Of a stretch of 64,000 nucleotides of DNA, positions 1 to 64,000 are shown one piece after another; the stretch's first letter is position 1; every line of letters starts with the position of its first letter. Source of the stretch: Parcubacteria bacterium C7867-006 (GTDB lineage: Bacteria > Patescibacteriota > Minisyncoccia > Phycocordibacterales > DATDWN01); assembly GCA_001189155.1 (NCBI GenBank), contig LFCP01000001.1, positions 147,779-211,778 of the forward strand, given 5' to 3'. The notes beneath the pieces are model-generated. The model was not told where the DNA came from. It was given only the letters and a program-made list of their open reading frames with translations, and did no database searches. The position numbers and the translations under genes were made by a program.

Positions 1-1015
1 TTATATATCGAGATTGTACTTTTCCTGTAAGCATTCCACCAAGTGGTGAAGCGGCCATCATTGCAACTGCCATTGGTATAAAAAGATATCCTGTCTCCGT
101 GGCATTAAAACCGAGAAATGTTTGAGCAAAAACTGGTATGAGAAATACACCACCCATCATACCCATAAACACGACAAAGTTGTTCACAAGTGCATTTACG
201 AATGCTGGTATTTTGAAGAATTTAAGATCAACAATCGGCTCGGGAGCTTTTTGTTCAATTTTAATAAAGAGACCGAGAAGTACAACAACTAAGAAATAAC
301 AAATCATACTTCCTACAGAAAGCCACCCCCAATCAGATCCTTTTTCTAACACTAAAACAAGAGAAGATAGCATGCCTCCGAGAGTAAATGCGCCCCACCA
401 GTCAAAGAATTTTGTTTTTACTTCAGAACGTGATTCGTTAATGAAACGCATAGCCATAACAATACCCAGGATTCCAATTGGGAGATTAATTAGAAATACA
501 GATCGCCAGCCGAAGTTGTCTATAAGCGGTCCACCCAATAATGGGCCGAATACTACAGCCGCTGCAAAAGAAGACGACCAGATACCAAGAGCTTGTGCAC
601 GTTCCTTACCCTCCTTGAAGGTTACAGCAATAATGGCCATTGCAGTAGGATAGTCTGCCGATCCGGCAATTGCTTGGATTATACGAAAAACAATCATTGA
701 TGAAAGATTCCAAGACAATCCTGCCAAAACTGAACCGACAATAAAGATACCAAAACCCCAAATATATACTTTCTTTCTTCCAATTGTATCACCTAGTTTA
801 CCCCATATAGGAACAAAGACGGCATTAGCAAGAATGTATGCCGTTGCAATCCATCCTGCGGAAGAGACGGTTATACCAAAATCATTAATAATCTTAGGTA
901 GAGCTAGGTTAACTATGGTTTGATCAAGACGCCCCAAAAATGTTCCCACAATAACAGTGAGTAAAATCCACCAGCGTAAATTTGAGCCTTTATTGCGATC
1001 TTCTTTTTCTTCCAT
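1..1015 (-). CDS. MFS drug-efflux transporter (EmrB/DHA2-like); 3' end cut by the window edge
   Basis: Minus-strand frame from ATG (complement of 1013-1015) translates to MEEKEDRNKGSNLRWWILLTVIVGTFLGRLDQTIVNLALPKIINDFG..., a multi-TM MFS signature. It is absent from the ORF track because it runs off the window. It lies downstream of two HlyD-like genes and marR. Confidence 0.7.
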   Translation of the reverse strand, partial: MEEKEDRNKGSNLRWWILLTVIVGTFLGRLDQTIVNLALPKIINDFGITVSSAGWIATAYILANAVFVPIWGKLGDTIGRKKVYIWGFGIFIVGSVLAGLSWNLSSMIVFRIIQAIAGSADYPTAMAIIAVTFKEGKERAQALGIWSSSFAAAVVFGPLLGGPLIDNFGWRSVFLINLPIGILGIVMAMRFINESRSEVKTKFFDWWGAFTLGGMLSSLVLVLEKGSDWGWLSVGSMICYFLVVVLLGLFIKIEQKAPEPIVDLKFFKIPAFVNALVNNFVVFMGMMGGVFLIPVFAQTFLGFNATETGYLFIPMAVAMMAASPLGGMLTGKVQSRYI

Positions 1016-1021
1016 AGTTTG

Positions 1022-1666
1022 TTATTGTGTATAGACCGTTATTTTTGCAGACATACCATTTTTTAATTCTGGATAATCAGCAACATTGAAACGCACTTTT
1101 ACATCAAATTTTTTAGTTGGACGTTTATCAGAAATAGAGAAAACTACACCTGTGTCATTTGATGTTTGACTTATACTCTCTACTATTCCAACGTATGTTT
1201 TATTACCGAATGCATCAACAGTGAATGCTGCTTGTTGCCCAAGCTTAATTTTTTCTAATCCTTTAGTTTCATCAATTGCTCCTATTACACGCATATCTTC
1301 AGGATGTATCATTGAGATAATTGTTACCCCTTGAGAATAAAAAGTACCTATATTATTTGAAACATTGATAACGATACCACTCTGCTTTGAAGTAACAATA
1401 CCAGTTCCAACCAAGGCAACAGGGGTATTGGCAGAAATTTTATCTCCTTCACTGACATATAATGCATTCAATGTGCCAGCAGTACTTGCTGAAAGATTAA
1501 TCACTGGAGCACTTATCTGCGAGTTCTCAATAAGTAAAGTACCACTACCTGATTGCCAGTAAAGGAATCCTCCTAAGACTAAAAAGACAACAACAATACC
1601 AATAATACTTTGCGTTAATGGTTTACTGAACATGCTTTTCTTTTTTGTATTTTTTTCTTCATTCAT
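1022..1666 (-). CDS. HlyD-family membrane-fusion/periplasmic adaptor protein (short copy)
   Basis: N-terminal TM helix followed by a beta-rich adaptor-like domain; operonic with the MFS pump. Confidence 0.5.
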   Translation of the reverse strand: MNEEKNTKKKSMFSKPLTQSIIGIVVVFLVLGGFLYWQSGSGTLLIENSQISAPVINLSASTAGTLNALYVSEGDKISANTPVALVGTGIVTSKQSGIVINVSNNIGTFYSQGVTIISMIHPEDMRVIGAIDETKGLEKIKLGQQAAFTVDAFGNKTYVGIVESISQTSNDTGVVFSISDKRPTKKFDVKVRFNVADYPELKNGMSAKITVYTQ

Positions 1667-1686
1667 ATATGTATTTTTAAATAATA

Positions 1687-2817
1687 TTATTTTGACAATA
1701 TTTCAATCGCTGCAGTATTTGGTGTTGCAATCTGCCCAGCAGTTATTGATACATTTATTATCTTTCCATCTACTGGAGCCGTAATAATGGTGTTGTTATA
1801 CATGCCCTGTGCTATCTGAAGTGCACCTTGTGTGCTCTGAACCTGTGCCCTCGCCATATCTAAATCTTCAGATCGTGCCGGCGATTGTTTCAAAGTCAAA
1901 GATGCCCTAGCTTGGTCTAAAGATGCCTTAGCACTCTTAATTGCTTGTGCATCATTTGTGATAGTTAGATACACAGAATCAACAGTAGCTTTGGCTGAAG
2001 TTATAGCATTTTGATCTGCTGTTATGGTCGCCTGGCTACCACCAGAAGTTATTTGGGTGTGGGAAGTTAAAATAGTTAGTAAGTCAGTCAAATAATTTCT
2101 AACTTTGGTTATGTAAGTTGTTGAATTTGTAACTATTTGGTCAACATTGGTTTCGTTAATTGAGGAAATTTCATTTTGCCATTTAACAAGAGTAGAATTA
2201 ACATCTACAAATTCAGTGTTAACATTACTTACTAACTGCTGGTTTGTTTGAACAGTACCTATGATGCTGAACTGAGGATTTGCAGATTGTGGACTAGAAA
2301 ATAAACCGTAGGTGTTAGACAACACTACAGAGTTAACACTACTGTATGCCGTAGTAAGATCGCGAACTAGATTTTGTTTGGCATTTTCGAGGGCTGTGGA
2401 AGCATAATCAACAGAGGCTTGGGTTACTGCTATATCTGGGTTAGAAGCTCCATTCACCAACTTGTCATACGCTGTTTGTGCCACCAAATATGCCGCTTTA
2501 GCTTGGTTAATTGCTCCGATTGTATTTTCTGCATCAAGACTTGCCAGAACTGTTCCAGCTTTTACAGTATCACCAATTTTTACATTAACACTTTTAATTC
2601 TTCCTCCTATAGGAAAAGCCAAAGTCAAATCTCGTGGAGATGCACTGCTTATATCAGTACTGCTGGCCAATGGTAATCCATTAATTTCTGCTGACCTCTG
2701 TGCCAATGTTTTTCCATGATTAATTGAGCTTACTATACCAATGGCAAGCGCAATAATAATTGCGATTCCTATTGTGATTTTCGGACTTGAGATTAATTTT
2801 TTAAAGTGTTTTTTCAT
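1687..2817 (-). CDS. HlyD/EmrA-family membrane-fusion protein
   Basis: N-terminal TM helix, lipoyl-like hairpin (PIGGRIKSVNVKIGDTVKAGTVLASLD), long coiled-coil region. Confidence 0.65.
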   Translation of the reverse strand: MKKHFKKLISSPKITIGIAIIIALAIGIVSSINHGKTLAQRSAEINGLPLASSTDISSASPRDLTLAFPIGGRIKSVNVKIGDTVKAGTVLASLDAENTIGAINQAKAAYLVAQTAYDKLVNGASNPDIAVTQASVDYASTALENAKQNLVRDLTTAYSSVNSVVLSNTYGLFSSPQSANPQFSIIGTVQTNQQLVSNVNTEFVDVNSTLVKWQNEISSINETNVDQIVTNSTTYITKVRNYLTDLLTILTSHTQITSGGSQATITADQNAITSAKATVDSVYLTITNDAQAIKSAKASLDQARASLTLKQSPARSEDLDMARAQVQSTQGALQIAQGMYNNTIITAPVDGKIINVSITAGQIATPNTAAIEILSK

Positions 2818-2819
2818 AT

Positions 2820-3263
2820 TTATTCGTTTATTAATGTGTTAAGTATTTTGACAAATTGTTTTCGTTCATCATTTTGTAACTTTGAAAGCATCTTTGTAAA
2901 AATGTCGAGTTTAATTTGACGAAAGGATTTCCATGCCTTAGGCGTAAGTGCCACTCGTATTGTTCTCCTATCTTTATCATTTACCACACGAGTCACAAGC
3001 TTTTTCTTTTGCATTGTCTCAATAATAGCGGTAACGGATGGAGGAGTAATTTTTAAATAACTGGCTATTTCTTTCATTGATGGATTTCCATTTTCAGCAA
3101 TGTAAGAAAGAGCATCAATTTGTGAAATGGGATACTTAAGATCTTGAGATTCTCGTCTCAATATATCTGAAAGCTTAAGACGAAAAGCAAAAAGTGCTTC
3201 CTCCAAAGAAAGCCCACTACTCTTTAATTTGGGTTGTTTTTTCATACTGTAATATAGTTTCAA
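2820..3263 (-). CDS. MarR-family transcriptional regulator
   Basis: 147 aa with a winged-helix pattern (SMKEIASYLKITPPSVTAIIETMQKKKLVTRVVNDKDRR); first gene of the efflux operon. Confidence 0.7.
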   Translation of the reverse strand: MKLYYSMKKQPKLKSSGLSLEEALFAFRLKLSDILRRESQDLKYPISQIDALSYIAENGNPSMKEIASYLKITPPSVTAIIETMQKKKLVTRVVNDKDRRTIRVALTPKAWKSFRQIKLDIFTKMLSKLQNDERKQFVKILNTLINE

Positions 3264-3334
3264 TTAACTAACTATTAGGTAAACTAACGATATCATATGA
3301 CAATTAAAAAAGCAACTATATTCTTATATTTACA

Positions 3335-3366
3335 AAAAATCACCGATTTGTATCAGTGATTTTTTA
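3335..3366. terminator. Bidirectional intrinsic terminator hairpin
   Basis: aaaaaatcaccgat-ttgt-atcagtgatttttt: a stem flanked by an A-run and a T-run; lies downstream of the minus-strand tRNA-Gln. Confidence 0.5.
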
Positions 3367-3496
3367 TTCTGAATACTGCACTCAGCAGGTATGCCATTTT
3401 CGGAATAGATTCTCGTGTGGTTTATGCATACAAGTCCCGTCAGCTTTACTTCACTATAAAAGCGTTGCACTGACGCGACTCGAGCGGCGCACGAGC

Positions 3497-3570
3497 TGGC
3501 TGCCAGACTTGGACTCGAACCAAGATACTCGCCTCCAGAGGGCGAAGTCCTACCATTAGACGATCTGGCA
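3497..3570 (-). tRNA. tRNA-Gln (anticodon CUG), CCA encoded
   Basis: Reverse complement is TGCCAGATCGTCTAATGGTAGGACTTCGCCCTCTGGAGGCGAGTATCTTGGTTCGAGTCCAAGTCTGGCAGCCA. It has the U1-A72 pair and G73 typical of bacterial tRNA-Gln, anticodon loop CUCUGGA and a TTCGAGT T-loop. Confidence 0.85.
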
Positions 3571-3675
3571 ATACAACTATTTGAGTAGTCTCAAATAGAA
3601 CCTAATAACAGAAGAATACCCGAAAAATAGCCTTTTTACAAGAAATATAGACGTTTATTTTGCTATAATTTAATT

Positions 3676-4275
3676 ATGAAAATTATTAAGCCTGTTTCTC
3701 TGGTCGATGTTAAGAGAGCTTTTGTAATCTCTGATCTTGGGAAAATTAAGGGAAATCAAAAAGGAGTATCTGAAAAAACGTTTGAGAATAATTTTAATAG
3801 AGCAAAAACAAAAGTCCTTAAGTTTTCTGAAGCAGATTTAGATAAACACATAGAATGGTCTAAAAGATTGAATGCTTATAATAATTGTAAATGGTACATT
3901 GCCGAGTTTTCTCCCCCTGAGCTTGGTGTATGGAGGAGATCATCAGGTCTTCCACTCAGTTGGACAAATCAGTCTCTTCTAGAGACATCAAAAAAAATAA
4001 ATAAAGTTCTCAGTAGTGATTCAAAGTTTTTAAAGAAGAGGTCGAGATATGCTATTTATAATATATTAAATAGTAAAAGTCAGATTTCACAAAAGGAAAA
4101 ATATTTATATCCCATTGTTTTTAAAAATAGTGAAGGGACTAGAGGTAGAAGTTATTTAAGATTTAAAACTAAGGGAGATATAGATGATGGGTGTATGAGG
4201 TCTATTGCCATGACTATAAGTGGTAAAAAATCTATTCTGGTATATTTTGGTGTGCCAAAGGAGATTACTAAATAA
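3676..4275 (+). CDS. Hypothetical protein (199 aa)
   Basis: ORF with ATG start; tightly followed by the GIY-YIG and VanW genes (3-nt gap, then a 4-nt overlap). No recognisable domain. Confidence 0.45.
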   Translation: MKIIKPVSLVDVKRAFVISDLGKIKGNQKGVSEKTFENNFNRAKTKVLKFSEADLDKHIEWSKRLNAYNNCKWYIAEFSPPELGVWRRSSGLPLSWTNQSLLETSKKINKVLSSDSKFLKKRSRYAIYNILNSKSQISQKEKYLYPIVFKNSEGTRGRSYLRFKTKGDIDDGCMRSIAMTISGKKSILVYFGVPKEITK

Positions 4276-4277
4276 AT

Positions 4278-4541
4278 ATGTATTTTGTTTATTTTCTAGA
4301 GTGTGCGGATAAATCTATATACACTGGAATAACCACGGACGTTAAAAGGCGTTTCGCAGAACACAAAGCTGGAAAGGGTGGACACTATACTAGTTCCAAA
4401 AGGGCTGTTAAAATTGTTTATACAGAAGAACATTCTGATAGGTCGTCTGCATCAAAACGAGAGGCCGAAATAAAATGTTGGTCTAGAAATAAAAAACTAG
4501 AATTAATTAAAAATAACAGACGATCCAAAAAGAATGTATGA
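4278..4541 (+). CDS. GIY-YIG nuclease-superfamily small protein (UPF0213-like)
   Basis: MYFVYFLECADKSIYTGITTDVKRRFAEHKAG: GIY..YIG motif with a downstream RxxEH. Confidence 0.7.
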   Translation: MYFVYFLECADKSIYTGITTDVKRRFAEHKAGKGGHYTSSKRAVKIVYTEEHSDRSSASKREAEIKCWSRNKKLELIKNNRRSKKNV

Positions 4542-5413
4542 AGCCTAAAATCTATATACCAATCTTATTGATGACTTTGGTTGTTTTAAGTCTTTTTTCT
4601 TATGAATTTTTATACAAAAAAAATGAAGTAAGTGTTAGTCCGAGCACACCAGCTCTTGTTTTGAATACTGTTAAAGAAGAGCCTATAATTGGTCAAGATC
4701 TTTTGGGTAAAGCAGAGGTTAGTTTTGCTGGAGGAACGGATGTTAGGAATAAAAATATAGAATTAGGAATTGCTCGTATAAATGGAAAAGTATTGATGCC
4801 TGGTGAGGAATTTTCTTTTACAAAAACTATTGGTCCAGTTACAGAAGAAGATGGTTTCGGTGAAGCAAAAGTTTTTCTCAACGGTGAAGTTACAACTGGT
4901 GTGGGTGGTGGGCTCTGTCAGGTATCAACAACCCTGTTTCAGAGTGTTTTAAAGGCGGGTTTACCGGTAACGGAGAGATGGAATCATACATATTCTGTAG
5001 TGTTGTATGATGTTGGTTTAGACGCTACGTACTCAGATCCTGGCCCAGATTTTAAATTCAAAAATGATACGGCCAATCCTGTTGTTATAAAAGGTAAGAC
5101 TGAAGATCAAAAAGCTGTATTTGAAATATATGGTGTTAGTGATGGTCGTCAGGCTAGCACAACTGAACCTGATATTTCTCAGATTGTAGATTTTCCACCA
5201 ACAAAATATGTCGCAACAACTACAAGAGATAAAAGTTTGCCAGAATGTATAAATAGTCCACAGATAGGGTATACATCAAAAATTACATATGGTGTTTTGT
5301 ATCCAAATGGAACTACAACACAGCAAATATTTACTTCAACATATAAACCTTTACAGAGAGTTTGCTATGTTTATGGGACTAGTACCACAAATTTTAAAAA
5401 TTCCATAAGATAA
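4538..5413 (+). CDS. VanW-family protein
   Basis: N-terminal TM helix; conserved VanW core GGGLCQVSTTLFQSVLKAGLPVTERWNHTY. Confidence 0.7.
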   Translation: MKPKIYIPILLMTLVVLSLFSYEFLYKKNEVSVSPSTPALVLNTVKEEPIIGQDLLGKAEVSFAGGTDVRNKNIELGIARINGKVLMPGEEFSFTKTIGPVTEEDGFGEAKVFLNGEVTTGVGGGLCQVSTTLFQSVLKAGLPVTERWNHTYSVVLYDVGLDATYSDPGPDFKFKNDTANPVVIKGKTEDQKAVFEIYGVSDGRQASTTEPDISQIVDFPPTKYVATTTRDKSLPECINSPQIGYTSKITYGVLYPNGTTTQQIFTSTYKPLQRVCYVYGTSTTNFKNSIR

Positions 5414-5440
5414 ATTTATATATGTTAATATTTACCTAAT

Positions 5441-5989
5441 ATGAAAGAAAATTTTGACGCTAATAATTCTGAAACTGTTTATTCAAAAGAATCTGTAGAG
5501 AAGAAAGAAAGAGCTCCAGAGTTTAACTTTGAAAGTGGGGTAGAAGAATCTATTAATAGAATAGTTAGTATCCTGGAAAAACAACCTAAAGTTGTAGTTG
5601 CTTTTTCTGGCTCATCTTCAAATGTTGGAAAAACAACATTATCAAAACATATATCTCAAGGGTTGTATGATAGAGGTATACAGTCTAGATCTTATATGGG
5701 TGTAGAAGAGGTTCACGATAGAGGGCCTGAGCCGGGAGATTCTGTTTTTATATTTCAACAGATACATTTAGGAGTAGTTAACAGCAGTATAGTTGATAAA
5801 ATAAAAGATATTTATAATGAGGATGTTAGGGATGCTTTTAAAGAGAAAGGCCTTGATATTTCTGGTATAGATTTTTGGGTGGGTATTTACAGGCCAGACA
5901 AACCATTTGCAAGTGATGTTATTGCTGATTCTAATTCTGAACCTATAGCAGATATTATTATTAGGAATGACATGGCTGAAGATAAATAG
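5441..5989 (+). CDS. P-loop NTPase/kinase-like protein
   Basis: Walker A motif AFSGSSSNVGKTTLSK; 182 aa. Confidence 0.5.
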   Translation: MKENFDANNSETVYSKESVEKKERAPEFNFESGVEESINRIVSILEKQPKVVVAFSGSSSNVGKTTLSKHISQGLYDRGIQSRSYMGVEEVHDRGPEPGDSVFIFQQIHLGVVNSSIVDKIKDIYNEDVRDAFKEKGLDISGIDFWVGIYRPDKPFASDVIADSNSEPIADIIIRNDMAEDK

Positions 5990-5998
5990 ATTTGATTT

Positions 5999-6493
5999 AT
6001 GGTAAGTAGAGTTTTGAATAATAAAAACCTGGAAGTAAAAAAATCCAGAAATGGGGTTGGTGTTTTTGCTAAAAATGATTTTAAAACTGGAGAGAAGGTG
6101 CTTCGGGTAACTGGTAAATTTATTACTTGTGATATTGATGAAGATATTAATGATGAAATCAGATCAAATGCATATCGTTTTGATGAGGACTTGTATATTA
6201 GCCCAAAAGGAAAGTTAGCAGATTTTTTAAATCATTCTTGTAACCCAAACGCTAAGGTTGTAAAAAAAGATAATAAACTGTACATATTTTCTATTAAACC
6301 AATATCAAAAGGTCAAGAAATCGTTTTTGATTATTCTACAGTTATTGCCTCAGATGATGAGTGGGATATGGATTGTAATTGCGGTGAAAATATTTGTAGG
6401 AAAAATATAAAAAGATTTGGTTTTTTACCAACAAAAATTAAAAATAAATATATTACAGAAAATATTGTTCCTAGTTATATATTAGAAATCTAA
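5999..6493 (+). CDS. SET-domain protein (putative protein-lysine methyltransferase)
   Basis: NHSCNPN motif, a tyrosine-containing C-terminal motif (FDYST) and a cysteine cluster CNCGENICRKN (post-SET). Confidence 0.75.
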   Translation: MVSRVLNNKNLEVKKSRNGVGVFAKNDFKTGEKVLRVTGKFITCDIDEDINDEIRSNAYRFDEDLYISPKGKLADFLNHSCNPNAKVVKKDNKLYIFSIKPISKGQEIVFDYSTVIASDDEWDMDCNCGENICRKNIKRFGFLPTKIKNKYITENIVPSYILEI

Positions 6494-6519
6494 AAAAACT
6501 ACCTTGTGGTAGTTTTTTT
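6493..6519. terminator. Bidirectional intrinsic terminator
   Basis: aaaaaactacc-ttgt-ggtagttttttt. Confidence 0.6.
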
Positions 6520-6527
6520 AGATAATT

Positions 6528-6956
6528 TTAAGCTGGGAGGTCTAGTTGAATTCTAACTAGACTTACATACCAACCAAAAGAAAGGGGACCAAAATAACCA
6601 GTTCCAGATGATAATCCAGCTGGCAGTAGCACTTTGGATGCATTAGCATTTTGCCACCTTGTTACAGCCGATGCTGTTAAGGGGCCAAAGTATACACTTT
6701 CATTTCCAGGTGATCCAAATCCTGTGCTAGATACTGTGTATCCAGCCCAATTCAAGTATCTTTGTAGACACTGGACATCAAGCCCAGTATCTCCAACCTT
6801 TAAGTTTCTAGTAATCTCACAGAGCGGTATTGTCGTGTCTGCAGAAGATATTTTTGGTAGTACTACGATAGAGGTAATTACAAACATACCAATAATCATA
6901 GTGATAACCAAAGATCTTATGGAATAAAGTGATTTTAGCCTTAAATATGTTGTCAT
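6528..6956 (-). CDS. Secreted peptidoglycan-binding-domain protein
   Basis: Signal/TM at the N-terminus plus a PG_binding_1-like repeat (GDTGLDVQCLQRYLNWAGY...FGPLTASAVTRWQ). Confidence 0.6.
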   Translation of the reverse strand: MTTYLRLKSLYSIRSLVITMIIGMFVITSIVVLPKISSADTTIPLCEITRNLKVGDTGLDVQCLQRYLNWAGYTVSSTGFGSPGNESVYFGPLTASAVTRWQNANASKVLLPAGLSSGTGYFGPLSFGWYVSLVRIQLDLPA

Positions 6957-7043
6957 ATTTGTTTTTGTTATTTGCTAATAAACCGACCTTTATCTATTGT
7001 TTACGACGTGGTAGTCTAGGTTTGATTACATATTTTTATTAAC

Positions 7044-7607
7044 ATGAATTTTACAATTGATAGTGCTATTGAGGCCTTGAACACTGGTGGAGTTGGTGTA
7101 TTTCCCACAGATACTCTTTACGGTCTGGTTGCTAGGGCATTGGATATTGATGCTGTAAATCGTGTTTATAAATTAAAGAATAGATCAGATGGTAAACCAT
7201 TCATTATACTTATTTCATCTATTGATGATTTATCAATATTAAAAATCTCTATTGATGAAAAAACAAAAACTTTTCTCTCTACTGTTTGGCCGGGGTTAGT
7301 TAGTGTGATTTTGCCTTGCGAGGATAACGGTCTCAGTTATTTGCATAGTGGTATGGATTTGGCCATAAGGTTGCCCAATAATGAAATTCTTATAAATTTA
7401 ATAAAAGAAACTGGCCCGATAGTTGCTCCATCTGCAAACCCTGAAGGACTAAAACCTGCATCAAATATTAATGAAGCAAAAGAATATTTTGGAGATAATG
7501 TTGAATTTTATGTGGACGGAGGTATTTTAGATGGGGAGCCTTCGACTCTACTATCAATAAAAGATGGCGAGATAAAAGTTTTAAGACAAGGAAGATTTAA
7601 AATTTAG
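7044..7607 (+). CDS. tsaC: L-threonylcarbamoyladenylate synthase (YrdC/Sua5 family)
   Basis: GGVGVFPTDTLYGLVARALDIDAVNRVYKLKNRSDGKPFIILISS. Confidence 0.8.
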   Translation: MNFTIDSAIEALNTGGVGVFPTDTLYGLVARALDIDAVNRVYKLKNRSDGKPFIILISSIDDLSILKISIDEKTKTFLSTVWPGLVSVILPCEDNGLSYLHSGMDLAIRLPNNEILINLIKETGPIVAPSANPEGLKPASNINEAKEYFGDNVEFYVDGGILDGEPSTLLSIKDGEIKVLRQGRFKI

Positions 7608-7646
7608 TTGTTGGGTTGTTTTTTGAATAGGGTATATAATTAATTT

Positions 7647-7991
7647 ATGAATGATAAATTGGTAAAAATTCTTACTATTTTGGTTATATTGTCTGTAGGT
7701 TTTTCTATTGCTTTATGTTCGTATTCTGCTTTGGGTGATTCTAGGATGCCTCATCATGATTATATGTATAATTTTAATAATCATTTATTGATGGCACATT
7801 CATTTAATGTTTTTATAATTCCTTTTAGTATAATTTTGAATCTATTATTAGTATTTTTTGTTTTTGTATATCAGAGATTATTTATTGAGACTTTTCGAGA
7901 AGAGAGGTTTGTTTCTAAATGGATAGATGAAAAAATAGAACAAAGGTTGGGGTTTAATTATTTTAGTCCGAGATCCCCACCAAAATATTAG
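7647..7991 (+). CDS. Small membrane protein
   Basis: Two hydrophobic helices; no recognisable domain. Confidence 0.4.
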   Translation: MNDKLVKILTILVILSVGFSIALCSYSALGDSRMPHHDYMYNFNNHLLMAHSFNVFIIPFSIILNLLLVFFVFVYQRLFIETFREERFVSKWIDEKIEQRLGFNYFSPRSPPKY

Positions 7992-8025
7992 AAATAGTCT
8001 ATTACTAGTTCTAATATAAAAATAT

Positions 8026-8532
8026 ATGGAAATGACACATTACATGCAATTACTTGCAGATAATCAGCCTTGGAATCTTTTGATGTTTATGGCTATTCCT
8101 GTTGTGCTTGCTGAGACGGTTGCAGTTACAGAGTTGTATATTTTATTCACAAGAAATTTTTCCGGTTTGGTAAGAAAAATAAACTCTATTGCTGGGTCAA
8201 TAGTTGGTATTTATTTTATTGGAGTATTTTTCTATCTCCTGTATACGGCAGTTATACCTTTAACAACGTCAGGTGGGTGGAGAGGTCTTGCTGATATTGT
8301 TGCTGTAGGGTTTTATCTTTTGGGAGTGATTCCACTTGGGGGTCTTGCTTTGTTGGAATTTGGTTTAATTAAGAAAAATGCTGATCAAGAAGAAAAACTA
8401 AGAGTTCATGCAATATTGGTTGCGGTATTTCTTGTTGTTGCTCATATTGCGATGATATTTGGAATGTTGAATCCGACTGTAATCTGGTGGCAACCAGATA
8501 GTATGGCCCTGATGCAAGGAATGACTCAATAG
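8026..8532 (+). CDS. Integral membrane protein
   Basis: Four or five predicted TM helices; followed by a terminator. Confidence 0.45.
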   Translation: MEMTHYMQLLADNQPWNLLMFMAIPVVLAETVAVTELYILFTRNFSGLVRKINSIAGSIVGIYFIGVFFYLLYTAVIPLTTSGGWRGLADIVAVGFYLLGVIPLGGLALLEFGLIKKNADQEEKLRVHAILVAVFLVVAHIAMIFGMLNPTVIWWQPDSMALMQGMTQ

Positions 8533-8545
8533 ATATTAGAAAAAC

Positions 8546-8575
8546 AAAAACCGCGAATTTGCGGTTTTTGTTTTG
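8546..8575 (+). terminator. Intrinsic terminator
   Basis: aaaaaccgcgaatttgcggttttt followed by a T-run. Confidence 0.7.
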
Positions 8576-8595
8576 ATGGTATAATCATTTTTAAT

Positions 8596-9075
8596 ATGAA
8601 AAAAGACAATGCTATTATTGGTCATGTTCATTTAACCGTCGGTGATTTAGAGAGGTCTTTAGGTTTTTATCGTGATTTACTTGGTTTTGAAGTTACAAGT
8701 TACATTAGTAACTCCGCCGTGTTTCTATCTAGAGGTGGTTATCATCATCATATTGGACTTAATACTTGGTCAGGAAAAGGTGTTATACCTCCACCACGAG
8801 GTCATAGTGGTTTATATCACTTTGCTATATTGTTTCCTACTCGTAGGGAATTGGCAGAGGTTTTAAAGAGAATAATAGATGCAGGATACCAAGTTACAGG
8901 TTTTTCAGATCATGGTGTTTCTGAAGCTATATATCTAGATGATCCTGATGGAATAGGGGTTGAACTTTGTTGTGATAGGCCAAAAGAGGAGTGGAATATA
9001 GGAGATGATGGTCATGTAGAGATGGTAACAGAACCAATGGATATTAATGATTTATTGAACGAACTCAATAAATAG
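8596..9075 (+). CDS. VOC-family protein (glyoxalase/extradiol dioxygenase-like)
   Basis: IGHVHLTVGDLERSLGFYRDLLGFEV, the N-terminal VOC pattern. Confidence 0.7.
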   Translation: MKKDNAIIGHVHLTVGDLERSLGFYRDLLGFEVTSYISNSAVFLSRGGYHHHIGLNTWSGKGVIPPPRGHSGLYHFAILFPTRRELAEVLKRIIDAGYQVTGFSDHGVSEAIYLDDPDGIGVELCCDRPKEEWNIGDDGHVEMVTEPMDINDLLNELNK

Positions 9076-9154
9076 ACAATAGATTGTGTATTGTGGCTAT
9101 GGTCTTCAGAGGGAATATCCTGTATAATGTGGGTATTATATTTTAATCAAAAAT

Positions 9155-9409
9155 ATGGAAAAAAAGAATTCAGCATTTATGAAGCCTATGAACATTAGTT
9201 CAGAATTGGCTGAAGTAGTAGGAAAGGGCCCAATGCCAAGATCAGATGTTGTTAAGAAAATCTGGGCATACATCAAGAAAAACAATCTTCAGGATGAAAA
9301 GAATAAAAGAAACATTAATGCTGATGAAGCTTTAAAGAAGGTGTTTGGAGGAAAGGCTACTGTAAATATGTTTGAAATGACAAAATTGGTTTCAAAGCAT
9401 CTTTCTTAA
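9155..9409 (+). CDS. SWIB/MDM2-domain protein
   Basis: SSELAEVVGKGPMPRSDVVKKIWAYIKKNNLQDEKNKRNINADEALKKVFG matches the SWIB-domain consensus. Confidence 0.7.
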   Translation: MEKKNSAFMKPMNISSELAEVVGKGPMPRSDVVKKIWAYIKKNNLQDEKNKRNINADEALKKVFGGKATVNMFEMTKLVSKHLS

Positions 9410-9431
9410 TAGACATTACGAAATAGATAAC

Positions 9432-9456
9432 AAAAATCCCCGAAAAGGGGATTTTT
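9432..9456. terminator. Bidirectional intrinsic terminator
   Basis: aaaaatccccgaaaaggggattttt. Confidence 0.7.
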
Positions 9457-9457
9457 G

Positions 9458-10645
9458 TTATCTTAGATCCATAAAAGCGTTTATATAGTGTACAGCTAAA
9501 CCATCAAAACTCTTGTTTGTTTTAAAGGTTTCTTTTAGTTTATTTGTTTCTTTGTTGTATCTTCTTTTGCTTGTGTTGTAGAAAGTTATATAAGATGGTT
9601 CAACATCACCTGATTCCTGGGCTATTACAATTTTTGTTCTATGTTTATCTGCAGAACTTATCTCGTCCTTCGATATGTCAATAGACCCATCTTCTCCCTG
9701 GCTGAAGTTTCTGTATGACATAACTATTATTTTACTGTTTTCTCTTCTGTCTAAAATACTTAAAAGATGATCTGTTGTAAAACCATTTATACTTTTGTAG
9801 GAGAATTTTGGGGTGTCATTATTTGTTCCATCATAAAACTCCGGTATTACAACTGATAGTTCCAGGTCGCTATTGTTTAGAGCAGATACACTTTGATTTA
9901 TTAGGTTTAGAAAGTTAACCAAAATAACCTTTTTATTTTCAGTATATTTTTCAAGTAGATAGGGTTCTATATCATACTGGAAGCCCCTAAATTTAGCTGT
10001 GTGGAACTTATTAAACTTTATAGCATAGTTTAGTGTGGCGAATGCTTTGTATGTATGACCTTCTTCAGACCAGTTTCTCCATCCAGCTTCTGCATCTACA
10101 CTAATACCATTTTTATTGGCTTCTAAAATGAAATCCTGAATAGCTTGATCAAAAGCCATTTTTTTATCAGTTTTTTCTTTTCCGTCCGGCATTATATATA
10201 TATCTAGATATGAATCTATTGATAGATAGATATTTTTTATACCATTTTTAACAGCACCAGATATTATAGATTTTCTGTATTCAGGAGTTATTTGAAGTAT
10301 TGGGGTCCATAGCCAAGTACCGTTCTCAGGACCATCTTCTATTTTCGGTCTAGTATCTTTTCTGAGTGAGCTTATTGTATTAGCTAGAAGTATTTCTTTA
10401 TCAAAAATCGCAATATTTCTGTACTTAGGGTTTGATTCTATTGCACTTTTTGATATATGGGAGTCTGAATACATAACTGGCATTACCATTTTTCGAGTTT
10501 CGGAAGAAAGTATTTTGCCTCGGTTTAAACTTTTGTTTGTATTATAGATATAGAGCAAAGAACTAAATGCTGTAACAGCCAAAAAAGAAAACATTACGGT
10601 TTTATAGTCAACTATATTTTTTTTAGCCTTATTTTTTTTGGACAT
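9458..10645 (-). CDS. Hypothetical membrane-anchored/secreted protein (395 aa)
   Basis: N-terminal TM helix, long extracytoplasmic domain; no confident family. Confidence 0.45.
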   Translation of the reverse strand: MSKKNKAKKNIVDYKTVMFSFLAVTAFSSLLYIYNTNKSLNRGKILSSETRKMVMPVMYSDSHISKSAIESNPKYRNIAIFDKEILLANTISSLRKDTRPKIEDGPENGTWLWTPILQITPEYRKSIISGAVKNGIKNIYLSIDSYLDIYIMPDGKEKTDKKMAFDQAIQDFILEANKNGISVDAEAGWRNWSEEGHTYKAFATLNYAIKFNKFHTAKFRGFQYDIEPYLLEKYTENKKVILVNFLNLINQSVSALNNSDLELSVVIPEFYDGTNNDTPKFSYKSINGFTTDHLLSILDRRENSKIIVMSYRNFSQGEDGSIDISKDEISSADKHRTKIVIAQESGDVEPSYITFYNTSKRRYNKETNKLKETFKTNKSFDGLAVHYINAFMDLR

Positions 10646-10646
10646 T

Positions 10647-12299
10647 TTAATTCTTTTTGATCATCCACTTTTTGATATCATCAAAAGTCCCGCCAACTTT
10701 TTTATTGGGATTAAATATGTTTTTAGGGTCAAATATATTTTTTGTTTCAGCAAAAAGTTTGTTTACTCTCTCTCCAAATTGTTCCAAAAGATATGGTGTT
10801 CTGATTATTCCATCGTTATGCTCAGCAGAGTTTGAGCCTTTGTATTTCTTAACAATACTGTAAACTTTTTTAGAAATTTCCAGTATTGCATCAGATGTAA
10901 AAGGAGAGTCTAGATCCATAAGTGGAATGATGTGGAAGTTCCCATTACCGAGATGTCCTTGAACCGTGTAATCTAGTTTATATTCATCCAAAATAGCTTT
11001 TATTCTTGGTAGAAATTCTGGTAGAAATTCTGGTTTAACAATTAAATCGTCTATAAAAGGTGCGGTTCTTTTACCATGAACATGTTTTCTCAATAGGTTA
11101 AAGCTCTCATGCCTTATGTCCCAGTATTTTTCTGCTTCATTACTATTTTTTGCAATATGCATTTTAAAGTGGAAATCTGTTAGATGATCTCTAACTTCGG
11201 TTAGTTTACTTATCACTTCTTCTTCTGTATTTCCACTAAACTCAATCATTAGAATAAGTTTTGGAACCCCACCAGATAAAACCATAAATGTTTCTGGTAT
11301 GAATTGGAAACCTAGTTTTAGTGCGCCCCAGAATCCAAGTTGTTTAAAAAAGTCAAAGAAAAATCTTACAGCCAGAATCATACTTTTATCATCATATGTT
11401 TCCAGACTCTCTGGTTTGTAGGGAAGTATACGAGTTACTAGCTCGCTTACTTTTTCTAAAGAAGGAAGGAAAACAACGAGTAGATTTGAGTATTTTGCTA
11501 TAGGAGTTAGATTAAAAGTTATTTCCGTCACAATTCCCAAGGTCCCTTGTGAGCCCGCGATTAGTCTGCATAGATCAAATGTCTGGTTGTCCTTATCATA
11601 AACATTCCATAGGTAGTATCCTGATGAATTTTTTGAGACATCAGGTTTTGCAGACATTATTTCATCGTAGTTCTCTTTTATAAGATCAAAAAGTTTCTTA
11701 TAGAGGTTGCCTTCAAAGTTATTTTCAGATATTTTTTGTTCTAACTCACTTATTGTCATCGGCCTGAGCTCGTATTCATTTCCATCAGAAAATACAACTT
11801 TCAGTTTTTTTAAATGATTTTCTGTTTTGCCGTATTTTATGCTTTTTTCTCCTCCAGCATTATTGGCGACCATTCCTCCAACTGCACAAATCTCTCTAGA
11901 TGCTGTATATGTGGGCATTATTTTACCAATTTTTCTTGTGGCTTTATCAAAATCTCGGTAGAAACAACCCGGCTCAACAATCCCGTAGTCATCTTTGACT
12001 TCAATAATCTTATTCATGTAACGAGTAAAATCTATGATGACAGAGTCATTCAAAGGTCCTCCACTCATATCTGTTCCTGCGGATCTAGCCGTTATTGATA
12101 GGGAAGGTTCTTTTTCTTTATTTTTGTTTAGCCATTTAACGGCATTTTGTACATCACTACTACTTTTAGGAAATAGAACTAGTTTGGGTTTTATTTCGAA
12201 GAGGCTAGCATCTCTTGAATATTTTTTTAATATTTCTTCACTGTTCTCAACATCACCCTTAAAATCTTTTTTAATTTCTTCAAGTATTTCTGTATTCAT
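10647..12299 (-). CDS. FAD-linked oxidase (GlcD/D-lactate dehydrogenase-like)
   Basis: FAD-binding PCMH-type N-terminus (SARSAGTDMSGGPL), 550 aa. Confidence 0.7.
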   Translation of the reverse strand: MNTEILEEIKKDFKGDVENSEEILKKYSRDASLFEIKPKLVLFPKSSSDVQNAVKWLNKNKEKEPSLSITARSAGTDMSGGPLNDSVIIDFTRYMNKIIEVKDDYGIVEPGCFYRDFDKATRKIGKIMPTYTASREICAVGGMVANNAGGEKSIKYGKTENHLKKLKVVFSDGNEYELRPMTISELEQKISENNFEGNLYKKLFDLIKENYDEIMSAKPDVSKNSSGYYLWNVYDKDNQTFDLCRLIAGSQGTLGIVTEITFNLTPIAKYSNLLVVFLPSLEKVSELVTRILPYKPESLETYDDKSMILAVRFFFDFFKQLGFWGALKLGFQFIPETFMVLSGGVPKLILMIEFSGNTEEEVISKLTEVRDHLTDFHFKMHIAKNSNEAEKYWDIRHESFNLLRKHVHGKRTAPFIDDLIVKPEFLPEFLPRIKAILDEYKLDYTVQGHLGNGNFHIIPLMDLDSPFTSDAILEISKKVYSIVKKYKGSNSAEHNDGIIRTPYLLEQFGERVNKLFAETKNIFDPKNIFNPNKKVGGTFDDIKKWMIKKN

Positions 12300-12350
12300 A
12301 TGTTTAGTTTAACAAATACTTTAGCTTTTCCATATAACAGAGTTAACAGA

Positions 12351-12380
12351 CTTGACGTTCTGGCTACAAAAGGTGTAGTA
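12351..12380 (+). promoter_or_regulatory. Sigma70-like promoter of GC-rich cassette A
   Basis: TTGACG (12351-56), an 18-nt spacer, then TAGTAT (12375-80). Confidence 0.5.
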
Positions 12381-12397
12381 TTTTACCCGGAGGCACG

Positions 12398-12617
12398 CAT
12401 GAGTACTGTGAAGAATATCTCTCACACACCAAACAAACACCAGGCTACCGCACAGCCCATTCGCCGAATCGTTTGTCCAGTCTGTCACATCAGCCAGCCG
12501 GACATTCGCCAGACGAAGTGTCAGAGCTGTGGTCGGTTGCTTCCGGCTCGGCCTGGCGTAGTGACTGCACCTGTTCCGTCCAAGCGGTGGTTCGGGGGGA
12601 TCGCTCCCTCCAGGTAG
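12398..12617 (+). CDS. Small zinc-ribbon protein (GC-rich cassette A)
   Basis: GGAGG (12388-92) lies 5 nt before the ATG. Product is MSTVKNISHTPNKHQATAQPIRRIVCPVCHISQPDIRQTKCQSCGRLLPARPG..., with a CPxC...CxxC zinc-ribbon motif. GC-rich codons sit inside an AT-rich genome. Confidence 0.55.
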
Positions 12618-12651
12618 ATATCCGCAAGACAGAATCCCACCTCGTGCAATA

Positions 12652-12728
12652 CCGCCATGGATCCCAGCCCATGGCAAAGCCCTCGTCGCTCGTCGTCGCT
12701 TGTCGTCGTCGTCCCCGTAGGGCTTTTT
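12652..12728 (+). terminator. Hairpins downstream of the cassette A gene
   Basis: gccatgg-atcccagc-ccatggc hairpin, then agccct...(CGT-rich loop)...agggct followed by ttttt. Confidence 0.4.
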
Positions 12729-12766
12729 CTATATTTGAAATTTTCTTTGTGCTATATTGATTCAGA

Positions 12767-13309
12767 ATGAAAGAATCTTTTATAGTTCAATTTTTTAAAA
12801 AGTGGAGACAAATAGGGGCCATAGCACCCAGTTCTATTTTTTTAGTTGAGGATATGCTTTCTGAGGTTGATTGGGATAGGGCATCAATAATTATTGAGTT
12901 GGGAGCAGGCAGTGGTACTTTTACAAAACAAATATTGAAAAAAATGAGACCAGAAGCAAAACTTTTTGTTTTTGAAATAGATCATGTTTTTTTAAAAAAA
13001 TTAAATAAAATTATTGATTCTAGAATAGTCATAGTCTCTGAATCGGCAGAAAACTTATCAAAGTACCTTGATGGTAAAAAAGCAGATTATGTTATATCTG
13101 GCATCCCTCTTTCAAATTTAGATAAACATGTAAAATCTGGCATTATTTATTCCGCTATGGAGAGTATGGTTTCTGGGGGTATATTTTTGCAGTTTCAGTA
13201 TTTCCCTGAATCACTAAATTTTCTAAAGAAGTATTTTGACGATGTTAAGCTTAAATTTACGTTCTTAAATACACCTCCAGCTTTTTATTACATTTGCCTA
13301 AAAAAGTAG
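12767..13309 (+). CDS. Class I SAM-dependent methyltransferase
   Basis: SAM motif I (IIIELGAGSGTFT). Confidence 0.65.
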   Translation: MKESFIVQFFKKWRQIGAIAPSSIFLVEDMLSEVDWDRASIIIELGAGSGTFTKQILKKMRPEAKLFVFEIDHVFLKKLNKIIDSRIVIVSESAENLSKYLDGKKADYVISGIPLSNLDKHVKSGIIYSAMESMVSGGIFLQFQYFPESLNFLKKYFDDVKLKFTFLNTPPAFYYICLKK

Positions 13310-13321
13310 TATAATTGGGGG

Positions 13322-14212
13322 ATGAAAAAAATATCAATCTTTGTCTCGGCAGTCCTTATTTTATCAGTAGGTTATTTGGTCTTTTATGGTTTTAAAAAGG
13401 GGGAAAATAAGGTGGATAGCTATAAAAATGCCACTTATACTGTTGAGGGTAATAGTGTAAAACTTGTTAATGGTTTAAATGAAATACCATCAGCTCCTGG
13501 TTCTTCATCAAAAGTAGTTACTCGATATTTTGGTAATGAGGTTTCGCACGATTTTGATGGTGATGGAAGAGATGATATCGCGTTTTTGTTAACTCAAAAT
13601 GCAGGAGGTTCTGGTACATTTTATTATCTTGTTGTGGCTTTAAATAAAGAAGATGGCTATGTTGGTGGACACGCAACAATAATTGGGGACAGAATAGCCC
13701 CTCAAACAACAGAAATAGACAGCAAAGGTTTTATTGTTGTTAATTATGCTGACAGAAAACCTGGAGAAAGTTTTTCTACTCAACCTTCAGTTGGAAAAAG
13801 TCTCTGGTTTAAGTTCGACCCAACAACTATGCAGTTGGGAGTGGTCGTACAAAATTTTGAAGGCGAGGCTGATCCGTCAAAAATGACATTAAATATGAAA
13901 ACTTGGAATTGGGTTAAGACTATTTATAATGATGGAAAAGTTATTACACCGAAAAAGGATGTTTTCACCCTAACATTTAAAGGAAATCAGTTTTCTGCAA
14001 AAACTGATTGTAATGGAGTTGGAGGAGAATATACGGTAAACAGTGGAAAGATATCATTTGATAAAATGATGTCTACTATGATGTATTGTGATGGTTCACA
14101 AGAATCAGATTTTTCAAAAATGATTGGGGAAGTTTCGAGTTATATCTTTACCTCAAAAGGTGAACTGATATTAGAGTTTAAAATGGATTCAGGTAGTATG
14201 GTATTCAAATAA
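13322..14212 (+). CDS. Secreted protein with C-terminal META/HslJ-like domain
   Basis: N-terminal TM/signal; C-terminal CNGVGGEYTVNSGKISFDKMMSTMMYCDG fits the META pattern. Confidence 0.55.
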   Translation: MKKISIFVSAVLILSVGYLVFYGFKKGENKVDSYKNATYTVEGNSVKLVNGLNEIPSAPGSSSKVVTRYFGNEVSHDFDGDGRDDIAFLLTQNAGGSGTFYYLVVALNKEDGYVGGHATIIGDRIAPQTTEIDSKGFIVVNYADRKPGESFSTQPSVGKSLWFKFDPTTMQLGVVVQNFEGEADPSKMTLNMKTWNWVKTIYNDGKVITPKKDVFTLTFKGNQFSAKTDCNGVGGEYTVNSGKISFDKMMSTMMYCDGSQESDFSKMIGEVSSYIFTSKGELILEFKMDSGSMVFK

Positions 14213-14236
14213 TTATAAGATAGTTAATATACTCAT

Positions 14237-14665
14237 ATGACACTAGAAACAGAAGAAGTTAATGGAGTAATTAGAATAAAAAATCCAGACGAGGATTTAA
14301 AAGAAATGCACTATTATGGTGATAGAGTTAGAATGTTGTACATTGGAATGTCAGTTATCCTTTTAGTTATGTCTCCTTTTGTTCAAAATAGATTACCTTA
14401 TCCAGCTCTGCTTTCTATTTTTGCTGTTTTGTTTCTTACAATGGTAGCTGGACTAATAAGTCCAAAAGCTAAAGCGATAATAATCTTGAATTTTTTAGTT
14501 TCGGTAACTGCAATTATAGTTTTTGGAAAGGAAGCTATAGTATCTTATTCACATAATCTAAGTGACATTTTCTTCTGGGGCAATGTGGTGCTATCTGTAG
14601 CATCTATTTTTGCTCTTTATTACAGCAGTAAGACATTAAGAGGTGTTTTGCTTTATAAAAAATAA
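14237..14665 (+). CDS. Integral membrane protein
   Basis: Three or four TM helices. Confidence 0.45.
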   Translation: MTLETEEVNGVIRIKNPDEDLKEMHYYGDRVRMLYIGMSVILLVMSPFVQNRLPYPALLSIFAVLFLTMVAGLISPKAKAIIILNFLVSVTAIIVFGKEAIVSYSHNLSDIFFWGNVVLSVASIFALYYSSKTLRGVLLYKK

Positions 14666-14675
14666 ATAAAAAAAT

Positions 14676-14978
14676 ATGAAAGGATTTATTGATTTTATTC
14701 GTGAGCAGGGTGTTGTTGGATTAGCTGTCGGTTTTATTTTAGGGGGTGCTGTTTCAAAAGTAGTTACAGCAATAGTGACCGACATCATAAATCCTATTTT
14801 GGGTTTGGCTTTGGGGGCTGTGGGCGGATTAAAAACAGCTTCTTTTGGTATTGGGTCAGTACGAATACTATATGGGGATTTTTTGAGTGTAACTATAGAT
14901 TTTATCGTTGTTGCTTTAGTTGTTTATTTTGGAGTAAAAATGATAGGTTTGGATAGATTAGACAAAAAGAAATCCTAA
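14676..14978 (+). CDS. mscL: Large-conductance mechanosensitive channel
   Basis: MKGFIDFIREQGVVGLAVGFILGGAVSKVVTAIVTDIINPI, the canonical MscL N-terminus. Confidence 0.85.
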   Translation: MKGFIDFIREQGVVGLAVGFILGGAVSKVVTAIVTDIINPILGLALGAVGGLKTASFGIGSVRILYGDFLSVTIDFIVVALVVYFGVKMIGLDRLDKKKS

Positions 14979-15066
14979 TTATGATATAATTTAACATTAT
15001 GGCTAAAGGAGAGACACATAAAAAAGAAAAAAAGAAACCAAAGAAAATTAAATAATTTTATTTCAG

Positions 15067-15627
15067 ATGGCTTCTTCTAATAAAAAAAGTTTTTTTATGC
15101 ATGATTTATCAATCATTGCATTAAGTGTTTTGATTGCGTTAATTTTGATTAAAACAGATATTTTGTCTGGTTTTTTGGATTCTACATCTAGCTTTAAATT
15201 TTTAGGTAGTTTCATTGCTGGAATGTTTTTTACTTCGGTTTTTACCACAGCTCCTGCTATAGCTACATTAGGAGAAATAGCCCAACATGATTCCGTTTTT
15301 GTTACAGCTATTTTTGGAGCTATGGGTGCTGTTATAGGAGATATAATTATATTTCAATTTATCAGGGATGAACTAGCTGTTCATTTTGTCGAAATTATAA
15401 AACATAATTCTCTTTGGAAGAGATTTCACACACTATTTAGATTAAAGTATTTTAGGTGGTTTACTTTTATGTTGGGAGGGATAATTATAGCTTCTCCTTT
15501 TCCAGATGAGTTGGGTATAGGCCTTTTAGGTTTTGCTAAAACAAAAACTTCTTCTTTTATACCTGTGTCTTTAGCATTTAACTTTATAGGTATTCTTATA
15601 ATAGGTTTAGTAGCTAGAACCATATAG
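15067..15627 (+). CDS. Integral membrane protein
   Basis: Multiple TM helices. Confidence 0.45.
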   Translation: MASSNKKSFFMHDLSIIALSVLIALILIKTDILSGFLDSTSSFKFLGSFIAGMFFTSVFTTAPAIATLGEIAQHDSVFVTAIFGAMGAVIGDIIIFQFIRDELAVHFVEIIKHNSLWKRFHTLFRLKYFRWFTFMLGGIIIASPFPDELGIGLLGFAKTKTSSFIPVSLAFNFIGILIIGLVARTI

Positions 15628-15651
15628 TTATTTTTTTGATATAATTATTTT

Positions 15652-16098
15652 ATGAAAAGACCAGTACTATCATTAGATGAAATTAGGAAAAATAGAAAAC
15701 CTATTCGTAATGTAAACATAGAGCACAAACAAAAACTTAGTTCTTTAGATAATTTTGCTGTTTGGATAACTCAGCATATTGGCACGATGGGATTTTTCTT
15801 TGTTATTTTTTTCTGGACTGTTATTTGGTTGGGATGGAACGTGCTAGGTCCGAGTGAGTATCAGTTTGATCCTTATCCAGCTTTTGTATTTTGGCTTTTT
15901 ATATCAAATTTAATTCAGATATTCCTTATGCCTCTCATTATGATAGGACAGAATTTACAAGGTTATCACGCTGAAAGACGTGCGGAAGCTGATTTTGAGG
16001 TTAATAAAAAAGCAGAAGAAGAGATAGAAAATATCCTCACTCATTTGGAGAATCAAAATGATATGCTTTCTGATATTCTAGAGAAACTCAATAAATAA
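15652..16098 (+). CDS. Membrane protein (possibly DUF1003-like)
   Basis: Two TM helices plus a charged C-terminal tail. Confidence 0.4.
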   Translation: MKRPVLSLDEIRKNRKPIRNVNIEHKQKLSSLDNFAVWITQHIGTMGFFFVIFFWTVIWLGWNVLGPSEYQFDPYPAFVFWLFISNLIQIFLMPLIMIGQNLQGYHAERRAEADFEVNKKAEEEIENILTHLENQNDMLSDILEKLNK

Positions 16099-16491
16099 TT
16101 AGTTTTTTTTATGTATTTCTGATTCAACCTCTTCTACTTTTTGCTCTATTCTATTTAGGGTTTTTTGAAGTTTTTCTATTTTGTCTTCTTCCGTTTCTAT
16201 TTCCTCTCTTGTTTTTTCTGTAAGCTTTTTCTCGCCAGATAGACCTGAAATTATGAGTCTATTTCCAACAAAACTTGATACAAAAACTCCGGTTATTAGT
16301 AAAATACTTGATCCGAGAATTAAAGATATAAAAGAGTTTAAACTAACATCATCGGCTATGTGCCAGACTCCTCGCCAGAAAAGTACAACACCAACTCCTC
16401 CTAAAAGCGCATACAAAAAAGGAACTCTACTGAGTCTCGCCCTGGTTTTGTCTTCAAGTTTATCAAAAAATGAGAGTATGTTTTTATGCAT
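16099..16491 (-). CDS. Membrane protein with C-terminal coiled coil
   Basis: Two TM helices, then an EEIETEEDKIEKLQKTLNRIEQKVEEVE coiled coil. Confidence 0.4.
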   Translation of the reverse strand: MHKNILSFFDKLEDKTRARLSRVPFLYALLGGVGVVLFWRGVWHIADDVSLNSFISLILGSSILLITGVFVSSFVGNRLIISGLSGEKKLTEKTREEIETEEDKIEKLQKTLNRIEQKVEEVESEIHKKN

Positions 16492-16540
16492 ATTTGGCGG
16501 TGGATTTGGTGTCAGTTAATGATACAATATTAACACAATT

Positions 16541-17293
16541 ATGATGAATACCAAAAAAGTAATAGCTTGTGATTTGGATGGAACACTAGCTCCCAGCAAA
16601 TCATCTTTATCAAGAGAAATGTCAGATGTTATACGTCAGATTTTACCAAGGTATTCTCTAGCTGTTATTTCTGGAGGTGCTTTCCCTCAGTTTCAAAAAC
16701 AGTTTTTATTTAATTTAGATTGCCCTAAGGAGCTTTATAAGAATCTATATCTATTTCCAACAATGGGCAGTACTTGTTATGTTTACGACTATGAAAAAGA
16801 TGACTGGAAACAGATTTATGAAGAAAAGTTAAGTGATGAAGAGAGAAGAGATATAATACAAGCATTTAAAGATTCTATAAATGAGTCTGGTTTAGATTTG
16901 GAGGGTGCTTATGGAGAAATACTTGAAGACAGAGGAACACAAGTGACTTTTTCTGGTAGAGGACAGAATGCTCCAATAGATGCAAAAAATTCTTGGGATC
17001 CAGATAGAACAAAGAGACAGATTCTTGTTGATTTATTAAAAAGTAAAATACCAAATTTTGATATTAGGATGGGAGGAATGAGTTCTATTGATGTCACGAG
17101 ACTTGGAGTTGATAAGGCTTATGCTATAGGTAAAATAAAAAGTCTGTTGAACGTAAATGATGATGATATTGTTTTTGTTGGTGATGCTTTGTATAAAGGT
17201 GGTAATGATGCTCCAGTTAAAAAAACTAATGTGGATTATATTCAAGAAGATGGTCCAAACGAGACTCTAGAGTTGCTTAAAAATTATATATAG
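16541..17293 (+). CDS. HAD-IIB hydrolase, phosphomannomutase (eukaryotic PMM-type)-like
   Basis: CDLDGTL motif I, ~250 aa PMM-like length, mannose-metabolism gene context. Confidence 0.6.
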   Translation: MMNTKKVIACDLDGTLAPSKSSLSREMSDVIRQILPRYSLAVISGGAFPQFQKQFLFNLDCPKELYKNLYLFPTMGSTCYVYDYEKDDWKQIYEEKLSDEERRDIIQAFKDSINESGLDLEGAYGEILEDRGTQVTFSGRGQNAPIDAKNSWDPDRTKRQILVDLLKSKIPNFDIRMGGMSSIDVTRLGVDKAYAIGKIKSLLNVNDDDIVFVGDALYKGGNDAPVKKTNVDYIQEDGPNETLELLKNYI

Positions 17294-17345
17294 GATATCA
17301 ACATATTTTTTATACAAGTTCATTTTGCTGTGATAAAATTAGGAC

Positions 17346-17687
17346 ATGAATTCAACTACCACCAAAAGACCATGGGGGTCATTTACCCGTTTTACAGATA
17401 ATGAAAATTCTACAGTAAAACTTTTAAATATAAACAAAGGCGAGCAGTTGAGTTTGCAGTATCATATGAAAAGAAGTGAGTTTTGGAGAGTTATTTCTGG
17501 TAATCCAGAAATAATCATAGATGAGCAAAAATATGATGCTAAAGAGGGGGATGAGTTTAATGTTTCAGCTGAATCAAAACATAGGATAGGAGCTCCGTAT
17601 GATGACGTGGTTATTTTAGAGATATCTAAAGGTGATTTTGATGAGAACGACATAGTTAGACTCGAGGATAAATACAATAGGGTTTAA
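17346..17687 (+). CDS. Cupin-domain protein (mannose-6-phosphate isomerase type II cupin-like)
   Basis: QYHMKRSEFWRVISGNPEIIIDEQKYDAKEGDEFNVSAESKHRIGAPYDDVVILEIS. Confidence 0.6.
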   Translation: MNSTTTKRPWGSFTRFTDNENSTVKLLNINKGEQLSLQYHMKRSEFWRVISGNPEIIIDEQKYDAKEGDEFNVSAESKHRIGAPYDDVVILEISKGDFDENDIVRLEDKYNRV

Positions 17688-19576
17688 TGAAAAAGCACAT
17701 ATTAAAATCCCAGAAAAGCATGAAAATAAGCGGCTTGCCACTTGCTGTAATTTCTTTTGCTGGAAAAGTGGCAATACTACATAAAACTTCTTCAAAAACT
17801 TCTCCAATTCTATCTTTATCTTGGAGTCATAATGGTGTTGATTTTTTGCCAGATAGTAAAAAAGTATCTATATATACAATATCAAAGAAGAAAGAAAAAA
17901 TAGAAGCTTGTATTAATTTCTCTATTTCAAATACTCCAAACGGTTTTGTGATGACCTATATTAGGGTTTCAAAAATAAAAAATAAAAATAAATTAGTAGT
18001 TGCTCGTTCAAAAGATTTGTATAGATGGGACATAAAATCAGAACTAGACCCTGGGGACTCACAGTATGGAGCGGTAGTTTATGATAGACAGAAAGATAAG
18101 TTTGAGATGTATAGAGATGGTTTATTTATTAAAAACCAACCATCTATTTCTTTGTCTGTTTGGAAAGAAAAACCTAGATTAGTTTTTACATCAAGAGTCG
18201 GTCAGTTTGATGCCGGCAGAATGTCTATTATAGGAGGAACTGTTAGTACAGACGGTGTTTTAGTTTTTTATGATGCTAGCGTGGAAAATAATACAAAAAC
18301 TTTATTGCAAGTTGGGGCAGTAATTTTTGATATTAATAATCCAAAACATATTGTTTGGAGAAGTGGAATGCCAATATGGCAAGGTATTGTTGACTCAAAA
18401 GATAAAACTAGACCTATAAAACATCTGGGTTTTTCAAATCTCGGTAAAGAACTTATTTTTTATTGGTTAACAGCAGATTCAAACATAATTATTGTAAGAA
18501 TACCCGCAATGTTTAGGGAGACGGAAGATGCTCGTCATCACCCAAAAATTATGGATAGGTTTGAAAACAATCCAATAATAGAACCAATCGCTGGTAGTCA
18601 TTGGGAAAACGAAGGAACATTTAACCCTGCAGTTGTTGAGGATGATGAGGGTATAATACATATACTTTATAGAGCTGTTGGCGGAGATGGTATATCTCGT
18701 ATTGGATATGCAAAAAGTATAGACGGGGTAAGTCTAACAGGAAGATTGCCGTACCCTGTATTTGAACCAGCGCGCGGTTACGGAATGCCAGAGCCGGGAA
18801 AAGAAATGGGGCCACAGTCTTATAATCCTTATATTTATACTTCTGGTGGAGGATGGGGTGGTTCAGAAGACCCTCGTGCTGTTAGAATAGGTGATCGTGT
18901 TTATATGCTGTATACAGCTTTTGAAGGTTGGAATTCTATGAGGATAGCTCTGACTTCAATTAGTCTAAAAGATTTTAAATCTGGTAATTGGAAATGGAGA
19001 AAACCAAAATTGATATCATCTCCAGAAAATAGAAGTAAAAATTGGTTAATATTTCCTAAAAAAATAAAAGGAAAGTTTGCTGTATTGCACAGCATAAGTC
19101 CAAAGGTCTTGGTTGATTACGTAGATGATTTGGATAAGTTTGACGATATTATCTATAGTCCAAGACCAGAAGGCCCACAACCAGGAAGAAAAAATTCTTG
19201 GGACTTTTTATTAAAAGGATCTGGTCCTCCACCAGTTTTGACGGAAAAAGGCTGGTTGCTTTTGTACCATGCTTTGGAAAAAACTGATACAGGAAAGTAT
19301 AGACTTGGTGCAATGCTTTTGGATAAAGATGATCCAACAAAAATTATCTATCGTTCAGCTCACCCTATTCTTTCACCAGATATGCACTATGAAAATGACG
19401 GTAAACCTGGTGTTGTTTACGCATCAGGAGCGCTGATAAGAGGAGAGGACTTGTATGTTTATTATGGTGGTGGAGATAAGGTTGTTTGTGTAGCAAAAAC
19501 ACAAGTTTCAAAGTTATTAAAATATCTTGCTACAGGAAGCGCAAAACATTATCAGCTGGATAAAGCTAAATCATAA
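17687..19576 (+). CDS. Glycoside hydrolase family 130-like (beta-mannoside phosphorylase), tandem-domain protein
   Basis: Repeated GH130 signatures (GSEDPRAVRIGDRVYMLYTAFEGWN; WLLLYHALEKTD...YRLGAMLLDKDDPTKI); 629 aa. Confidence 0.65.
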   Translation: MKKHILKSQKSMKISGLPLAVISFAGKVAILHKTSSKTSPILSLSWSHNGVDFLPDSKKVSIYTISKKKEKIEACINFSISNTPNGFVMTYIRVSKIKNKNKLVVARSKDLYRWDIKSELDPGDSQYGAVVYDRQKDKFEMYRDGLFIKNQPSISLSVWKEKPRLVFTSRVGQFDAGRMSIIGGTVSTDGVLVFYDASVENNTKTLLQVGAVIFDINNPKHIVWRSGMPIWQGIVDSKDKTRPIKHLGFSNLGKELIFYWLTADSNIIIVRIPAMFRETEDARHHPKIMDRFENNPIIEPIAGSHWENEGTFNPAVVEDDEGIIHILYRAVGGDGISRIGYAKSIDGVSLTGRLPYPVFEPARGYGMPEPGKEMGPQSYNPYIYTSGGGWGGSEDPRAVRIGDRVYMLYTAFEGWNSMRIALTSISLKDFKSGNWKWRKPKLISSPENRSKNWLIFPKKIKGKFAVLHSISPKVLVDYVDDLDKFDDIIYSPRPEGPQPGRKNSWDFLLKGSGPPPVLTEKGWLLLYHALEKTDTGKYRLGAMLLDKDDPTKIIYRSAHPILSPDMHYENDGKPGVVYASGALIRGEDLYVYYGGGDKVVCVAKTQVSKLLKYLATGSAKHYQLDKAKS

Positions 19577-19586
19577 TATCAAAAAT

Positions 19587-21491
19587 ATGTTTGTTGTAAG
19601 AAAATCAAAACACAATCCAATACTCGCGCCGAATCCAGAAAATTCTTTTGAGAATTATGCCACTTTCAATGGTAATCCAATAGAGGTTGGTAAAAATATT
19701 CATTTACTTTATAGAGCACAATCTATTCCAGAAAAATTTGGAGATATAAATTTTTCAATGTCTGTCGTTGGCAAAGCTGTTAGTAAAGATGGTGTTAATT
19801 TTAAAAATAGATCAATTTTTATTGAACCAACAGAAGAGTGGGAGAGATATGGTTGTGAGGATCCAAGAGTAACTAAAATAGGGGGTAAATATTATACATT
19901 TTATACAGCGTTATCGGCTTTTCCATTAAATATTCCAGAAGGTATAAAAGTAGGTCTTGCTATTAGTCGGGACATGAAAAAGGTAGATGAGAAACATCTC
20001 ATCACACAATTCAATGCTAAAGCAATGTGTCTTTTCCCTGAAAAGATAAATGGCAAGTACATTGCAATGCTGACAGTGAATCCAGACCGACTACCAACAC
20101 ATATTACGTTGGCTGAGTTCAATAAGATTGAAGATATGTGGAATGAAAAGTATTGGAAGAAATGGTATTCAAATCTAGAAAAGCATATTTTTATAAGAGG
20201 AGATGACAATGATCGTATTGAAATAGGTAGTTGTCCAATTAAAACGGAGAAAGGTTGGCTGATAGTGTGTTGTCGAATTCAAAACCACTCTTCACCAAAT
20301 AGAGTATTTGCCATAGAAGCTTTTCTTTTGGATTTAAAGGATCCAAAGAAAATTATAGGTAAAACTAGAGGAGCTTTAGTTGTTCCTGAAGAAACATATG
20401 AGAAAAATGGAATAATCGGTAATACTATATTTCCGAGTGGAGCCAGAATAGAAAAAGATAAGTTAGTTATATATTACGGAGCAACTGATACAACTGTAGC
20501 TGTTGCTTCTGTTAGTTTGAACTCTCTTCTAGAGGTAATGACATACCCATATAAACAAATTGGTTTTGACAGGATAGGTGATGGAGTTTTAATGAGACCA
20601 AGGAAAGGAATAGCTTGGGAAGAGAAGGCTATATTTAACCCAGCGGCAATTGATATTGGCGGTGTAGTTAGGATACTTTATAGGGCAATGGGCAATGATA
20701 ATACATCTGTTATTGGTTATGCTGAAAGTGAAAATACTATAGATATATCATTTATTTCTGATAAACCAGCATATGTTCCAAGAGAGTCTTTTGAGAGTAA
20801 GGGGGTTCCTGGCGGTAATTCTGGATGTGAGGATCCCAGACTGACAAAAATTGGTGGAACTGTGTATATGTACTACACGGCGTATAACGGCATTACTCCT
20901 CCTGCCGTAGCGATGACTTCAATATTAGAAAAAGATCTTAAAAAAAGAAATTGGAATTGGACTAAACCTGTATTGGTTACTGCAGATGGTATAGACGATA
21001 AAGATGGATGTTTACATCCAGAAAAAGTTAATGGAAAATATTTCCTATTTCATAGAGTTCATAACTATATTTGTGGTGACTTTGGTTCAACTCCAGCTTT
21101 TCCAGAAAGAAATAGTTTTAAAAATACACCAATAATTCTACCTCGTCCGGGAATGTGGGATAGTGTAAAAGTTGGAATATCTGTACCCCCAATAAAGACT
21201 GATAAGGGTTGGTTGCTTCTTTACCATGGAGTATCAGCTCGATCTAGATATAGAATTGGTGCCGCTTTGTTGGATTTGAAAGACCCAACAAAAGTTTTGG
21301 CTAGGACAACAGACCCAATATTTGAGCCTAAAGAAGCGTATGAAATAGAAGGACAGGTAAATTATGTTGTTTTTCCATGTGGCGCGGTTGTTAGAGATGA
21401 TGAGATATATATGTATTATGGAGGGGCAGATTCTATTATAGATGTTTCTTCTATCTCGCTTAAAAAGCTTTTAAATGTGCTTACAAAATAA
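19587..21491 (+). CDS. Glycoside hydrolase family 130-like phosphorylase, tandem-domain protein
   Basis: Two copies of the GCEDPR(V/L)TKIGG..Y..YTA motif and two WLL(L/I)YHG..(R)YR(I/L)GAALLDL motifs. Start moved to the ATG at 19587, avoiding the overlap with the upstream gene. Confidence 0.65.
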   Translation: MFVVRKSKHNPILAPNPENSFENYATFNGNPIEVGKNIHLLYRAQSIPEKFGDINFSMSVVGKAVSKDGVNFKNRSIFIEPTEEWERYGCEDPRVTKIGGKYYTFYTALSAFPLNIPEGIKVGLAISRDMKKVDEKHLITQFNAKAMCLFPEKINGKYIAMLTVNPDRLPTHITLAEFNKIEDMWNEKYWKKWYSNLEKHIFIRGDDNDRIEIGSCPIKTEKGWLIVCCRIQNHSSPNRVFAIEAFLLDLKDPKKIIGKTRGALVVPEETYEKNGIIGNTIFPSGARIEKDKLVIYYGATDTTVAVASVSLNSLLEVMTYPYKQIGFDRIGDGVLMRPRKGIAWEEKAIFNPAAIDIGGVVRILYRAMGNDNTSVIGYAESENTIDISFISDKPAYVPRESFESKGVPGGNSGCEDPRLTKIGGTVYMYYTAYNGITPPAVAMTSILEKDLKKRNWNWTKPVLVTADGIDDKDGCLHPEKVNGKYFLFHRVHNYICGDFGSTPAFPERNSFKNTPIILPRPGMWDSVKVGISVPPIKTDKGWLLLYHGVSARSRYRIGAALLDLKDPTKVLARTTDPIFEPKEAYEIEGQVNYVVFPCGAVVRDDEIYMYYGGADSIIDVSSISLKKLLNVLTK

Positions 21492-21496
21492 ATAGA

Positions 21497-22672
21497 CTAT
21501 CTTGTGTCTACCAAAGAAAGAGAATAGTGTGCCCCTAGTATCATAGTTGTTCCAATAAATATAAATAGGTATTGAAATGGAATGAACTGTAAAATAATTG
21601 TTGCAAGTATGGGTGCAACAATAAAAGAGATAGGTCTAGCTATTCTAAAAAAGCTGATTACGTCAGTTTTTTCCTTGTCTACTTGTTTAAAGAAATAACT
21701 TTCCACACTTACTTCAACAAAACTTGCACCAATTCTGGTTATAAATAGTATGGTTGCCCACATCCAGAATATTTGTGCTGTGATAAAGCTTATAAAAAGA
21801 GTAGCTAGACCCATTACAATAAAACCTATTGTGAGAAATTCTTTTTCACCATACTTATCATCAGATAATTCTCCTAATGGGACCTCAAAAAGAATAAAAG
21901 GTAGAAGCATTATGGTAAAAATTATTCCGATTTCCGCCCAAGAAAAACCAATAACAGTTTCAAGATAGATAGGAGTGTAGATTATCATAAAAGCATAAAA
22001 TAATTGGAGTAGGAATTGAGATATCAAAATGTTGTATAGATTTTTATTTTTTATGTATTCAGAAGCTGTTTCTTTAAGTCTTATATGATGTATTTCTGTT
22101 GATTTTATATCTCTGAATTTTTTTATCAGGAAATAAACTGGCAGTATCGATAAACATGAGATTAAGTAAACATTTGTAAAAATATGATCCATTATTATCC
22201 ATGATAGACAAAATGGGGCAATGACTATTGTTATATTTGTTAGTGTGAGATAAGTTGCTCTGATACTTCCAACTTTTGTTTTGTCTTCTTCTATGGATTC
22301 TATAAGGACATCCATATTGAATAGAATAAGAGATATTGTAACTGTGTGTATTATAAACCAAAGACTTACATAAAAAGCCGAGTCAGATAAAGCCAAACCA
22401 GCAGTTGATATTATTTCTATAATTAAAGATAGAATAATAAATTTATAAACGCCAATCTTTTCTAGTATTTTTGATGCGTTAATTAAGAGAATAGTGCTTC
22501 CTGCCGAACTTATTATATAAAGAGCAGATACTTGTGTTTCAGAGAAAAGAGTAGATAGAAAAGAAGAGTTAATGTAGATAATTAACGCATAGTGAAATGA
22601 GATAAAAACATTGGACAAGAATAGAGTATTTAACAGTTTTCCTTGCTTGAACGGAGAAAGTATTTTATCCAT
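21497..22672 (-). CDS. Polytopic membrane transporter (MFS-like, ~11-12 TM)
   Basis: 391 aa and highly hydrophobic; adjacent to the GH130 genes. Confidence 0.5.
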   Translation of the reverse strand: MDKILSPFKQGKLLNTLFLSNVFISFHYALIIYINSSFLSTLFSETQVSALYIISSAGSTILLINASKILEKIGVYKFIILSLIIEIISTAGLALSDSAFYVSLWFIIHTVTISLILFNMDVLIESIEEDKTKVGSIRATYLTLTNITIVIAPFCLSWIIMDHIFTNVYLISCLSILPVYFLIKKFRDIKSTEIHHIRLKETASEYIKNKNLYNILISQFLLQLFYAFMIIYTPIYLETVIGFSWAEIGIIFTIMLLPFILFEVPLGELSDDKYGEKEFLTIGFIVMGLATLFISFITAQIFWMWATILFITRIGASFVEVSVESYFFKQVDKEKTDVISFFRIARPISFIVAPILATIILQFIPFQYLFIFIGTTMILGAHYSLSLVDTR

Positions 22673-22710
22673 ATAGAATCATTATATAGCAAAAAAATAC
22701 AATACAAAAC

Positions 22711-22736
22711 AAAATCCACCCTTTCGGATGGATTTT
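22711..22736. terminator. Bidirectional intrinsic terminator
   Basis: aaaatccaccctttcggatggatttt. Confidence 0.65.
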
Positions 22737-22740
22737 GTTT

Positions 22741-24564
22741 TTAGACTCCTAATATGACCGGTATAACCATCGGTTTTTTTGCGGTCTTTTGGAATAAGAA
22801 CCTTGCAACGTTGTCTGCAAGAACTGATTTCACCATATCAAAATCTATAGGATTCATACCTTGAGTTGTGTCTTCAACAGTTTTCTTTATTATCATTCGA
22901 GCGTTAGTCAAAAGATCTTGAGATTCTCTGACATAGACGAAACCTCTAGCGATAATATCTGGGGATTTCTTTAGTTTTCCAGTTTTTGTGTTGATACTTA
23001 CAACAATCAAGAATATTCCGTCTTGAGCTAGCATTTTTCTGTCTCTTATAACCATTTCTTGTACATCTCCAACAGAGAAACCATCAACCAAAACTAGATT
23101 TGAAGGAACTTTTTCTTTTAGAATTCTTATTTTTTCTCCATTATCGTAGATTTCAACGATCGAACCGTTGTCCGGTATAACCACGTCCTCTTTGTTGTGG
23201 CCGAGAGAATATGAAAGTTCAGCGTGTTGACAGAGCATATAATGGTTTCCGTGAACTGGCATAAAGAATTTGTAAGGAATCTGTTGGTGTATCCATTTCA
23301 ATTCATCTCTGTTTCCGTGACCAGATGCGTGAATATCAGAGTCTAGGTATGTAACAATTTTTGCCCCAGATCTGTAGAGGTTATCTTTGAGGTTCACAAC
23401 AGATTTGTGATTTGTTGGAATAACAGAAGCAGATAGTAGAACTGTATCTGTTGGTTTTAGACGTACGTATTTATGAGTTTTATTCGCTATTCTCATTAGC
23501 GCTGCAAATTCCTCTCCTTGTGCACCTGTAACTAGCATTATGATTCTGTCTGGGGGATAGTTTTCAATATCTTCCAATGGAATAATATTTTTTGCATCAG
23601 CTAGTTTGAGGTGTTTAACTATTTCAATATTTGATTTCATTGAACGACCTTCAATAACAATTTTTTTGTTGTATTTTTCTGCTGCATTTATAATCGCAAT
23701 TATTCTCTCTACTTGGGAAGCGAATGTCGCAATTATTAGTCTACTTTTTGTTTCTTTAATGAATTTATCAATATTTTCTACTACCACATTTTCTGATAGA
23801 GAAAATCCCGGTTTTTCAATAGATGTTGAGTCCATCGTTAGCAATAGAGTGTTCATGTTTTTAAACATTTTATATTGCTCAACCTCTTCTTCTGTTGGAA
23901 CTCCATTTACGTTGTCCACTCTAACATCTTCAATAAAAACTATATTTCCATATGGAGTTTCTATTATAAGACCCATTGAGTCTGGAATAGTGTGAGAAAT
24001 AGGAAAAGTTTTTACTTTCAATGAGCCAACGTTGATAGTTTCGTTTCCTTCAATTATTTGAATATCTAGAGGTTGTAGGTGAGGGAACTCATCTTGTCTT
24101 TTTTGGATCATTATTGCTCCGAACTGTCTTGTGTAGATTTTTGGGTAACCAATTCTGTCTATTATGAAAGGTAATCCTCCTATGTGATCTAGGTGTCCGT
24201 GTGTGATGAAAAGACCTCTAATTCTATCTTTGTTATCTTCAAGGTATTTTGTGTTTGGAAGAATATAATCTATTCCAGGAGTATCTTCGTCTTTGAATTG
24301 GAAACCAATATCAATAACTATGATATCGTTTTTGTACTCAATCATGGTCATATTTCTTCCGATTTCTTCTACTCCACCAAGGGGTATTATTCTGATGTTG
24401 TCTCCAATAGGAGGGATTATGTCTTCTGCCTTCTTCATCATTCTCGGTGATGTTGGTGTTCTACCAAATGATTTTCGGCCAAAAGACGATCTACTTCTCC
24501 CATGAGAATGACCTCTTCCTTCTCTTCCAGTATTTCTTACTTCTTTTTTCTGTTCTGTGTCCAT
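22741..24564 (-). CDS. rnj: Ribonuclease J (metallo-beta-lactamase/beta-CASP)
   Basis: HGHLDHIGG motif, 607 aa, basic disordered N-terminus. Confidence 0.8.
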   Translation of the reverse strand: MDTEQKKEVRNTGREGRGHSHGRSRSSFGRKSFGRTPTSPRMMKKAEDIIPPIGDNIRIIPLGGVEEIGRNMTMIEYKNDIIVIDIGFQFKDEDTPGIDYILPNTKYLEDNKDRIRGLFITHGHLDHIGGLPFIIDRIGYPKIYTRQFGAIMIQKRQDEFPHLQPLDIQIIEGNETINVGSLKVKTFPISHTIPDSMGLIIETPYGNIVFIEDVRVDNVNGVPTEEEVEQYKMFKNMNTLLLTMDSTSIEKPGFSLSENVVVENIDKFIKETKSRLIIATFASQVERIIAIINAAEKYNKKIVIEGRSMKSNIEIVKHLKLADAKNIIPLEDIENYPPDRIIMLVTGAQGEEFAALMRIANKTHKYVRLKPTDTVLLSASVIPTNHKSVVNLKDNLYRSGAKIVTYLDSDIHASGHGNRDELKWIHQQIPYKFFMPVHGNHYMLCQHAELSYSLGHNKEDVVIPDNGSIVEIYDNGEKIRILKEKVPSNLVLVDGFSVGDVQEMVIRDRKMLAQDGIFLIVVSINTKTGKLKKSPDIIARGFVYVRESQDLLTNARMIIKKTVEDTTQGMNPIDFDMVKSVLADNVARFLFQKTAKKPMVIPVILGV

Positions 24565-24603
24565 GATTTTATTTGTTAATTTGATTTTATAACTGTTACC
24601 TAA

Positions 24604-26349
24604 TTATTTTATAAATATTTTCCAAACATTATTTGTTTCTATGTACCACTTTCCAACATCCGCAAACCTTTCTCCTGGTGTTGTTATCTGCCCTATAGTT
24701 ACACTTTTTATTTTTTTTGGAACTATATAAATAAAGTAAGGTGAGTATGTGAAGACTGCGGGAGCGTCGTTGGTAATCTCTTTGTTAAAACTATTGAAAT
24801 ATCCCTGTTTTAACTCCGGATTACTTGTATTTCTTATATTTTCTAGAAGTTTGTCTGCTTTCAAGTTTGTGTATAGAGCAATGTTTAATCCTGGGCTATT
24901 TCTTTGTGATGAGTGCCAGAATGGATATAAATCCATATCTCTTCCCACAACCTCTCCAAACAATAGGGAGTCGTACTTTCTGGGTTTAATTATGTTTTGA
25001 TTCAAATCTCCAATTTCAAATATTTTTACTTCAACTACTGCTCCTAACTCTTGCCACTGTTTTTGTAAAAGATATGCAGTCTCTTTCAACTCTGGAACAT
25101 TTCCTGTTGAGATTGAGAAAGATAGGGTAATAGTTTCTTTTTTATCTTTTTTAACAAAAACTCCATCTTCATTTTGACTCCAACCAGCTTTTGTTAGTAT
25201 AGCTTTTGCTTTTTCTATCCTGTCGCTAGATGTAGTAGATATTTCTTTTTCTGACATTGTTTTTAGCGGAACAGGAGTGTCTATTGCCTGACCATAACCG
25301 CCTAATATATTGTCTATTATTGCTTGTTTGTCTGTTACTACGTTTAGGGCCTGACGAACTTCTTTGTTTACAAAAATAGGAGCTACGTTTTGATTGAAAA
25401 ATACTCCGAATATTCTAGGCAGAGGGGAGAGTATTATTTCATCACTCGCGATTTTTAGAGCAGGCAATTCTTTTGGTGACACACTGTGTAGACTTTCTAT
25501 ATCTCCTTTTTTATATGCATCAATAATGTCAGCTTCATTTTGATATGACTTAATAATTATTTTTGTTATATACGGTTTGCCTAGAGCATATTTGTTAAAT
25601 GAAACTAGGTGGTATTCTGATGGGAGGCCACTGCTTGTGTAAGTGATATAGTCTATTTTATATGGCCCTGTTCCAACTGGTTTTGTGTTGAATTGGCTGA
25701 AAGGGAATTCTTCTATGGAAGCTTTATTCCAAATATGTTTTGGAAGAATACCTAGTGTAGTGTTTTGTATAAAAGATGAATAAGGCTGTTTCAATATAAA
25801 AGAAACTGTTTTGTCGTTTATTTTTTCTACTTTAACACCACTCCAGTTTGCCTCTCTCGGACTTTTTAGTTCAGAGTTTTGAGCTTTCTCAATAGTAAAT
25901 ATTACATCATCTGCTGTAACGCTTGTTCCATCGTGGAATACTGCATCATCTCTGATTTTAAAAGTATAGATTAGGGAATCATCTGAAATAGTGTAACTAT
26001 CGGCAAGATCTGGAGACAACTCTCCACTAGAGTCTGCTTTTAGTAGGCCTGAATAAATTAAAGATGTTAAATCTTTATCTATATCACTAGATGCTAATAG
26101 GGGATTTATAAAACGAGGTGAGCCAATAACTCCTTCTGTTAAAGAGCCACCGTAGTTCGGAACCTCTACTAGGAAAAGTTTGTTAACTTGATATAAAAGT
26201 GAAAGGCCGCTAATTATAAAAATAGCAGAAAAAATGAAAAATATTGTTTTTTCTGTAAGAGAAAAAGACTGAATGACTTTCATAGCCTTATCTGAATAAG
26301 GTATTTTCCACTCCTTTTTAGTTAGTGATTTCAAATATTCTTTGTCCAC
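24604..26349 (-). CDS. ABC transporter substrate-binding protein, family 5 (peptide/nickel type)
   Basis: 581 aa, N-terminal TM/signal, SBP_bac_5-like length and pattern. Confidence 0.6.
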   Translation of the reverse strand: MDKEYLKSLTKKEWKIPYSDKAMKVIQSFSLTEKTIFFIFSAIFIISGLSLLYQVNKLFLVEVPNYGGSLTEGVIGSPRFINPLLASSDIDKDLTSLIYSGLLKADSSGELSPDLADSYTISDDSLIYTFKIRDDAVFHDGTSVTADDVIFTIEKAQNSELKSPREANWSGVKVEKINDKTVSFILKQPYSSFIQNTTLGILPKHIWNKASIEEFPFSQFNTKPVGTGPYKIDYITYTSSGLPSEYHLVSFNKYALGKPYITKIIIKSYQNEADIIDAYKKGDIESLHSVSPKELPALKIASDEIILSPLPRIFGVFFNQNVAPIFVNKEVRQALNVVTDKQAIIDNILGGYGQAIDTPVPLKTMSEKEISTTSSDRIEKAKAILTKAGWSQNEDGVFVKKDKKETITLSFSISTGNVPELKETAYLLQKQWQELGAVVEVKIFEIGDLNQNIIKPRKYDSLLFGEVVGRDMDLYPFWHSSQRNSPGLNIALYTNLKADKLLENIRNTSNPELKQGYFNSFNKEITNDAPAVFTYSPYFIYIVPKKIKSVTIGQITTPGERFADVGKWYIETNNVWKIFIK

Positions 26350-26414
26350 GAAAATAAATATTTAGTATTAATTTTAAGATAATACAAAGGTAGAACCTGT
26401 AATGTATTAACTAA

Positions 26415-26645
26415 TTACAAAAGTAGTAGGCTGAATGAAGTCGCGGCAAAGAGAACAGCTATAACAATAGTTGCAATAAATAGTGTTTTCTCAAACCCTC
26501 GTTTTGTATGATATCCAGAAGAGAAACTGTCACCTCCGCCAAATGCAGAACCTAAGCCAGCTTCTGATTGTTGTAGGAGTATGCCCCCGATAAGTAGGAC
26601 AGACAATACAATTTGGATATAAGGAATCATTCCAGCAATACTCAT
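26415..26645 (-). CDS. secG: Preprotein translocase subunit SecG
   Basis: IQIVLSVLLIGGILLQQSEAGLGSAFGGG; two TM helices; 76 aa. Confidence 0.7.
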   Translation of the reverse strand: MSIAGMIPYIQIVLSVLLIGGILLQQSEAGLGSAFGGGDSFSSGYHTKRGFEKTLFIATIVIAVLFAATSFSLLLL

Positions 26646-26693
26646 GATGGGTTACATAATATCAAAGTTTCCTAAAAATGCAACCCTGGCAAA

Positions 26694-27335
26694 GTGGAAG
26701 TACTTATTATATGTGTTATAATCCCTCTATTATTGTTAACTAAAATTATTATGATGCCAACAGAACAAAGCTTTTTTCAAAGAAATAAAACATGGTTGGT
26801 TATATTAGGTCTTGTTGTTGTTTTAGCTTTTTGGGTAATGGGCAGTTATAACTCACTCATTACACAGGATAAAGCTGTAACAGCGCAGTGGGCTCAGGTA
26901 GATAACCAGTTGCAACGACGTTTTGACTTGATTCCAAATGTTGTTGAGACTGTTAAAGGTGAAATGAAGCAGGAGACTGCAGTATTTACTGCAATAGCGG
27001 AGGCTAGAACTCGCTATTCTGGAGCTACAACTGTAGATCAAAAAGCTGCTGCGGCTTCACAGTATGAATCTGCGATTGGAAGATTACTCGTTATTTCAGA
27101 AAATTATCCAGTTCTCGGCTCTTCAAAGGGTTTCTCTGAGTTAAGAACTCAGTTGGAAGGGGCAGAAAATAGAATTGCTGTTGAAAGAATGAAATACAAT
27201 CAATTGGTTCAGGCTTTTGACACAAGTATAAGTAGATTCCCTGGAATCCTAGTGGCTAAAATGTTTGGATTTGGTGAAAAGTCATATTTTGAAGTTCCGG
27301 AGACAGCTAAAGTTAATCCAGAGGTAAAGTTCTAA
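26694..27335 (+). CDS. LemA-family protein
   Basis: YNSLITQDKAVTAQWAQVDNQLQRRFDLIPNVVETVKG. Confidence 0.75.
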   Translation: MEVLIICVIIPLLLLTKIIMMPTEQSFFQRNKTWLVILGLVVVLAFWVMGSYNSLITQDKAVTAQWAQVDNQLQRRFDLIPNVVETVKGEMKQETAVFTAIAEARTRYSGATTVDQKAAAASQYESAIGRLLVISENYPVLGSSKGFSELRTQLEGAENRIAVERMKYNQLVQAFDTSISRFPGILVAKMFGFGEKSYFEVPETAKVNPEVKF

Positions 27336-27344
27336 TAAACTCTA

Positions 27345-28211
27345 ATGCAAAAAACTTTTGCATTTTTAGCTCTATTTGTTTTTCCTATTTACCTTTCAGC
27401 CTTTACTGTTCCTAATAAACCAACTGGTTTTGTTCAGGACTATGCTGGAATTTTAACTGCACAGCAAGTTTCGGATCTTGAGGTAAAATTAGAAACTTTT
27501 GAGAGGAACACAACAAATGAAATCGCTGTTGTAACTATTCCATCACTTGATGGTGATATTATTGAAAATGTTGCACAAGATATTTTTACAAAGTGGGGAA
27601 TAGGTAAAAAGGGAAAAGACAATGGAGTATTACTCCTCATTTCTCTTTCAGATAGAAAAACTAGAATACATACAGGATATGGGGTTGAAGGAGATTTAAC
27701 TGATATCGGCACATCATATATACAGAGTGATGTTATAACGCCAGCGTTTAGAAATGGTGATTACTATCTAGGTATAAATGGTGCTATAGATAAAATGATA
27801 AAGGCTTTAGGTGGAAATAATATTGTTCCAGATAATTATTCACAAAAATCAAATGGTTTGCCTTGGGACTTGTTGTTCTTTGTATTTATTTTTGGGGTAC
27901 AACTTATTACAGCAATTTTAGCAAGATCGAAGTCGTGGTGGGGTGGTGGAGTTTTGGGTGGTGTTGTCGGGATGCTCCTGTGGCATTTTTTCATAGCATC
28001 TTTGATTGTTGCTATTCCCACAATAGTTGTTTTGGTTTTGTTCGGGCTATTTCTTGATTATATAGTTTCCAACTCATATAGTCGGGCAAGAGCTAGTGGA
28101 GTTTATCCATGGTGGATGAGAGGTGGAGGAGGTGGCTCTGGTGGCGGTGGAGGTTTCGGTGGATTCGGAGGCGGTTCGTCTGGAGGAGGAGGTAGTAGCG
28201 GTTCTTGGTAG
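27345..28211 (+). CDS. TPM-domain protein (YgcG-like) with Gly-rich C-terminus
   Basis: Signal peptide, VQDYAGILTAQQVSDLEVKLETFERNTTNEIAVVTIPSLDG, a C-terminal TM helix and a poly-Gly/Ser tail; the classic LemA partner. Confidence 0.7.
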   Translation: MQKTFAFLALFVFPIYLSAFTVPNKPTGFVQDYAGILTAQQVSDLEVKLETFERNTTNEIAVVTIPSLDGDIIENVAQDIFTKWGIGKKGKDNGVLLLISLSDRKTRIHTGYGVEGDLTDIGTSYIQSDVITPAFRNGDYYLGINGAIDKMIKALGGNNIVPDNYSQKSNGLPWDLLFFVFIFGVQLITAILARSKSWWGGGVLGGVVGMLLWHFFIASLIVAIPTIVVLVLFGLFLDYIVSNSYSRARASGVYPWWMRGGGGGSGGGGGFGGFGGGSSGGGGSSGSW

Positions 28212-28237
28212 AGTTTATTTTGTGATAATATTAAATT

Positions 28238-28831
28238 ATGGACGAAACACAAAAACTAAAAGAACAAATAGCTATTTTGGAGTTTAAGATAAATGAGTTA
28301 GAGAAAGATCTTATTCATGATTCATTAACTGGATTGAGAACAAGAGATTTTTTTGAGGAGGAAACTGCTGTTTATTTGTCTACTATATTAAAAGTTGAAG
28401 AGGGGAAGAGAAAAGATTGGTTTGGTTTCAGGAATCTTTCTGTATTATTTTTTGATATTGATAATTTTAAAATTATAAATGACACATATGGTCATGATGT
28501 TGGTGATATGGTTTTGGAAAAAGTATCAGGAATAATAAAACAAAGTATTAGAGAGGGAGACACTGCTGCGCGATGGGGCGGTGAAGAGATTGTGGTGTCA
28601 TTATTGGGCGCTAATGAAGCAGATGCAAAAAGTAAGGCTGATGATATTAGAGCAAGAATAGAAAATTATGTTTTTGAGTTAAAGCCAGAACTAAGAGTTA
28701 CTATTAGTGCTGGTGTTGCTAGTTATGAAAATGGTATTGATTTGCATGAGTTAATAAAAAATGCGGATAAGTCTCTTTATAAAGCAAAAGAGTCTGGAAG
28801 AAACAAAGTCATAGCATTTTCTGAAATATAA
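28238..28831 (+). CDS. GGDEF-domain diguanylate cyclase (stand-alone)
   Basis: ARWGGEEIVV (GGEEF-type active site), 197 aa, N-terminal coiled coil. Confidence 0.75.
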   Translation: MDETQKLKEQIAILEFKINELEKDLIHDSLTGLRTRDFFEEETAVYLSTILKVEEGKRKDWFGFRNLSVLFFDIDNFKIINDTYGHDVGDMVLEKVSGIIKQSIREGDTAARWGGEEIVVSLLGANEADAKSKADDIRARIENYVFELKPELRVTISAGVASYENGIDLHELIKNADKSLYKAKESGRNKVIAFSEI

Positions 28832-28873
28832 ATATGTTTTCGTGTAATTAATTTGAATAGGGTCTGAAGATTG

Positions 28874-28960
28874 GGAGAGTTCGCATAGCGGTCTAGTGCG
28901 CTCGCTTGGAAAGCGGGTAAGGGAGAGATCCCTTCAGGAGTTCGAATCTCCTACTCTCCG
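28874..28960 (+). tRNA. tRNA-Ser (anticodon GGA), long variable arm, CCA not encoded
   Basis: GGAGAGT...anticodon loop TTGGAAA...long variable arm...GGAGTTCGAATCTCC T-arm...ACTCTCCG. Confidence 0.8.
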
Positions 28961-28983
28961 CTAATTAGTTATATAATTTTATT

Positions 28984-29475
28984 ATGGAAAATTTAAGAAA
29001 TTCTACTCTCATATTTTTAGTAAATACAGATGGCAATAAAATTACTAAAGTTTGCCTAGCTATGAAAAAGCGAGGTTTCGGAGCTGGTAGATGGAATGGA
29101 GTTGGTGGAAAAGTTGAAAGCGGTGAGACCATAGAAGACGCAGCAAAAAGAGAAGCAAAAGAAGAGATAGGTGTAAATATAGAAATTATCAAAAAAGTTG
29201 GAGAGATATCTTTTTATTTTCCACACAAAACTGAATGGAATCAGCTGGTCAGTATATTTTTTTCAGACAAATGGATTGGAGAACCATCCGAGAGTGAAGA
29301 AATGAGACCAGAATGGTTTGAGATTGATAAAATTCCTTTTGATAAAATGTGGCCAGATGACAAGTTTTGGTTACCAATTGTTTTGGGTGGAAAGTTAATA
29401 AAAGGAAGTTTTACTTTTTTGGACGGTGATATAATAAAGGATGAAAAAGTGGAGATAGTTGATTCTTTAAACTAA
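28984..29475 (+). CDS. NUDIX hydrolase
   Basis: Nudix box GGKVESGETIEDAAKREAKEEIGV. Confidence 0.8.
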   Translation: MENLRNSTLIFLVNTDGNKITKVCLAMKKRGFGAGRWNGVGGKVESGETIEDAAKREAKEEIGVNIEIIKKVGEISFYFPHKTEWNQLVSIFFSDKWIGEPSESEEMRPEWFEIDKIPFDKMWPDDKFWLPIVLGGKLIKGSFTFLDGDIIKDEKVEIVDSLN

Positions 29476-30407
29476 TGTCTAATACTTCAAAAAATATAAT
29501 TAGTGCCCTCATTCTTCTCGGAGTGATTTTTTATTTTCGAACAACATTACAGAATTATTGGCGTTATCTAGAGAGAACATATTTCCCTTGTAAATCTCCA
29601 ATTAGTTACAGTATCGGAACATTTGATACAAGATTTGGAGTTTCAAAAGCTGATTTTCTTTCAGCTATGAAAGAAGCAGAGGCAATATGGGAAAAACCTA
29701 TTGGTAAGGATTTATTTTCTTATTCAACAGACGGAGCTTTAAAAGTAAATCTTATCTATGACACTCGTCAGGAGACAACAAAACAATTGCAGGTTATGGG
29801 TATAACATTGAAAAATGATAAAGCCACATATGATGAAGTAAAAGCAAAATACGAAACTGTTTTGGTCCAATACAATCAAGAAAAAGCAGAGTTTGAGTCT
29901 AGAGTTTCTGCTTTTGAAATACGTAAAACTACATATGAAACAGCGGTCGCACAAGCAAATAGAAGAGGTGGTGCTGATAAAACAACATATGCAAAACTGA
30001 CTGCTGAAAAAGAGTATCTGCAAAATGAAAGCGCCTCACTGGTTAATTTACAAAACCAGTTAAATAAGGATGCTAGTAATGTTAACTCTCTCGTTTCTGC
30101 ACTAAATGATTTAGCAAAAGCTCTAAATATAAATGTTAAAAATTACAATACAATAGGAGATAATCTTGGTGGTGAGTTTGACGAGGGTTTGTATAAAGTT
30201 GATGCCAATGGAGAGGAAATAGATATCTATCAGTTCGATAATAGAACAAAACTTATTAGAGTCTTGGCTCATGAGTTAGGTCACGCTTTGGGTTTGGATC
30301 ATAATGAGGATCCAAAAGCTATAATGTACAGATTAAACAACGGTGTTAATGAAAAGCTAACAAATACTGATTTGATTGAGCTGAAAAATCTGTGCGGAAT
30401 TAAATAG
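29475..30407 (+). CDS. Matrixin-like zinc metalloprotease (metzincin)
   Basis: HELGHALGLDHNEDPKAIMY (HExxHxxGxxH plus Met-turn), N-terminal TM helix, central coiled coil. Confidence 0.75.
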   Translation: MSNTSKNIISALILLGVIFYFRTTLQNYWRYLERTYFPCKSPISYSIGTFDTRFGVSKADFLSAMKEAEAIWEKPIGKDLFSYSTDGALKVNLIYDTRQETTKQLQVMGITLKNDKATYDEVKAKYETVLVQYNQEKAEFESRVSAFEIRKTTYETAVAQANRRGGADKTTYAKLTAEKEYLQNESASLVNLQNQLNKDASNVNSLVSALNDLAKALNINVKNYNTIGDNLGGEFDEGLYKVDANGEEIDIYQFDNRTKLIRVLAHELGHALGLDHNEDPKAIMYRLNNGVNEKLTNTDLIELKNLCGIK

Positions 30408-30415
30408 CTCAGATA

Positions 30416-30444
30416 TTTACTTGTATATTTTCTGATGCTAGTAT
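30416..30444 (+). promoter_or_regulatory. Sigma70-like promoter of GC-rich cassette B
   Basis: TTTACT, a 17-nt spacer, then TAGTAT. Confidence 0.4.
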
Positions 30445-30475
30445 CTTTTGGGACGTACAAACACATGGGGGGTTT

Positions 30476-30658
30476 ATGTTGTATTTGCGCGGGGTGTCTG
30501 GTCCGAGAAAGATACTCGCAACTCATCCTGAACTGAAGGAACTGCCGCCATTTGAGCGGACAGTCGCCATGATTAGGCTTCTCCGTCAGGAAGCTGAACG
30601 GCTCAAGTCGAAGAAGATCGAACAGTTCGATCGCGAAATTCCAGAATTGTTGTTCTGA
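30476..30658 (+). CDS. Small helical protein (GC-rich cassette B, 60 aa)
   Basis: GGGGGG precedes the ATG. Product is MLYLRGVSGPRKILATHPELKELPPFERTVAMIRLLRQEAERLKSKKIEQFDREIPELLF. GC-rich with its own terminator. Confidence 0.45.
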   Translation: MLYLRGVSGPRKILATHPELKELPPFERTVAMIRLLRQEAERLKSKKIEQFDREIPELLF

Positions 30659-30668
30659 ACACTCCACA

Positions 30669-30701
30669 CAGTCGGGCTTCGGCCCGACTGTTCCCGTTTT
30701 T
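30669..30701 (+). terminator. Intrinsic terminator of cassette B
   Basis: cagtcgggc-ttcg-gcccgactg (9-bp stem, UUCG loop) then ttcccgttttt. Confidence 0.7.
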
Positions 30702-30702
30702 G

Positions 30703-30773
30703 TGCGGGATACGAGAATCGAACTCGTGTCTCATCCTTGGGAAGGACGTATCATACCACTAAACTAATCCCGC
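30703..30773 (-). tRNA. tRNA-Gly (anticodon CCC), CCA not encoded
   Basis: Reverse complement is GCGGGATTAGTTTAGTGGTATGATACGTCCTTCCCAAGGATGAGACACGAGTTCGATTCTCGTATCCCGC; close to E. coli tRNA-Gly; anticodon loop TTCCCAA. Confidence 0.8.
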
Positions 30774-30844
30774 TTATCCAGGATTATATCACCGCATTCA
30801 TATTCTACAATTTTAAACTTTTATATTTTAAAAATATTGTTATA

Positions 30845-31531
30845 ATGCTTTTTATGACAAAAAATATTTTAATTAGTCTCGTCTTGGTTTGTGGAATATC
30901 TGTCTGTGGCTATTATTTATTCTCAGACAAAAAATCTGAAGTTGCAGGTTCTCTTGTTTCAAGTATCCCTGCTGTTGATAATACTACTCAGGTAGCGACA
31001 ACAGCTGTTTCTCCTGTTACTTCCTTAACGGAGTCGGCTCAAATTAAAAGTGATGATAAAAAAACACATATGATTACAATAGATACAAATTATGGAAAGA
31101 TAGTTTTTGAAACTTACGATGCAGATGCTCCAAATACCGTAAAAAACTTTGTAACTTTAGCAGACAAAGGATTTTATAACGGCCTTACATTCCATCGAGT
31201 AATAAAAGGCTTTATGATTCAGGGAGGGGATCCAAATGGAAATGGAACTGGAGGTCCTGGTTATCAGTTTGCTGATGAACTTGACCCAAATACACCATCA
31301 TATAAAGCTGGTTATAAAAAGGGAGTTGTTGCTATGGCTAATGCCGGCCCAAATACAAACGGAAGTCAGTTTTTTATAATGACAGCAGACTATCCGCTAC
31401 CTAACAACTACACTATTTTTGGGAAAGTTGTTTCAGGTCAGGATGTTGTAGATAAGATCGCAAGTGTCCAAACTGGGGCTAATGACAAGCCTGCTTCTCC
31501 TGTTGTAATGAAAACTGTTACAGCAAATTAA
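30845..31531 (+). CDS. Cyclophilin-type peptidyl-prolyl cis-trans isomerase (secreted/membrane-anchored)
   Basis: FHRVIKGFMIQGGDPNGNGTGGPGY...SQFFIM. Start moved to the ATG at 30845, because the longer track ORF would overlap the tRNA. Confidence 0.8.
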   Translation: MLFMTKNILISLVLVCGISVCGYYLFSDKKSEVAGSLVSSIPAVDNTTQVATTAVSPVTSLTESAQIKSDDKKTHMITIDTNYGKIVFETYDADAPNTVKNFVTLADKGFYNGLTFHRVIKGFMIQGGDPNGNGTGGPGYQFADELDPNTPSYKAGYKKGVVAMANAGPNTNGSQFFIMTADYPLPNNYTIFGKVVSGQDVVDKIASVQTGANDKPASPVVMKTVTAN

Positions 31532-31676
31532 GTCTATTGACTTTCGAATGCAATAGGTGGTATAATAGTACCAATGTAAGTTTCTCACAGGTTTTCGCAT
31601 TTTCATTTTTGAAAGTAGGAAAAGGAGAGAGTACTAGTCGTCTTACAGTTTTAAAATAAAGACTAGTGAAAATATA

Positions 31677-31988
31677 ATGGCAAAGAAGTTATACGTAGGA
31701 GGTATTGCATATTCTACTTCAGAGACAGCATTGAAAGATGCTTTCGCTCAGGTTGGAGAAGTTACATCTGCTACAATTATCATGGATAGAATGACAGGCC
31801 GATCAAAAGGATTCGGTTTCGTCGAGATGGCAAACGATGCTGACGCAGAGGCTGCTATCGCAAAGTGGAATGGTCAGGAACTAGATGGACGAAAGCTTAC
31901 AGTAAATGAAGCTCGACCTATGGAACCTAGAGCACCACGAACAGGAGGCTTTGATCGTGGAAACGATCGAGGTGGCCGAACATGGTAA
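31677..31988 (+). CDS. RRM-type RNA-binding protein
   Basis: KLYVGGIAYSTSE...RSKGFGFVEM (RNP2/RNP1), Gly/Arg-rich tail. Confidence 0.8.
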   Translation: MAKKLYVGGIAYSTSETALKDAFAQVGEVTSATIIMDRMTGRSKGFGFVEMANDADAEAAIAKWNGQELDGRKLTVNEARPMEPRAPRTGGFDRGNDRGGRTW

Positions 31989-32032
31989 TCTCTCCGTTTA
32001 GTTTTAAAGGCTAAACAAACAAAAAACCGCAG

Positions 32033-32066
32033 AGTTTAATTGCTCAGCGGTTTTTTGTTGTCTCAA
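32033..32066 (+). terminator. Intrinsic terminator
   Basis: aaaaccgcagag...ctcagcggtttttt. Confidence 0.7.
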
Positions 32067-32092
32067 AATACTCACGTGATACAATTAACACA

Positions 32093-32551
32093 ATGAAAAG
32101 TGATAAAATAGCTATAATTTTTATATTGGTAGCTGTTTTTATAATTATTGTTGTTCTTTTATCTAACTTTACTTATAGGGCAAGGGTTGTTGTTGGGGGT
32201 GCTGTTTTCAATGTGGATGTTGCTGAGACAAAATATCTCTTAGAAAAGGGTCTTTCTGGTCATAAACCTCTTACAAAAGATGAGGGAATGTTTTTTGTTT
32301 TTCAAAAACCAGATAATTACGGATTTTGGATGAAAGATATGCTTTTTCCAATAGATATCATATGGATCAGTTCAGATTTTAAGATTACACACATAGAAAA
32401 ATCTGTTTTACCAGAAACTTATCCAAAAGTTTTTTATCCAGAAATAGATTCAATGTATGTTTTGGAGATTTCTGCTGGTAGTTCTGATGCTTTAAATTTA
32501 AAAATTGGTGATTCTGTGCAATTCTTTAGAAAGACTTCAAAAAACTCCTAA
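32093..32551 (+). CDS. DUF192-family protein
   Basis: N-terminal TM helix; GMFFVFQKPDNYGFWMKDMLFPIDIIWISSD fits the DUF192/COG1430 pattern. Confidence 0.6.
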   Translation: MKSDKIAIIFILVAVFIIIVVLLSNFTYRARVVVGGAVFNVDVAETKYLLEKGLSGHKPLTKDEGMFFVFQKPDNYGFWMKDMLFPIDIIWISSDFKITHIEKSVLPETYPKVFYPEIDSMYVLEISAGSSDALNLKIGDSVQFFRKTSKNS

Positions 32552-32672
32552 ACAAAAGCCTATTTTGGCGAGGTACTTTACATATTTTTTAATTCGTTTT
32601 ATGGCGATCCAGAAAGGGTTTATCCACAGTTCTTTCTGTATGAGTTTGGAGTAAAATTGATAAACAAATCTG

Positions 32673-32713
32673 AAAAATATTGATGATTTTCATAAAAAAT
32701 CATCAATATTTTA
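32673..32713. promoter_or_regulatory. Perfect 18-bp inverted repeat (candidate operator) upstream of nrdA
   Basis: aaaaatattgatgatttt-cataa-aaaatcatcaatattttt. Confidence 0.5.
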
Positions 32714-32765
32714 TAAAAAGCGCGAGAAATTATTAAAATTTATCAATTTTTAATTTATTTTTAAT

Positions 32766-35513
32766 ATGAGTATAACAGTCACTAGGCACGATGGTAAAAA
32801 AGAACCTTTCAATGCAGATAAAATCAATCGTTCTATAGAAAGAGCGTGCTACGGACTGTTTGATCCAGTCTCAAAAGTAACTCAAATCGCGACTGAAACA
32901 CAACTCACTCTTTATGATGGAATTACAACTGATGAAATGGATCAGGCGACCATTAATGCAGCTGTTCAAAATATAAAAGATGATATTGAGTACGACATAG
33001 TAGCAAAAAGACTTCTACTAAAAACTCTCTACAGACAAGTTATAAAAGATTTTCATCCTAGTGATGAGGTAGAAGTATTTGCAAACAAACATAGAATAAG
33101 TTTTATTGATTTTATAGAAACAGGAGTAGCAAACGGAAAGCTTCATCCAGAAATGAAAGCAAAGTTTAATCTAAATGAACTAGCGAACACACTTAAAATA
33201 GAAAGAGATGAGTTATTTCAGTATGCTGGACTAGATGGATTGATAAATAGATATTTAATAAAAGATATAAACCAGAAGCCTATTGAGGTTCCTCAGTACT
33301 TCTTTATGAGAATTGCAATGGGGCTTTCATATAATGAAAGCAACCCAACAGAAATGGCAAAGAAGTTTTACAACAAAATGTCCAGACTAGAGTATGTTGC
33401 TGGAGGTTCAACTAATCTTGCTGCTGGAACAATTAACCCTGCACTTTCTAACTGTTATTTGTTGGAAATTCAAGATGATATGAGACATATTGCAAAGTCT
33501 GTTTCTGATGTAATGCTTCTCTCAAAAGGTTCTGGAGGAATTGGAGCTTCTGTTACAAAACTTCGTGCTTCAGGTTCTCCATTGAGAAAATATGGAGGAA
33601 CATCTACTGGACCAACTCCATTTGCGAAAATAATCGATACTGCTATTCGTGCTATCCAAAGAGGTGGAAAGAAAAAAGGTGCTCTATGTTTCTATATGGA
33701 GAACTGGCACATTGATTTTCCAGAGTTTTTGGATTGGAAAAAGAATAATGGTGATGACTATATGAGAATGCGAACAGCAAACACTGCTGTATTTCTATCT
33801 GATGAGTTTATGAAGCGCGTAGCTTCTGGAGATGAGTGGTATATGTTTGATCCCGCCGAGACAGCTGATTTAAATGAATTGTACGGAGAGGCTTTTTCAA
33901 AGAGATACGTTGAGTATGTAGATATGGCTAACGCAGGAAAATTAAGAGCTTTTAAAAAAGTTCCAGCTAGTGAACAGTACAGACAAATTTTGACAGAACT
34001 ACAAAGTTCATCACATCCATGGCTCGTTTGGAAAGATTCAATAAATCTTAGAGCGTTAAACAATAACACTGGTACTATTCATATGAGTAACCTTTGTACA
34101 GAAATTTGTTTACCTCAAGACAGGGATAATGTTGCTGTATGTAATCTAGCATCACTTAACCTTGCAGCTCACATAAAAAATAAAGAAGTAAATTGGTCAC
34201 GACTAGAAGAGTCAGTCAGACTTGCAGTAAGACAGTTAGATAATCTTATTGATATAAATGTTCTTCCTATTCCAGAGGCTGCAAAGTCTGACAGAGAGAA
34301 CAGAGCAGTTGGACTTGGCGTTATGGGATTTTCTGACACTATTGAACAGCTTGGAATGTCTTATGACTCACCGCACGCATGGGATTTTGCTGACAGGATA
34401 TTTGAGTTCGTTTCATATATGGCGATAGATGAGTCAGCAAATCTAGCTCAAGAAAGAGGAAGTTATACAAATTTCCAGGGTTCAGAATGGTCTAAAGGAA
34501 AAGTTCCAATAGATACACTAGTTACTCTTGAGGAGGGAAGAGGGCGACCTCTTACAGTCTCTAAAACAAGTAAACATAAAGGACTTAATTGGGACGTTTT
34601 GAGATCAAAAGTTTCAAAGGGAATGCGAAACGCAACTCTAATGGCTGTAGCTCCAAATGCAAATATCGGTTTACTCGCAGCTACAACTCCAGGAATAGAT
34701 GCTAGATTTGCACAGGTATTTTCTAGAAATAAAATTTCAGGAAAATATCTAGATATAAATCATAATCTCGTAAAAGATTTAAAAAATATGGGAATCTGGG
34801 ATGATGTAAAGGAGCAGATTATTGAAAATCAAGGAGATATTGCTGGAATATCACTTATTCCTCCTCACATAAAAGAAGTTTACAAAACATCATTTACAAC
34901 TTCACCTTATGCGTATATTGAAGTTGCTGCTAGAGCACAAAAATGGGTTGATCAAGCTTTATCACGAAATATGTATCTAGAAACTAGAGATATTGATGAG
35001 ACTATGCAGATATATAGTACTGCTTGGGAAAAAGGTTTGAAGTCTACATACTATCTACATATGAAACCTAGACATACAGCAGAGCAGAGCACAACAAATG
35101 TAAATAAAGCTGCAAAAATTGGAAAGGTTGGATTCGGTGCGTTGAATTTTTCAAATTCACCAGCTTTTTCTGCACCACTTCAGAAGTCTCTTGATGTAAA
35201 TGTTCCAACTCAGGCTCCGATAGTAGAACCTGTAGCAGTAGTTTCTCCTATGACAGCAAAACAAGAGGCTATTGCTAATATAACTTTGGAGGAAGAGATA
35301 TTGGTTTCAACTTCTATTGTAAAAACAGAGCCTGTATTTTCTCAACCAGTTATGGTAAAAGAGGAAGTAGTTGTTCAGGAAAAAGTTCTGGTTAGTGAGG
35401 CTCCAAGAAATGAATACAAACCTCTTGAGAGAGTGGTTGGGGAGAAAAAATATAATATTATCGCTCCGGAGGATCCGGCGGATAGTGATAATATTTGCAT
35501 CGCCTGCCAATAG
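32766..35513 (+). CDS. nrdA: Ribonucleotide reductase large subunit (class I alpha-type, with ATP-cone and C-terminal extension)
   Basis: N-terminal ATP cone (VTRHDGKKEPFNADKINRSIERA), NLCTEI active-site motif, C-terminal CxxC; followed by the R2 gene. Confidence 0.8.
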   Translation: MSITVTRHDGKKEPFNADKINRSIERACYGLFDPVSKVTQIATETQLTLYDGITTDEMDQATINAAVQNIKDDIEYDIVAKRLLLKTLYRQVIKDFHPSDEVEVFANKHRISFIDFIETGVANGKLHPEMKAKFNLNELANTLKIERDELFQYAGLDGLINRYLIKDINQKPIEVPQYFFMRIAMGLSYNESNPTEMAKKFYNKMSRLEYVAGGSTNLAAGTINPALSNCYLLEIQDDMRHIAKSVSDVMLLSKGSGGIGASVTKLRASGSPLRKYGGTSTGPTPFAKIIDTAIRAIQRGGKKKGALCFYMENWHIDFPEFLDWKKNNGDDYMRMRTANTAVFLSDEFMKRVASGDEWYMFDPAETADLNELYGEAFSKRYVEYVDMANAGKLRAFKKVPASEQYRQILTELQSSSHPWLVWKDSINLRALNNNTGTIHMSNLCTEICLPQDRDNVAVCNLASLNLAAHIKNKEVNWSRLEESVRLAVRQLDNLIDINVLPIPEAAKSDRENRAVGLGVMGFSDTIEQLGMSYDSPHAWDFADRIFEFVSYMAIDESANLAQERGSYTNFQGSEWSKGKVPIDTLVTLEEGRGRPLTVSKTSKHKGLNWDVLRSKVSKGMRNATLMAVAPNANIGLLAATTPGIDARFAQVFSRNKISGKYLDINHNLVKDLKNMGIWDDVKEQIIENQGDIAGISLIPPHIKEVYKTSFTTSPYAYIEVAARAQKWVDQALSRNMYLETRDIDETMQIYSTAWEKGLKSTYYLHMKPRHTAEQSTTNVNKAAKIGKVGFGALNFSNSPAFSAPLQKSLDVNVPTQAPIVEPVAVVSPMTAKQEAIANITLEEEILVSTSIVKTEPVFSQPVMVKEEVVVQEKVLVSEAPRNEYKPLERVVGEKKYNIIAPEDPADSDNICIACQ

Positions 35514-35660
35514 AACCTTTAAATTTGACGAATACCACAAGGGTACTTCTTGTTTTCTAGCTCACTTCGTTCTCAAGAAAACAAAGTCGCTCCCTCGTTC
35601 AGTTTCATTTAAAAGTTCTATGATGAGCAGATTATTTATAAATTTAATTAAAATAAAATC

Positions 35661-36668
35661 ATGACACTAATAGGAAAACCATCACCGACGGATATGAATT
35701 TGCATCCTCTAAATTATAAGTGGGCATATGATTTATATAATCAAGCAGTGAGAAATACTTGGTTTCCACATGAAATTGCTTTAAAGGAGGATTTGGAGGA
35801 TTTTGAAAAAATGACAGAGGATGAGAGGCATGCAGTAAAGTTTTTGATGGCCTTTTTTAATCCTGCAGAGCTCATAGTTAACAGGTCTATTGCTTTGGGT
35901 ATATATCCGTATTTGAAATCTCCAGAGTGTCATTTGTATCTAGCGAAACAAATGTGGGAAGAAGCAAACCACTGTGTGTCTTTTGAGTATGTTTTGGAAA
36001 CCTTTCCTTTCGATAGAGAGTCTGTTTTTAATACTCATCTAGAAGTTCCATCTATGATTGCGAAAGAGGCCTTCATAAACAAATACCTTTCTAGAATGAC
36101 AGATGACAAGCTTGATATTGATACAGTTGAGGGAAAGAAAGATTTTATTAGAAATTTAGTTGCTACAAATATTGTGATGGAGGGAGTTTGGTTCTATTCC
36201 GGTTTTATGGTTGCTCTTTCTTTTCGACAAAGAAATCAACTTAGAAACTTTGGTTCAATGATAAACTGGGTACTACGAGATGAAAGTTTACATCTAAAGT
36301 TTGGTATCAATCTCGTTCATAACATTTTGGAAGAAAATCCAGAACTACTAACAGAGGAGTTTGCTGCTGAAATCAGAAATATTGTCATAGAAGGTGTTGA
36401 TCTAGAGGTTGCTTATAATAAAGATCTATTCCCAAATGGAATACTTGGTCTAAATGCGGATTATGTTAACCAGTACGTACAATATGTCGCAGACAGAAGA
36501 CTTCAGGAGCTTGGAATGCCTAAATATTATAACGCAACAAACCCAGCAAAGTGGATGAGTACTGCGACAGATGTGTTTGAACTAGTAAACTTCTTTGAAT
36601 CACAGAACACTAGCTACGAGGTTGATTCTCATTCAAGTGGAACAAAAAAAGAAAATCCTGCCGAGTAG
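35661..36668 (+). CDS. nrdB: Ribonucleotide reductase small subunit (R2, ferritin-like)
   Basis: EEANH iron-ligand motif, EGVWFYSGF, 335 aa. Confidence 0.8.
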   Translation: MTLIGKPSPTDMNLHPLNYKWAYDLYNQAVRNTWFPHEIALKEDLEDFEKMTEDERHAVKFLMAFFNPAELIVNRSIALGIYPYLKSPECHLYLAKQMWEEANHCVSFEYVLETFPFDRESVFNTHLEVPSMIAKEAFINKYLSRMTDDKLDIDTVEGKKDFIRNLVATNIVMEGVWFYSGFMVALSFRQRNQLRNFGSMINWVLRDESLHLKFGINLVHNILEENPELLTEEFAAEIRNIVIEGVDLEVAYNKDLFPNGILGLNADYVNQYVQYVADRRLQELGMPKYYNATNPAKWMSTATDVFELVNFFESQNTSYEVDSHSSGTKKENPAE

Positions 36669-36722
36669 TTTTTACAGTTTCCCATTTTAGGAGTAAATTT
36701 GATATAATTTACCTATTATTTC

Positions 36723-37781
36723 TTGAACATTTTTAATATGTCATTTTTTAGCAAAAACAAAAAGATAAAAGTTGCGATAAACGGTTTTGGTAGAATCGGA
36801 AGACAATTCCTAAAAGAGAGTTGGGATAGAGAGGAACTAGAAGTTGTTGCTGTAAATGATTTAGGAAATGTTGATAATATGGCCTATCTTTTAAAGTACG
36901 ACACCGTGTATAAGACTTGGAAGCATGATGTATCTGTAAAGGATGGAAATCTGGTTATAGATGGACGAGTGGTAAAATTTGTTTCTGAAAAAGAACCAAC
37001 AAAACTTCCATGGAAGGATTTGGATATTGATGTGGTTGTGGAGTCCACAGGACTTTTCACTTCATATGACAAAGCATCTGTGCATCTACAAGCTGGAGCA
37101 AAAAAGGTTGTGATTTCTGCACCCGCAAAAGATGGTGATGATGCTGGCGTTAAAGGTGAAACTATTTTAATGGGTGTAAACGAAGAAAAGTTTGGAACAT
37201 GTGATGTAACTTCAAATGCATCTTGTACAACAAATGCAGCTTCACCACTCATTGCTATTATGGACGAGAACTTTGGTATAGAAAAAGCAATTCTTAACAC
37301 TGTGCATGGATATACAGCTAGTCAGGCCCTGGTTGACGGTCCATCAAAGAAAGATTTGAGAGAGGGAAGAGCAGCGGCACAAAATATAGTTCCATCATCA
37401 ACAGGTGCTGCTATAGCTGTTACAAAGGCATTTACAAAACTAGAGGGGTTATTTGATGGTATTTCTATCAGAGTACCAGTTCCAGCTGGGTCTATTGTTG
37501 ATGTAACTTTTATTTCAAAGAAAGAAACCACAGCAGAGGAGGTCAACGATGTGCTTAGAAAGGCTGCAGCCAACGACAGATGGAAAAATATTTTCTCTGC
37601 AACAGATGAGGAACTAGTTTCATCAGATATTTTGGGTAGTCATTATGGTTCTATTGCTGATCTCAAAATGACACGTGTTGTTGGTGGAAACCTGGTTAAA
37701 GTAATGGCTTGGTACGATAATGAGGCGGGATATACTCACACTCTCATAGACCATGTTATAAAAACGGCTAACGCCCAATAA
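36723..37781 (+). CDS. gap: Glyceraldehyde-3-phosphate dehydrogenase
   Basis: KVAINGFGRIGR Rossmann motif, SCTTNA active site. Confidence 0.9.
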   Translation: MNIFNMSFFSKNKKIKVAINGFGRIGRQFLKESWDREELEVVAVNDLGNVDNMAYLLKYDTVYKTWKHDVSVKDGNLVIDGRVVKFVSEKEPTKLPWKDLDIDVVVESTGLFTSYDKASVHLQAGAKKVVISAPAKDGDDAGVKGETILMGVNEEKFGTCDVTSNASCTTNAASPLIAIMDENFGIEKAILNTVHGYTASQALVDGPSKKDLREGRAAAQNIVPSSTGAAIAVTKAFTKLEGLFDGISIRVPVPAGSIVDVTFISKKETTAEEVNDVLRKAAANDRWKNIFSATDEELVSSDILGSHYGSIADLKMTRVVGGNLVKVMAWYDNEAGYTHTLIDHVIKTANAQ

Positions 37782-37943
37782 CATTCAGGTCTTTTTATCC
37801 AATTTCTGCGTTGGAATTTCAAAAATATTCGTCACCTTAGTGTTAAACTAAGGTTTCTCATATTTTTTTATTCCGCCTTGAACTTGAATAAAAATCCACT
37901 GAATTATTTTTCAATACGTGTTTAGTAATGGTATAATATCTCC

Positions 37944-38390
37944 ATGCGAATCTATATAGGTTCAGATCATGCTGGTTTTGAGATGAAGAGAAATCTCATT
38001 GCATTTTTGATTGAACAAGGATTAGAAGTCTATGATTGTGGTCCAAAAGAATATAACCACGAAGATGATTACCCAGACTACATCTCTGTAGTAGCATCCA
38101 GCGTTTCAAAAGACAAGGACTCGAAAGGAATTGTTTTGGGTTGGTCAGGACAGGGTGAGGCTATGGTGGCCAATCGTTTTCCAAATGTTCGTTGTTCTCT
38201 TTACTATGGTGGTTCAAAACATATATTAACTTTAGCTAGAGATCATAATGATTCAAATGTACTTTCATTAGCTTCTCATTTTATTACAACTCAAGAGGCT
38301 AGGGAGGCTGTGCTTTTATGGCTCCATACTCCATTTTCAGGTGAGCCAAGACATATTCGTAGAATAAAGAAAATAGAACAGTATGACTAA
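37944..38390 (+). CDS. rpiB: Ribose-5-phosphate isomerase B
   Basis: MRIYIGSDHAGFEMK; 148 aa. Confidence 0.8.
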   Translation: MRIYIGSDHAGFEMKRNLIAFLIEQGLEVYDCGPKEYNHEDDYPDYISVVASSVSKDKDSKGIVLGWSGQGEAMVANRFPNVRCSLYYGGSKHILTLARDHNDSNVLSLASHFITTQEAREAVLLWLHTPFSGEPRHIRRIKKIEQYD

Positions 38391-39054
38391 AGTCCTGCCA
38401 GCCATTATTCCTGTAAATAAAGTTCAGTTGGAAGAAGAAATTAATAAAGTTTCTAGTTTTGCTGATTTTATTCAAGTTGACATCGCAGATGGAACTTTTG
38501 CTCCTGTTAAAACTTGGCCATATAACAGCAGAGACGAAGAATATTTTGAACAACTAAAAACTCAAAATACTGGTTGGCCAAAATGGGAGTATGTTGATAT
38601 AGAACTTCATATGATGGTATCCAATCCAGAGAATATTTTGGAGGAATGGATTTCAACTGGTATTTCTTCTGTTGTTGTACACATAGAAGCAACAGAAAAT
38701 TTTCAAAAAATTATAGATATTTGTAAAAACAATGAAGTTTCTGTTGGAGTTGCTGTAAAACCAAGTACAGATATTTCAAAAATAGAATCGATAGTCTCCC
38801 AAATAGATTTTATTCAAGTTATGGGTTCAGATAACATAGGTAGACATGGAGTTGAGCTTGAAGAAAAAGCTATTGAGAGAATAAAAGAATTGCGAAAGCT
38901 TTATCCAGAGCGTATAATTGCTATTGATATAGGTGTAACGACTGAAACCGCAGAGAATCTGGTAAGGGCTGGTGCAAATAAATTAATCTCTGGCGGTGCA
39001 ATACTGAATTCAGAAAATCCGGAGGAGGTTTTTGATTTTCTATCATCTCTTTAA
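38383..39054 (+). CDS. Ribulose-phosphate 3-epimerase family protein
   Basis: TIM-barrel pattern DIADGTF.P...HMMV...GVAVKP...QVMGS; pentose-phosphate gene neighbourhood. Confidence 0.55.
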   Translation: MTKVLPAIIPVNKVQLEEEINKVSSFADFIQVDIADGTFAPVKTWPYNSRDEEYFEQLKTQNTGWPKWEYVDIELHMMVSNPENILEEWISTGISSVVVHIEATENFQKIIDICKNNEVSVGVAVKPSTDISKIESIVSQIDFIQVMGSDNIGRHGVELEEKAIERIKELRKLYPERIIAIDIGVTTETAENLVRAGANKLISGGAILNSENPEEVFDFLSSL

Positions 39055-39055
39055 A

Positions 39056-39958
39056 ATGGCAATGCCAAATTTAACAGACGACAAAATAAAGTTCCTTGAG
39101 GAAAAGGCTAAGGCGATACGCATTTCAATCATAGAAATGCTTGTTGCTGCTGGATCAGGACATTCTGCAGGTCCACTTGGTATGTCTGATATTTTTGCCG
39201 CACTTTATTTTTTTATACTTAGACACAACCCCGCAGAACCATTTTGGGAGGAAAGAGACAGACTTATTCTTTCAAATGGCCACATAAATCCAGTTTTATA
39301 TGCAACGATGGCTCACGCTGGTTATTTTCCTGTTTCTGAACTTTTGACATTACGAAAGTTCGGTACTCGTCTTCAGGGGCATCCACACAGAGAGTATTTA
39401 CCAATGTTGGAAAATAGTTCTGGGCCTTTGGGTTCTGGATTGTCACAGGCTGTTGGAATGGCGATTGCAGACAGGATGGATAAAGGAAAAACTTCAGATA
39501 GATTTTTTTATTGTTTGCTTGGTGATGGAGAATTGGATGAGGGACAGAACTGGGAGGCTATAATGTTAGCTAATAAAGAAAGATTGGGGAATCTAATAGT
39601 TTTTGTAGATAGAAATAATATTCAGATAGATGGGTATACGGAGGATGTTATGCCTCTCGATTCTGTTCTGCATAAGTTCGAGTCATTCGGTTGGCATGCA
39701 GAGGAGATTGACGGTCACAACTTTGCGGAGATTATCGCAGCTGTAGGACGTGCACAGGCTGTCTTTGATGGTCCTAGTGTAATAGTAGCGCGAACAATCC
39801 CAGGAAAAGGAGTTTCATTTATGGAGCGTGATTATAAATGGCACGGCAATCCACCAGGAACAGATATTCCAGGTGAACCACCAAAAGATGAACAAGCAAA
39901 GATAGCTTTGCATGACTTGAGAACGTTAGGTGGACAAATAACTTCAGAACACCAATAA
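39056..39958 (+). CDS. Transketolase, N-terminal subunit (split tkt)
   Basis: TPP-binding GDGELDEGQNWEA motif; alternative TTG start at 39032. Confidence 0.8.
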   Translation: MAMPNLTDDKIKFLEEKAKAIRISIIEMLVAAGSGHSAGPLGMSDIFAALYFFILRHNPAEPFWEERDRLILSNGHINPVLYATMAHAGYFPVSELLTLRKFGTRLQGHPHREYLPMLENSSGPLGSGLSQAVGMAIADRMDKGKTSDRFFYCLLGDGELDEGQNWEAIMLANKERLGNLIVFVDRNNIQIDGYTEDVMPLDSVLHKFESFGWHAEEIDGHNFAEIIAAVGRAQAVFDGPSVIVARTIPGKGVSFMERDYKWHGNPPGTDIPGEPPKDEQAKIALHDLRTLGGQITSEHQ

Positions 39959-39959
39959 A

Positions 39960-40958
39960 ATGATTAACTTAATCCAAAAATTAAATCCAAAGATTTTTGA
40001 TAAAAAGGTAGAACAGGTACCTATTCGCCAGGGATTTGGTGAAGGTTTAGTTATTGCTGGAGAAAACAATACTCAGGTTGTGGGACTTTGTTCTGATTTA
40101 ACAGAGTCAACAAAAATGCATTTGTTCAGAGATAAATTCCCAGAAAGATTTGTTGAGATTGGTATTGCAGAGCAGAATTTAGCTTCGGTTGCTTCTGGAA
40201 TGTCTGCAATGGGAAAGATACCTTTCATATCTAGCTACGCAATGTTTTCTCCTGGTAGGAATTGGGAACAAATCAGAACCACTATTTGTTACAACGATAG
40301 ACCTGTAGTTATTGCTGGAAGTCATGCCGGAGTTTCTGTTGGTCCAGATGGAGGAACCCATCAAGCCATAGAAGATCTTGCTATTACTCGTGTAATACCA
40401 AATATGGTAGTTATTTCTCCTTGTGATGCTATAGAAGCAAAGAAAGCCACAATAGCGGCAGCAGAACTCAAAAAACCTGTTTACATAAGACTGGCTAGAG
40501 AAAAAACTCCAGTCATAACAACAGAATCAACACCGTTTGAAATTGGTAAAGCTCAAATATATTTTGGAGAAGAAAAGGGAAAGGCTGATGTGGGAATTAT
40601 TGCTACTGGGGCATTGCTATACAAGGCTCTCAAAGTTGCAGAAGCTTTAAAAAAAGATGACATAACAGCAAAGGTTTTAAATATTTCTACAATTAAACCA
40701 ATAGATACTGATGCAGTTATAAATATTGCAAAAACTTGCGGAGCGATAGTCACTGTTGAGGAGCACCAGATTATTGGGGGACTCGGTTCAGCTGTTTCAG
40801 AAGTTCTAGTGCAAAATTTTCCTGTGCCACAGGAGTTTATTGGGGTTCATGATAAGTTCGGACAGAGTGGTAAGCCAGATGAACTTATTGAACATTATGA
40901 AATGGGGGAGAAAAGTATTTTATTGGCAGTCAAAAAAGTTATAGGGAGGAAAAATTAA
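39960..40958 (+). CDS. Transketolase, C-terminal subunit (split tkt)
   Basis: Pyrimidine-binding/C-terminal domain; 1-nt gap after the N-terminal subunit. Confidence 0.8.
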   Translation: MINLIQKLNPKIFDKKVEQVPIRQGFGEGLVIAGENNTQVVGLCSDLTESTKMHLFRDKFPERFVEIGIAEQNLASVASGMSAMGKIPFISSYAMFSPGRNWEQIRTTICYNDRPVVIAGSHAGVSVGPDGGTHQAIEDLAITRVIPNMVVISPCDAIEAKKATIAAAELKKPVYIRLAREKTPVITTESTPFEIGKAQIYFGEEKGKADVGIIATGALLYKALKVAEALKKDDITAKVLNISTIKPIDTDAVINIAKTCGAIVTVEEHQIIGGLGSAVSEVLVQNFPVPQEFIGVHDKFGQSGKPDELIEHYEMGEKSILLAVKKVIGRKN

Positions 40959-40984
40959 ATTTTTTAAAGGTTGGTTTTTGTAAT

Positions 40985-41013
40985 GTGAAAAGCGCCGAGT
41001 TCCGGCGCTTCAC
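40985..41013. terminator. Bidirectional hairpin between tkt and cassette C
   Basis: gtgaaaagcgccg-agtt-ccggcgcttcac. Confidence 0.5.
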
Positions 41014-41023
41014 CTCCTTTGGT

Positions 41024-41416
41024 TTAGAAATGAACGATGTTGATGTGGTTGTCGGTGAGAGTTGGGATTGCGACGTCGAGGATGGCCGGCATTGCCAGTT
41101 TGTCCATCTCGGACATCTTGATGAGTATATCTGACACACGGATCTCTCCGTTGGTTGGCAGTCCGCAGAGTGTTGAAAATTCTTTCGCTCCCCAGACTTC
41201 GAATCCAACGTAGTTTTTCTTTCCGTCTTCTTCGTGGTTCCGCCGAAGAAGAGACAGATGAGTTCCTTTGATGAACTCCTCTGTTGTAGAGCAGTCCTCA
41301 ACAATGACCGAAATCATGTCGAGTTCGTCGCTGTATGTAATACAGGGACGAAACGCCAGTCTCCCCGTGAGCCAACCCGAGAATATTTCATCTAAGGTTT
41401 GATTTTCCACATTCAC
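41024..41416 (-). CDS. Hypothetical 128-130 aa protein (GC-rich cassette C)
   Basis: Minus-strand promoter TTGAGT (complement of 41452-57), 17-nt spacer, TACAAT (complement of 41429-34); AGAGG SD; GTG start (41416, or 41410 with better SD spacing). GC-rich relative to the flanks; product MNVENQTLDEIFSGWLTGRLAFRPCITYSDELDMISVIVEDCSTTEEF... has no recognisable family. Confidence 0.5.
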   Translation of the reverse strand: MNVENQTLDEIFSGWLTGRLAFRPCITYSDELDMISVIVEDCSTTEEFIKGTHLSLLRRNHEEDGKKNYVGFEVWGAKEFSTLCGLPTNGEIRVSDILIKMSEMDKLAMPAILDVAIPTLTDNHINIVHF

Positions 41417-41467
41417 CTCTAGATTTTTATTGTAACAGATGGATCGTAGTAACTCAATGGATTTTTA

Positions 41468-42457
41468 CTAGATTTTTTTGATTTTATAATCTTCAGGAGC
41501 TTTGGCTAGATATTCTTCAATTTTTTCTGGAGAAAGTAATCCTTTTTGAGCTCCGACATGTTGTGTAACTGACATTGCGTTTATTGGTGCCCATGTTAGA
41601 GCCTCTCCTAGAGTTTTACCTTGAGCTAAAATAGATACAACTGTTGATGCATAGGCATCGCCAGCTCCAGTTCTGTCTATTGGTGTGTGTGGATATACGG
41701 ACATAAACCACATATCGCCAGTTGATGACTCAAATGCATAAGCTCCTTCAAAACCATCTGTTATAACTACAGTTTTTGGTCCAAGAGCACTAATGCCTTT
41801 CATGAGTGTAGGTAGGTCGCGACTAGTTTCGTTTAATATTTTCTGTGATTCTTCAACGTTACAGAAAAAAATCTCACTATTTTTATATATTCTTTCTAAT
41901 TCTTTCGCTCCCATTTTTATTTGAAATGTTCCTGGCTGAAAAGCTAGTTTTGTTTCCGGATGACTCTCGACAAAATCAACTATTTGCATTTGGAAATCAA
42001 AAGTATTGTCTCCTAGTGATGAAAGATAAATCCATCTTGGAGCTTCTTCTACTTTGAAATCATATTTATAGTGTTCGTGTTTAACCAAAATAGTTCTGTC
42101 TACGTCATACCATAGTACGTAATGGTAGTTTGTTTTATTTGCCGGGTCTATATGAACGTATTTTGTTTCAACTTTATCGTTTTGAAGAGAGGTTAGACAT
42201 TCTTTTCCATCTTTATCATCTCCTACATATGCATATAGTGCAGAGGATAGACCTAGTCGTGAGGCTGATACTGCTGCATTAGCACTGTTTCCAACCGCAT
42301 AACATATTTCCACTGATTCATATGGAACTTTGTCACCATAACGAACACAGAGCTTGCAGTTTTTGTTGTGATCATCACATTTCACTTCTGCATCATTCAT
42401 TTTTATAAAAGCATCTACTACTATGTCGCCAATGGCCAGTATATCTATATTTTTCAT
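41468..42457 (-). CDS. PfkB-family carbohydrate kinase (ribokinase-like)
   Basis: C-terminal GAGDAYASTVV motif. Confidence 0.75.
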   Translation of the reverse strand: MKNIDILAIGDIVVDAFIKMNDAEVKCDDHNKNCKLCVRYGDKVPYESVEICYAVGNSANAAVSASRLGLSSALYAYVGDDKDGKECLTSLQNDKVETKYVHIDPANKTNYHYVLWYDVDRTILVKHEHYKYDFKVEEAPRWIYLSSLGDNTFDFQMQIVDFVESHPETKLAFQPGTFQIKMGAKELERIYKNSEIFFCNVEESQKILNETSRDLPTLMKGISALGPKTVVITDGFEGAYAFESSTGDMWFMSVYPHTPIDRTGAGDAYASTVVSILAQGKTLGEALTWAPINAMSVTQHVGAQKGLLSPEKIEEYLAKAPEDYKIKKI

Positions 42458-42485
42458 ATGAAAAGTATAGCATGACCTATCTGGC

Positions 42486-43370
42486 GTGTGCTACAATATT
42501 GCAATGAAAACATTAAAACAATCAGTACTCGAGGCACGAGAAAAAAAGGTAGCAATCGGCCATTTTAATATTTCTAACTTGGAGGCTTTTTGGGGTATTT
42601 TTAGAGCAGCACAGTCACTAGATGTCCCTGTTATTATTGGAGTTTCAGAAGGGGAAAGGGATTTTGTTGGTGTAAAACAAGCAGTAGCTTTGGTAAAAAG
42701 TATTCGTGAGGAATACGACTATCCTATTTATTTAAATGCTGATCACACTTACTCATTTGAGAGAGTAAAGGAGGCAATAGATGCTGGTTTTGATTCTGTT
42801 ATTATAGACGGAGCAAAACTTTCTTTTGAGGAGAATGTAAAACTGACAAAACAGTGTGTCGAGTATGCCCGCTCTAGTGGTAGAGAAGTTTTGGTTGAAG
42901 GAGAGCTTGGATATATTGGTCAGTCATCAAAAATTTTAGATGAGATACCAGAGGGGGTAGTTTTAGACGAGAGTTCTCTTACTGATCCAGTAAAGGCCAA
43001 AGAATTTGTTGAGTTAACTGGTGTAGATATGTTGGCTCCAGCTATAGGAAACTTTCACGGTATGCTCCGGGGTGGTGTAGATCCAAAATTAAATATAGAA
43101 AGAGTAAAGCAAATCGCTGATTCGACTAGTATTCCTCTAGTTTTACACGGAGGTTCTGGCAATTCTGAAGACGATTTTAAACAGTCCATAGCAAACGGTA
43201 TAGCTATAGTACACATAAATACAGAAATACGTGTAGCTTATAAGCAAGGACTCCAAATAGGGCTTTCCGAGAACCCAGATGAGGTTGCTCCATATAAATT
43301 TCTAAAGCAGTCAGTAAAAGCGGTTCGAGATGTTGTTACAGACAAGTTAAGATTTTTTAATAACTTATAA
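42486..43370 (+). CDS. fba: Class II fructose/ketose-bisphosphate aldolase
   Basis: AIGHFNISNLE, LNADHTYSFE and VLHGGSG motifs; true start may be the internal ATG (MKTLKQ). Confidence 0.8.
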   Translation: MCYNIAMKTLKQSVLEAREKKVAIGHFNISNLEAFWGIFRAAQSLDVPVIIGVSEGERDFVGVKQAVALVKSIREEYDYPIYLNADHTYSFERVKEAIDAGFDSVIIDGAKLSFEENVKLTKQCVEYARSSGREVLVEGELGYIGQSSKILDEIPEGVVLDESSLTDPVKAKEFVELTGVDMLAPAIGNFHGMLRGGVDPKLNIERVKQIADSTSIPLVLHGGSGNSEDDFKQSIANGIAIVHINTEIRVAYKQGLQIGLSENPDEVAPYKFLKQSVKAVRDVVTDKLRFFNNL

Positions 43371-43372
43371 TT

Positions 43373-43400
43373 TTGTTTATTAAGTGTTTTATTGTATAAA
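43373..43400 (+). promoter_or_regulatory. Promoter of GC-rich cassette D
   Basis: TTGTTT, a 16-nt spacer, then TATAAA with an adjacent TG. Confidence 0.4.
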
Positions 43401-43418
43401 TGTTGTCGGAGGCTGCGC

Positions 43419-43637
43419 ATGATGGATGATGATATTCCACCGGTCACCCTTGATGAGGCTTTCGAGATCTGTCAGCGAGCGTTCGCTGGTGGTCACGTTG
43501 ACCATGAAAGGGTCCTAGACATCAAGGCCTACTGTTACGTTGATGACAACTTCGCAATCGCTCTGTATGAGAGGTTGCATCTGTCTGGGCATTTCGTTAT
43601 GTCAGCTCTGGACCGTGCCGTCTATGAAAGTCTATAG
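43419..43637 (+). CDS. Small acidic protein (GC-rich cassette D, 72 aa)
   Basis: GGAGG (43408-12) lies 6 nt before the ATG. Product is MMDDDIPPVTLDEAFEICQRAFAGGHVDHERVLDIKAYCYVDDNFAIALYERLHLSGHFVMSALDRAVYESL. Confidence 0.5.
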   Translation: MMDDDIPPVTLDEAFEICQRAFAGGHVDHERVLDIKAYCYVDDNFAIALYERLHLSGHFVMSALDRAVYESL

Positions 43638-43669
43638 ACGGCAACGGATAACAACATCTCGTCCGCACG

Positions 43670-43693
43670 AAAACTCGTCGCGGGCGAGTTTTC
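43670..43693. terminator. Bidirectional hairpin terminator of cassette D
   Basis: aaaactcgtcgcgggcgagtttt. Confidence 0.55.
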
Positions 43694-43740
43694 AATTATA
43701 TAGGGGTTGATTAATTTAGACTTTTTGTTATACTACCCGA

Positions 43741-44382
43741 ATGATTAATTTAGAAGCACAACTACGAGACAAGGCAGTTAGTCTTGATATTTTAAAGAAA
43801 GAGGCAAAAATGCCAGCTGTTTTTTATGGGAAAAAGACAGAGTCAACACCTATTTCAGTATTGAAAAAGGATTTTATTGCTGTTTGGAAAAAAGCGGGTG
43901 AGTCTGGAGTTGTTACTATTAAAACAGAAAAAGGAACAGTTGATACTCTTATTCAGGATGTTGATGTAGATCCAGTTACAGACATTCCACGACATGCTGA
44001 CTTTTATGTATTCGAGAAAGGAAAGAAGGTTGAAGTTTCAGTTCCTCTAGAATTTGTTGGAGTTTCTCCAGCAGTAAAGGATCTAGGCGGTCTTTTGGTT
44101 AAATCTCTTCATGATTTGAAGATTTCTGCGGATCCTCAGAGTATCCCACACGTTATCGAAGTTGATATCTCATCTCTTGTTGATTTTTCAAGTCAAATAC
44201 TTGCTTCACAGGTTAAACTACCTGCAGGAGTAAATCTAATAGAAAATCCAGATGAAGTTGTTGCTTCTGCTTCAGCTCCTAGAGAGGAACTTGTTGAAGA
44301 ATCAGCTCCAATCGATCTATCAGCTATTGAGGTTGAGAAGAAAGGTAAGAAAGAAGAGGAGGGAGAAGAAGCTACCGCTTAA
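43741..44382 (+). CDS. rplY: Ribosomal protein L25 / general stress protein Ctc
   Basis: L25 N-domain (PAVFYGKK), Ctc-like beta domain and an acidic tail. Confidence 0.75.
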   Translation: MINLEAQLRDKAVSLDILKKEAKMPAVFYGKKTESTPISVLKKDFIAVWKKAGESGVVTIKTEKGTVDTLIQDVDVDPVTDIPRHADFYVFEKGKKVEVSVPLEFVGVSPAVKDLGGLLVKSLHDLKISADPQSIPHVIEVDISSLVDFSSQILASQVKLPAGVNLIENPDEVVASASAPREELVEESAPIDLSAIEVEKKGKKEEEGEEATA

Positions 44383-44487
44383 TTGTAACTATTTTAAATA
44401 TGTTTCGTCTAAAAGAGAGCTACAAGGCTCTTTTTTGGTAATAAAAGTAAGAGACAAAACCTGTCCTTGTAGTGTATAATCTTAAAG

Positions 44488-45867
44488 ATGTTATCACGGT
44501 TATTTTTATTTTTTAAAAATCAGTTTTTCGGCAAATCCTTGTTATTTTTAGGCGTTATTTGCCTTTTTGTATTTAGTTATTCTGTAACTTTTGCCATTAC
44601 TCCTGAGGAGCAGGATGCTATTTGGAGAGCGGAATTGGCTCAAACAGAAGCAGATATAGCTAAATGGCAAAGTATTTTGAATAGTACACAAGCTAATACA
44701 AAATCTCTTCAACAAGAGGCTGCCCTTTTGAATGCAAAAATAAAAGAAGCTCAAGCTACAATAAAAAAGAAAAATATTGCAATACAACAGTTGGGAGTTG
44801 ATATACAAAATAGGGTAAAAAAAATCAGTGATTTAGAAAATAAAATAGAAAAAGGTCACGAGTCTTTAGCTCAGCTAATCCGTCAAACGAACGAGATAGA
44901 TCAGTCTTCATTGCCCGAGGTTGTTTTGGGTAATAAAGACATATCAGATTTTTTTGCTGATGTTGATTCATTTCAAATGATAAAAAGATCTCTTAAAGAA
45001 TTATTTGCCGAAATAAGAGATACTAAAAATCTTACAGAGAAAGAAAAAGAGGCTCTGGATAAAAAGAAAGACCAAGAGTTGGATACAAAAGCTAGTATTG
45101 AGGCTCAAAAGAAAGCAGTTGAAGCAAATGAAAAAGAAAAGCAGTATCTAATTACTGTGAACAAAACTCAAGAAAAAACTTATTCACAAGTTATTGCTGA
45201 TAGGCAGGCAAAAGCAAACGAAATAAGAGCAAAACTTTTCAAACTTGCTGGAGGTGGGGCAGCTATTCCTTTTGGTACAGCTCTTGTATATGCTCAAAAC
45301 GCTTCAGCAAAAACTGGTGTTTCTCCAGCTTTTGTCTTGGCCATCCTTACTCAAGAGAGTAATCTGGGGGCAAATGTTGGTAAGTGTTATGTTACAGATT
45401 TGAAAACAGGAACTGGTGTAAATACTGCTGGTACAAAGACATTTTCTAATGTTATGAAAGCTCCAAGAGACACCGTGCCTTTTGTTGAAATATTGAACAA
45501 TCTCGGATACAGCACAGAAAAGACAGTGGTTTCTTGTCCTATTGCGGGTGTAGCTGGTTACGGTGGAGCTATGGGTCCAGCGCAGTTTATTCCATCAACT
45601 TGGAAAATATTTGAAGACAGACTATTGAGTGTTCTGGGACACAATGCTAATCCATGGAATCCAGAAGACGCATTTATGGCTTCTGCTATGTATCTAGGAG
45701 ACCTTGGTGCTGGAAGCGGTACATATAGTGGGGAAATAAAGGCAGCTTGTAGGTATTACGGTAGTGGTGGGACAAGTTGTTCTTATGGTAAAAGCGTTAT
45801 GAAGCTTAAAGATAGTATTCAAGCAGATATCGAATACCTTCAGCAGTACGGTATTTCTAGACGGTAG
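44488..45867 (+). CDS. Secreted coiled-coil protein with C-terminal lytic-transglycosylase-like domain
   Basis: Signal/TM, ~200 aa coiled coil, C-terminal ILTQESNLGAN...GPAQFIPSTW (SLT-like); PcsB-like architecture. Confidence 0.5.
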   Translation: MLSRLFLFFKNQFFGKSLLFLGVICLFVFSYSVTFAITPEEQDAIWRAELAQTEADIAKWQSILNSTQANTKSLQQEAALLNAKIKEAQATIKKKNIAIQQLGVDIQNRVKKISDLENKIEKGHESLAQLIRQTNEIDQSSLPEVVLGNKDISDFFADVDSFQMIKRSLKELFAEIRDTKNLTEKEKEALDKKKDQELDTKASIEAQKKAVEANEKEKQYLITVNKTQEKTYSQVIADRQAKANEIRAKLFKLAGGGAAIPFGTALVYAQNASAKTGVSPAFVLAILTQESNLGANVGKCYVTDLKTGTGVNTAGTKTFSNVMKAPRDTVPFVEILNNLGYSTEKTVVSCPIAGVAGYGGAMGPAQFIPSTWKIFEDRLLSVLGHNANPWNPEDAFMASAMYLGDLGAGSGTYSGEIKAACRYYGSGGTSCSYGKSVMKLKDSIQADIEYLQQYGISRR

Positions 45868-45902
45868 ACAAAATAAGCCTATTTTGGTAGAGTAATCTGG
45901 CA

Positions 45903-46166
45903 ATGAAAAAAGATATACATCCACAAAACTATAGACCAGTACTATTTATCGACAACTCAAATGGCGCTGAGTTTATTATTTCTTCTACTGTAGAAACTAA
46001 AGAGACAGCAAAATCAAAGGCTGATAAGAAAGAATACCCTGTTTACCGAGTTGAAATTTCAAGTGCATCGCACCCTTTCTATACTGGAAACGAGAAATCT
46101 CTAGATACAGCTGGTAGAGCAGAGAAGTTCCGAGCACGAGTTGCTAAAGCGAAAAAATCTAAGTAA
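45903..46166 (+). CDS. rpmE: Ribosomal protein L31
   Basis: MKKDIHPQNYRPV...HPFYTG. Confidence 0.85.
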   Translation: MKKDIHPQNYRPVLFIDNSNGAEFIISSTVETKETAKSKADKKEYPVYRVEISSASHPFYTGNEKSLDTAGRAEKFRARVAKAKKSK

Positions 46167-46318
46167 CGAAGTTTCTTTTTCCTCATAACTTTTCCGTCAC
46201 CGGAATAATTTTCTGCTGAAAATTTTCCTCGCGCTCATGTATCCACTCATTCCGCGATGTGCCGTAAAAGTTACGAGTTCGACGAAACTTCGTTTTTTGT
46301 TATGCTAAACTTAAACCA

Positions 46319-47296
46319 ATGGACCTAGAAAAATTTTTACAAAACCCAAAGACTGCATACCTAGCTCAGAGCTATAAGGCTCTTTTAGAGCAAGAGTCTT
46401 CTACAGAGCAAATGATAGAGAGTGATCCTTCACTTGCTGAGTTAGCGTACTCAGAACTTGAGGGTCTGAAAGAGCAAAAAGAAGCTCTTATGAAACAAAT
46501 GCAAGAGATTGTTTTTGAGGAGGAAAAAGAGGAAGAGTTTCCTAATGAGATTATTCTTGAAGTTAGAGCTGGGGCAGGAGGTGAAGAAGCATCTATTTTT
46601 GCCGAAGATTTGGCTCATATGTATACACGATACGCAGAAAACCAAGGTTGGTCTGTTTCTCCAATAGACGAGTCTAGGAGTGCGGTGGGGGGTTACAAAG
46701 AAGCCTCTTTTGAGATACGAGGACGTGATGTTTATAAACAACTTCGTTTTGAAACAGGTGTTCACAGAGTTCAGAGAATCCCGGCTACAGAGAAAATGGG
46801 GCGTGTTCACACTTCAACAGCAACGGTTGCCGTGCTTCCTGTACGAAAGAAAACTAGTATTGAAATAAAACCAAGTGATTTGGAAATTGAGACATCTCGT
46901 TCTGGTGGCGCTGGAGGACAGAATGTTAACAAAGTGGAAACGGCTGTAAGAATTATACATAAACCAACAGGAATAGATGTTCGCTCTACATCACAGCGAA
47001 GTCAGCTCAAAAATCGTGAAGCGGCAATGAGTATTTTGATAGCAAAACTGGAAAGAATGAAAGAAGAAGAGGAAGCTGCAAAGTATTCAGCAGATAGAAA
47101 GTCACAAGTTGGAACCGCTGATAGATCAGAGAAAATAAGAACATATAATATCCTACAAGACCGTATAACAGACCACCGTATTAAGCAGTCTTGGCACAAT
47201 ATTGAGAAGATTCTAGCTGGGGGACTAGAGCCAATAGTGGAGGCAATGGAGGGCTTTGATGGAACTAGTGTAAATAGTGGAGACTCTGATGAGTAA
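46319..47296 (+). CDS. prfA: Peptide chain release factor 1
   Basis: PAT tripeptide ([17 protein letters not shown]) and GGQ motif ([15 protein letters not shown]). Confidence 0.85.
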
Positions 47297-47340
47297 TTAA
47301 AAAACCTCTAGAAATAGAGTTTTTTTACTATATAAAATAC

Positions 47341-47369
47341 TTGACAAATATATTATATAGTAGTATAAT
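47341..47369 (+). promoter_or_regulatory. Consensus-perfect sigma70 promoter of GC-rich cassette E
   Basis: TTGACA (47341-46), a 17-nt spacer, then TATAAT (47364-69). Confidence 0.65.
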
Positions 47370-47406
47370 TATTAAAGATCTAACAATTTCCTTGAAAGGG
47401 GAAACA

Positions 47407-47796
47407 ATGCCCTATACGAAGACCTTCGCCGTTGTTACCAGCCTTCTCGCTTTTCAGATTGCCATGATGTGGTTCGCAGTTGGTTCCACTTCTGGCGGTA
47501 ACGAGTTCAAGACTGTGACAACCCACAGCTACGACGTTCCGTTCGAAAGGTACTGCGGTTATCTGGAAGAAGTTGCCCATGGAGTCATCCAGTTCGACGG
47601 CAAGGACCCAGTGGACATCGCGTATCTTTTCTTCCGCTCATCGGTTGGGAAGCCTAGCATCCCGCGTATCATCTACGGGGACACAGAGAGACTCAGTAAG
47701 ATTGAGTCGGGTCGTCATTACGACATCGGTGTCCGTCAGTACGGTGGTGGACTAAACTTCCCACGCCGTCTTGATGTAGTCGAGTCGTGCAAGTAG
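47407..47796 (+). CDS. Secreted/membrane-anchored hypothetical protein (GC-rich cassette E, 129 aa)
   Basis: AAGGGG SD lies 5 nt before the ATG. N-terminal signal/TM helix (TKTFAVVTSLLAFQIAMMWFAVGS), GC-rich codons. Confidence 0.55.
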   Translation: MPYTKTFAVVTSLLAFQIAMMWFAVGSTSGGNEFKTVTTHSYDVPFERYCGYLEEVAHGVIQFDGKDPVDIAYLFFRSSVGKPSIPRIIYGDTERLSKIESGRHYDIGVRQYGGGLNFPRRLDVVESCK

Positions 47797-47811
47797 TAGA
47801 TCTGAGCACAA

Positions 47812-47860
47812 GTCGGTGGGTTGATCCCACCGACAGGACCACACATTTGTGTGGTTTTTT
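47812..47860 (+). terminator. Tandem hairpin terminator of cassette E
   Basis: gtcggtggg-ttgat-cccaccgac, then ccacac-attt-gtgtgg followed by tttttt. Confidence 0.7.
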
Positions 47861-47935
47861 CAAATTCAAATATGTCAAAAAACCTAAGCTCTGACTATTG
47901 CACAACATTTATGTTTCTGCTACTATATCCACCAC

Positions 47936-48667
47936 ATGGAAAAAACAAGTAATTCATCATCAAATAGCGGAAACAGCGTTGTAGACGCTCTATTTTCTGC
48001 CGGTGCTCATTTCGGCTTTATAAAGTCTAGACGACACCCATCTACAAAACCTTTTATATACGGAGTAAAAAATAAAATTGAGATATTTGACCTTGAGAAG
48101 ACAAAGGATTCTTTGGATAAAGCAGTGGCTTTTATTGAGAGTATCGCTTCAAAAAATGGTTCAGTTCTATTTGTTAGCGGTAAAAACGAAGCAAAGGGTG
48201 CTATTACAGCAGTAGCTGAGTCTATAAATATGCCTTATGTTGCCGGAAGATTTATTGGAGGAACTTTGACTAACTTTCCAGAAATACGAAAAAGAGTAGA
48301 GAAGCTAGAGTCTCTTGTATCACAGAAAGAAAAAGGAGAACTAGTAAAATACACTAAAAAAGAGAGACTTTTGATTGACCGAGAGATAGATAAATTGCGA
48401 GAGTTTTTCTTTGGTCTTTCTGTTATGAAGAAACTTCCTGATGCTGTATTTATTATTGATGCTAAAAGGGAATCTATCGCTGTAAAAGAGGCAAAATATA
48501 TGGGAATCCCAGTTGTTGCTTTGTGTGGAACAGACAACAATCTAAACGAAGTAGAGTTTCCTATCCCTGGAAATGATGCTTCAAAAGCAAGTATCACATT
48601 TTTCCTAGAGAAAATTGCAGAAGCTTACAAGGCTGGCCAGTTGAAGAAACCTACAGCTACTGTATAA
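47936..48667 (+). CDS. rpsB: Ribosomal protein S2
   Basis: ALFSAGAHFGF...IFDLEKT, typical S2. Confidence 0.85.
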   Translation: MEKTSNSSSNSGNSVVDALFSAGAHFGFIKSRRHPSTKPFIYGVKNKIEIFDLEKTKDSLDKAVAFIESIASKNGSVLFVSGKNEAKGAITAVAESINMPYVAGRFIGGTLTNFPEIRKRVEKLESLVSQKEKGELVKYTKKERLLIDREIDKLREFFFGLSVMKKLPDAVFIIDAKRESIAVKEAKYMGIPVVALCGTDNNLNEVEFPIPGNDASKASITFFLEKIAEAYKAGQLKKPTATV

Positions 48668-48705
48668 TTATCTATTGTCTAGATTAGTTTTAACTTATTT
48701 TAAAT

Positions 48706-49203
48706 ATGACTGAAATAACAACAGAACTCGTAAAGGAATTGCGAGATAAAACAGGTGTCTCTGTAATGCAATGTAAGAAGGCTTTGGAAGAGACAGGTGG
48801 GGATATCGAGAAAGCTACAGCTCTATTGCTTGAAAAAAGCGCTGAAATAGCTGGTAAAAAGAGTGATAGAACTCTAGGAGCCGGTACTATAGGTTCATAC
48901 GTACACTCTACCGGTACAGTTGGAGTTATGGTAGAATTACTATGTGAGACTGACTTCGTAGCAAAGAACGAAGAGTTCAAAGCTTTAGCTCGTGACATAG
49001 CGATGCATGTGTCAGCTACAGATCCAAAGTTTCTAAAATCAGAGGATGCTGGAGCAGACAGTGATCCAGAGTCAGTATTGTTAAACCAACCATTCATAAA
49101 AAATCCGGAAGTTACTATTATTAACTTAGTTCAGTCAGCTACTCAGAAATTTGGTGAAAAAATAGAAGTCTCACGTTTTGTAAGATTTTCAATTTCTCAA
49201 TAA
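48706..49203 (+). CDS. tsf: Elongation factor Ts (short form)
   Basis: ITTELVKELRDKTGVSVMQCKKALEETGGDIEKA (UBA-like N-terminus); short 165 aa form as seen in reduced genomes. Confidence 0.8.
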   Translation: MTEITTELVKELRDKTGVSVMQCKKALEETGGDIEKATALLLEKSAEIAGKKSDRTLGAGTIGSYVHSTGTVGVMVELLCETDFVAKNEEFKALARDIAMHVSATDPKFLKSEDAGADSDPESVLLNQPFIKNPEVTIINLVQSATQKFGEKIEVSRFVRFSISQ

Positions 49204-49211
49204 ATTTATTT

Positions 49212-49592
49212 ATGACAACTATATTATTTTTCGTCTCTCTTTTTGTGCTGGCCTCTCTTGTGGGCTCAAAAGTATTTGAGATAAAAGTTAGAAAAATTGA
49301 GTCTCTCTCAAGTATCTTTGCAAAAGGAGATGAGCAGATACACAAACTAATAGATCTAGCTATTTTCAAATATAACCGATACAAGAAAATTGCTCATATC
49401 TTTGTATTTGAGTTTATTCCTTCATACATATACGAGTTACTCGTAAAAATGAAAGACTACGTCTCAAAGAAGTATTACAGCTCAGCAGACGGTTTTAGGG
49501 GTCGAAGAGTTCTTCGAACTAATGGTTCAGTTTCTTTTTTCCTAGAAAGATTGGCTGATGATAAAAATAGTCCAGAAGTTAGAAAAGTGTAG
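49212..49592 (+). CDS. Hypothetical protein (126 aa)
   Basis: N-terminal TM helix; no recognisable domain. Confidence 0.4.
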   Translation: MTTILFFVSLFVLASLVGSKVFEIKVRKIESLSSIFAKGDEQIHKLIDLAIFKYNRYKKIAHIFVFEFIPSYIYELLVKMKDYVSKKYYSSADGFRGRRVLRTNGSVSFFLERLADDKNSPEVRKV

Positions 49593-49656
49593 GGTTGAAA
49601 ATACTCTAAACTTCTGATACATTAGTAGGGTTGTTTCAAATTTTAGTACCAATATT

Positions 49657-49729
49657 GCCACTTTAGCTCAGTTGGTAGAGCAGCCGTTTTGTAAACGGCA
49701 GGTCGTCAGTTCGAGCCTGACAAGTGGCT
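49657..49729 (+). tRNA. tRNA-Thr (anticodon UGU), CCA not encoded
   Basis: GCCACTTTAGCTCAGTTGGTAGAGCAGCCGTTTTGTAAACGGCAGGTCGTCAGTTCGAGCCTGACAAGTGGCT. Confidence 0.85.
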
Positions 49730-49733
49730 CACT

Positions 49734-49757
49734 AAAATCCCCGCAAGGGGATTTTTG
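49734..49757 (+). terminator. Intrinsic terminator after tRNA-Thr
   Basis: aaaatccccgcaaggggattttt. Confidence 0.7.
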
Positions 49758-49902
49758 CGTAAGACACTTGTTAGGCGAGAACTAGATGGGGGGTCGGAAA
49801 AGAAGGGTCTTTCCCATGTCGGAAGGTAGTGAGAGATAGTGCAATAGGTGGTTTAGTTGGAATCTACCTAGGTTTCAAAATCGGAGAGTAGCTAGTGGCT
49901 AG

Positions 49903-50583
49903 TTATTTTTTTACTGATGTTGTTGTACTAGTCTTCATCTTTTTTAGTTCAGGAACAACTTTCTCTATATCTTCAACACTTTTGAATCCATAGTAAACAT
50001 TATCTTTTATTATCAGAGCAGGAAGTTCACTTTTTATTTTGTTTATTGATATAAGAGTTTTAACTGCTGATAGATCAGCATTATAATCAAAAGAGTATAC
50101 TCGTAAATCTGGATATGTCTCTCTTAATTTTGTTAAAACATAACCCTCTTTTTCGCAGTCTGCACAACTGTCATCTAGTGAGTAGAAATAGATAATTGAT
50201 ATTGGTGTTTTATTACACTTCTGGCTAATCTTGTTCATCAAAAGATAGTCCTTGATTTCTAGTAGGAAGTAGTATTTTTTTAGAGTTTGAACTTCAATAT
50301 CGCTTTCTCCTCGCTCCTTCTCTGTATATGAGAGTTTATCCTCTAGTGTGCCTAGTTCTGTTGATAGGCTACCTGTACCAACATCTTTACAAGAAGATTC
50401 CTCTAGAAGAGAGAATTGAGTCTCTGATGATAGAGTATCAATAGCTATTTTGTCTTGTATGCCTCTGATTTCATCTACTCGCTTTTGGGCAAAATAATTA
50501 CTCATTAAGATAGCAGTAATAAAAATAACCGCTGTTATAGTAAATGATAGTACGTATTGTTTCCAGTTGATTGAATTGTTCAT
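49903..50583 (-). CDS. Membrane-anchored hypothetical protein (possible thioredoxin-like fold)
   Basis: N-terminal TM helix; CADCEKEG motif in the C-terminal half. Confidence 0.4.
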   Translation of the reverse strand: MNNSINWKQYVLSFTITAVIFITAILMSNYFAQKRVDEIRGIQDKIAIDTLSSETQFSLLEESSCKDVGTGSLSTELGTLEDKLSYTEKERGESDIEVQTLKKYYFLLEIKDYLLMNKISQKCNKTPISIIYFYSLDDSCADCEKEGYVLTKLRETYPDLRVYSFDYNADLSAVKTLISINKIKSELPALIIKDNVYYGFKSVEDIEKVVPELKKMKTSTTTSVKK

Positions 50584-50587
50584 ATTG

Positions 50588-51835
50588 TTATCTCCACTTA
50601 GTGTCTACCTTAAAGATGGCGTTAAATGCAGCCTTTATAATCCATATAGGTGCAATAAACATATACAAAGATAGGTAATAAATCAAATCCATACCAATAT
50701 CCAGTTTACCCTCAGACATTTTTTTGGAAATAACAACGAAAGTTATTGTTCCTATTGCAGTAGCTAGTCCAAGTAGGGTTAGTATCTGTGTATTTACATA
50801 AAACAAGTCAAAATTCCAGTTTGGCCAGTGTGGGTTGAATCCTACTGTCCTAAATATGACGTATTGGTTTATTGCGGATCTTATTATGTTAAATATAGAA
50901 ACACTAGATATAAATACTACAGAGATTATTGAAATCGCGGCCATTGGTAGGATTAACATACCAACATTTCCGTATTTTTTTCGGAAAAACATGTGGCGGT
51001 AGTCTTTTGCATTCTGGATAAAACCATGTGACCATCGGATTCTCTGCTTTAGAAGTTTTTTAACTGTATTAGGGGGAACAGTATAGACGAAAGCATTGTG
51101 TGCGTGGACTATTTTAAATCCATTTTCCTGCATACGTAGGGCAATCTCAATATCTTCTGTGTTGTGAGCGTGTCTGTATGGGCCAAGTTTCTCAAAAACT
51201 TCTTTTCGGAAAATAGAAAAAGGTCCAGGAGTGATGTAAATAGCGTTCATATACTGGAACATTTTTCTGGTGAATATACCAAAGCCGTACTCTATTTTTT
51301 GGAGTAGCTGTAGAATAGATTTTGGCTCCCAAAGTTTGATAGATGGAGCAACAGCCATTGTTTCTCTGTCTTGAAAATAATAAACAATCTTTTTTAGGGT
51401 GTCTTTGTGTACGTATGAGTCAGCGTCCAAACATCCAACTAGATCTGTTGTTAGTTTTGATAGTCCATAGTTTAGAGCGGTGTATTTTCCTCCATTTGGT
51501 TTAGTGTGTATTTCTATTTGAGGGTTGTTTTTGAATTTTTGAATAACTTCCCAGGTTTTGTCTGTAGAACCATCATCTACAATCATGATTTTTAGTTTAT
51601 CTTTTGGGTAGTCTAGGTTTAGTAGGGAATGTATTGTTTTGCCTACAGTTTTTTCTTCGTTCCAACAAGGAACTATAATTGTTACTGTTGGGTATTTTTT
51701 TACACCTTGAGCGACCAATTCCTCCTCTTTTTTCATATTTTCCTTGTTTTGGAAATATGTCATTAGTAAAAAGACCTCAAAGTTCAGTGAGGCAAACAAA
51801 AAAACATATGTTACTAGGTTGGTAAAGTCAGGCAT
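50588..51835 (-). CDS. Family 2 glycosyltransferase (processive, membrane-bound)
   Basis: IMIVDDGSTD, QxxRW-like motif (QRIRWSHG), multiple TM helices. Confidence 0.8.
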   Translation of the reverse strand: MPDFTNLVTYVFLFASLNFEVFLLMTYFQNKENMKKEEELVAQGVKKYPTVTIIVPCWNEEKTVGKTIHSLLNLDYPKDKLKIMIVDDGSTDKTWEVIQKFKNNPQIEIHTKPNGGKYTALNYGLSKLTTDLVGCLDADSYVHKDTLKKIVYYFQDRETMAVAPSIKLWEPKSILQLLQKIEYGFGIFTRKMFQYMNAIYITPGPFSIFRKEVFEKLGPYRHAHNTEDIEIALRMQENGFKIVHAHNAFVYTVPPNTVKKLLKQRIRWSHGFIQNAKDYRHMFFRKKYGNVGMLILPMAAISIISVVFISSVSIFNIIRSAINQYVIFRTVGFNPHWPNWNFDLFYVNTQILTLLGLATAIGTITFVVISKKMSEGKLDIGMDLIYYLSLYMFIAPIWIIKAAFNAIFKVDTKWR

Positions 51836-51909
51836 AAAGCGCTTTAATTAACCGTCATACTAGCACTTTTGCTTGGTTTTTTCAATTTTTTGGCTATAAT
51901 AGGGAGATT

Positions 51910-52523
51910 ATGGACTCTAGTCTAAAAATAGATGTTTCTTCTGGTCATTTGCACCCAATCAGTCTAGTTTTGCTTGAAATAAACAAAATATTTTCTGATT
52001 ACTTAGAACACACACATCTCCTGTTCAGGTTAGGTTTATGGAGAAAAATAAACCACCTATTCGTATCATTGCTCCGGGAAAAGTTTTTAGACATGAGGCA
52101 ACAGACGCAACTCACGAAGCTCAGTTTTACCAGTTAGAGGGTTTGGTTGTTGGTGAGAATATTTCTGTAGCTAATTTGAAATGGACTCTAGAAACAATGT
52201 TTGAAAAACTTTTTGGTAAAAAAATGAATATTAGGTTGCGACCAAGTTATTTCCCATTCGTCGAACCTGGTTTTGAAATGGATATGTCTTGTTTCAAATG
52301 TGAAGGAAGGGGTTGTAGTACTTGTAAAAATACTGGATGGATTGAGATCGGTGGCTCAGGAATGGTGCATCCCAAAGTTTTGGAAAGTGCCGGAGTTGAT
52401 TCAAAAAAATATTCTGGTTTCGCTTTTGGTTACGGAGTGGACAGAATTGCGATGCTTAAATACGGAATAGACGATGTTCGTCTACTTTATCAAGGAGATT
52501 TACGTTTGGTTAATCAATTCTAA
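51910..52523 (+). pseudogene. pheS: Phenylalanyl-tRNA synthetase alpha subunit, disrupted (internal deletion plus frameshift) or assembly error
   Basis: Frame 1 (51910..52137) gives ...[22 protein letters not shown], the PheS region before motif 1. Frame 2 (open from 51999) gives [49 protein letters not shown]... (motifs 2 and 3). About 39 codons including motif 1 (the HPAR...DTFY region of class-II motif 1) are missing, and the frames differ. Confidence 0.6.
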
Positions 52524-52524
52524 T

Positions 52525-52749
52525 ATGATTAAAAACGGTATTTATAAACATTCAAAGAAAGGAACTATGTACAAAGTTATTTGTACAGCAAAAAATTCAG
52601 AAACTCTGGAGGATTTTGTTGTTTATGAATCTTTGTATGATAATGAAACTTCAAAATACTGGGTTCGACCAGCATCTATGTTTGAGGATTTGGTGGAAGT
52701 AGATGGAAATAAAGTTCCAAGATTTGTATTGGTAGAAGAAGAAAAATAA
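52525..52749 (+). CDS. DUF1653-family small protein
   Basis: GIYKHSKKGTMYKVICTAKNSETLEDFVVYESLYDN...KYWVRPASMFEDLVEVDGNKVPRF matches the DUF1653 pattern. Confidence 0.6.
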   Translation: MIKNGIYKHSKKGTMYKVICTAKNSETLEDFVVYESLYDNETSKYWVRPASMFEDLVEVDGNKVPRFVLVEEEK

Positions 52750-52750
52750 A

Positions 52751-54658
52751 ATGAAAGTCTCATATAAATGGCTACAAGAATATATAGAAAATGAATTACC
52801 TCCAGTAGAAAGGGTGGTTGAGGCTTTAACTATGCATTCATTTGAGATAGAGGGTGTAGAGGATTTTGGCGACGATAAAATACTAGATGTAAAAGTTTTA
52901 CCAAACAGAACTCATGATTGTTTATCTCACTACGGGATAGCTTCTGAAATAGCTTCTGTCTGTGATTTAAAAAGAAAACCACTATTATCAAAACAAGATT
53001 TTCCAAAAACAGAAGATATAAAATTGTCTATTAATACAAAACTCTGCGTCAGGGCAGTGATGATTTTAATAAAAGATGTGGAAGTAGATGAAAGTCCAGA
53101 GTGGCTAAAAGAAAAGTTGAAAGTCTATGGAAATAAATCAATCAATAACATAGTTGATATAACAAACTATCTGACTTTTGCTTTCGGTCAGCCAATGCAC
53201 GCTTTTGATGCAGATAAAATCGCTAAAAATAAAAAGGACCAATACGAAATAATAATCCGTGACGCTAAAAAAGGAGAGAAAATAACTCTACTAGATGGAA
53301 AGGAATACACACTAGACTCAACCATGATGGTTATTTCAGATACAGAAAAGCCACTGGATGTTGCCGGGGTAATGGGTGGAAAAGATTCTGGAGTAAGCAG
53401 TGAGACAAAAAATATTATTTTATCTCTCTCTCATTTTGATCCTGTTTCTATAAGAAAAACCGCAAAAGCTTTGGGAATCAGAACAGACGCTTCTCAAAGG
53501 TTTGAGAACTCTATATCTCCATCTCTTATTGATCGAAGTTTGCCTTATGCTCTTGAGCTTATTGATGATTTAGTTGGTGGAATAGTTGTTGGCGGAACAG
53601 ATATATATCTAAAGGAACAAAAAGAAACAGTTATATTTATAACACCAGAAAAAATATCAGATATTTTAGGTGTAGATATTTCAGCTGAAGAAATAGTAAA
53701 AACTTTAGACAGACAAAATATAAAATCTGAAATAAAAGGGGGAGATATACTCGTTACTTCACCACTAGAGAGATTGGATTTAGAAATTCCAGAAAATATT
53801 GCAGAGGAGGTTGGGCGAATATACGGGTATGAAAAAGTTTTACCTAAAGAGCTTGGTCCTGGTCTAAAAGTGTCTGTTAATATTGAGGATTATACTTCAA
53901 ACTTGATTAGACTTTCTCTTTTGAAACAAGGATTTTCTGAAATATATACATACTCGTTTACAAATAAAGGTTTAGTTGAGTTAGAAAATCCTATTGCTGG
54001 AGATAAAAGTTTTCTAAGACAAGATTTAATTTCAGGAATGGAAGACTCTCTTGAACACAACTTCAAATACGCTGATTTGCTTGGAATAAAAGAGGTAAAA
54101 CTTTTTGAAATCGGAAAAGTTTTTGGTGGGAAAGGAGAGAAACTTCATTTGTGTATTGGAGTAAAGTTTCCAAAAAATAAAAAAACTCCAAGTGTTGATG
54201 AGGAATTAGCAAAAACTATTCAGAATCTAGAAAATGATTTAGGTATTTCTGTTGGAGATGTATCTATAATGAGCGGAGTGGTTGAGTTTGATATAGATAG
54301 AATTGTAAAAGAAATAAAAATAGGGGATACAAACTATGAAGAAGCTTCTTCTGTTTTGGGTAAAGATGTTTCTTACAAAACTATTTCCCCGTACCCTTTT
54401 GCGGTTAGAGATGTTGCAGTGTTTGTTCCAAACACTGTGAGTGAGGAAGCAGTAACTCAAATAATAAAAGATAAACTGACAGATATTGTTGTTAGATTTT
54501 CATTGTTTGATAAATTCGCAAAACCAGAAAAAACTTCATACGCATTTCGCCTAGTTTTCCAATCAAAAGAAAAGACTCTGACTGATGATGAAATAAATGC
54601 AGTAATGAACCCAATATACGAGACACTAAAAGCTCAAGAAGGCTTCGAAATAAGGTAG
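52751..54658 (+). CDS. pheT: Phenylalanyl-tRNA synthetase beta subunit (short form)
   Basis: B3/B4 and B5 domains, C-terminal FDX-ACB-like domain; 635 aa. Confidence 0.8.
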   Translation: MKVSYKWLQEYIENELPPVERVVEALTMHSFEIEGVEDFGDDKILDVKVLPNRTHDCLSHYGIASEIASVCDLKRKPLLSKQDFPKTEDIKLSINTKLCVRAVMILIKDVEVDESPEWLKEKLKVYGNKSINNIVDITNYLTFAFGQPMHAFDADKIAKNKKDQYEIIIRDAKKGEKITLLDGKEYTLDSTMMVISDTEKPLDVAGVMGGKDSGVSSETKNIILSLSHFDPVSIRKTAKALGIRTDASQRFENSISPSLIDRSLPYALELIDDLVGGIVVGGTDIYLKEQKETVIFITPEKISDILGVDISAEEIVKTLDRQNIKSEIKGGDILVTSPLERLDLEIPENIAEEVGRIYGYEKVLPKELGPGLKVSVNIEDYTSNLIRLSLLKQGFSEIYTYSFTNKGLVELENPIAGDKSFLRQDLISGMEDSLEHNFKYADLLGIKEVKLFEIGKVFGGKGEKLHLCIGVKFPKNKKTPSVDEELAKTIQNLENDLGISVGDVSIMSGVVEFDIDRIVKEIKIGDTNYEEASSVLGKDVSYKTISPYPFAVRDVAVFVPNTVSEEAVTQIIKDKLTDIVVRFSLFDKFAKPEKTSYAFRLVFQSKEKTLTDDEINAVMNPIYETLKAQEGFEIR

Positions 54659-54750
54659 TCTTTAAGCCATATAAATAGACTAAAATAGCTTGTTGTGAGG
54701 ACTGTTTTTTGCTATAATTAATGGGTTAAATTAACTAAAATATCAACAAA

Positions 54751-56838
54751 ATGGCTGGAAAAAAAGATAGTTACGGTGCAGACGCTATACAGATTCTAGA
54801 GGGCTTGGAGCCGGTTAGAAAGCGACCCGGAATGTACATTGGTACAACTGGCCTTGATGGACTACACCACCTTATTACAGAAATTTTCGACAACTCTCGT
54901 GACGAAGCCATGGGTGGTTTTGCGAACGACATTGAGGTTGCACTACTGCCTGGAAACAGAATCCGAGTAACAGATAACGGACGAGGCATCCCAGTTGATA
55001 TTCACAAACAAACAAAAGTTTCAGCGCTTGAAACTATTATGACAACTCTCCACGCTGGAGGAAAGTTCGGTGGAGAAGGAACTGGTTACAAAGTTTCTGG
55101 AGGTTTGCATGGAGTAGGAGCATCTGTTGTAAACGCCTTATCTATCTATTGTAAAGTAACAGTTCACAAGGACGGTGGTATTTATATACAGGAGTATTCT
55201 CAAGGAAAGAGAAAAGCTGCTGTAAAGAAAATCGGAACAACTAAGAAAAATGGAACTATCGTGATGTTTGAACCAGATTCAGCTATTTTCCCAATCATTG
55301 ATTTTGATGCAAAAAGAGTAATGGATCATATGCGACAGCAAGCATATCTTGTAAAAGGTTTGCGTATCACTGTTGTTGATGCTTCAAAATACGAAGGTAA
55401 AATAAAAGAAGATGAAGTTTTCAAAATATCTGAGTTGGGGCTTGAGGTTCCATCAATGTCTTTCTACTTTGAGGGAGGATTACTTTCTCTTGTTAAATTT
55501 ATTAATCACGACCAGAAGCCTGTTCACAAAAATGTTTTCTATGTAGAGAAGAAAACAAATGAGTGGGAATCTGTTGAAGTTTCTCTTCAGTATGTAGATG
55601 ATATTGCGTGCCGACTTTCTGCTTTTGCAAACAACATCAACACTCCAGAAGGAGGAACTCATGTTACTGGTTTCAAAACTGCGCTTACTCGTACACTCAA
55701 CACATACGGACGAAAGAATAATATTATAAAAGAGTCAGAAGATAACTTTACCGGAGAGGATGTTTTGGAGGGACTAACAGCTGTGGTTTCAGTAAAACTA
55801 CGAGAGATTCAGTTTGAGGGACAGACAAAAGCAAAACTTGGAACAGTTGAGGCACAGTCTTCTGTTAACACTATTTTCTCAGAGGCATTTTCACAATTCC
55901 TAGAAGAAAATCCAGATGATGCAAAAGCTATAGTTAATAAAGTTATTCTTGCTCTAAAAGCTCGAAAGGCTGCGAAGGCTGCAAAAGACTCTGTTTTGCG
56001 AAAAGGCGCACTAGAGGGAATGACACTTCCTGGAAAGCTTGCTGACTGTCAGAGTAAATCAGCAGAGGATTCGGAGATATTTATTGTGGAGGGAGATTCC
56101 GCTGGAGGTACAGCAAAAACTGGTAGAGACAGAAAGACACAAGCCATACTTCCGCTCCGAGGAAAAATTTTGAACATTGAACGAGCTCGTCTAGATAGAA
56201 TGCTAGAGTCAGAACAAATTCGAAATCTCGTTATCGCACTCGGAACAGCTATAGGAGATACATTTGATATTAGTAAACTGCGATATCACAAAATTATTAT
56301 TGCAACAGATGCCGACGTGGACGGTGCTCATATTAGAACTTTGATTTTGACATTGTTATACAGATTTTTTAGACCACTTATCGATGGAGGTTTTGTTTAT
56401 ATTGCTCAACCACCTCTATTTAAAATAAAGAAGGGTAAGGAGTTGTTCTATGCGTATTCTGATGCAGAGCGAGATAGTATTATGAAGAAACTTGGTTTCG
56501 CTGATGTTGATCTAAATGAAATAACAACAGACTCTGATGAACCAGAGGTGGAAGGAGAGGAGACAGAAACAGAGGAGTCTGAAAATACTAAAAAATCTGA
56601 CTCTAAAAACGCAAAAACTAAAAAACCATCAATTCAACGATACAAAGGTCTCGGAGAAATGAACGCAGATGAGCTGTGGGAAACTACTATGGATCCAGCT
56701 AGAAGAGTGTTAAAACAAGTAAATATTGGTGATGGTGTTGCAGCAGACAAGGTGTTTGATGTACTCATGGGAAGTGATGTGCCTTCTCGAAAGTCGTTTA
56801 TTCAGTCAAACGCTACAAAAGCTAATTTGGATATCTAA
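54751..56838 (+). CDS. gyrB: DNA gyrase subunit B
   Basis: GHKL ATPase N-terminus (LEGLEPVRKRPGMYIGTTG), Toprim EGDSAGG, C-terminal RYKGLGEM. Confidence 0.85.
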   Translation: MAGKKDSYGADAIQILEGLEPVRKRPGMYIGTTGLDGLHHLITEIFDNSRDEAMGGFANDIEVALLPGNRIRVTDNGRGIPVDIHKQTKVSALETIMTTLHAGGKFGGEGTGYKVSGGLHGVGASVVNALSIYCKVTVHKDGGIYIQEYSQGKRKAAVKKIGTTKKNGTIVMFEPDSAIFPIIDFDAKRVMDHMRQQAYLVKGLRITVVDASKYEGKIKEDEVFKISELGLEVPSMSFYFEGGLLSLVKFINHDQKPVHKNVFYVEKKTNEWESVEVSLQYVDDIACRLSAFANNINTPEGGTHVTGFKTALTRTLNTYGRKNNIIKESEDNFTGEDVLEGLTAVVSVKLREIQFEGQTKAKLGTVEAQSSVNTIFSEAFSQFLEENPDDAKAIVNKVILALKARKAAKAAKDSVLRKGALEGMTLPGKLADCQSKSAEDSEIFIVEGDSAGGTAKTGRDRKTQAILPLRGKILNIERARLDRMLESEQIRNLVIALGTAIGDTFDISKLRYHKIIIATDADVDGAHIRTLILTLLYRFFRPLIDGGFVYIAQPPLFKIKKGKELFYAYSDAERDSIMKKLGFADVDLNEITTDSDEPEVEGEETETEESENTKKSDSKNAKTKKPSIQRYKGLGEMNADELWETTMDPARRVLKQVNIGDGVAADKVFDVLMGSDVPSRKSFIQSNATKANLDI

Positions 56839-57773
56839 TGTCTAAATATCTAGTAACAGGTGGGGCGGGGTTTATTGGTTCGAATATTGTGAAAAGACTA
56901 GTCGAAGAGGGAAAGGATGTGAGAGTTTTAGATAATCTCTCTACAGGAAAGATAAAGAACATCGAGCCTTTTCTCGACAAGATAGAGTTCATTGATGGCG
57001 ACTTTACTGATATTGAAGTTGCTCGGTCTGCTGTAAAAGGCGTGGACTACGTAATACACACAGGGGCTATACCTTCTGTACCACGTTCTATTGATGATCC
57101 AGTAAAAACAAACGCATCAAATATAACCGGAACACTCAACCTCCTCATTGCTTCTCGTGATGAAAAAGTAAAACGTTTTGTGTATTCAGCTTCGTCATCT
57201 GCATATGGAGACTCACCAGTAATGCCGAAGGAAGAAACTATGCCGATAGCTCCAAAGTCTCCATATGCAATACAGAAACTAGTTGGTGAGATGTATTGTC
57301 AGAATTTTTATAAATTATTTGGATTAGAGACTGTGTGTCTACGATACTTTAATGTGTTTGGTCCCAATCAAGATCCAGAGTCTGTTTACTCCGCAGTAAT
57401 ACCTTTGTTTATTAAAAAGCTACAAAAAGGTGAGTCACCAGTTATATTTGGAGACGGACTAACTTCTAGAGATTTTACTTATGTAGATAATAATGTTGAT
57501 GCAAACCTGCGAGCGTGTGTTGCAGACTCAGCTTGTGCAGGAGAGGTTATAAACATTGCTTGTGGGTATGAGATATCACTGAACCAGTTAGTTGAGAAAA
57601 TAAACACGGAGCTTGGAACTGATATAAAACCAGAATATAAAGATGAACGAGCCGGAGATGTAAAACACTCACTAGCAGACATTTTAAAAGCAGAAAAACT
57701 TTTGGGCTACAAACCTCTAGTTAGTTTTGAAGAAGGACTCAGAAAAACAATAGAGTTTTATAAAAACAAATAA
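56838..57773 (+). CDS. NAD-dependent epimerase/dehydratase (UDP-sugar 4-epimerase-like)
   Basis: VTGGAGFIGSN Rossmann motif, YxxxK (YAIQK). Confidence 0.8.
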   Translation: MSKYLVTGGAGFIGSNIVKRLVEEGKDVRVLDNLSTGKIKNIEPFLDKIEFIDGDFTDIEVARSAVKGVDYVIHTGAIPSVPRSIDDPVKTNASNITGTLNLLIASRDEKVKRFVYSASSSAYGDSPVMPKEETMPIAPKSPYAIQKLVGEMYCQNFYKLFGLETVCLRYFNVFGPNQDPESVYSAVIPLFIKKLQKGESPVIFGDGLTSRDFTYVDNNVDANLRACVADSACAGEVINIACGYEISLNQLVEKINTELGTDIKPEYKDERAGDVKHSLADILKAEKLLGYKPLVSFEEGLRKTIEFYKNK

Positions 57774-57774
57774 A

Positions 57775-57802
57775 CAAAAAACCTCCAAATTTGGAGGTTT
57801 TT
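57775..57802. terminator. Bidirectional intrinsic terminator
   Basis: aaaaaacctccaaatttggaggtttttt. Confidence 0.75.
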
Positions 57803-57805
57803 TGT

Positions 57806-58048
57806 TTATTTAGTTTCTTCCTTCTTTGTTTCAGTATACTCCGCCTCTTTCGCTTTAGCTTCTGGGTGTTTTGGAATAATTATTGTAGCAACGATGTAAC
57901 CTAGAATTGCAGGAACAACTCCTGTCATAATTGCTAGCACTATAAAAACAAGCCGAAGAACTGTAGGATCAATATCTACATATTCACCTATACCACCTAT
58001 AACTCCAGCTAGTATTTTGTCATCTTTACTTTTATATAGCTTTCTCAT
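57806..58048 (-). CDS. PspC-domain membrane protein
   Basis: KSKDDKILAGVIGGIGEYVDIDPTVLRLVFIVLAI. Confidence 0.7.
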   Translation of the reverse strand: MRKLYKSKDDKILAGVIGGIGEYVDIDPTVLRLVFIVLAIMTGVVPAILGYIVATIIIPKHPEAKAKEAEYTETKKEETK

Positions 58049-58061
58049 TTTTTTAATTTAA

Positions 58062-59333
58062 CTATTTTTTATTAGCGATTTCTTCTTTTAACTTTGCAAG
58101 AAGTTCTTCTGCTCCCATCTGTCCTAACTGGCCCGCATCTCTTGACTCTAGGGTTACTTTGCCAGCTTCAACTTCTTTATCTCCTAGTACAATCCAATAC
58201 GGTATTTTATTTGTTTTAGCGTCACGAACTTTTGTACCAAGGTTTTCATCGGCAAGATCTATTTCAGAACGAATTCCTGCTTCAATAAGCATCTGGTTAA
58301 TTTTTTGCGCGTACTCATTATGGTTTTCTCGAACAGGAATAACTTTGACCTGAGTAGGTGATAACCATAGCGGGAAAGAGCCTTTGTAGTGTTCGATGAT
58401 AAAGGCCATCACTCTCTCGATAGCTCCGATAGATGATCGGTGTACGACAACAGCCTGTTGCTCAGAGCCATCTTTTGCTGTGTAAACAAGGTTAAATCTT
58501 TTTGGCATAACAAAGTCGTACTGAACAGTGAAAGCTGTATTTTCGATACCTCGAACATCTTTCATTTGGATGTCTATCTTTGGTCCATAGAAAGCGGCTT
58601 CGTCTTTTGCTTCGTTAAACTTTACTCCTTGTCCTTGTAGTACTTCTCTTAGAATTCCTTCAGATTTTTCCCAGGCATCATCATCTTTGTAATACTTTTT
58701 ATCATCAGCTCTGTCGCCAAGAGAAAGCCTGTACCAGAAATCCTCACCCTTTTTTAGTCCAAAAGTTCCAGCTACTTCTTCGATAAGATCTAGAACATTT
58801 TTTACTTCTTCTTTTGCTTGCTCGTCATCCGCACAGATAATGTGTGAGTCGGCAAGACAGAATGAACGTACTCGAACAAGTCCAGATAGGTTTCCAGAAG
58901 CTTCGTATCGGTAAAGTTTTGCTATCTCGGCGATACGCATAGGTAGCTCTCTATATGAGTGAGGCTTTGAAAGGTAGAGCTCAAAATGATGAGGACAAGT
59001 CATTGGTCGGAGCATAAACTCTTCGTCATCCACAACGATAGGAGAGTACATAGTGTCTTTGTAGTATGGATAGTGTCCAGACTTTTTGTACAAATCAATC
59101 TTTGCAATATCAGGAGTCGTTACGTGTTTATATCCACGTTTGATTTCTAGATCTACAACAAACCTTTCTAGTTCACGTCGTATAGTTGTACCTTTTTCGG
59201 TGTATAGTGGGAGACCTTTTCCAACTGTATCTGAGAATACAAATAATCCTAATTCCTTACCAATGACTCGGTGGTCATTTTTGTCCATCTCATTGTTTTT
59301 GTCATTTTCCATAGTAAATACAGCATACCACAA
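58062..59333 (-). CDS. thrS: Threonyl-tRNA synthetase, catalytic plus anticodon-binding domains only (no N-terminal editing domain)
   Basis: DHRVIGKELGLF, class-II motifs, C-terminal anticodon-binding domain; 423 aa. Confidence 0.8.
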   Translation of the reverse strand: MWYAVFTMENDKNNEMDKNDHRVIGKELGLFVFSDTVGKGLPLYTEKGTTIRRELERFVVDLEIKRGYKHVTTPDIAKIDLYKKSGHYPYYKDTMYSPIVVDDEEFMLRPMTCPHHFELYLSKPHSYRELPMRIAEIAKLYRYEASGNLSGLVRVRSFCLADSHIICADDEQAKEEVKNVLDLIEEVAGTFGLKKGEDFWYRLSLGDRADDKKYYKDDDAWEKSEGILREVLQGQGVKFNEAKDEAAFYGPKIDIQMKDVRGIENTAFTVQYDFVMPKRFNLVYTAKDGSEQQAVVVHRSSIGAIERVMAFIIEHYKGSFPLWLSPTQVKVIPVRENHNEYAQKINQMLIEAGIRSEIDLADENLGTKVRDAKTNKIPYWIVLGDKEVEAGKVTLESRDAGQLGQMGAEELLAKLKEEIANKK

Positions 59334-59404
59334 CTAGTAGAAAATTGAATTGTATTGACGTTTACTACTTATTATGTGAGAGTTATTTATGGAGGACCAG
59401 AAAG

Positions 59405-59608
59405 ATGAAGACTCTGAATCTCAGCCAGACTGGTCGTGCTATGGTGACGACGGCGTTGATGTACTTTCTCTTCATCGCTGTCGCGATCACACTACTCCTC
59501 AGTATCGGGACGTTGGGGTGGTACCTGTTTCTGGCCGTGGTTATCGCTTTCGCGGCCTTGAGGGCCTACAGCGACTGGGACAGGAGGAACTGGAGGGGGT
59601 TTTTCTAA
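59405..59608 (+). CDS. Small two-TM membrane protein (GC-rich cassette F, 67 aa)
   Basis: GGAGG (59391-95) lies 9 nt before the ATG. Product is MKTLNLSQTGRAMVTTALMYFLFIAVAITLLLSIGTLGWYLFLAVVIAFAALRAYSDWDRRNWRGFF. An upstream TTGACG (59355-60) may be its -35. Confidence 0.5.
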   Translation: MKTLNLSQTGRAMVTTALMYFLFIAVAITLLLSIGTLGWYLFLAVVIAFAALRAYSDWDRRNWRGFF

Positions 59609-59618
59609 TCCTTCTCCA

Positions 59619-59660
59619 TAGGGCTACCCGCGATTTCGTCGCTGGTAGCCCTTCAGCTTT
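59619..59660 (+). terminator. Intrinsic terminator of cassette F
   Basis: agggctaccc-gcgatttcgtcgc-tggtagccct followed by tcagctttt. Confidence 0.6.
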
Positions 59661-59835
59661 TATTGTGATTTTTGTCAGTGGAGGAAATAGTTTTTGAGAA
59701 ACATCCGCAGACGCCGAGCTTGGCGTTGTCAACGACCCGAGTATAACGAGGGCTCTTGACGACAAGGCGTTGAGGACAGAATGAGGCTTCCGTTGGAAGA
59801 AGCCGAATGTTTTCGAAAAACTATTTCTGAAACTT

Positions 59836-62800
59836 CTATTCCAACAATTTTACTTTATCAACCAAAATACTTTTTTCTCCATTTCTTAGAGAAAAAGTGC
59901 CTTTTATAACCACACAGCTTTCTGGTATTAATATATCTTGAAACTCTTCAAATATTTTTGGAAACGCAACTCCTTCAATTGTGTCAGTTAGATCTGATAT
60001 TTTTAAGAAAACCATTTTGTCTCCCTTTTTTGTGACGACAGGTTTTACCTCATCTATTATTCCACCAAAAACTATTGGCTGTTTTTCTTTTCCAGTTTCT
60101 TTTAATTTTTTAATATTATTTTCTCTACCTTCTAGTTTTTCTCGGAAAGATTCAAGTGGGTGTCCAGAAATATAGAGTCCAAGAAGTTCTTTTTCCCAAA
60201 GTAGTTTATCTGCAGAATTGCCGTGAGATGCTTTTTCTAAATCAATTTCTGTGACTTCTCCACTATTTATCATTCCACCGAAAAGAGAGTCTTGATCAGA
60301 TTCTTTTGCTCTTTCTTCTTTGTTAAAAGCCAACAGTCTATCTAGATTGTGAAGTAGAGTAAATCTGTATTGATCTTTGTCATCAGTATCTTTTGCTAGA
60401 GAGTCTAACGCCCCTGTTTTTATGAGGGATTCCATTGATTTTTTATTTAGGTTTTTGTCTTTTATGCGACTTAGGAAATCAGAAAGAGATTTGAATGGTC
60501 CATTTGCCTTTCTTTCGTCTATGATTGATGTGGCTATTCCTTCACCAAAATTTTTTATTGTAGAAAGTCCAAAACGGATAGTATCTATCTCCCCAGGATT
60601 TTTCGCCTTGTTTACTCCAAACCCTTCAAAAGAAAAGTTAACGTCTGGAGGAAGAACAGGTATGTTCATATGTTTACACTCACCGATTATTTCGGCAATC
60701 ATATCTGTGTCGCCAGATTCTGCTGTAAGAACAGCTGACATATATATAGCAGGGAAGTTGGCTTTCATATATGCGGTTTGATACGCGACACGTCCATAAC
60801 TCGCAGCGTGAGCTTTGTTGAAACCGTAACCCTGAAAAGGTTCAAACAAGAGCCATAGCTCTTCCGCTTTTTTCTCAGTCATTCCACCAAACTTTTGACA
60901 ACCCTCAACGAACTTCACATGTTGCTTCTTCATTTCCTCTGGGATTTTCTTTCCAACAGCTTTTCGGAATTTATCCACTTCACCCCAGTCGTAACCAGCT
61001 ATTTCAATGGCGGTATAGAGTAGGTCGTCCTGGTAAACAAGCACTCCAAAAGTTCTATCCAAAAAGTTTTTCATTTTTGGGTGTAGATATGTCACAGGTT
61101 TTTTGCCGTGCTTTCGCGCGATGTACTCGTTTATGTTATCCATCGGACCCGGTCGGTAAAGCGCCACCATCACGTTTATGTCGTGGATAGTTGTTGGCTT
61201 GAGTTCCTTCAGGGCCCGAGTCATTCCATCTCCATTTAGTTGGAAAAGTCCAATAGTTTCTCCTCGAGCCAGCATTTCAAAAGTTTTTTTATCATCTACT
61301 GGAACTGTATCCATATCAACATCTATTCCTTCTACTTTTTTTGTAATTTTTACAGCATCAGCCAATATTGATAGGTTTCTGATTCCAAGGAAGTCGAATT
61401 TTAGTAGCCCTACTCCGTCTTCACCAACAGCATGCATATCGTATTGAGTAATGATTTTGTTATCTCCTTTTGTATCGTACTGTAGTGGTACGTAGTCGGT
61501 AAGTGGAGTAGGTGAGATAACAACGCCAGCAGCGTGCACGGAGATATGGCGGGCACAACCTTCGATTTTTTTAGCCATATCAATTATTTTTTTTACGTCT
61601 TCATCGTCCGTATACATTTTTTTGAGTTCTGGATTTTCTTTTAAAGCTCTTTCGATTGTCATAGGGAATCCTTGTGCCCCCATTGGAATTGCCTTTGCAA
61701 TAGAGTCTCCAAGGCTGTATGGAAAACCAAGTGCGCGAGTTACATCACGAACAGAACCACGAGCAGCCATGGTACCGAACGTACCTATTTGAGCTACCTT
61801 ATCAATCCCATATTTTCCACGAGCATAGTCTATTACCTCGTCACGTCTGTTATCAGCAAAATCCATATCGATATCAGGAGCAGATGGTCTAGATGGATTG
61901 AGAAATCGCTCGAAAGGCAAATAGTATTCAATAGGATCTACATTTGTAATTCTAGTTAGATATGTTGTAAGGGAGCCTGCAACTGAACCTCGGATGTTTG
62001 TTAGTATTCCATGATCGTGGGCATAGTGCAGAAGATCGGACACAACGAGGAAATATGGAGCATAACCTTTATCTCTAATAACTTTTAATTCGTATTCTAA
62101 CCTCTCTATATATTCTGGAGTTTGTTTTAGATTTCTTTTTTCAAAACCTTCATACGCAATTTTTTTGAGTTCATCATCGTAAGACAAACCACTTTCAACA
62201 ATATAGTTTGGTAGGAACCATTTTCCAATAGATATTTCTAGATTACACCTATCAGCTATTTTTACTGTATTTTCTAGAGCTTCGGGTGTATCTTTGAAAA
62301 TTTTTTCAGCTTGTTTTTGAGTTATGAAAGAAAAGTCTTCATCACTTTCTTCTATTTTGTCATCATGTTGTGACTGAATAGAAAGTAGAGTTTGTCTGGC
62401 TATGCGGTCTTCTGAGCTTAGATAATAAACATCTTGAGCACCAACAATAGGTGTATTTGTATTTTTTGCAAATTGTATTATTTTTTTTGTATTTTCTTCA
62501 GTACCTTTTATTTCTGGATGGTGAGTTATTTCAAAATAAAGGTTTGGACCATCTTCGGTATCAGGAAAAGTTTTTTTATACCAAGACAACCTTTCATCTG
62601 CCTGTTCTGTATTTGAAAGTTGAAGAGATTTCGGTATGTCGCCACTCAAAGAAGGTATTATAGCAATAAGTCCCTCGTTGTATTTTTCTAAAAGTTCTCG
62701 GTCAATACGAGGTTTGTAGTAGAAACCTTCAAGATGGGCAAGAGTTACTAGCTTAATTAGATTTTTATACCCCGTATCATTTTTTGCTAGTAAGATTAGT

Positions 62801-63069
62801 CTGTATCTTTCTTTATCAATTCCAGATTGTTTATCTAGTCGGCTTCTATACGCAACATAAGCATCAATACCTATTATAGGTTTGATCTCTTTTTTCTTGC
62901 ACTTTTGGTAAAACTCTATCGCACCATATAAGTTGCAGTTATCAGTTAGAGCTATAGCAGTCTGTCCGTCTTTTACTGCTGCATCTATAAGGTCTGGGAT
63001 TTTTGGCAGAGCATTAAGTAGGGAATAATGAGAGTGGGTGTGAAGATGAATAAACTTTGAATCTGCCAT
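59836..63069 (-). CDS. dnaE: DNA polymerase III alpha subunit
   Basis: PHP domain (HLHTHSHYSLL) at the N-terminus, 1077 aa, OB-fold C-terminus. Confidence 0.9.
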   Translation of the reverse strand: MADSKFIHLHTHSHYSLLNALPKIPDLIDAAVKDGQTAIALTDNCNLYGAIEFYQKCKKKEIKPIIGIDAYVAYRSRLDKQSGIDKERYRLILLAKNDTGYKNLIKLVTLAHLEGFYYKPRIDRELLEKYNEGLIAIIPSLSGDIPKSLQLSNTEQADERLSWYKKTFPDTEDGPNLYFEITHHPEIKGTEENTKKIIQFAKNTNTPIVGAQDVYYLSSEDRIARQTLLSIQSQHDDKIEESDEDFSFITQKQAEKIFKDTPEALENTVKIADRCNLEISIGKWFLPNYIVESGLSYDDELKKIAYEGFEKRNLKQTPEYIERLEYELKVIRDKGYAPYFLVVSDLLHYAHDHGILTNIRGSVAGSLTTYLTRITNVDPIEYYLPFERFLNPSRPSAPDIDMDFADNRRDEVIDYARGKYGIDKVAQIGTFGTMAARGSVRDVTRALGFPYSLGDSIAKAIPMGAQGFPMTIERALKENPELKKMYTDDEDVKKIIDMAKKIEGCARHISVHAAGVVISPTPLTDYVPLQYDTKGDNKIITQYDMHAVGEDGVGLLKFDFLGIRNLSILADAVKITKKVEGIDVDMDTVPVDDKKTFEMLARGETIGLFQLNGDGMTRALKELKPTTIHDINVMVALYRPGPMDNINEYIARKHGKKPVTYLHPKMKNFLDRTFGVLVYQDDLLYTAIEIAGYDWGEVDKFRKAVGKKIPEEMKKQHVKFVEGCQKFGGMTEKKAEELWLLFEPFQGYGFNKAHAASYGRVAYQTAYMKANFPAIYMSAVLTAESGDTDMIAEIIGECKHMNIPVLPPDVNFSFEGFGVNKAKNPGEIDTIRFGLSTIKNFGEGIATSIIDERKANGPFKSLSDFLSRIKDKNLNKKSMESLIKTGALDSLAKDTDDKDQYRFTLLHNLDRLLAFNKEERAKESDQDSLFGGMINSGEVTEIDLEKASHGNSADKLLWEKELLGLYISGHPLESFREKLEGRENNIKKLKETGKEKQPIVFGGIIDEVKPVVTKKGDKMVFLKISDLTDTIEGVAFPKIFEEFQDILIPESCVVIKGTFSLRNGEKSILVDKVKLLE

Positions 63070-63119
63070 ATGTGCGAGTCATTATAGCACAGCCTAAAAT
63101 CAGTGATAATTAATAAAAA

Positions 63120-63148
63120 TTGACAATGTTTTAATGGTATAACATAAT
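63120..63148 (+). promoter_or_regulatory. Sigma70-like promoter of GC-rich cassette G
   Basis: TTGACA (63120-25), a 17-nt spacer, then CATAAT (63143-48). Confidence 0.55.
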
Positions 63149-63173
63149 CAAAAAAGATCATTTGCGGGGTGCT

Positions 63174-63347
63174 ATGGGAGAAATCGTTCACGAAGTCCGT
63201 TGGCAAGTTCAGAACAACAGAAAGAATCTTCTGGAGTTCGGTGCAGTAATTGTGGTAATCCTTTTCACTGTTGCCGTGATTCTAGCTCCAGTTTTTGAGT
63301 TTGCGATAGGACTCGCAGCTTATATGGAAAGGAGGTTCTGGGGGTGA
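63174..63347 (+). CDS. Small membrane protein G1 (GC-rich cassette G)
   Basis: GGGG lies before the ATG at 63174 (the track uses a TTG at 63162). Product is MGEIVHEVRWQVQNNRKNLLEFGAVIVVILFTVAVILAPVFEFAIGLAAYMERRFWG. Confidence 0.5.
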   Translation: MGEIVHEVRWQVQNNRKNLLEFGAVIVVILFTVAVILAPVFEFAIGLAAYMERRFWG

Positions 63348-63592
63348 GCTTCATACACAAGGAAAGCCAGATCGGATCGGTTGCAATCATTGTCGGGTTG
63401 GTCTTCCTAGTCGCTGTTCTTGTCGGGTTATCCTCTAGTGCTGAGGAGCCTGTTCGAGCGACACTCTTGGGGATCTGTATCGCGTTTGCGATAACAGACC
63501 TTGCTCTGGTGCCCTATGTCTTCCAGAGTTTTCTTTTTTGGTGGCAACGCCGAAAAGAAGATAAGGAAGATGAAATGAGAAGGTACTGTTGA
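63344..63592 (+). CDS. Small two-TM membrane protein G2, translationally coupled to G1
   Basis: The GTG start overlaps the G1 TGA (GTGA), and GGAGG lies 8 nt upstream. Product is MSFIHKESQIGSVAIIVGLVFLVAVLVGLSSSAEEPVRATLLGICIAFAITDLALVPYVFQSFLFWWQRRKEDKEDEMRRYC. Confidence 0.5.
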   Translation: MSFIHKESQIGSVAIIVGLVFLVAVLVGLSSSAEEPVRATLLGICIAFAITDLALVPYVFQSFLFWWQRRKEDKEDEMRRYC

Positions 63593-63607
63593 GTTACCAA
63601 GTCGTTC

Positions 63608-63644
63608 AAGGGGTCACCGTGCTGAGCACAGTGACCCCTTTTAG
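63608..63644 (+). terminator. Strong intrinsic terminator of cassette G
   Basis: aaggggtcaccgtg-ctgag-cacagtgacccctt followed by ttagt. Confidence 0.7.
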
Positions 63645-63661
63645 TATGTTAAAATCTTTGT

Positions 63662-64000
63662 ATGAAAATTGTCGGTATAGATGAAGTTGGTCGAGGACCC
63701 CTAGCTGGACCAGTTACAGTCTGTGCAGTTTCCTGTGATGAAAAAATATATAAATCTCTTTTTAAAAATAAAAATCTTCCAGCTTTAGGAAAAGATAGTA
63801 AAAAATTAAAAGAAAAAGACCGTGAATTTTATAACAAATATTTAAAAAAATTATCAAAAGAAGGGGTTATTGATTATCAGGTCGTTCACATATCAAATCT
63901 AGTAATAGATAAAAAGGGTATTTCTTATTCAATAAAAAAAGCTATACAGACTTCAATTTATAAGCTTAAAATAGACAAAAATTCAAAAATTCTTTTAGAT
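63662..64000 (+). CDS. rnhB: Ribonuclease HII (5' part; continues beyond the window)
   Basis: MKIVGIDEVGRGPLAGPVTVCAVSCDE... Confidence 0.75.
   Translation, partial: MKIVGIDEVGRGPLAGPVTVCAVSCDEKIYKSLFKNKNLPALGKDSKKLKEKDREFYNKYLKKLSKEGVIDYQVVHISNLVIDKKGISYSIKKAIQTSIYKLKIDKNSKILLD

Follow-up and report, generated by a model that had tools for sequence, protein, structure and literature searches.

What, if anything, is encoded in the spacer between dnaE and rnhB of Parcubacteria bacterium C7867-006? An earlier note, made from the letters alone, had read this segment, here called cassette G, as a unit for two small, translationally coupled membrane proteins, G1 and G2, and had likened the pair to holin/antiholin, toxin/immunity or bacteriocin-immunity systems. 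We analyzed cassette G within the window, a stretch of 64,000 nucleotides (nt) of contig LFCP01000001.1, and compared it with the corresponding loci of relatives, which are referred to by L numbers. The host has a Paceibacteria (CPR) genome and is Zambryskibacteria-like.

Layout of cassette G

The promoter, G1, G2, the GTGA overlap, the Shine-Dalgarno (SD) sequence and the hairpin with its T-run all lie where the earlier note had put them. The unit is divergent from dnaE, as had been proposed, and lies upstream of rnhB; the dnaE and G promoters stand back-to-back. The G promoter (TTGACA-N17-CATAAT; plus strand, 63120 to 63148, with the -35 at 63120-63125 and the -10 at 63143-63148) matches at 11 of 12 positions. 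It is the top-scoring site within 58000-64000 and one of only three sites in the whole window that match at 11 positions or more; promoter-like sites as a class were not enriched (15 found, 14.6 expected). TTGACA together with TAACATAAT is identical in the spacers of 9 of 10 relatives, L003 differing by one base, and the arrangement TTGACA-N17-nATAAT is kept in relatives although the dS of dnaE exceeds 1. The dnaE promoter on the minus strand (63081 to 63109) reads TTATCA-17-TATAAT with an upstream TG, and its -10 (on the plus strand, gtcATTATAgca) is kept in all close relatives.

G1 encodes 57 amino acids (aa) on the plus strand (63174 to 63347), from the ATG at 63174 to the TGA at 63345-63347. 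An alternative TTG start at 63162 would give 61 aa; the public record likewise takes the ATG, and G1 is identical to protein P0006, called in the source contig J055_10000035. G2 encodes 82 aa on the same strand (63344 to 63592; GTG at 63344, TGA at 63590-63592) and has no annotation in the source public record. The overlap of the G1 stop with the G2 start was found as claimed, in the tetranucleotide GTGA at 63344-63347, and the ribosome-binding site of G2, AGGAGG (plus strand, 63330 to 63335), is contained in the 3′-terminal part of G1, with 8 nt between it and the GTG. This junction is also tight in relatives, where GTGA, ATGA or a gap of 2-3 nt is seen, and GGAGG or AGGAG occurs at the equivalent place before the second open reading frame (ORF) in L004, L166, L169 and L161. 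The SD sequence of G1 is weak in the window (GGGG, 4 nt before the ATG); relatives carry GGAGG there, and thus upstream of both ORFs.

The unit ends in an intrinsic terminator on the plus strand (63610 to 63642), in which 63610-63622 pairs with 63626-63638 around a TGA loop, followed by TTTT. The 12-pair hairpin of the earlier note is therefore present, with the correction that its stem contains one internal C·A mismatch. A hairpin with a T-run is found at the same place in 10 relatives, with compensatory changes in 5 of the 12 pairs. The right-hand boundary of the unit is the extended -10 of rnhB, TATGTTAAAAT (plus strand, 63645 to 63664), located 6 nt before the rnhB ATG at 63662. Relatives keep the order TGnTAAAAT, 6-7 nt and ATG whether or not they have an insert, both the close ones and those whose DnaE is 75-85% identical, and this -10 probably gives rise to a leaderless rnhB mRNA.

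Evidence for protein coding

Judged from the window, the lengths of the two ORFs are not above chance, because a frame of at least 82 aa arose in 15% of shuffles of the GC-rich segment and one of at least 57 aa in 55%, and the coding case rests on comparison. A homologue of G2 follows a small single-span ORF at the same site in L004, L166, L169 and L161-165, and this first ORF is G1-like in L004, L166 and L169; L012 has a homologue of G1, followed by a different and truncated second ORF. The dS of dnaE against the window is about 1.15-1.8 across the four other species that carry G1-like and G2 genes, and at these values (1.15-1.76) unconstrained sequence would be near randomized. Despite this near-saturated dS, identity to the window is 45-47% for G1 (27% for the first ORF of L161) and 38-43% for G2.

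The substitutions have the periodicity of coding sequence. Between the window and L004, differences at the first, second and third codon positions are 0.49, 0.24 and 0.59 for G1 (47% protein identity) and 0.44, 0.32 and 0.66 for G2, that is, lowest at the second and highest at the third position, and the second position is the lowest in every pair compared. Where dS was finite, dN/dS was 0.12-0.37, except for 1.08 between the doubtfully aligned first ORFs of L004 and L161; the values are rough, since the NG86 method was applied to 50-85 codons at which dS is saturated. Gaps within the ORFs are multiples of 3 nt, and both frames are open in five species. The spacer of the relatives is not a conserved non-coding region, which would have told against the earlier note; it codes for small hydrophobic proteins that are homologous or analogous. 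At the level of sequence, this comparison establishes G1 and G2 as real genes under purifying selection with membrane-type products. The promoter, ribosome-binding sites and terminator are conserved and the locus is constant, in a few species only.

RNA structure and the relation to rnhB

A segment that is GC-rich within an AT-rich genome may contain long chance ORFs because stop codons are rare, and cassette G could on that ground be a GC-rich or structured RNA, or decaying foreign DNA. The chance frequency of an ORF as long as G2 and the missing annotation of G2 in the source record fit such a view, and the transcript of cassette G folds better than its shuffles (z = -3.66). However, the comparison of RNA structures favors the terminator only. 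No Rfam match was obtained at gathering thresholds or at E <= 5, and in the RNAalifold consensus of five transcripts the covariation term was positive and many pairs were broken, leaving the terminator as the sole structure with covariation support. A predicted pairing of the region around the G1 start with the 3′ UTR was rejected: it holds in L004, L166 and L169, but the corresponding segments form a direct repeat in the window. Together with the two frames open in five species, the codon periodicity, the in-frame indels, the ribosome-binding sites kept in relatives and protein-level matches with E values down to 2.7e-11 against 1.84 billion proteins, these results largely refute the non-coding reading, to which we give almost no credence.

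Cassette G is co-oriented with rnhB, whose ATG lies 23 nt past the end of the unit, and it might be conceived as a cis-regulatory leader of rnhB, in which translation of the ORFs sets read-through of the hairpin and the peptides are irrelevant. The insert-free L010 has TTGACA and TATGTTAAAAT directly before rnhB, suggesting that the -35 of G may be the ancestral -35 of rnhB. On the other side, every lineage, insert or not, has a separate extended -10 for rnhB at 6-7 nt from the ATG; the hairpin begins about 17 nt past the G2 stop, and a conserved alternative anti-terminator pairing was not found. Moreover, purifying selection acts on the proteins, whose conserved motifs lie well away from the terminator. 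In the thrS-dnaE spacer, the analogous unit F is not followed on its strand by any gene that it could regulate. We consider a leader function very improbable.

Features of G1 and G2

The membrane propensity attributed to both proteins held on inspection. G1 consists of an amphipathic N-terminal region of 16-20 residues and a single long hydrophobic segment; the Kyte-Doolittle scan gave one stretch at residues 17-51 with a peak of 3.1, in agreement with one span. A conserved Glu stands just before this helix and is absent in the doubtful L161 sequence. In G2, the same scan gave hydrophobic stretches at residues 7-35 and 37-61, followed by a tail with +6/-5 charges, and the AlphaFold model is a helical hairpin (H2-30 and H35-81, mean pLDDT 73.7), consistent with the two helices claimed. 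The G2 alignment has 20 invariant columns. In helix 2, T51/D52 are near-invariant (the D is N in L166) and P57 is invariant; the tail ends in ED-x-x-RRY, with R70, E75, D76, R79, R80 and Y81 conserved. A hairpin with a carboxylate in helix 2 is reminiscent of the c-subunit of ATP synthase, but there was no Pfam match and helix 1 is not Gly-rich, and this reading was rejected. As far as sequence can tell, the anatomy drawn in the earlier note, a promoter-to-terminator unit encoding a coupled pair of small membrane proteins, is supported.

A derivation of G1 from a degenerate type IV pilin was also considered and rejected, as G1 has no Gly at -1 (R/K-N/E-x-x-E) and no Pfam N_methyl match. Pilin-like genes do fill the dnaE-rnhB spacer in more distant Paceibacteria, and the true pilin genes of L023, L029, L034 and others show GFTLIELLVV.

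Distribution and homology

G2 has three relatives (P0001-P0003; E = 2.7e-11 to 5.6e-9) among 1.84 billion representative proteins. These surfaced in an exhaustive HMMER scan, a word-based search with G2 alone having found none, and there were still only three when 5.8 billion clusters were covered. For G1, 4 entries were found. Every relative of G1 or G2 sits between dnaE and rnhB, and no paralogue of either occurs within the window. An HMM built from four G1 sequences (window, L004, L166 and L169) matched L012 over its full length with 18.9 bits. The proteins at the G1 position of L161 and L002 showed marginal similarity in this HMM comparison, limited to the transmembrane segment, which speaks against taking an obligate G1-G2 partnership for granted. 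By HMM, no G2 homology was detected for the 53-55-aa proteins of L020 and L001, the 71-aa protein of L002 or the 83-aa protein of L003.

Searches for known families gave little. Pfam, PHROGs and PADLOC, queried with G1, G2 and their relatives, returned nothing above noise, for Pfam and PHROGs down to a threshold of E <= 1. A four-sequence G2 profile against PDB sequences matched GPCR helices only (E > 0.5), and Foldseek, run with the G2 model on PDB and BFVD, yielded helical hairpins of a generic kind, all with E > 0.4; these, among them encapsulated ferritins and designed bundles, were discarded as uninformative. The G2 profile found no relative in 2.9 million viral contigs, and tblastn gave no match in 50,697 phage records. 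A metagenome scan with the G2 pair alignment had no match; a second, with the DnaE N-terminus as query, added two close relatives and no more.

Toxin, holin and bacteriocin readings

In gross form, about 80 aa with a pair of transmembrane helices and then a charged C-terminus, G2 is like a class II holin, and the G2 of L004 starts with Met-Lys-Met, resembling a dual start. A holin/antiholin-like pair would control access of a murein hydrolase or programmed lysis. However, about 6 kb of flanking sequence on each side contains no endolysin, spanin or other phage gene, and PHROG, Pfam, BFVD, viral and phage genome searches gave no match. The Met-Lys-Met start is absent from the window, L161 and L166, and a conserved, constitutive-looking promoter is ill-suited to a lysis timer. 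Nothing here supports the holin analogy, and a role of this kind seems extremely improbable. The bacteriocin-immunity analogy gained nothing either: neither a conserved leader or double-glycine site nor, within about 6 kb, a transporter or modification gene was found, and the G1 alignment has no Gly-Gly or other conserved cleavage motif. The neighbors over this distance are all housekeeping genes and encode an epimerase, PspC, ThrRS, DnaE, RNase HII, L32, NusB-NUDIX, RNase III and SMC.

The remaining analogy, a toxin with its immunity protein or antitoxin, deserves more weight. One product, for example G1 as a type I toxin-like peptide, would damage the membrane and its partner would neutralize it, serving addiction, abortive infection or strain competition. 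Tight coupling of the two ORFs, a hydrophobic G1 of fewer than 60 aa, fast protein evolution with payload turnover between sister species, an orphan family without a housekeeping homologue, and the folding z-score, of a kind often seen for toxin mRNAs, are consistent with this idea. Against it, the locus is single-copy, strictly syntenic and vertical, with dN/dS of 0.1-0.35 over dS > 1.5, a pattern unlike the patchy and mobile occurrence that characterizes such modules. Relatives retain the near-consensus promoter, and no conserved antisense promoter was seen; the minus strand of 63150-63650 has no promoter-like site, and the five-species alignment showed no conserved non-coding block. PADLOC gave no match, both proteins lack DNA-binding and enzymatic domains, and the alignment supports no RNA structure beyond the terminator. 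On balance we regard a toxin/immunity pair as unlikely.

Base composition and turnover of the payload

The GC content at third codon positions (GC3) of cassette G is about 0.49 (0.45-0.52), versus 0.255 ± 0.07 for 57 long ORFs of the window; the flanking dnaE and rnhB have 0.27 and 0.13. This high GC3 persists in every relative, and because it does so in all lineages despite saturated dS, the unit is not simply recent foreign DNA. A GC3 twice that of the genome, kept by orphans over saturated synonymous divergence, runs counter to the usual observation that orphan genes of prokaryotes have the GC3 of their genome or are AT-richer (PMC11293555). Cassette G thereby offers a concrete locus for weighing GC-biased gene conversion against synonymous-site selection.

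The content of the spacer differs between lineages. It is 14 nt long in L006, L007 and L036 and 20-100 nt in many others, and sister lineages have the same promoter-terminator frame with unrelated small ORFs inside. L161 and L020 agree at 95% over the first 83 nt and at 96% over the last 54 nt, with an interior that is not alignable. Between L004 and L166, identity is 91% for G1 (dS 0.40), 49% for G2 (dS about 2) and 69% for RnhB, a mosaic that would fit recombination. A mobile-element reading was rejected. The repeat scan of 63050-63700 showed no terminal or direct repeats bracketing the payload, the only inverted repeats being the terminator and a 13-nt repeat formed by the two -10 regions; BLAST between the seven GC3-rich islands of the window revealed no shared repeat or boundary sequence; and the orphan payload families keep to their own slot (169 loci).

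As a tentative proposal, which we find possible and on the whole somewhat unlikely, certain core-gene spacers of this Paceibacteria lineage could be fixed expression slots, in which a conserved promoter, terminator and neighbor promoter surround an orphan gene or gene pair, swapped or reshuffled among sister species, with a GC3 about twice that of the genome. Candidates are the dnaE-rnhB and thrS-dnaE spacers and perhaps all seven GC3-rich islands. Such slots might be maintained by frequent homologous recombination and GC-biased repair; if real, they would be the chromosomal counterpart of phage morons or serve as a nursery of genes. There is also a consequence for annotation. G2 is a conserved gene that is absent from the public record, and for the neighboring island F the frame given there is probably wrong, which together suggest that the small-protein content of CPR is undercounted in GC-rich spacers.

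Proposed role

Cassette G is, we think, fairly probably a lineage-restricted operon between dnaE and rnhB, whose coupled products form a small membrane complex with an accessory role of the modulator type; our best reading is a moron-like chromosomal unit making a two-protein membrane complex. The near-consensus sigma-70-type promoter would give one bicistronic mRNA that stops at the intrinsic terminator before the rnhB promoter, and this mRNA would yield G1 as a single-span protein, predicted to have its N-terminus inside, and G2 as a two-helix hairpin whose termini both face the cytoplasm. Since the GTG of G2 overlaps the G1 stop and AGGAGG lies inside G1, joint production of the two in fixed proportion is expected. 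They may then assemble into a small heteromeric complex in the inner membrane, which, if characterized proteins of fewer than 100 aa are a guide, would most likely bind and modulate another envelope component rather than act as a catalyst. Co-translation, complex formation, topology and any function are all inferred.

That the proteins evolve very fast, that alleles are mosaic and that sister species carry a different payload points to an accessory role. A role in conflict or contact is plausible, for instance a block of phage DNA entry such as that by HK97 gp15, or one at the symbiont-host interface. Assigning a modulator or exclusion function is a guess by analogy. CPR bacteria have tiny genomes and are host-attached, and G1/G2 is a candidate for a fast-changing envelope function in phage entry, host contact or exclusion.

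Comparison with known systems

Among two-gene systems, cassette G shares with type II toxin-antitoxin modules the overlapping two-gene operon; both of its products are membrane-type and without domain match. Like type I toxins and hok/mok, it has a short hydrophobic peptide, a GC-rich mRNA predicted to be well folded and two linked frames. However, its ORFs follow one another end to end rather than being nested, it occurs in single copy and in synteny, neither an antisense RNA gene nor a promoter for one was seen, and G2, as a conserved two-helix protein, is no regulatory frame. Class II holins and pinholins, such as S68 of phage 21, resemble G2 in size, in the two transmembrane helices and in the highly charged cytoplasmic C-terminus, whereas cassette G is without lysis cassette, endolysin, phage context, conserved dual start and family match, and its promoter is conserved and constitutive-looking.

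Integron gene cassettes are similar in that the payload varies between close relatives and the expression context is fixed; unlike them, each unit here has its own promoter, and the islands are scattered without a common boundary sequence. Within the repeat scan of 63050-63700 and the BLAST comparison of the islands, no attC-like site, intI gene or cassette array came to notice. AcrZ, MgtS, KdpF, CydX and MgrB are proteins of fewer than 100 aa with 1-2 spans and no enzymatic domain that bind larger membrane proteins, and such enterobacterial modulators are usually encoded by single genes, often within or adjoining the operon of their target. G1 and G2 are like them in size, in spans and in the mode of action suggested above, but cassette G stands by itself as a pair, no membrane machine is encoded close to it, and there is no homology.

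[quoted passage not shown] Cassette G differs from them in being chromosomal between housekeeping genes, vertical at one locus and composed of two coupled genes, whose products lack sequence or fold similarity to any phage protein. As with HK97 gene 15, however, it is an autonomous promoter-ORF-terminator unit of deviant base composition, wedged between genes that are adjacent in relatives and encoding very small products predicted to reside in the inner membrane.

Cassette G in the dnaE-rnhB spacer

In the window, where overall GC content is 35.8%, a spacer of 592 nt separates the divergent genes dnaE (59836-63069, minus strand) and rnhB (from 63662, plus strand). The DnaE sequence is 92-93% identical to that of MAGs labelled Minisyncoccia, Parcubacteria or (loosely) Saccharibacteria, and 71-78% identical to that of Candidatus Zambryskibacteria; by these identities, the genome belongs to a CPR bacterium of the class Paceibacteria. 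G1 is the same sequence as a protein called on the 165.8-kb JGI 3300001199 contig J055_10000035, and a Logan contig of SRR2043728 is 100% identical across 2.4 kb; therefore, the sequence is not an assembly artefact.

A promoter-like site for dnaE (TTATCA-17-TATAAT with TG, 63109 to 63081, minus strand) is followed by the G promoter (63120-63148, TTGACA-17-CATAAT, 11/12), G1 (63174-63347, 57 aa) and G2 (63344-63592, 82 aa), the GTG start of which overlaps the G1 TGA and has AGGAGG 8 nt before it (63330-63335). A terminator hairpin (63610-63638, 12 pairs with one mismatch, then TTTT) closes the unit. The promoter, both ORFs, the overlap, the ribosome-binding site and the hairpin all lie where the earlier note had placed them. 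Its proposal of small membrane proteins also agrees with the hydropathy profiles, with one long hydrophobic segment in G1 and two in G2 followed by a +6/-5 tail, and with the AlphaFold model of G2 from a four-sequence alignment, a helical hairpin of mean pLDDT 73.7. Taken alone, this anatomy proves little about whether the genes are real, because ORFs of at least 82 aa arose in 15% of shuffles of the GC-rich stretch and promoter-like sites were no more frequent than in shuffles.

Conservation of G1 and G2 in related genomes

A genome scan with DnaE gave 80 loci (numbered with the prefix L), 74 of which had an RnhB match, and in all of these rnhB lay on the same side of dnaE and pointed away from it; six further loci came from look-ups of family members. 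In four other species (L004, L166, L169 and L161-165), a G2 homologue with a small single-span ORF ahead of it was found at the same place, and in L004, L166 and L169 the first ORF is clearly homologous to G1. L012 has a G1 homologue and then a different second ORF, interrupted by the contig end. The dnaE dS against the window was 1.15-1.76, indicating that unconstrained sequence would be nearly randomised by now and that these relatives are not near-identical strains.

Identity to the window was 45-47% for G1 in L004 and L166, 27% for the doubtful first ORF of L161, and 38-43% for G2. Between the window and L004, differences per codon position were 0.49/0.24/0.59 in G1 and 0.44/0.32/0.66 in G2. 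Where dS was finite, dN/dS was 0.12-0.37, except for a value of 1.08 from the poorly aligned L004-L161 first ORFs, and gap lengths within the ORFs were multiples of three. GGAGG precedes the first ORF in every relative, and GGAGG or AGGAG the second ORF where there is one. The stop/start junction is tight throughout: GTGA in the window and L004, ATGA in L012, GTGA or +2 in L166, TGAtcATG in L161 and TGAgtaGTG in L169. TTGACA and TAACATAAT are intact in the spacers of 9 of 10 relatives, L003 departing by a single base. The sequence of the terminator has changed, with compensatory changes in 5 of 12 pairs, but its position and shape have been kept.

The G1/G2 operon is a real feature. The alternative that the region is non-coding or a structured RNA is weak; no Rfam match was found at any threshold, and the alignment fold of five transcripts, which backs the terminator, backs nothing else. 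Comparison of the spacer among relatives, as the earlier note had proposed, revealed homologous or other small ORFs at the same site, not conserved non-coding DNA.

A constant frame with variable content

The dnaE-rnhB spacer can be as short as 14 nt (L006, L007, L036) or as long as 3.4 kb, and inserts finish with a hairpin just ahead of the rnhB extended -10. In the genus-level group of the window, the dnaE -10, G promoter, terminator and rnhB -10 form a constant frame, and the content varies: G1 and G2 in the window, L004, L166 and L169; a doubtfully related first ORF and G2 in L161; G1 and an unrelated second ORF in L012; a short first ORF and an unrelated two-helix ORF in L002; one single-span protein of 53-55 aa in L001, L020, L081 and L082; and an 83-aa ORF in L003. 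When L161 is compared with L020 (dnaE dS 0.87), identity is 95% over the first 83 nt and 96% over the last 54 nt, and the interior is unalignable.

Between L004 and L166, G1 is 91% identical (dS 0.40), G2 49% (dS about 2) and RnhB 69%. The mosaic of L004, L166 and L161 is consistent with recombination that broke within the unit. The RnhB of L166 is closest to L161, whereas its DnaE is closest to L004, a conflict that suggests recombination across the locus. RnhB is unusually fast-evolving for a housekeeping enzyme, with 65-78% identity where DnaE has 92-95%.

In more distant Paceibacteria, the same spacer holds a soluble orphan family (L011, L013, L017), soluble orphan ORFs of similar appearance on visual inspection (L015, L016, L035), or 1-5 tandem type IV pilin-like genes with GFTLIELLVV N-termini (L023, L029, L034, L038, L056, L066, L072, L073). 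For roughly half of the larger inserts, the spacer has a higher GC content than its locus, the difference being about 0.1 in L015-L017 and L035.

The rnhB extended -10 (TGnTAAAAT, 63645-63664) is present in nearly every lineage with or without an insert. Because it lies only 6-7 nt before the ATG, rnhB mRNA is probably leaderless, and no Shine-Dalgarno sequence was found there or at the same site in L001-L022. A role of cassette G as an rnhB leader is disfavoured, since a conserved promoter belongs to rnhB itself and the G1 and G2 proteins are themselves under selection. At dnaE, likewise, only about 11 nt separate the -10 from the ATG. In L010, which has no payload, TTGACA is directly followed by TATGTTAAAAT, and for this reason the G -35 may represent the ancestral -35 of rnhB. 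The payload lies between the arms of a 13-nt inverted repeat, TAACATAATCAAA / TTTTAGTATGTTA (63140-63152 / 63639-63651, 85% complementary); these arms are the -10 regions of G and of rnhB, both kept in relatives, and the repeat may be chance or an insertion footprint.

Restriction of the family to one locus

Searching all 1.84 billion representative proteins with HMMER, we found three true G2 relatives (E 2.7e-11 to 5.6e-9), the remaining hits being two unrelated long hydrophobic proteins, and a profile search of 5.8 billion clusters with G2 returned the same three. Four entries exist for G1: the protein of the window itself and the L161, L169 and L002 types. All entries of both families sit between dnaE and rnhB. 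The family had no match in Pfam, PHROGs, PADLOC, PDB sequences, PDB or BFVD folds, viral contigs or phage genomes, and no paralogue in the window. Cassette G, which belongs to an orphan family, is under-annotated: G1 is called in the source record and G2 is not. The functional analogies drawn in the earlier note found no support overall: a holin/antiholin pair is disfavoured by the genomic context and by every search, and a toxin with its immunity protein is unlikely.

Composition and the seven GC-rich islands

GC3 of G1 and G2 is 0.49, compared with 0.255 +/- 0.07 for the window's 57 long ORFs, 0.27 for dnaE and 0.13 for rnhB. This excess lies at synonymous sites and is not due to amino-acid content, because a nearby PspC-like membrane protein has a GC3 of only 0.19. 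(A sub-threshold Rfam match to Phe_leader just upstream of that gene, at 57742-57807, with 35 bits against a gathering threshold of 55 and E 0.04, is probably noise.) The orthologues have GC3 of 0.50-0.66 although dS is saturated, indicating that the excess is maintained and is not the fading trace of a recent transfer. GC-biased repair at a recombination hot spot and selection on mRNA are candidate causes. According to a large survey, prokaryotic orphans normally match genome GC and GC3, and are lower if viral or de novo (PMC11293555).

Cassette G is the last of seven islands (12301-12851, 30401-30801, 41001-41401, 43401-43701, 47401-47901, 59301-59851 and 63151-63651) with GC of 0.48-0.58 in a 0.36 genome, carrying small orphan ORFs of GC3 0.45-0.76 versus 0.255 in ordinary genes. 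No Pfam or Rfam match was found in them, save for tRNA-Gly bordering the second. The island in the thrS-dnaE spacer (59334-59835) is laid out like G, with promoter, GGAGG, GC3-rich payload (0.76) and terminator, and its payload varies among relatives (L002, L004, L020, L001, L003, L161). For its 67-aa two-helix ORF (59405-59608), L161 has a homologue (E 3e-06) that shares the C-terminal NWRG motif; in the public record, the overlapping 102-aa frame (59389-59697) is called in its place, probably wrongly. Within 47341-47796, a sigma-70 consensus, TTGACA-17-TATAAT at 47341-47369, the one perfect 12/12 match in the window, opens the fifth island and is followed by a 129-aa orphan ORF that has a hydrophobic segment at its N-terminus and a GC3 of 0.62. 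A conserved frame with exchangeable GC3-rich payloads is seen at two spacers and perhaps extends to all seven islands; this, more than the single operon, deserves follow-up.

Possible function and comparison with phage morons

A small first ORF is retained alongside G2 in five species, in four of them of clear G1 type. This co-retention and the apparent translational coupling of G2 to G1 suggest that the two proteins would form a heteromeric membrane complex. In helix 2 of G2, T51/D52 are near-invariant and P57 is invariant, and the predicted cytoplasmic tail has an invariant R-x4-ED-x2-RRY; both resemble interaction surfaces. Bacterial proteins this small that have been characterised mostly work by binding to larger membrane proteins. 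The first moron to be described encodes a small protein of the inner membrane, which prevents phage DNA from entering (PMC3594210). Arguing by analogy from both, our best guess is that the pair forms an accessory complex in the envelope, whose role would be modulation or exclusion.

Morons are defined by their own promoter and terminator, deviant composition and a site between genes that lie side by side in relatives (PMC3594210). By this comparison cassette G is not a moron, since it is chromosomal, vertically inherited and without a phage link, yet it appears moron-like in its working, sharing with phage morons all four of these properties.
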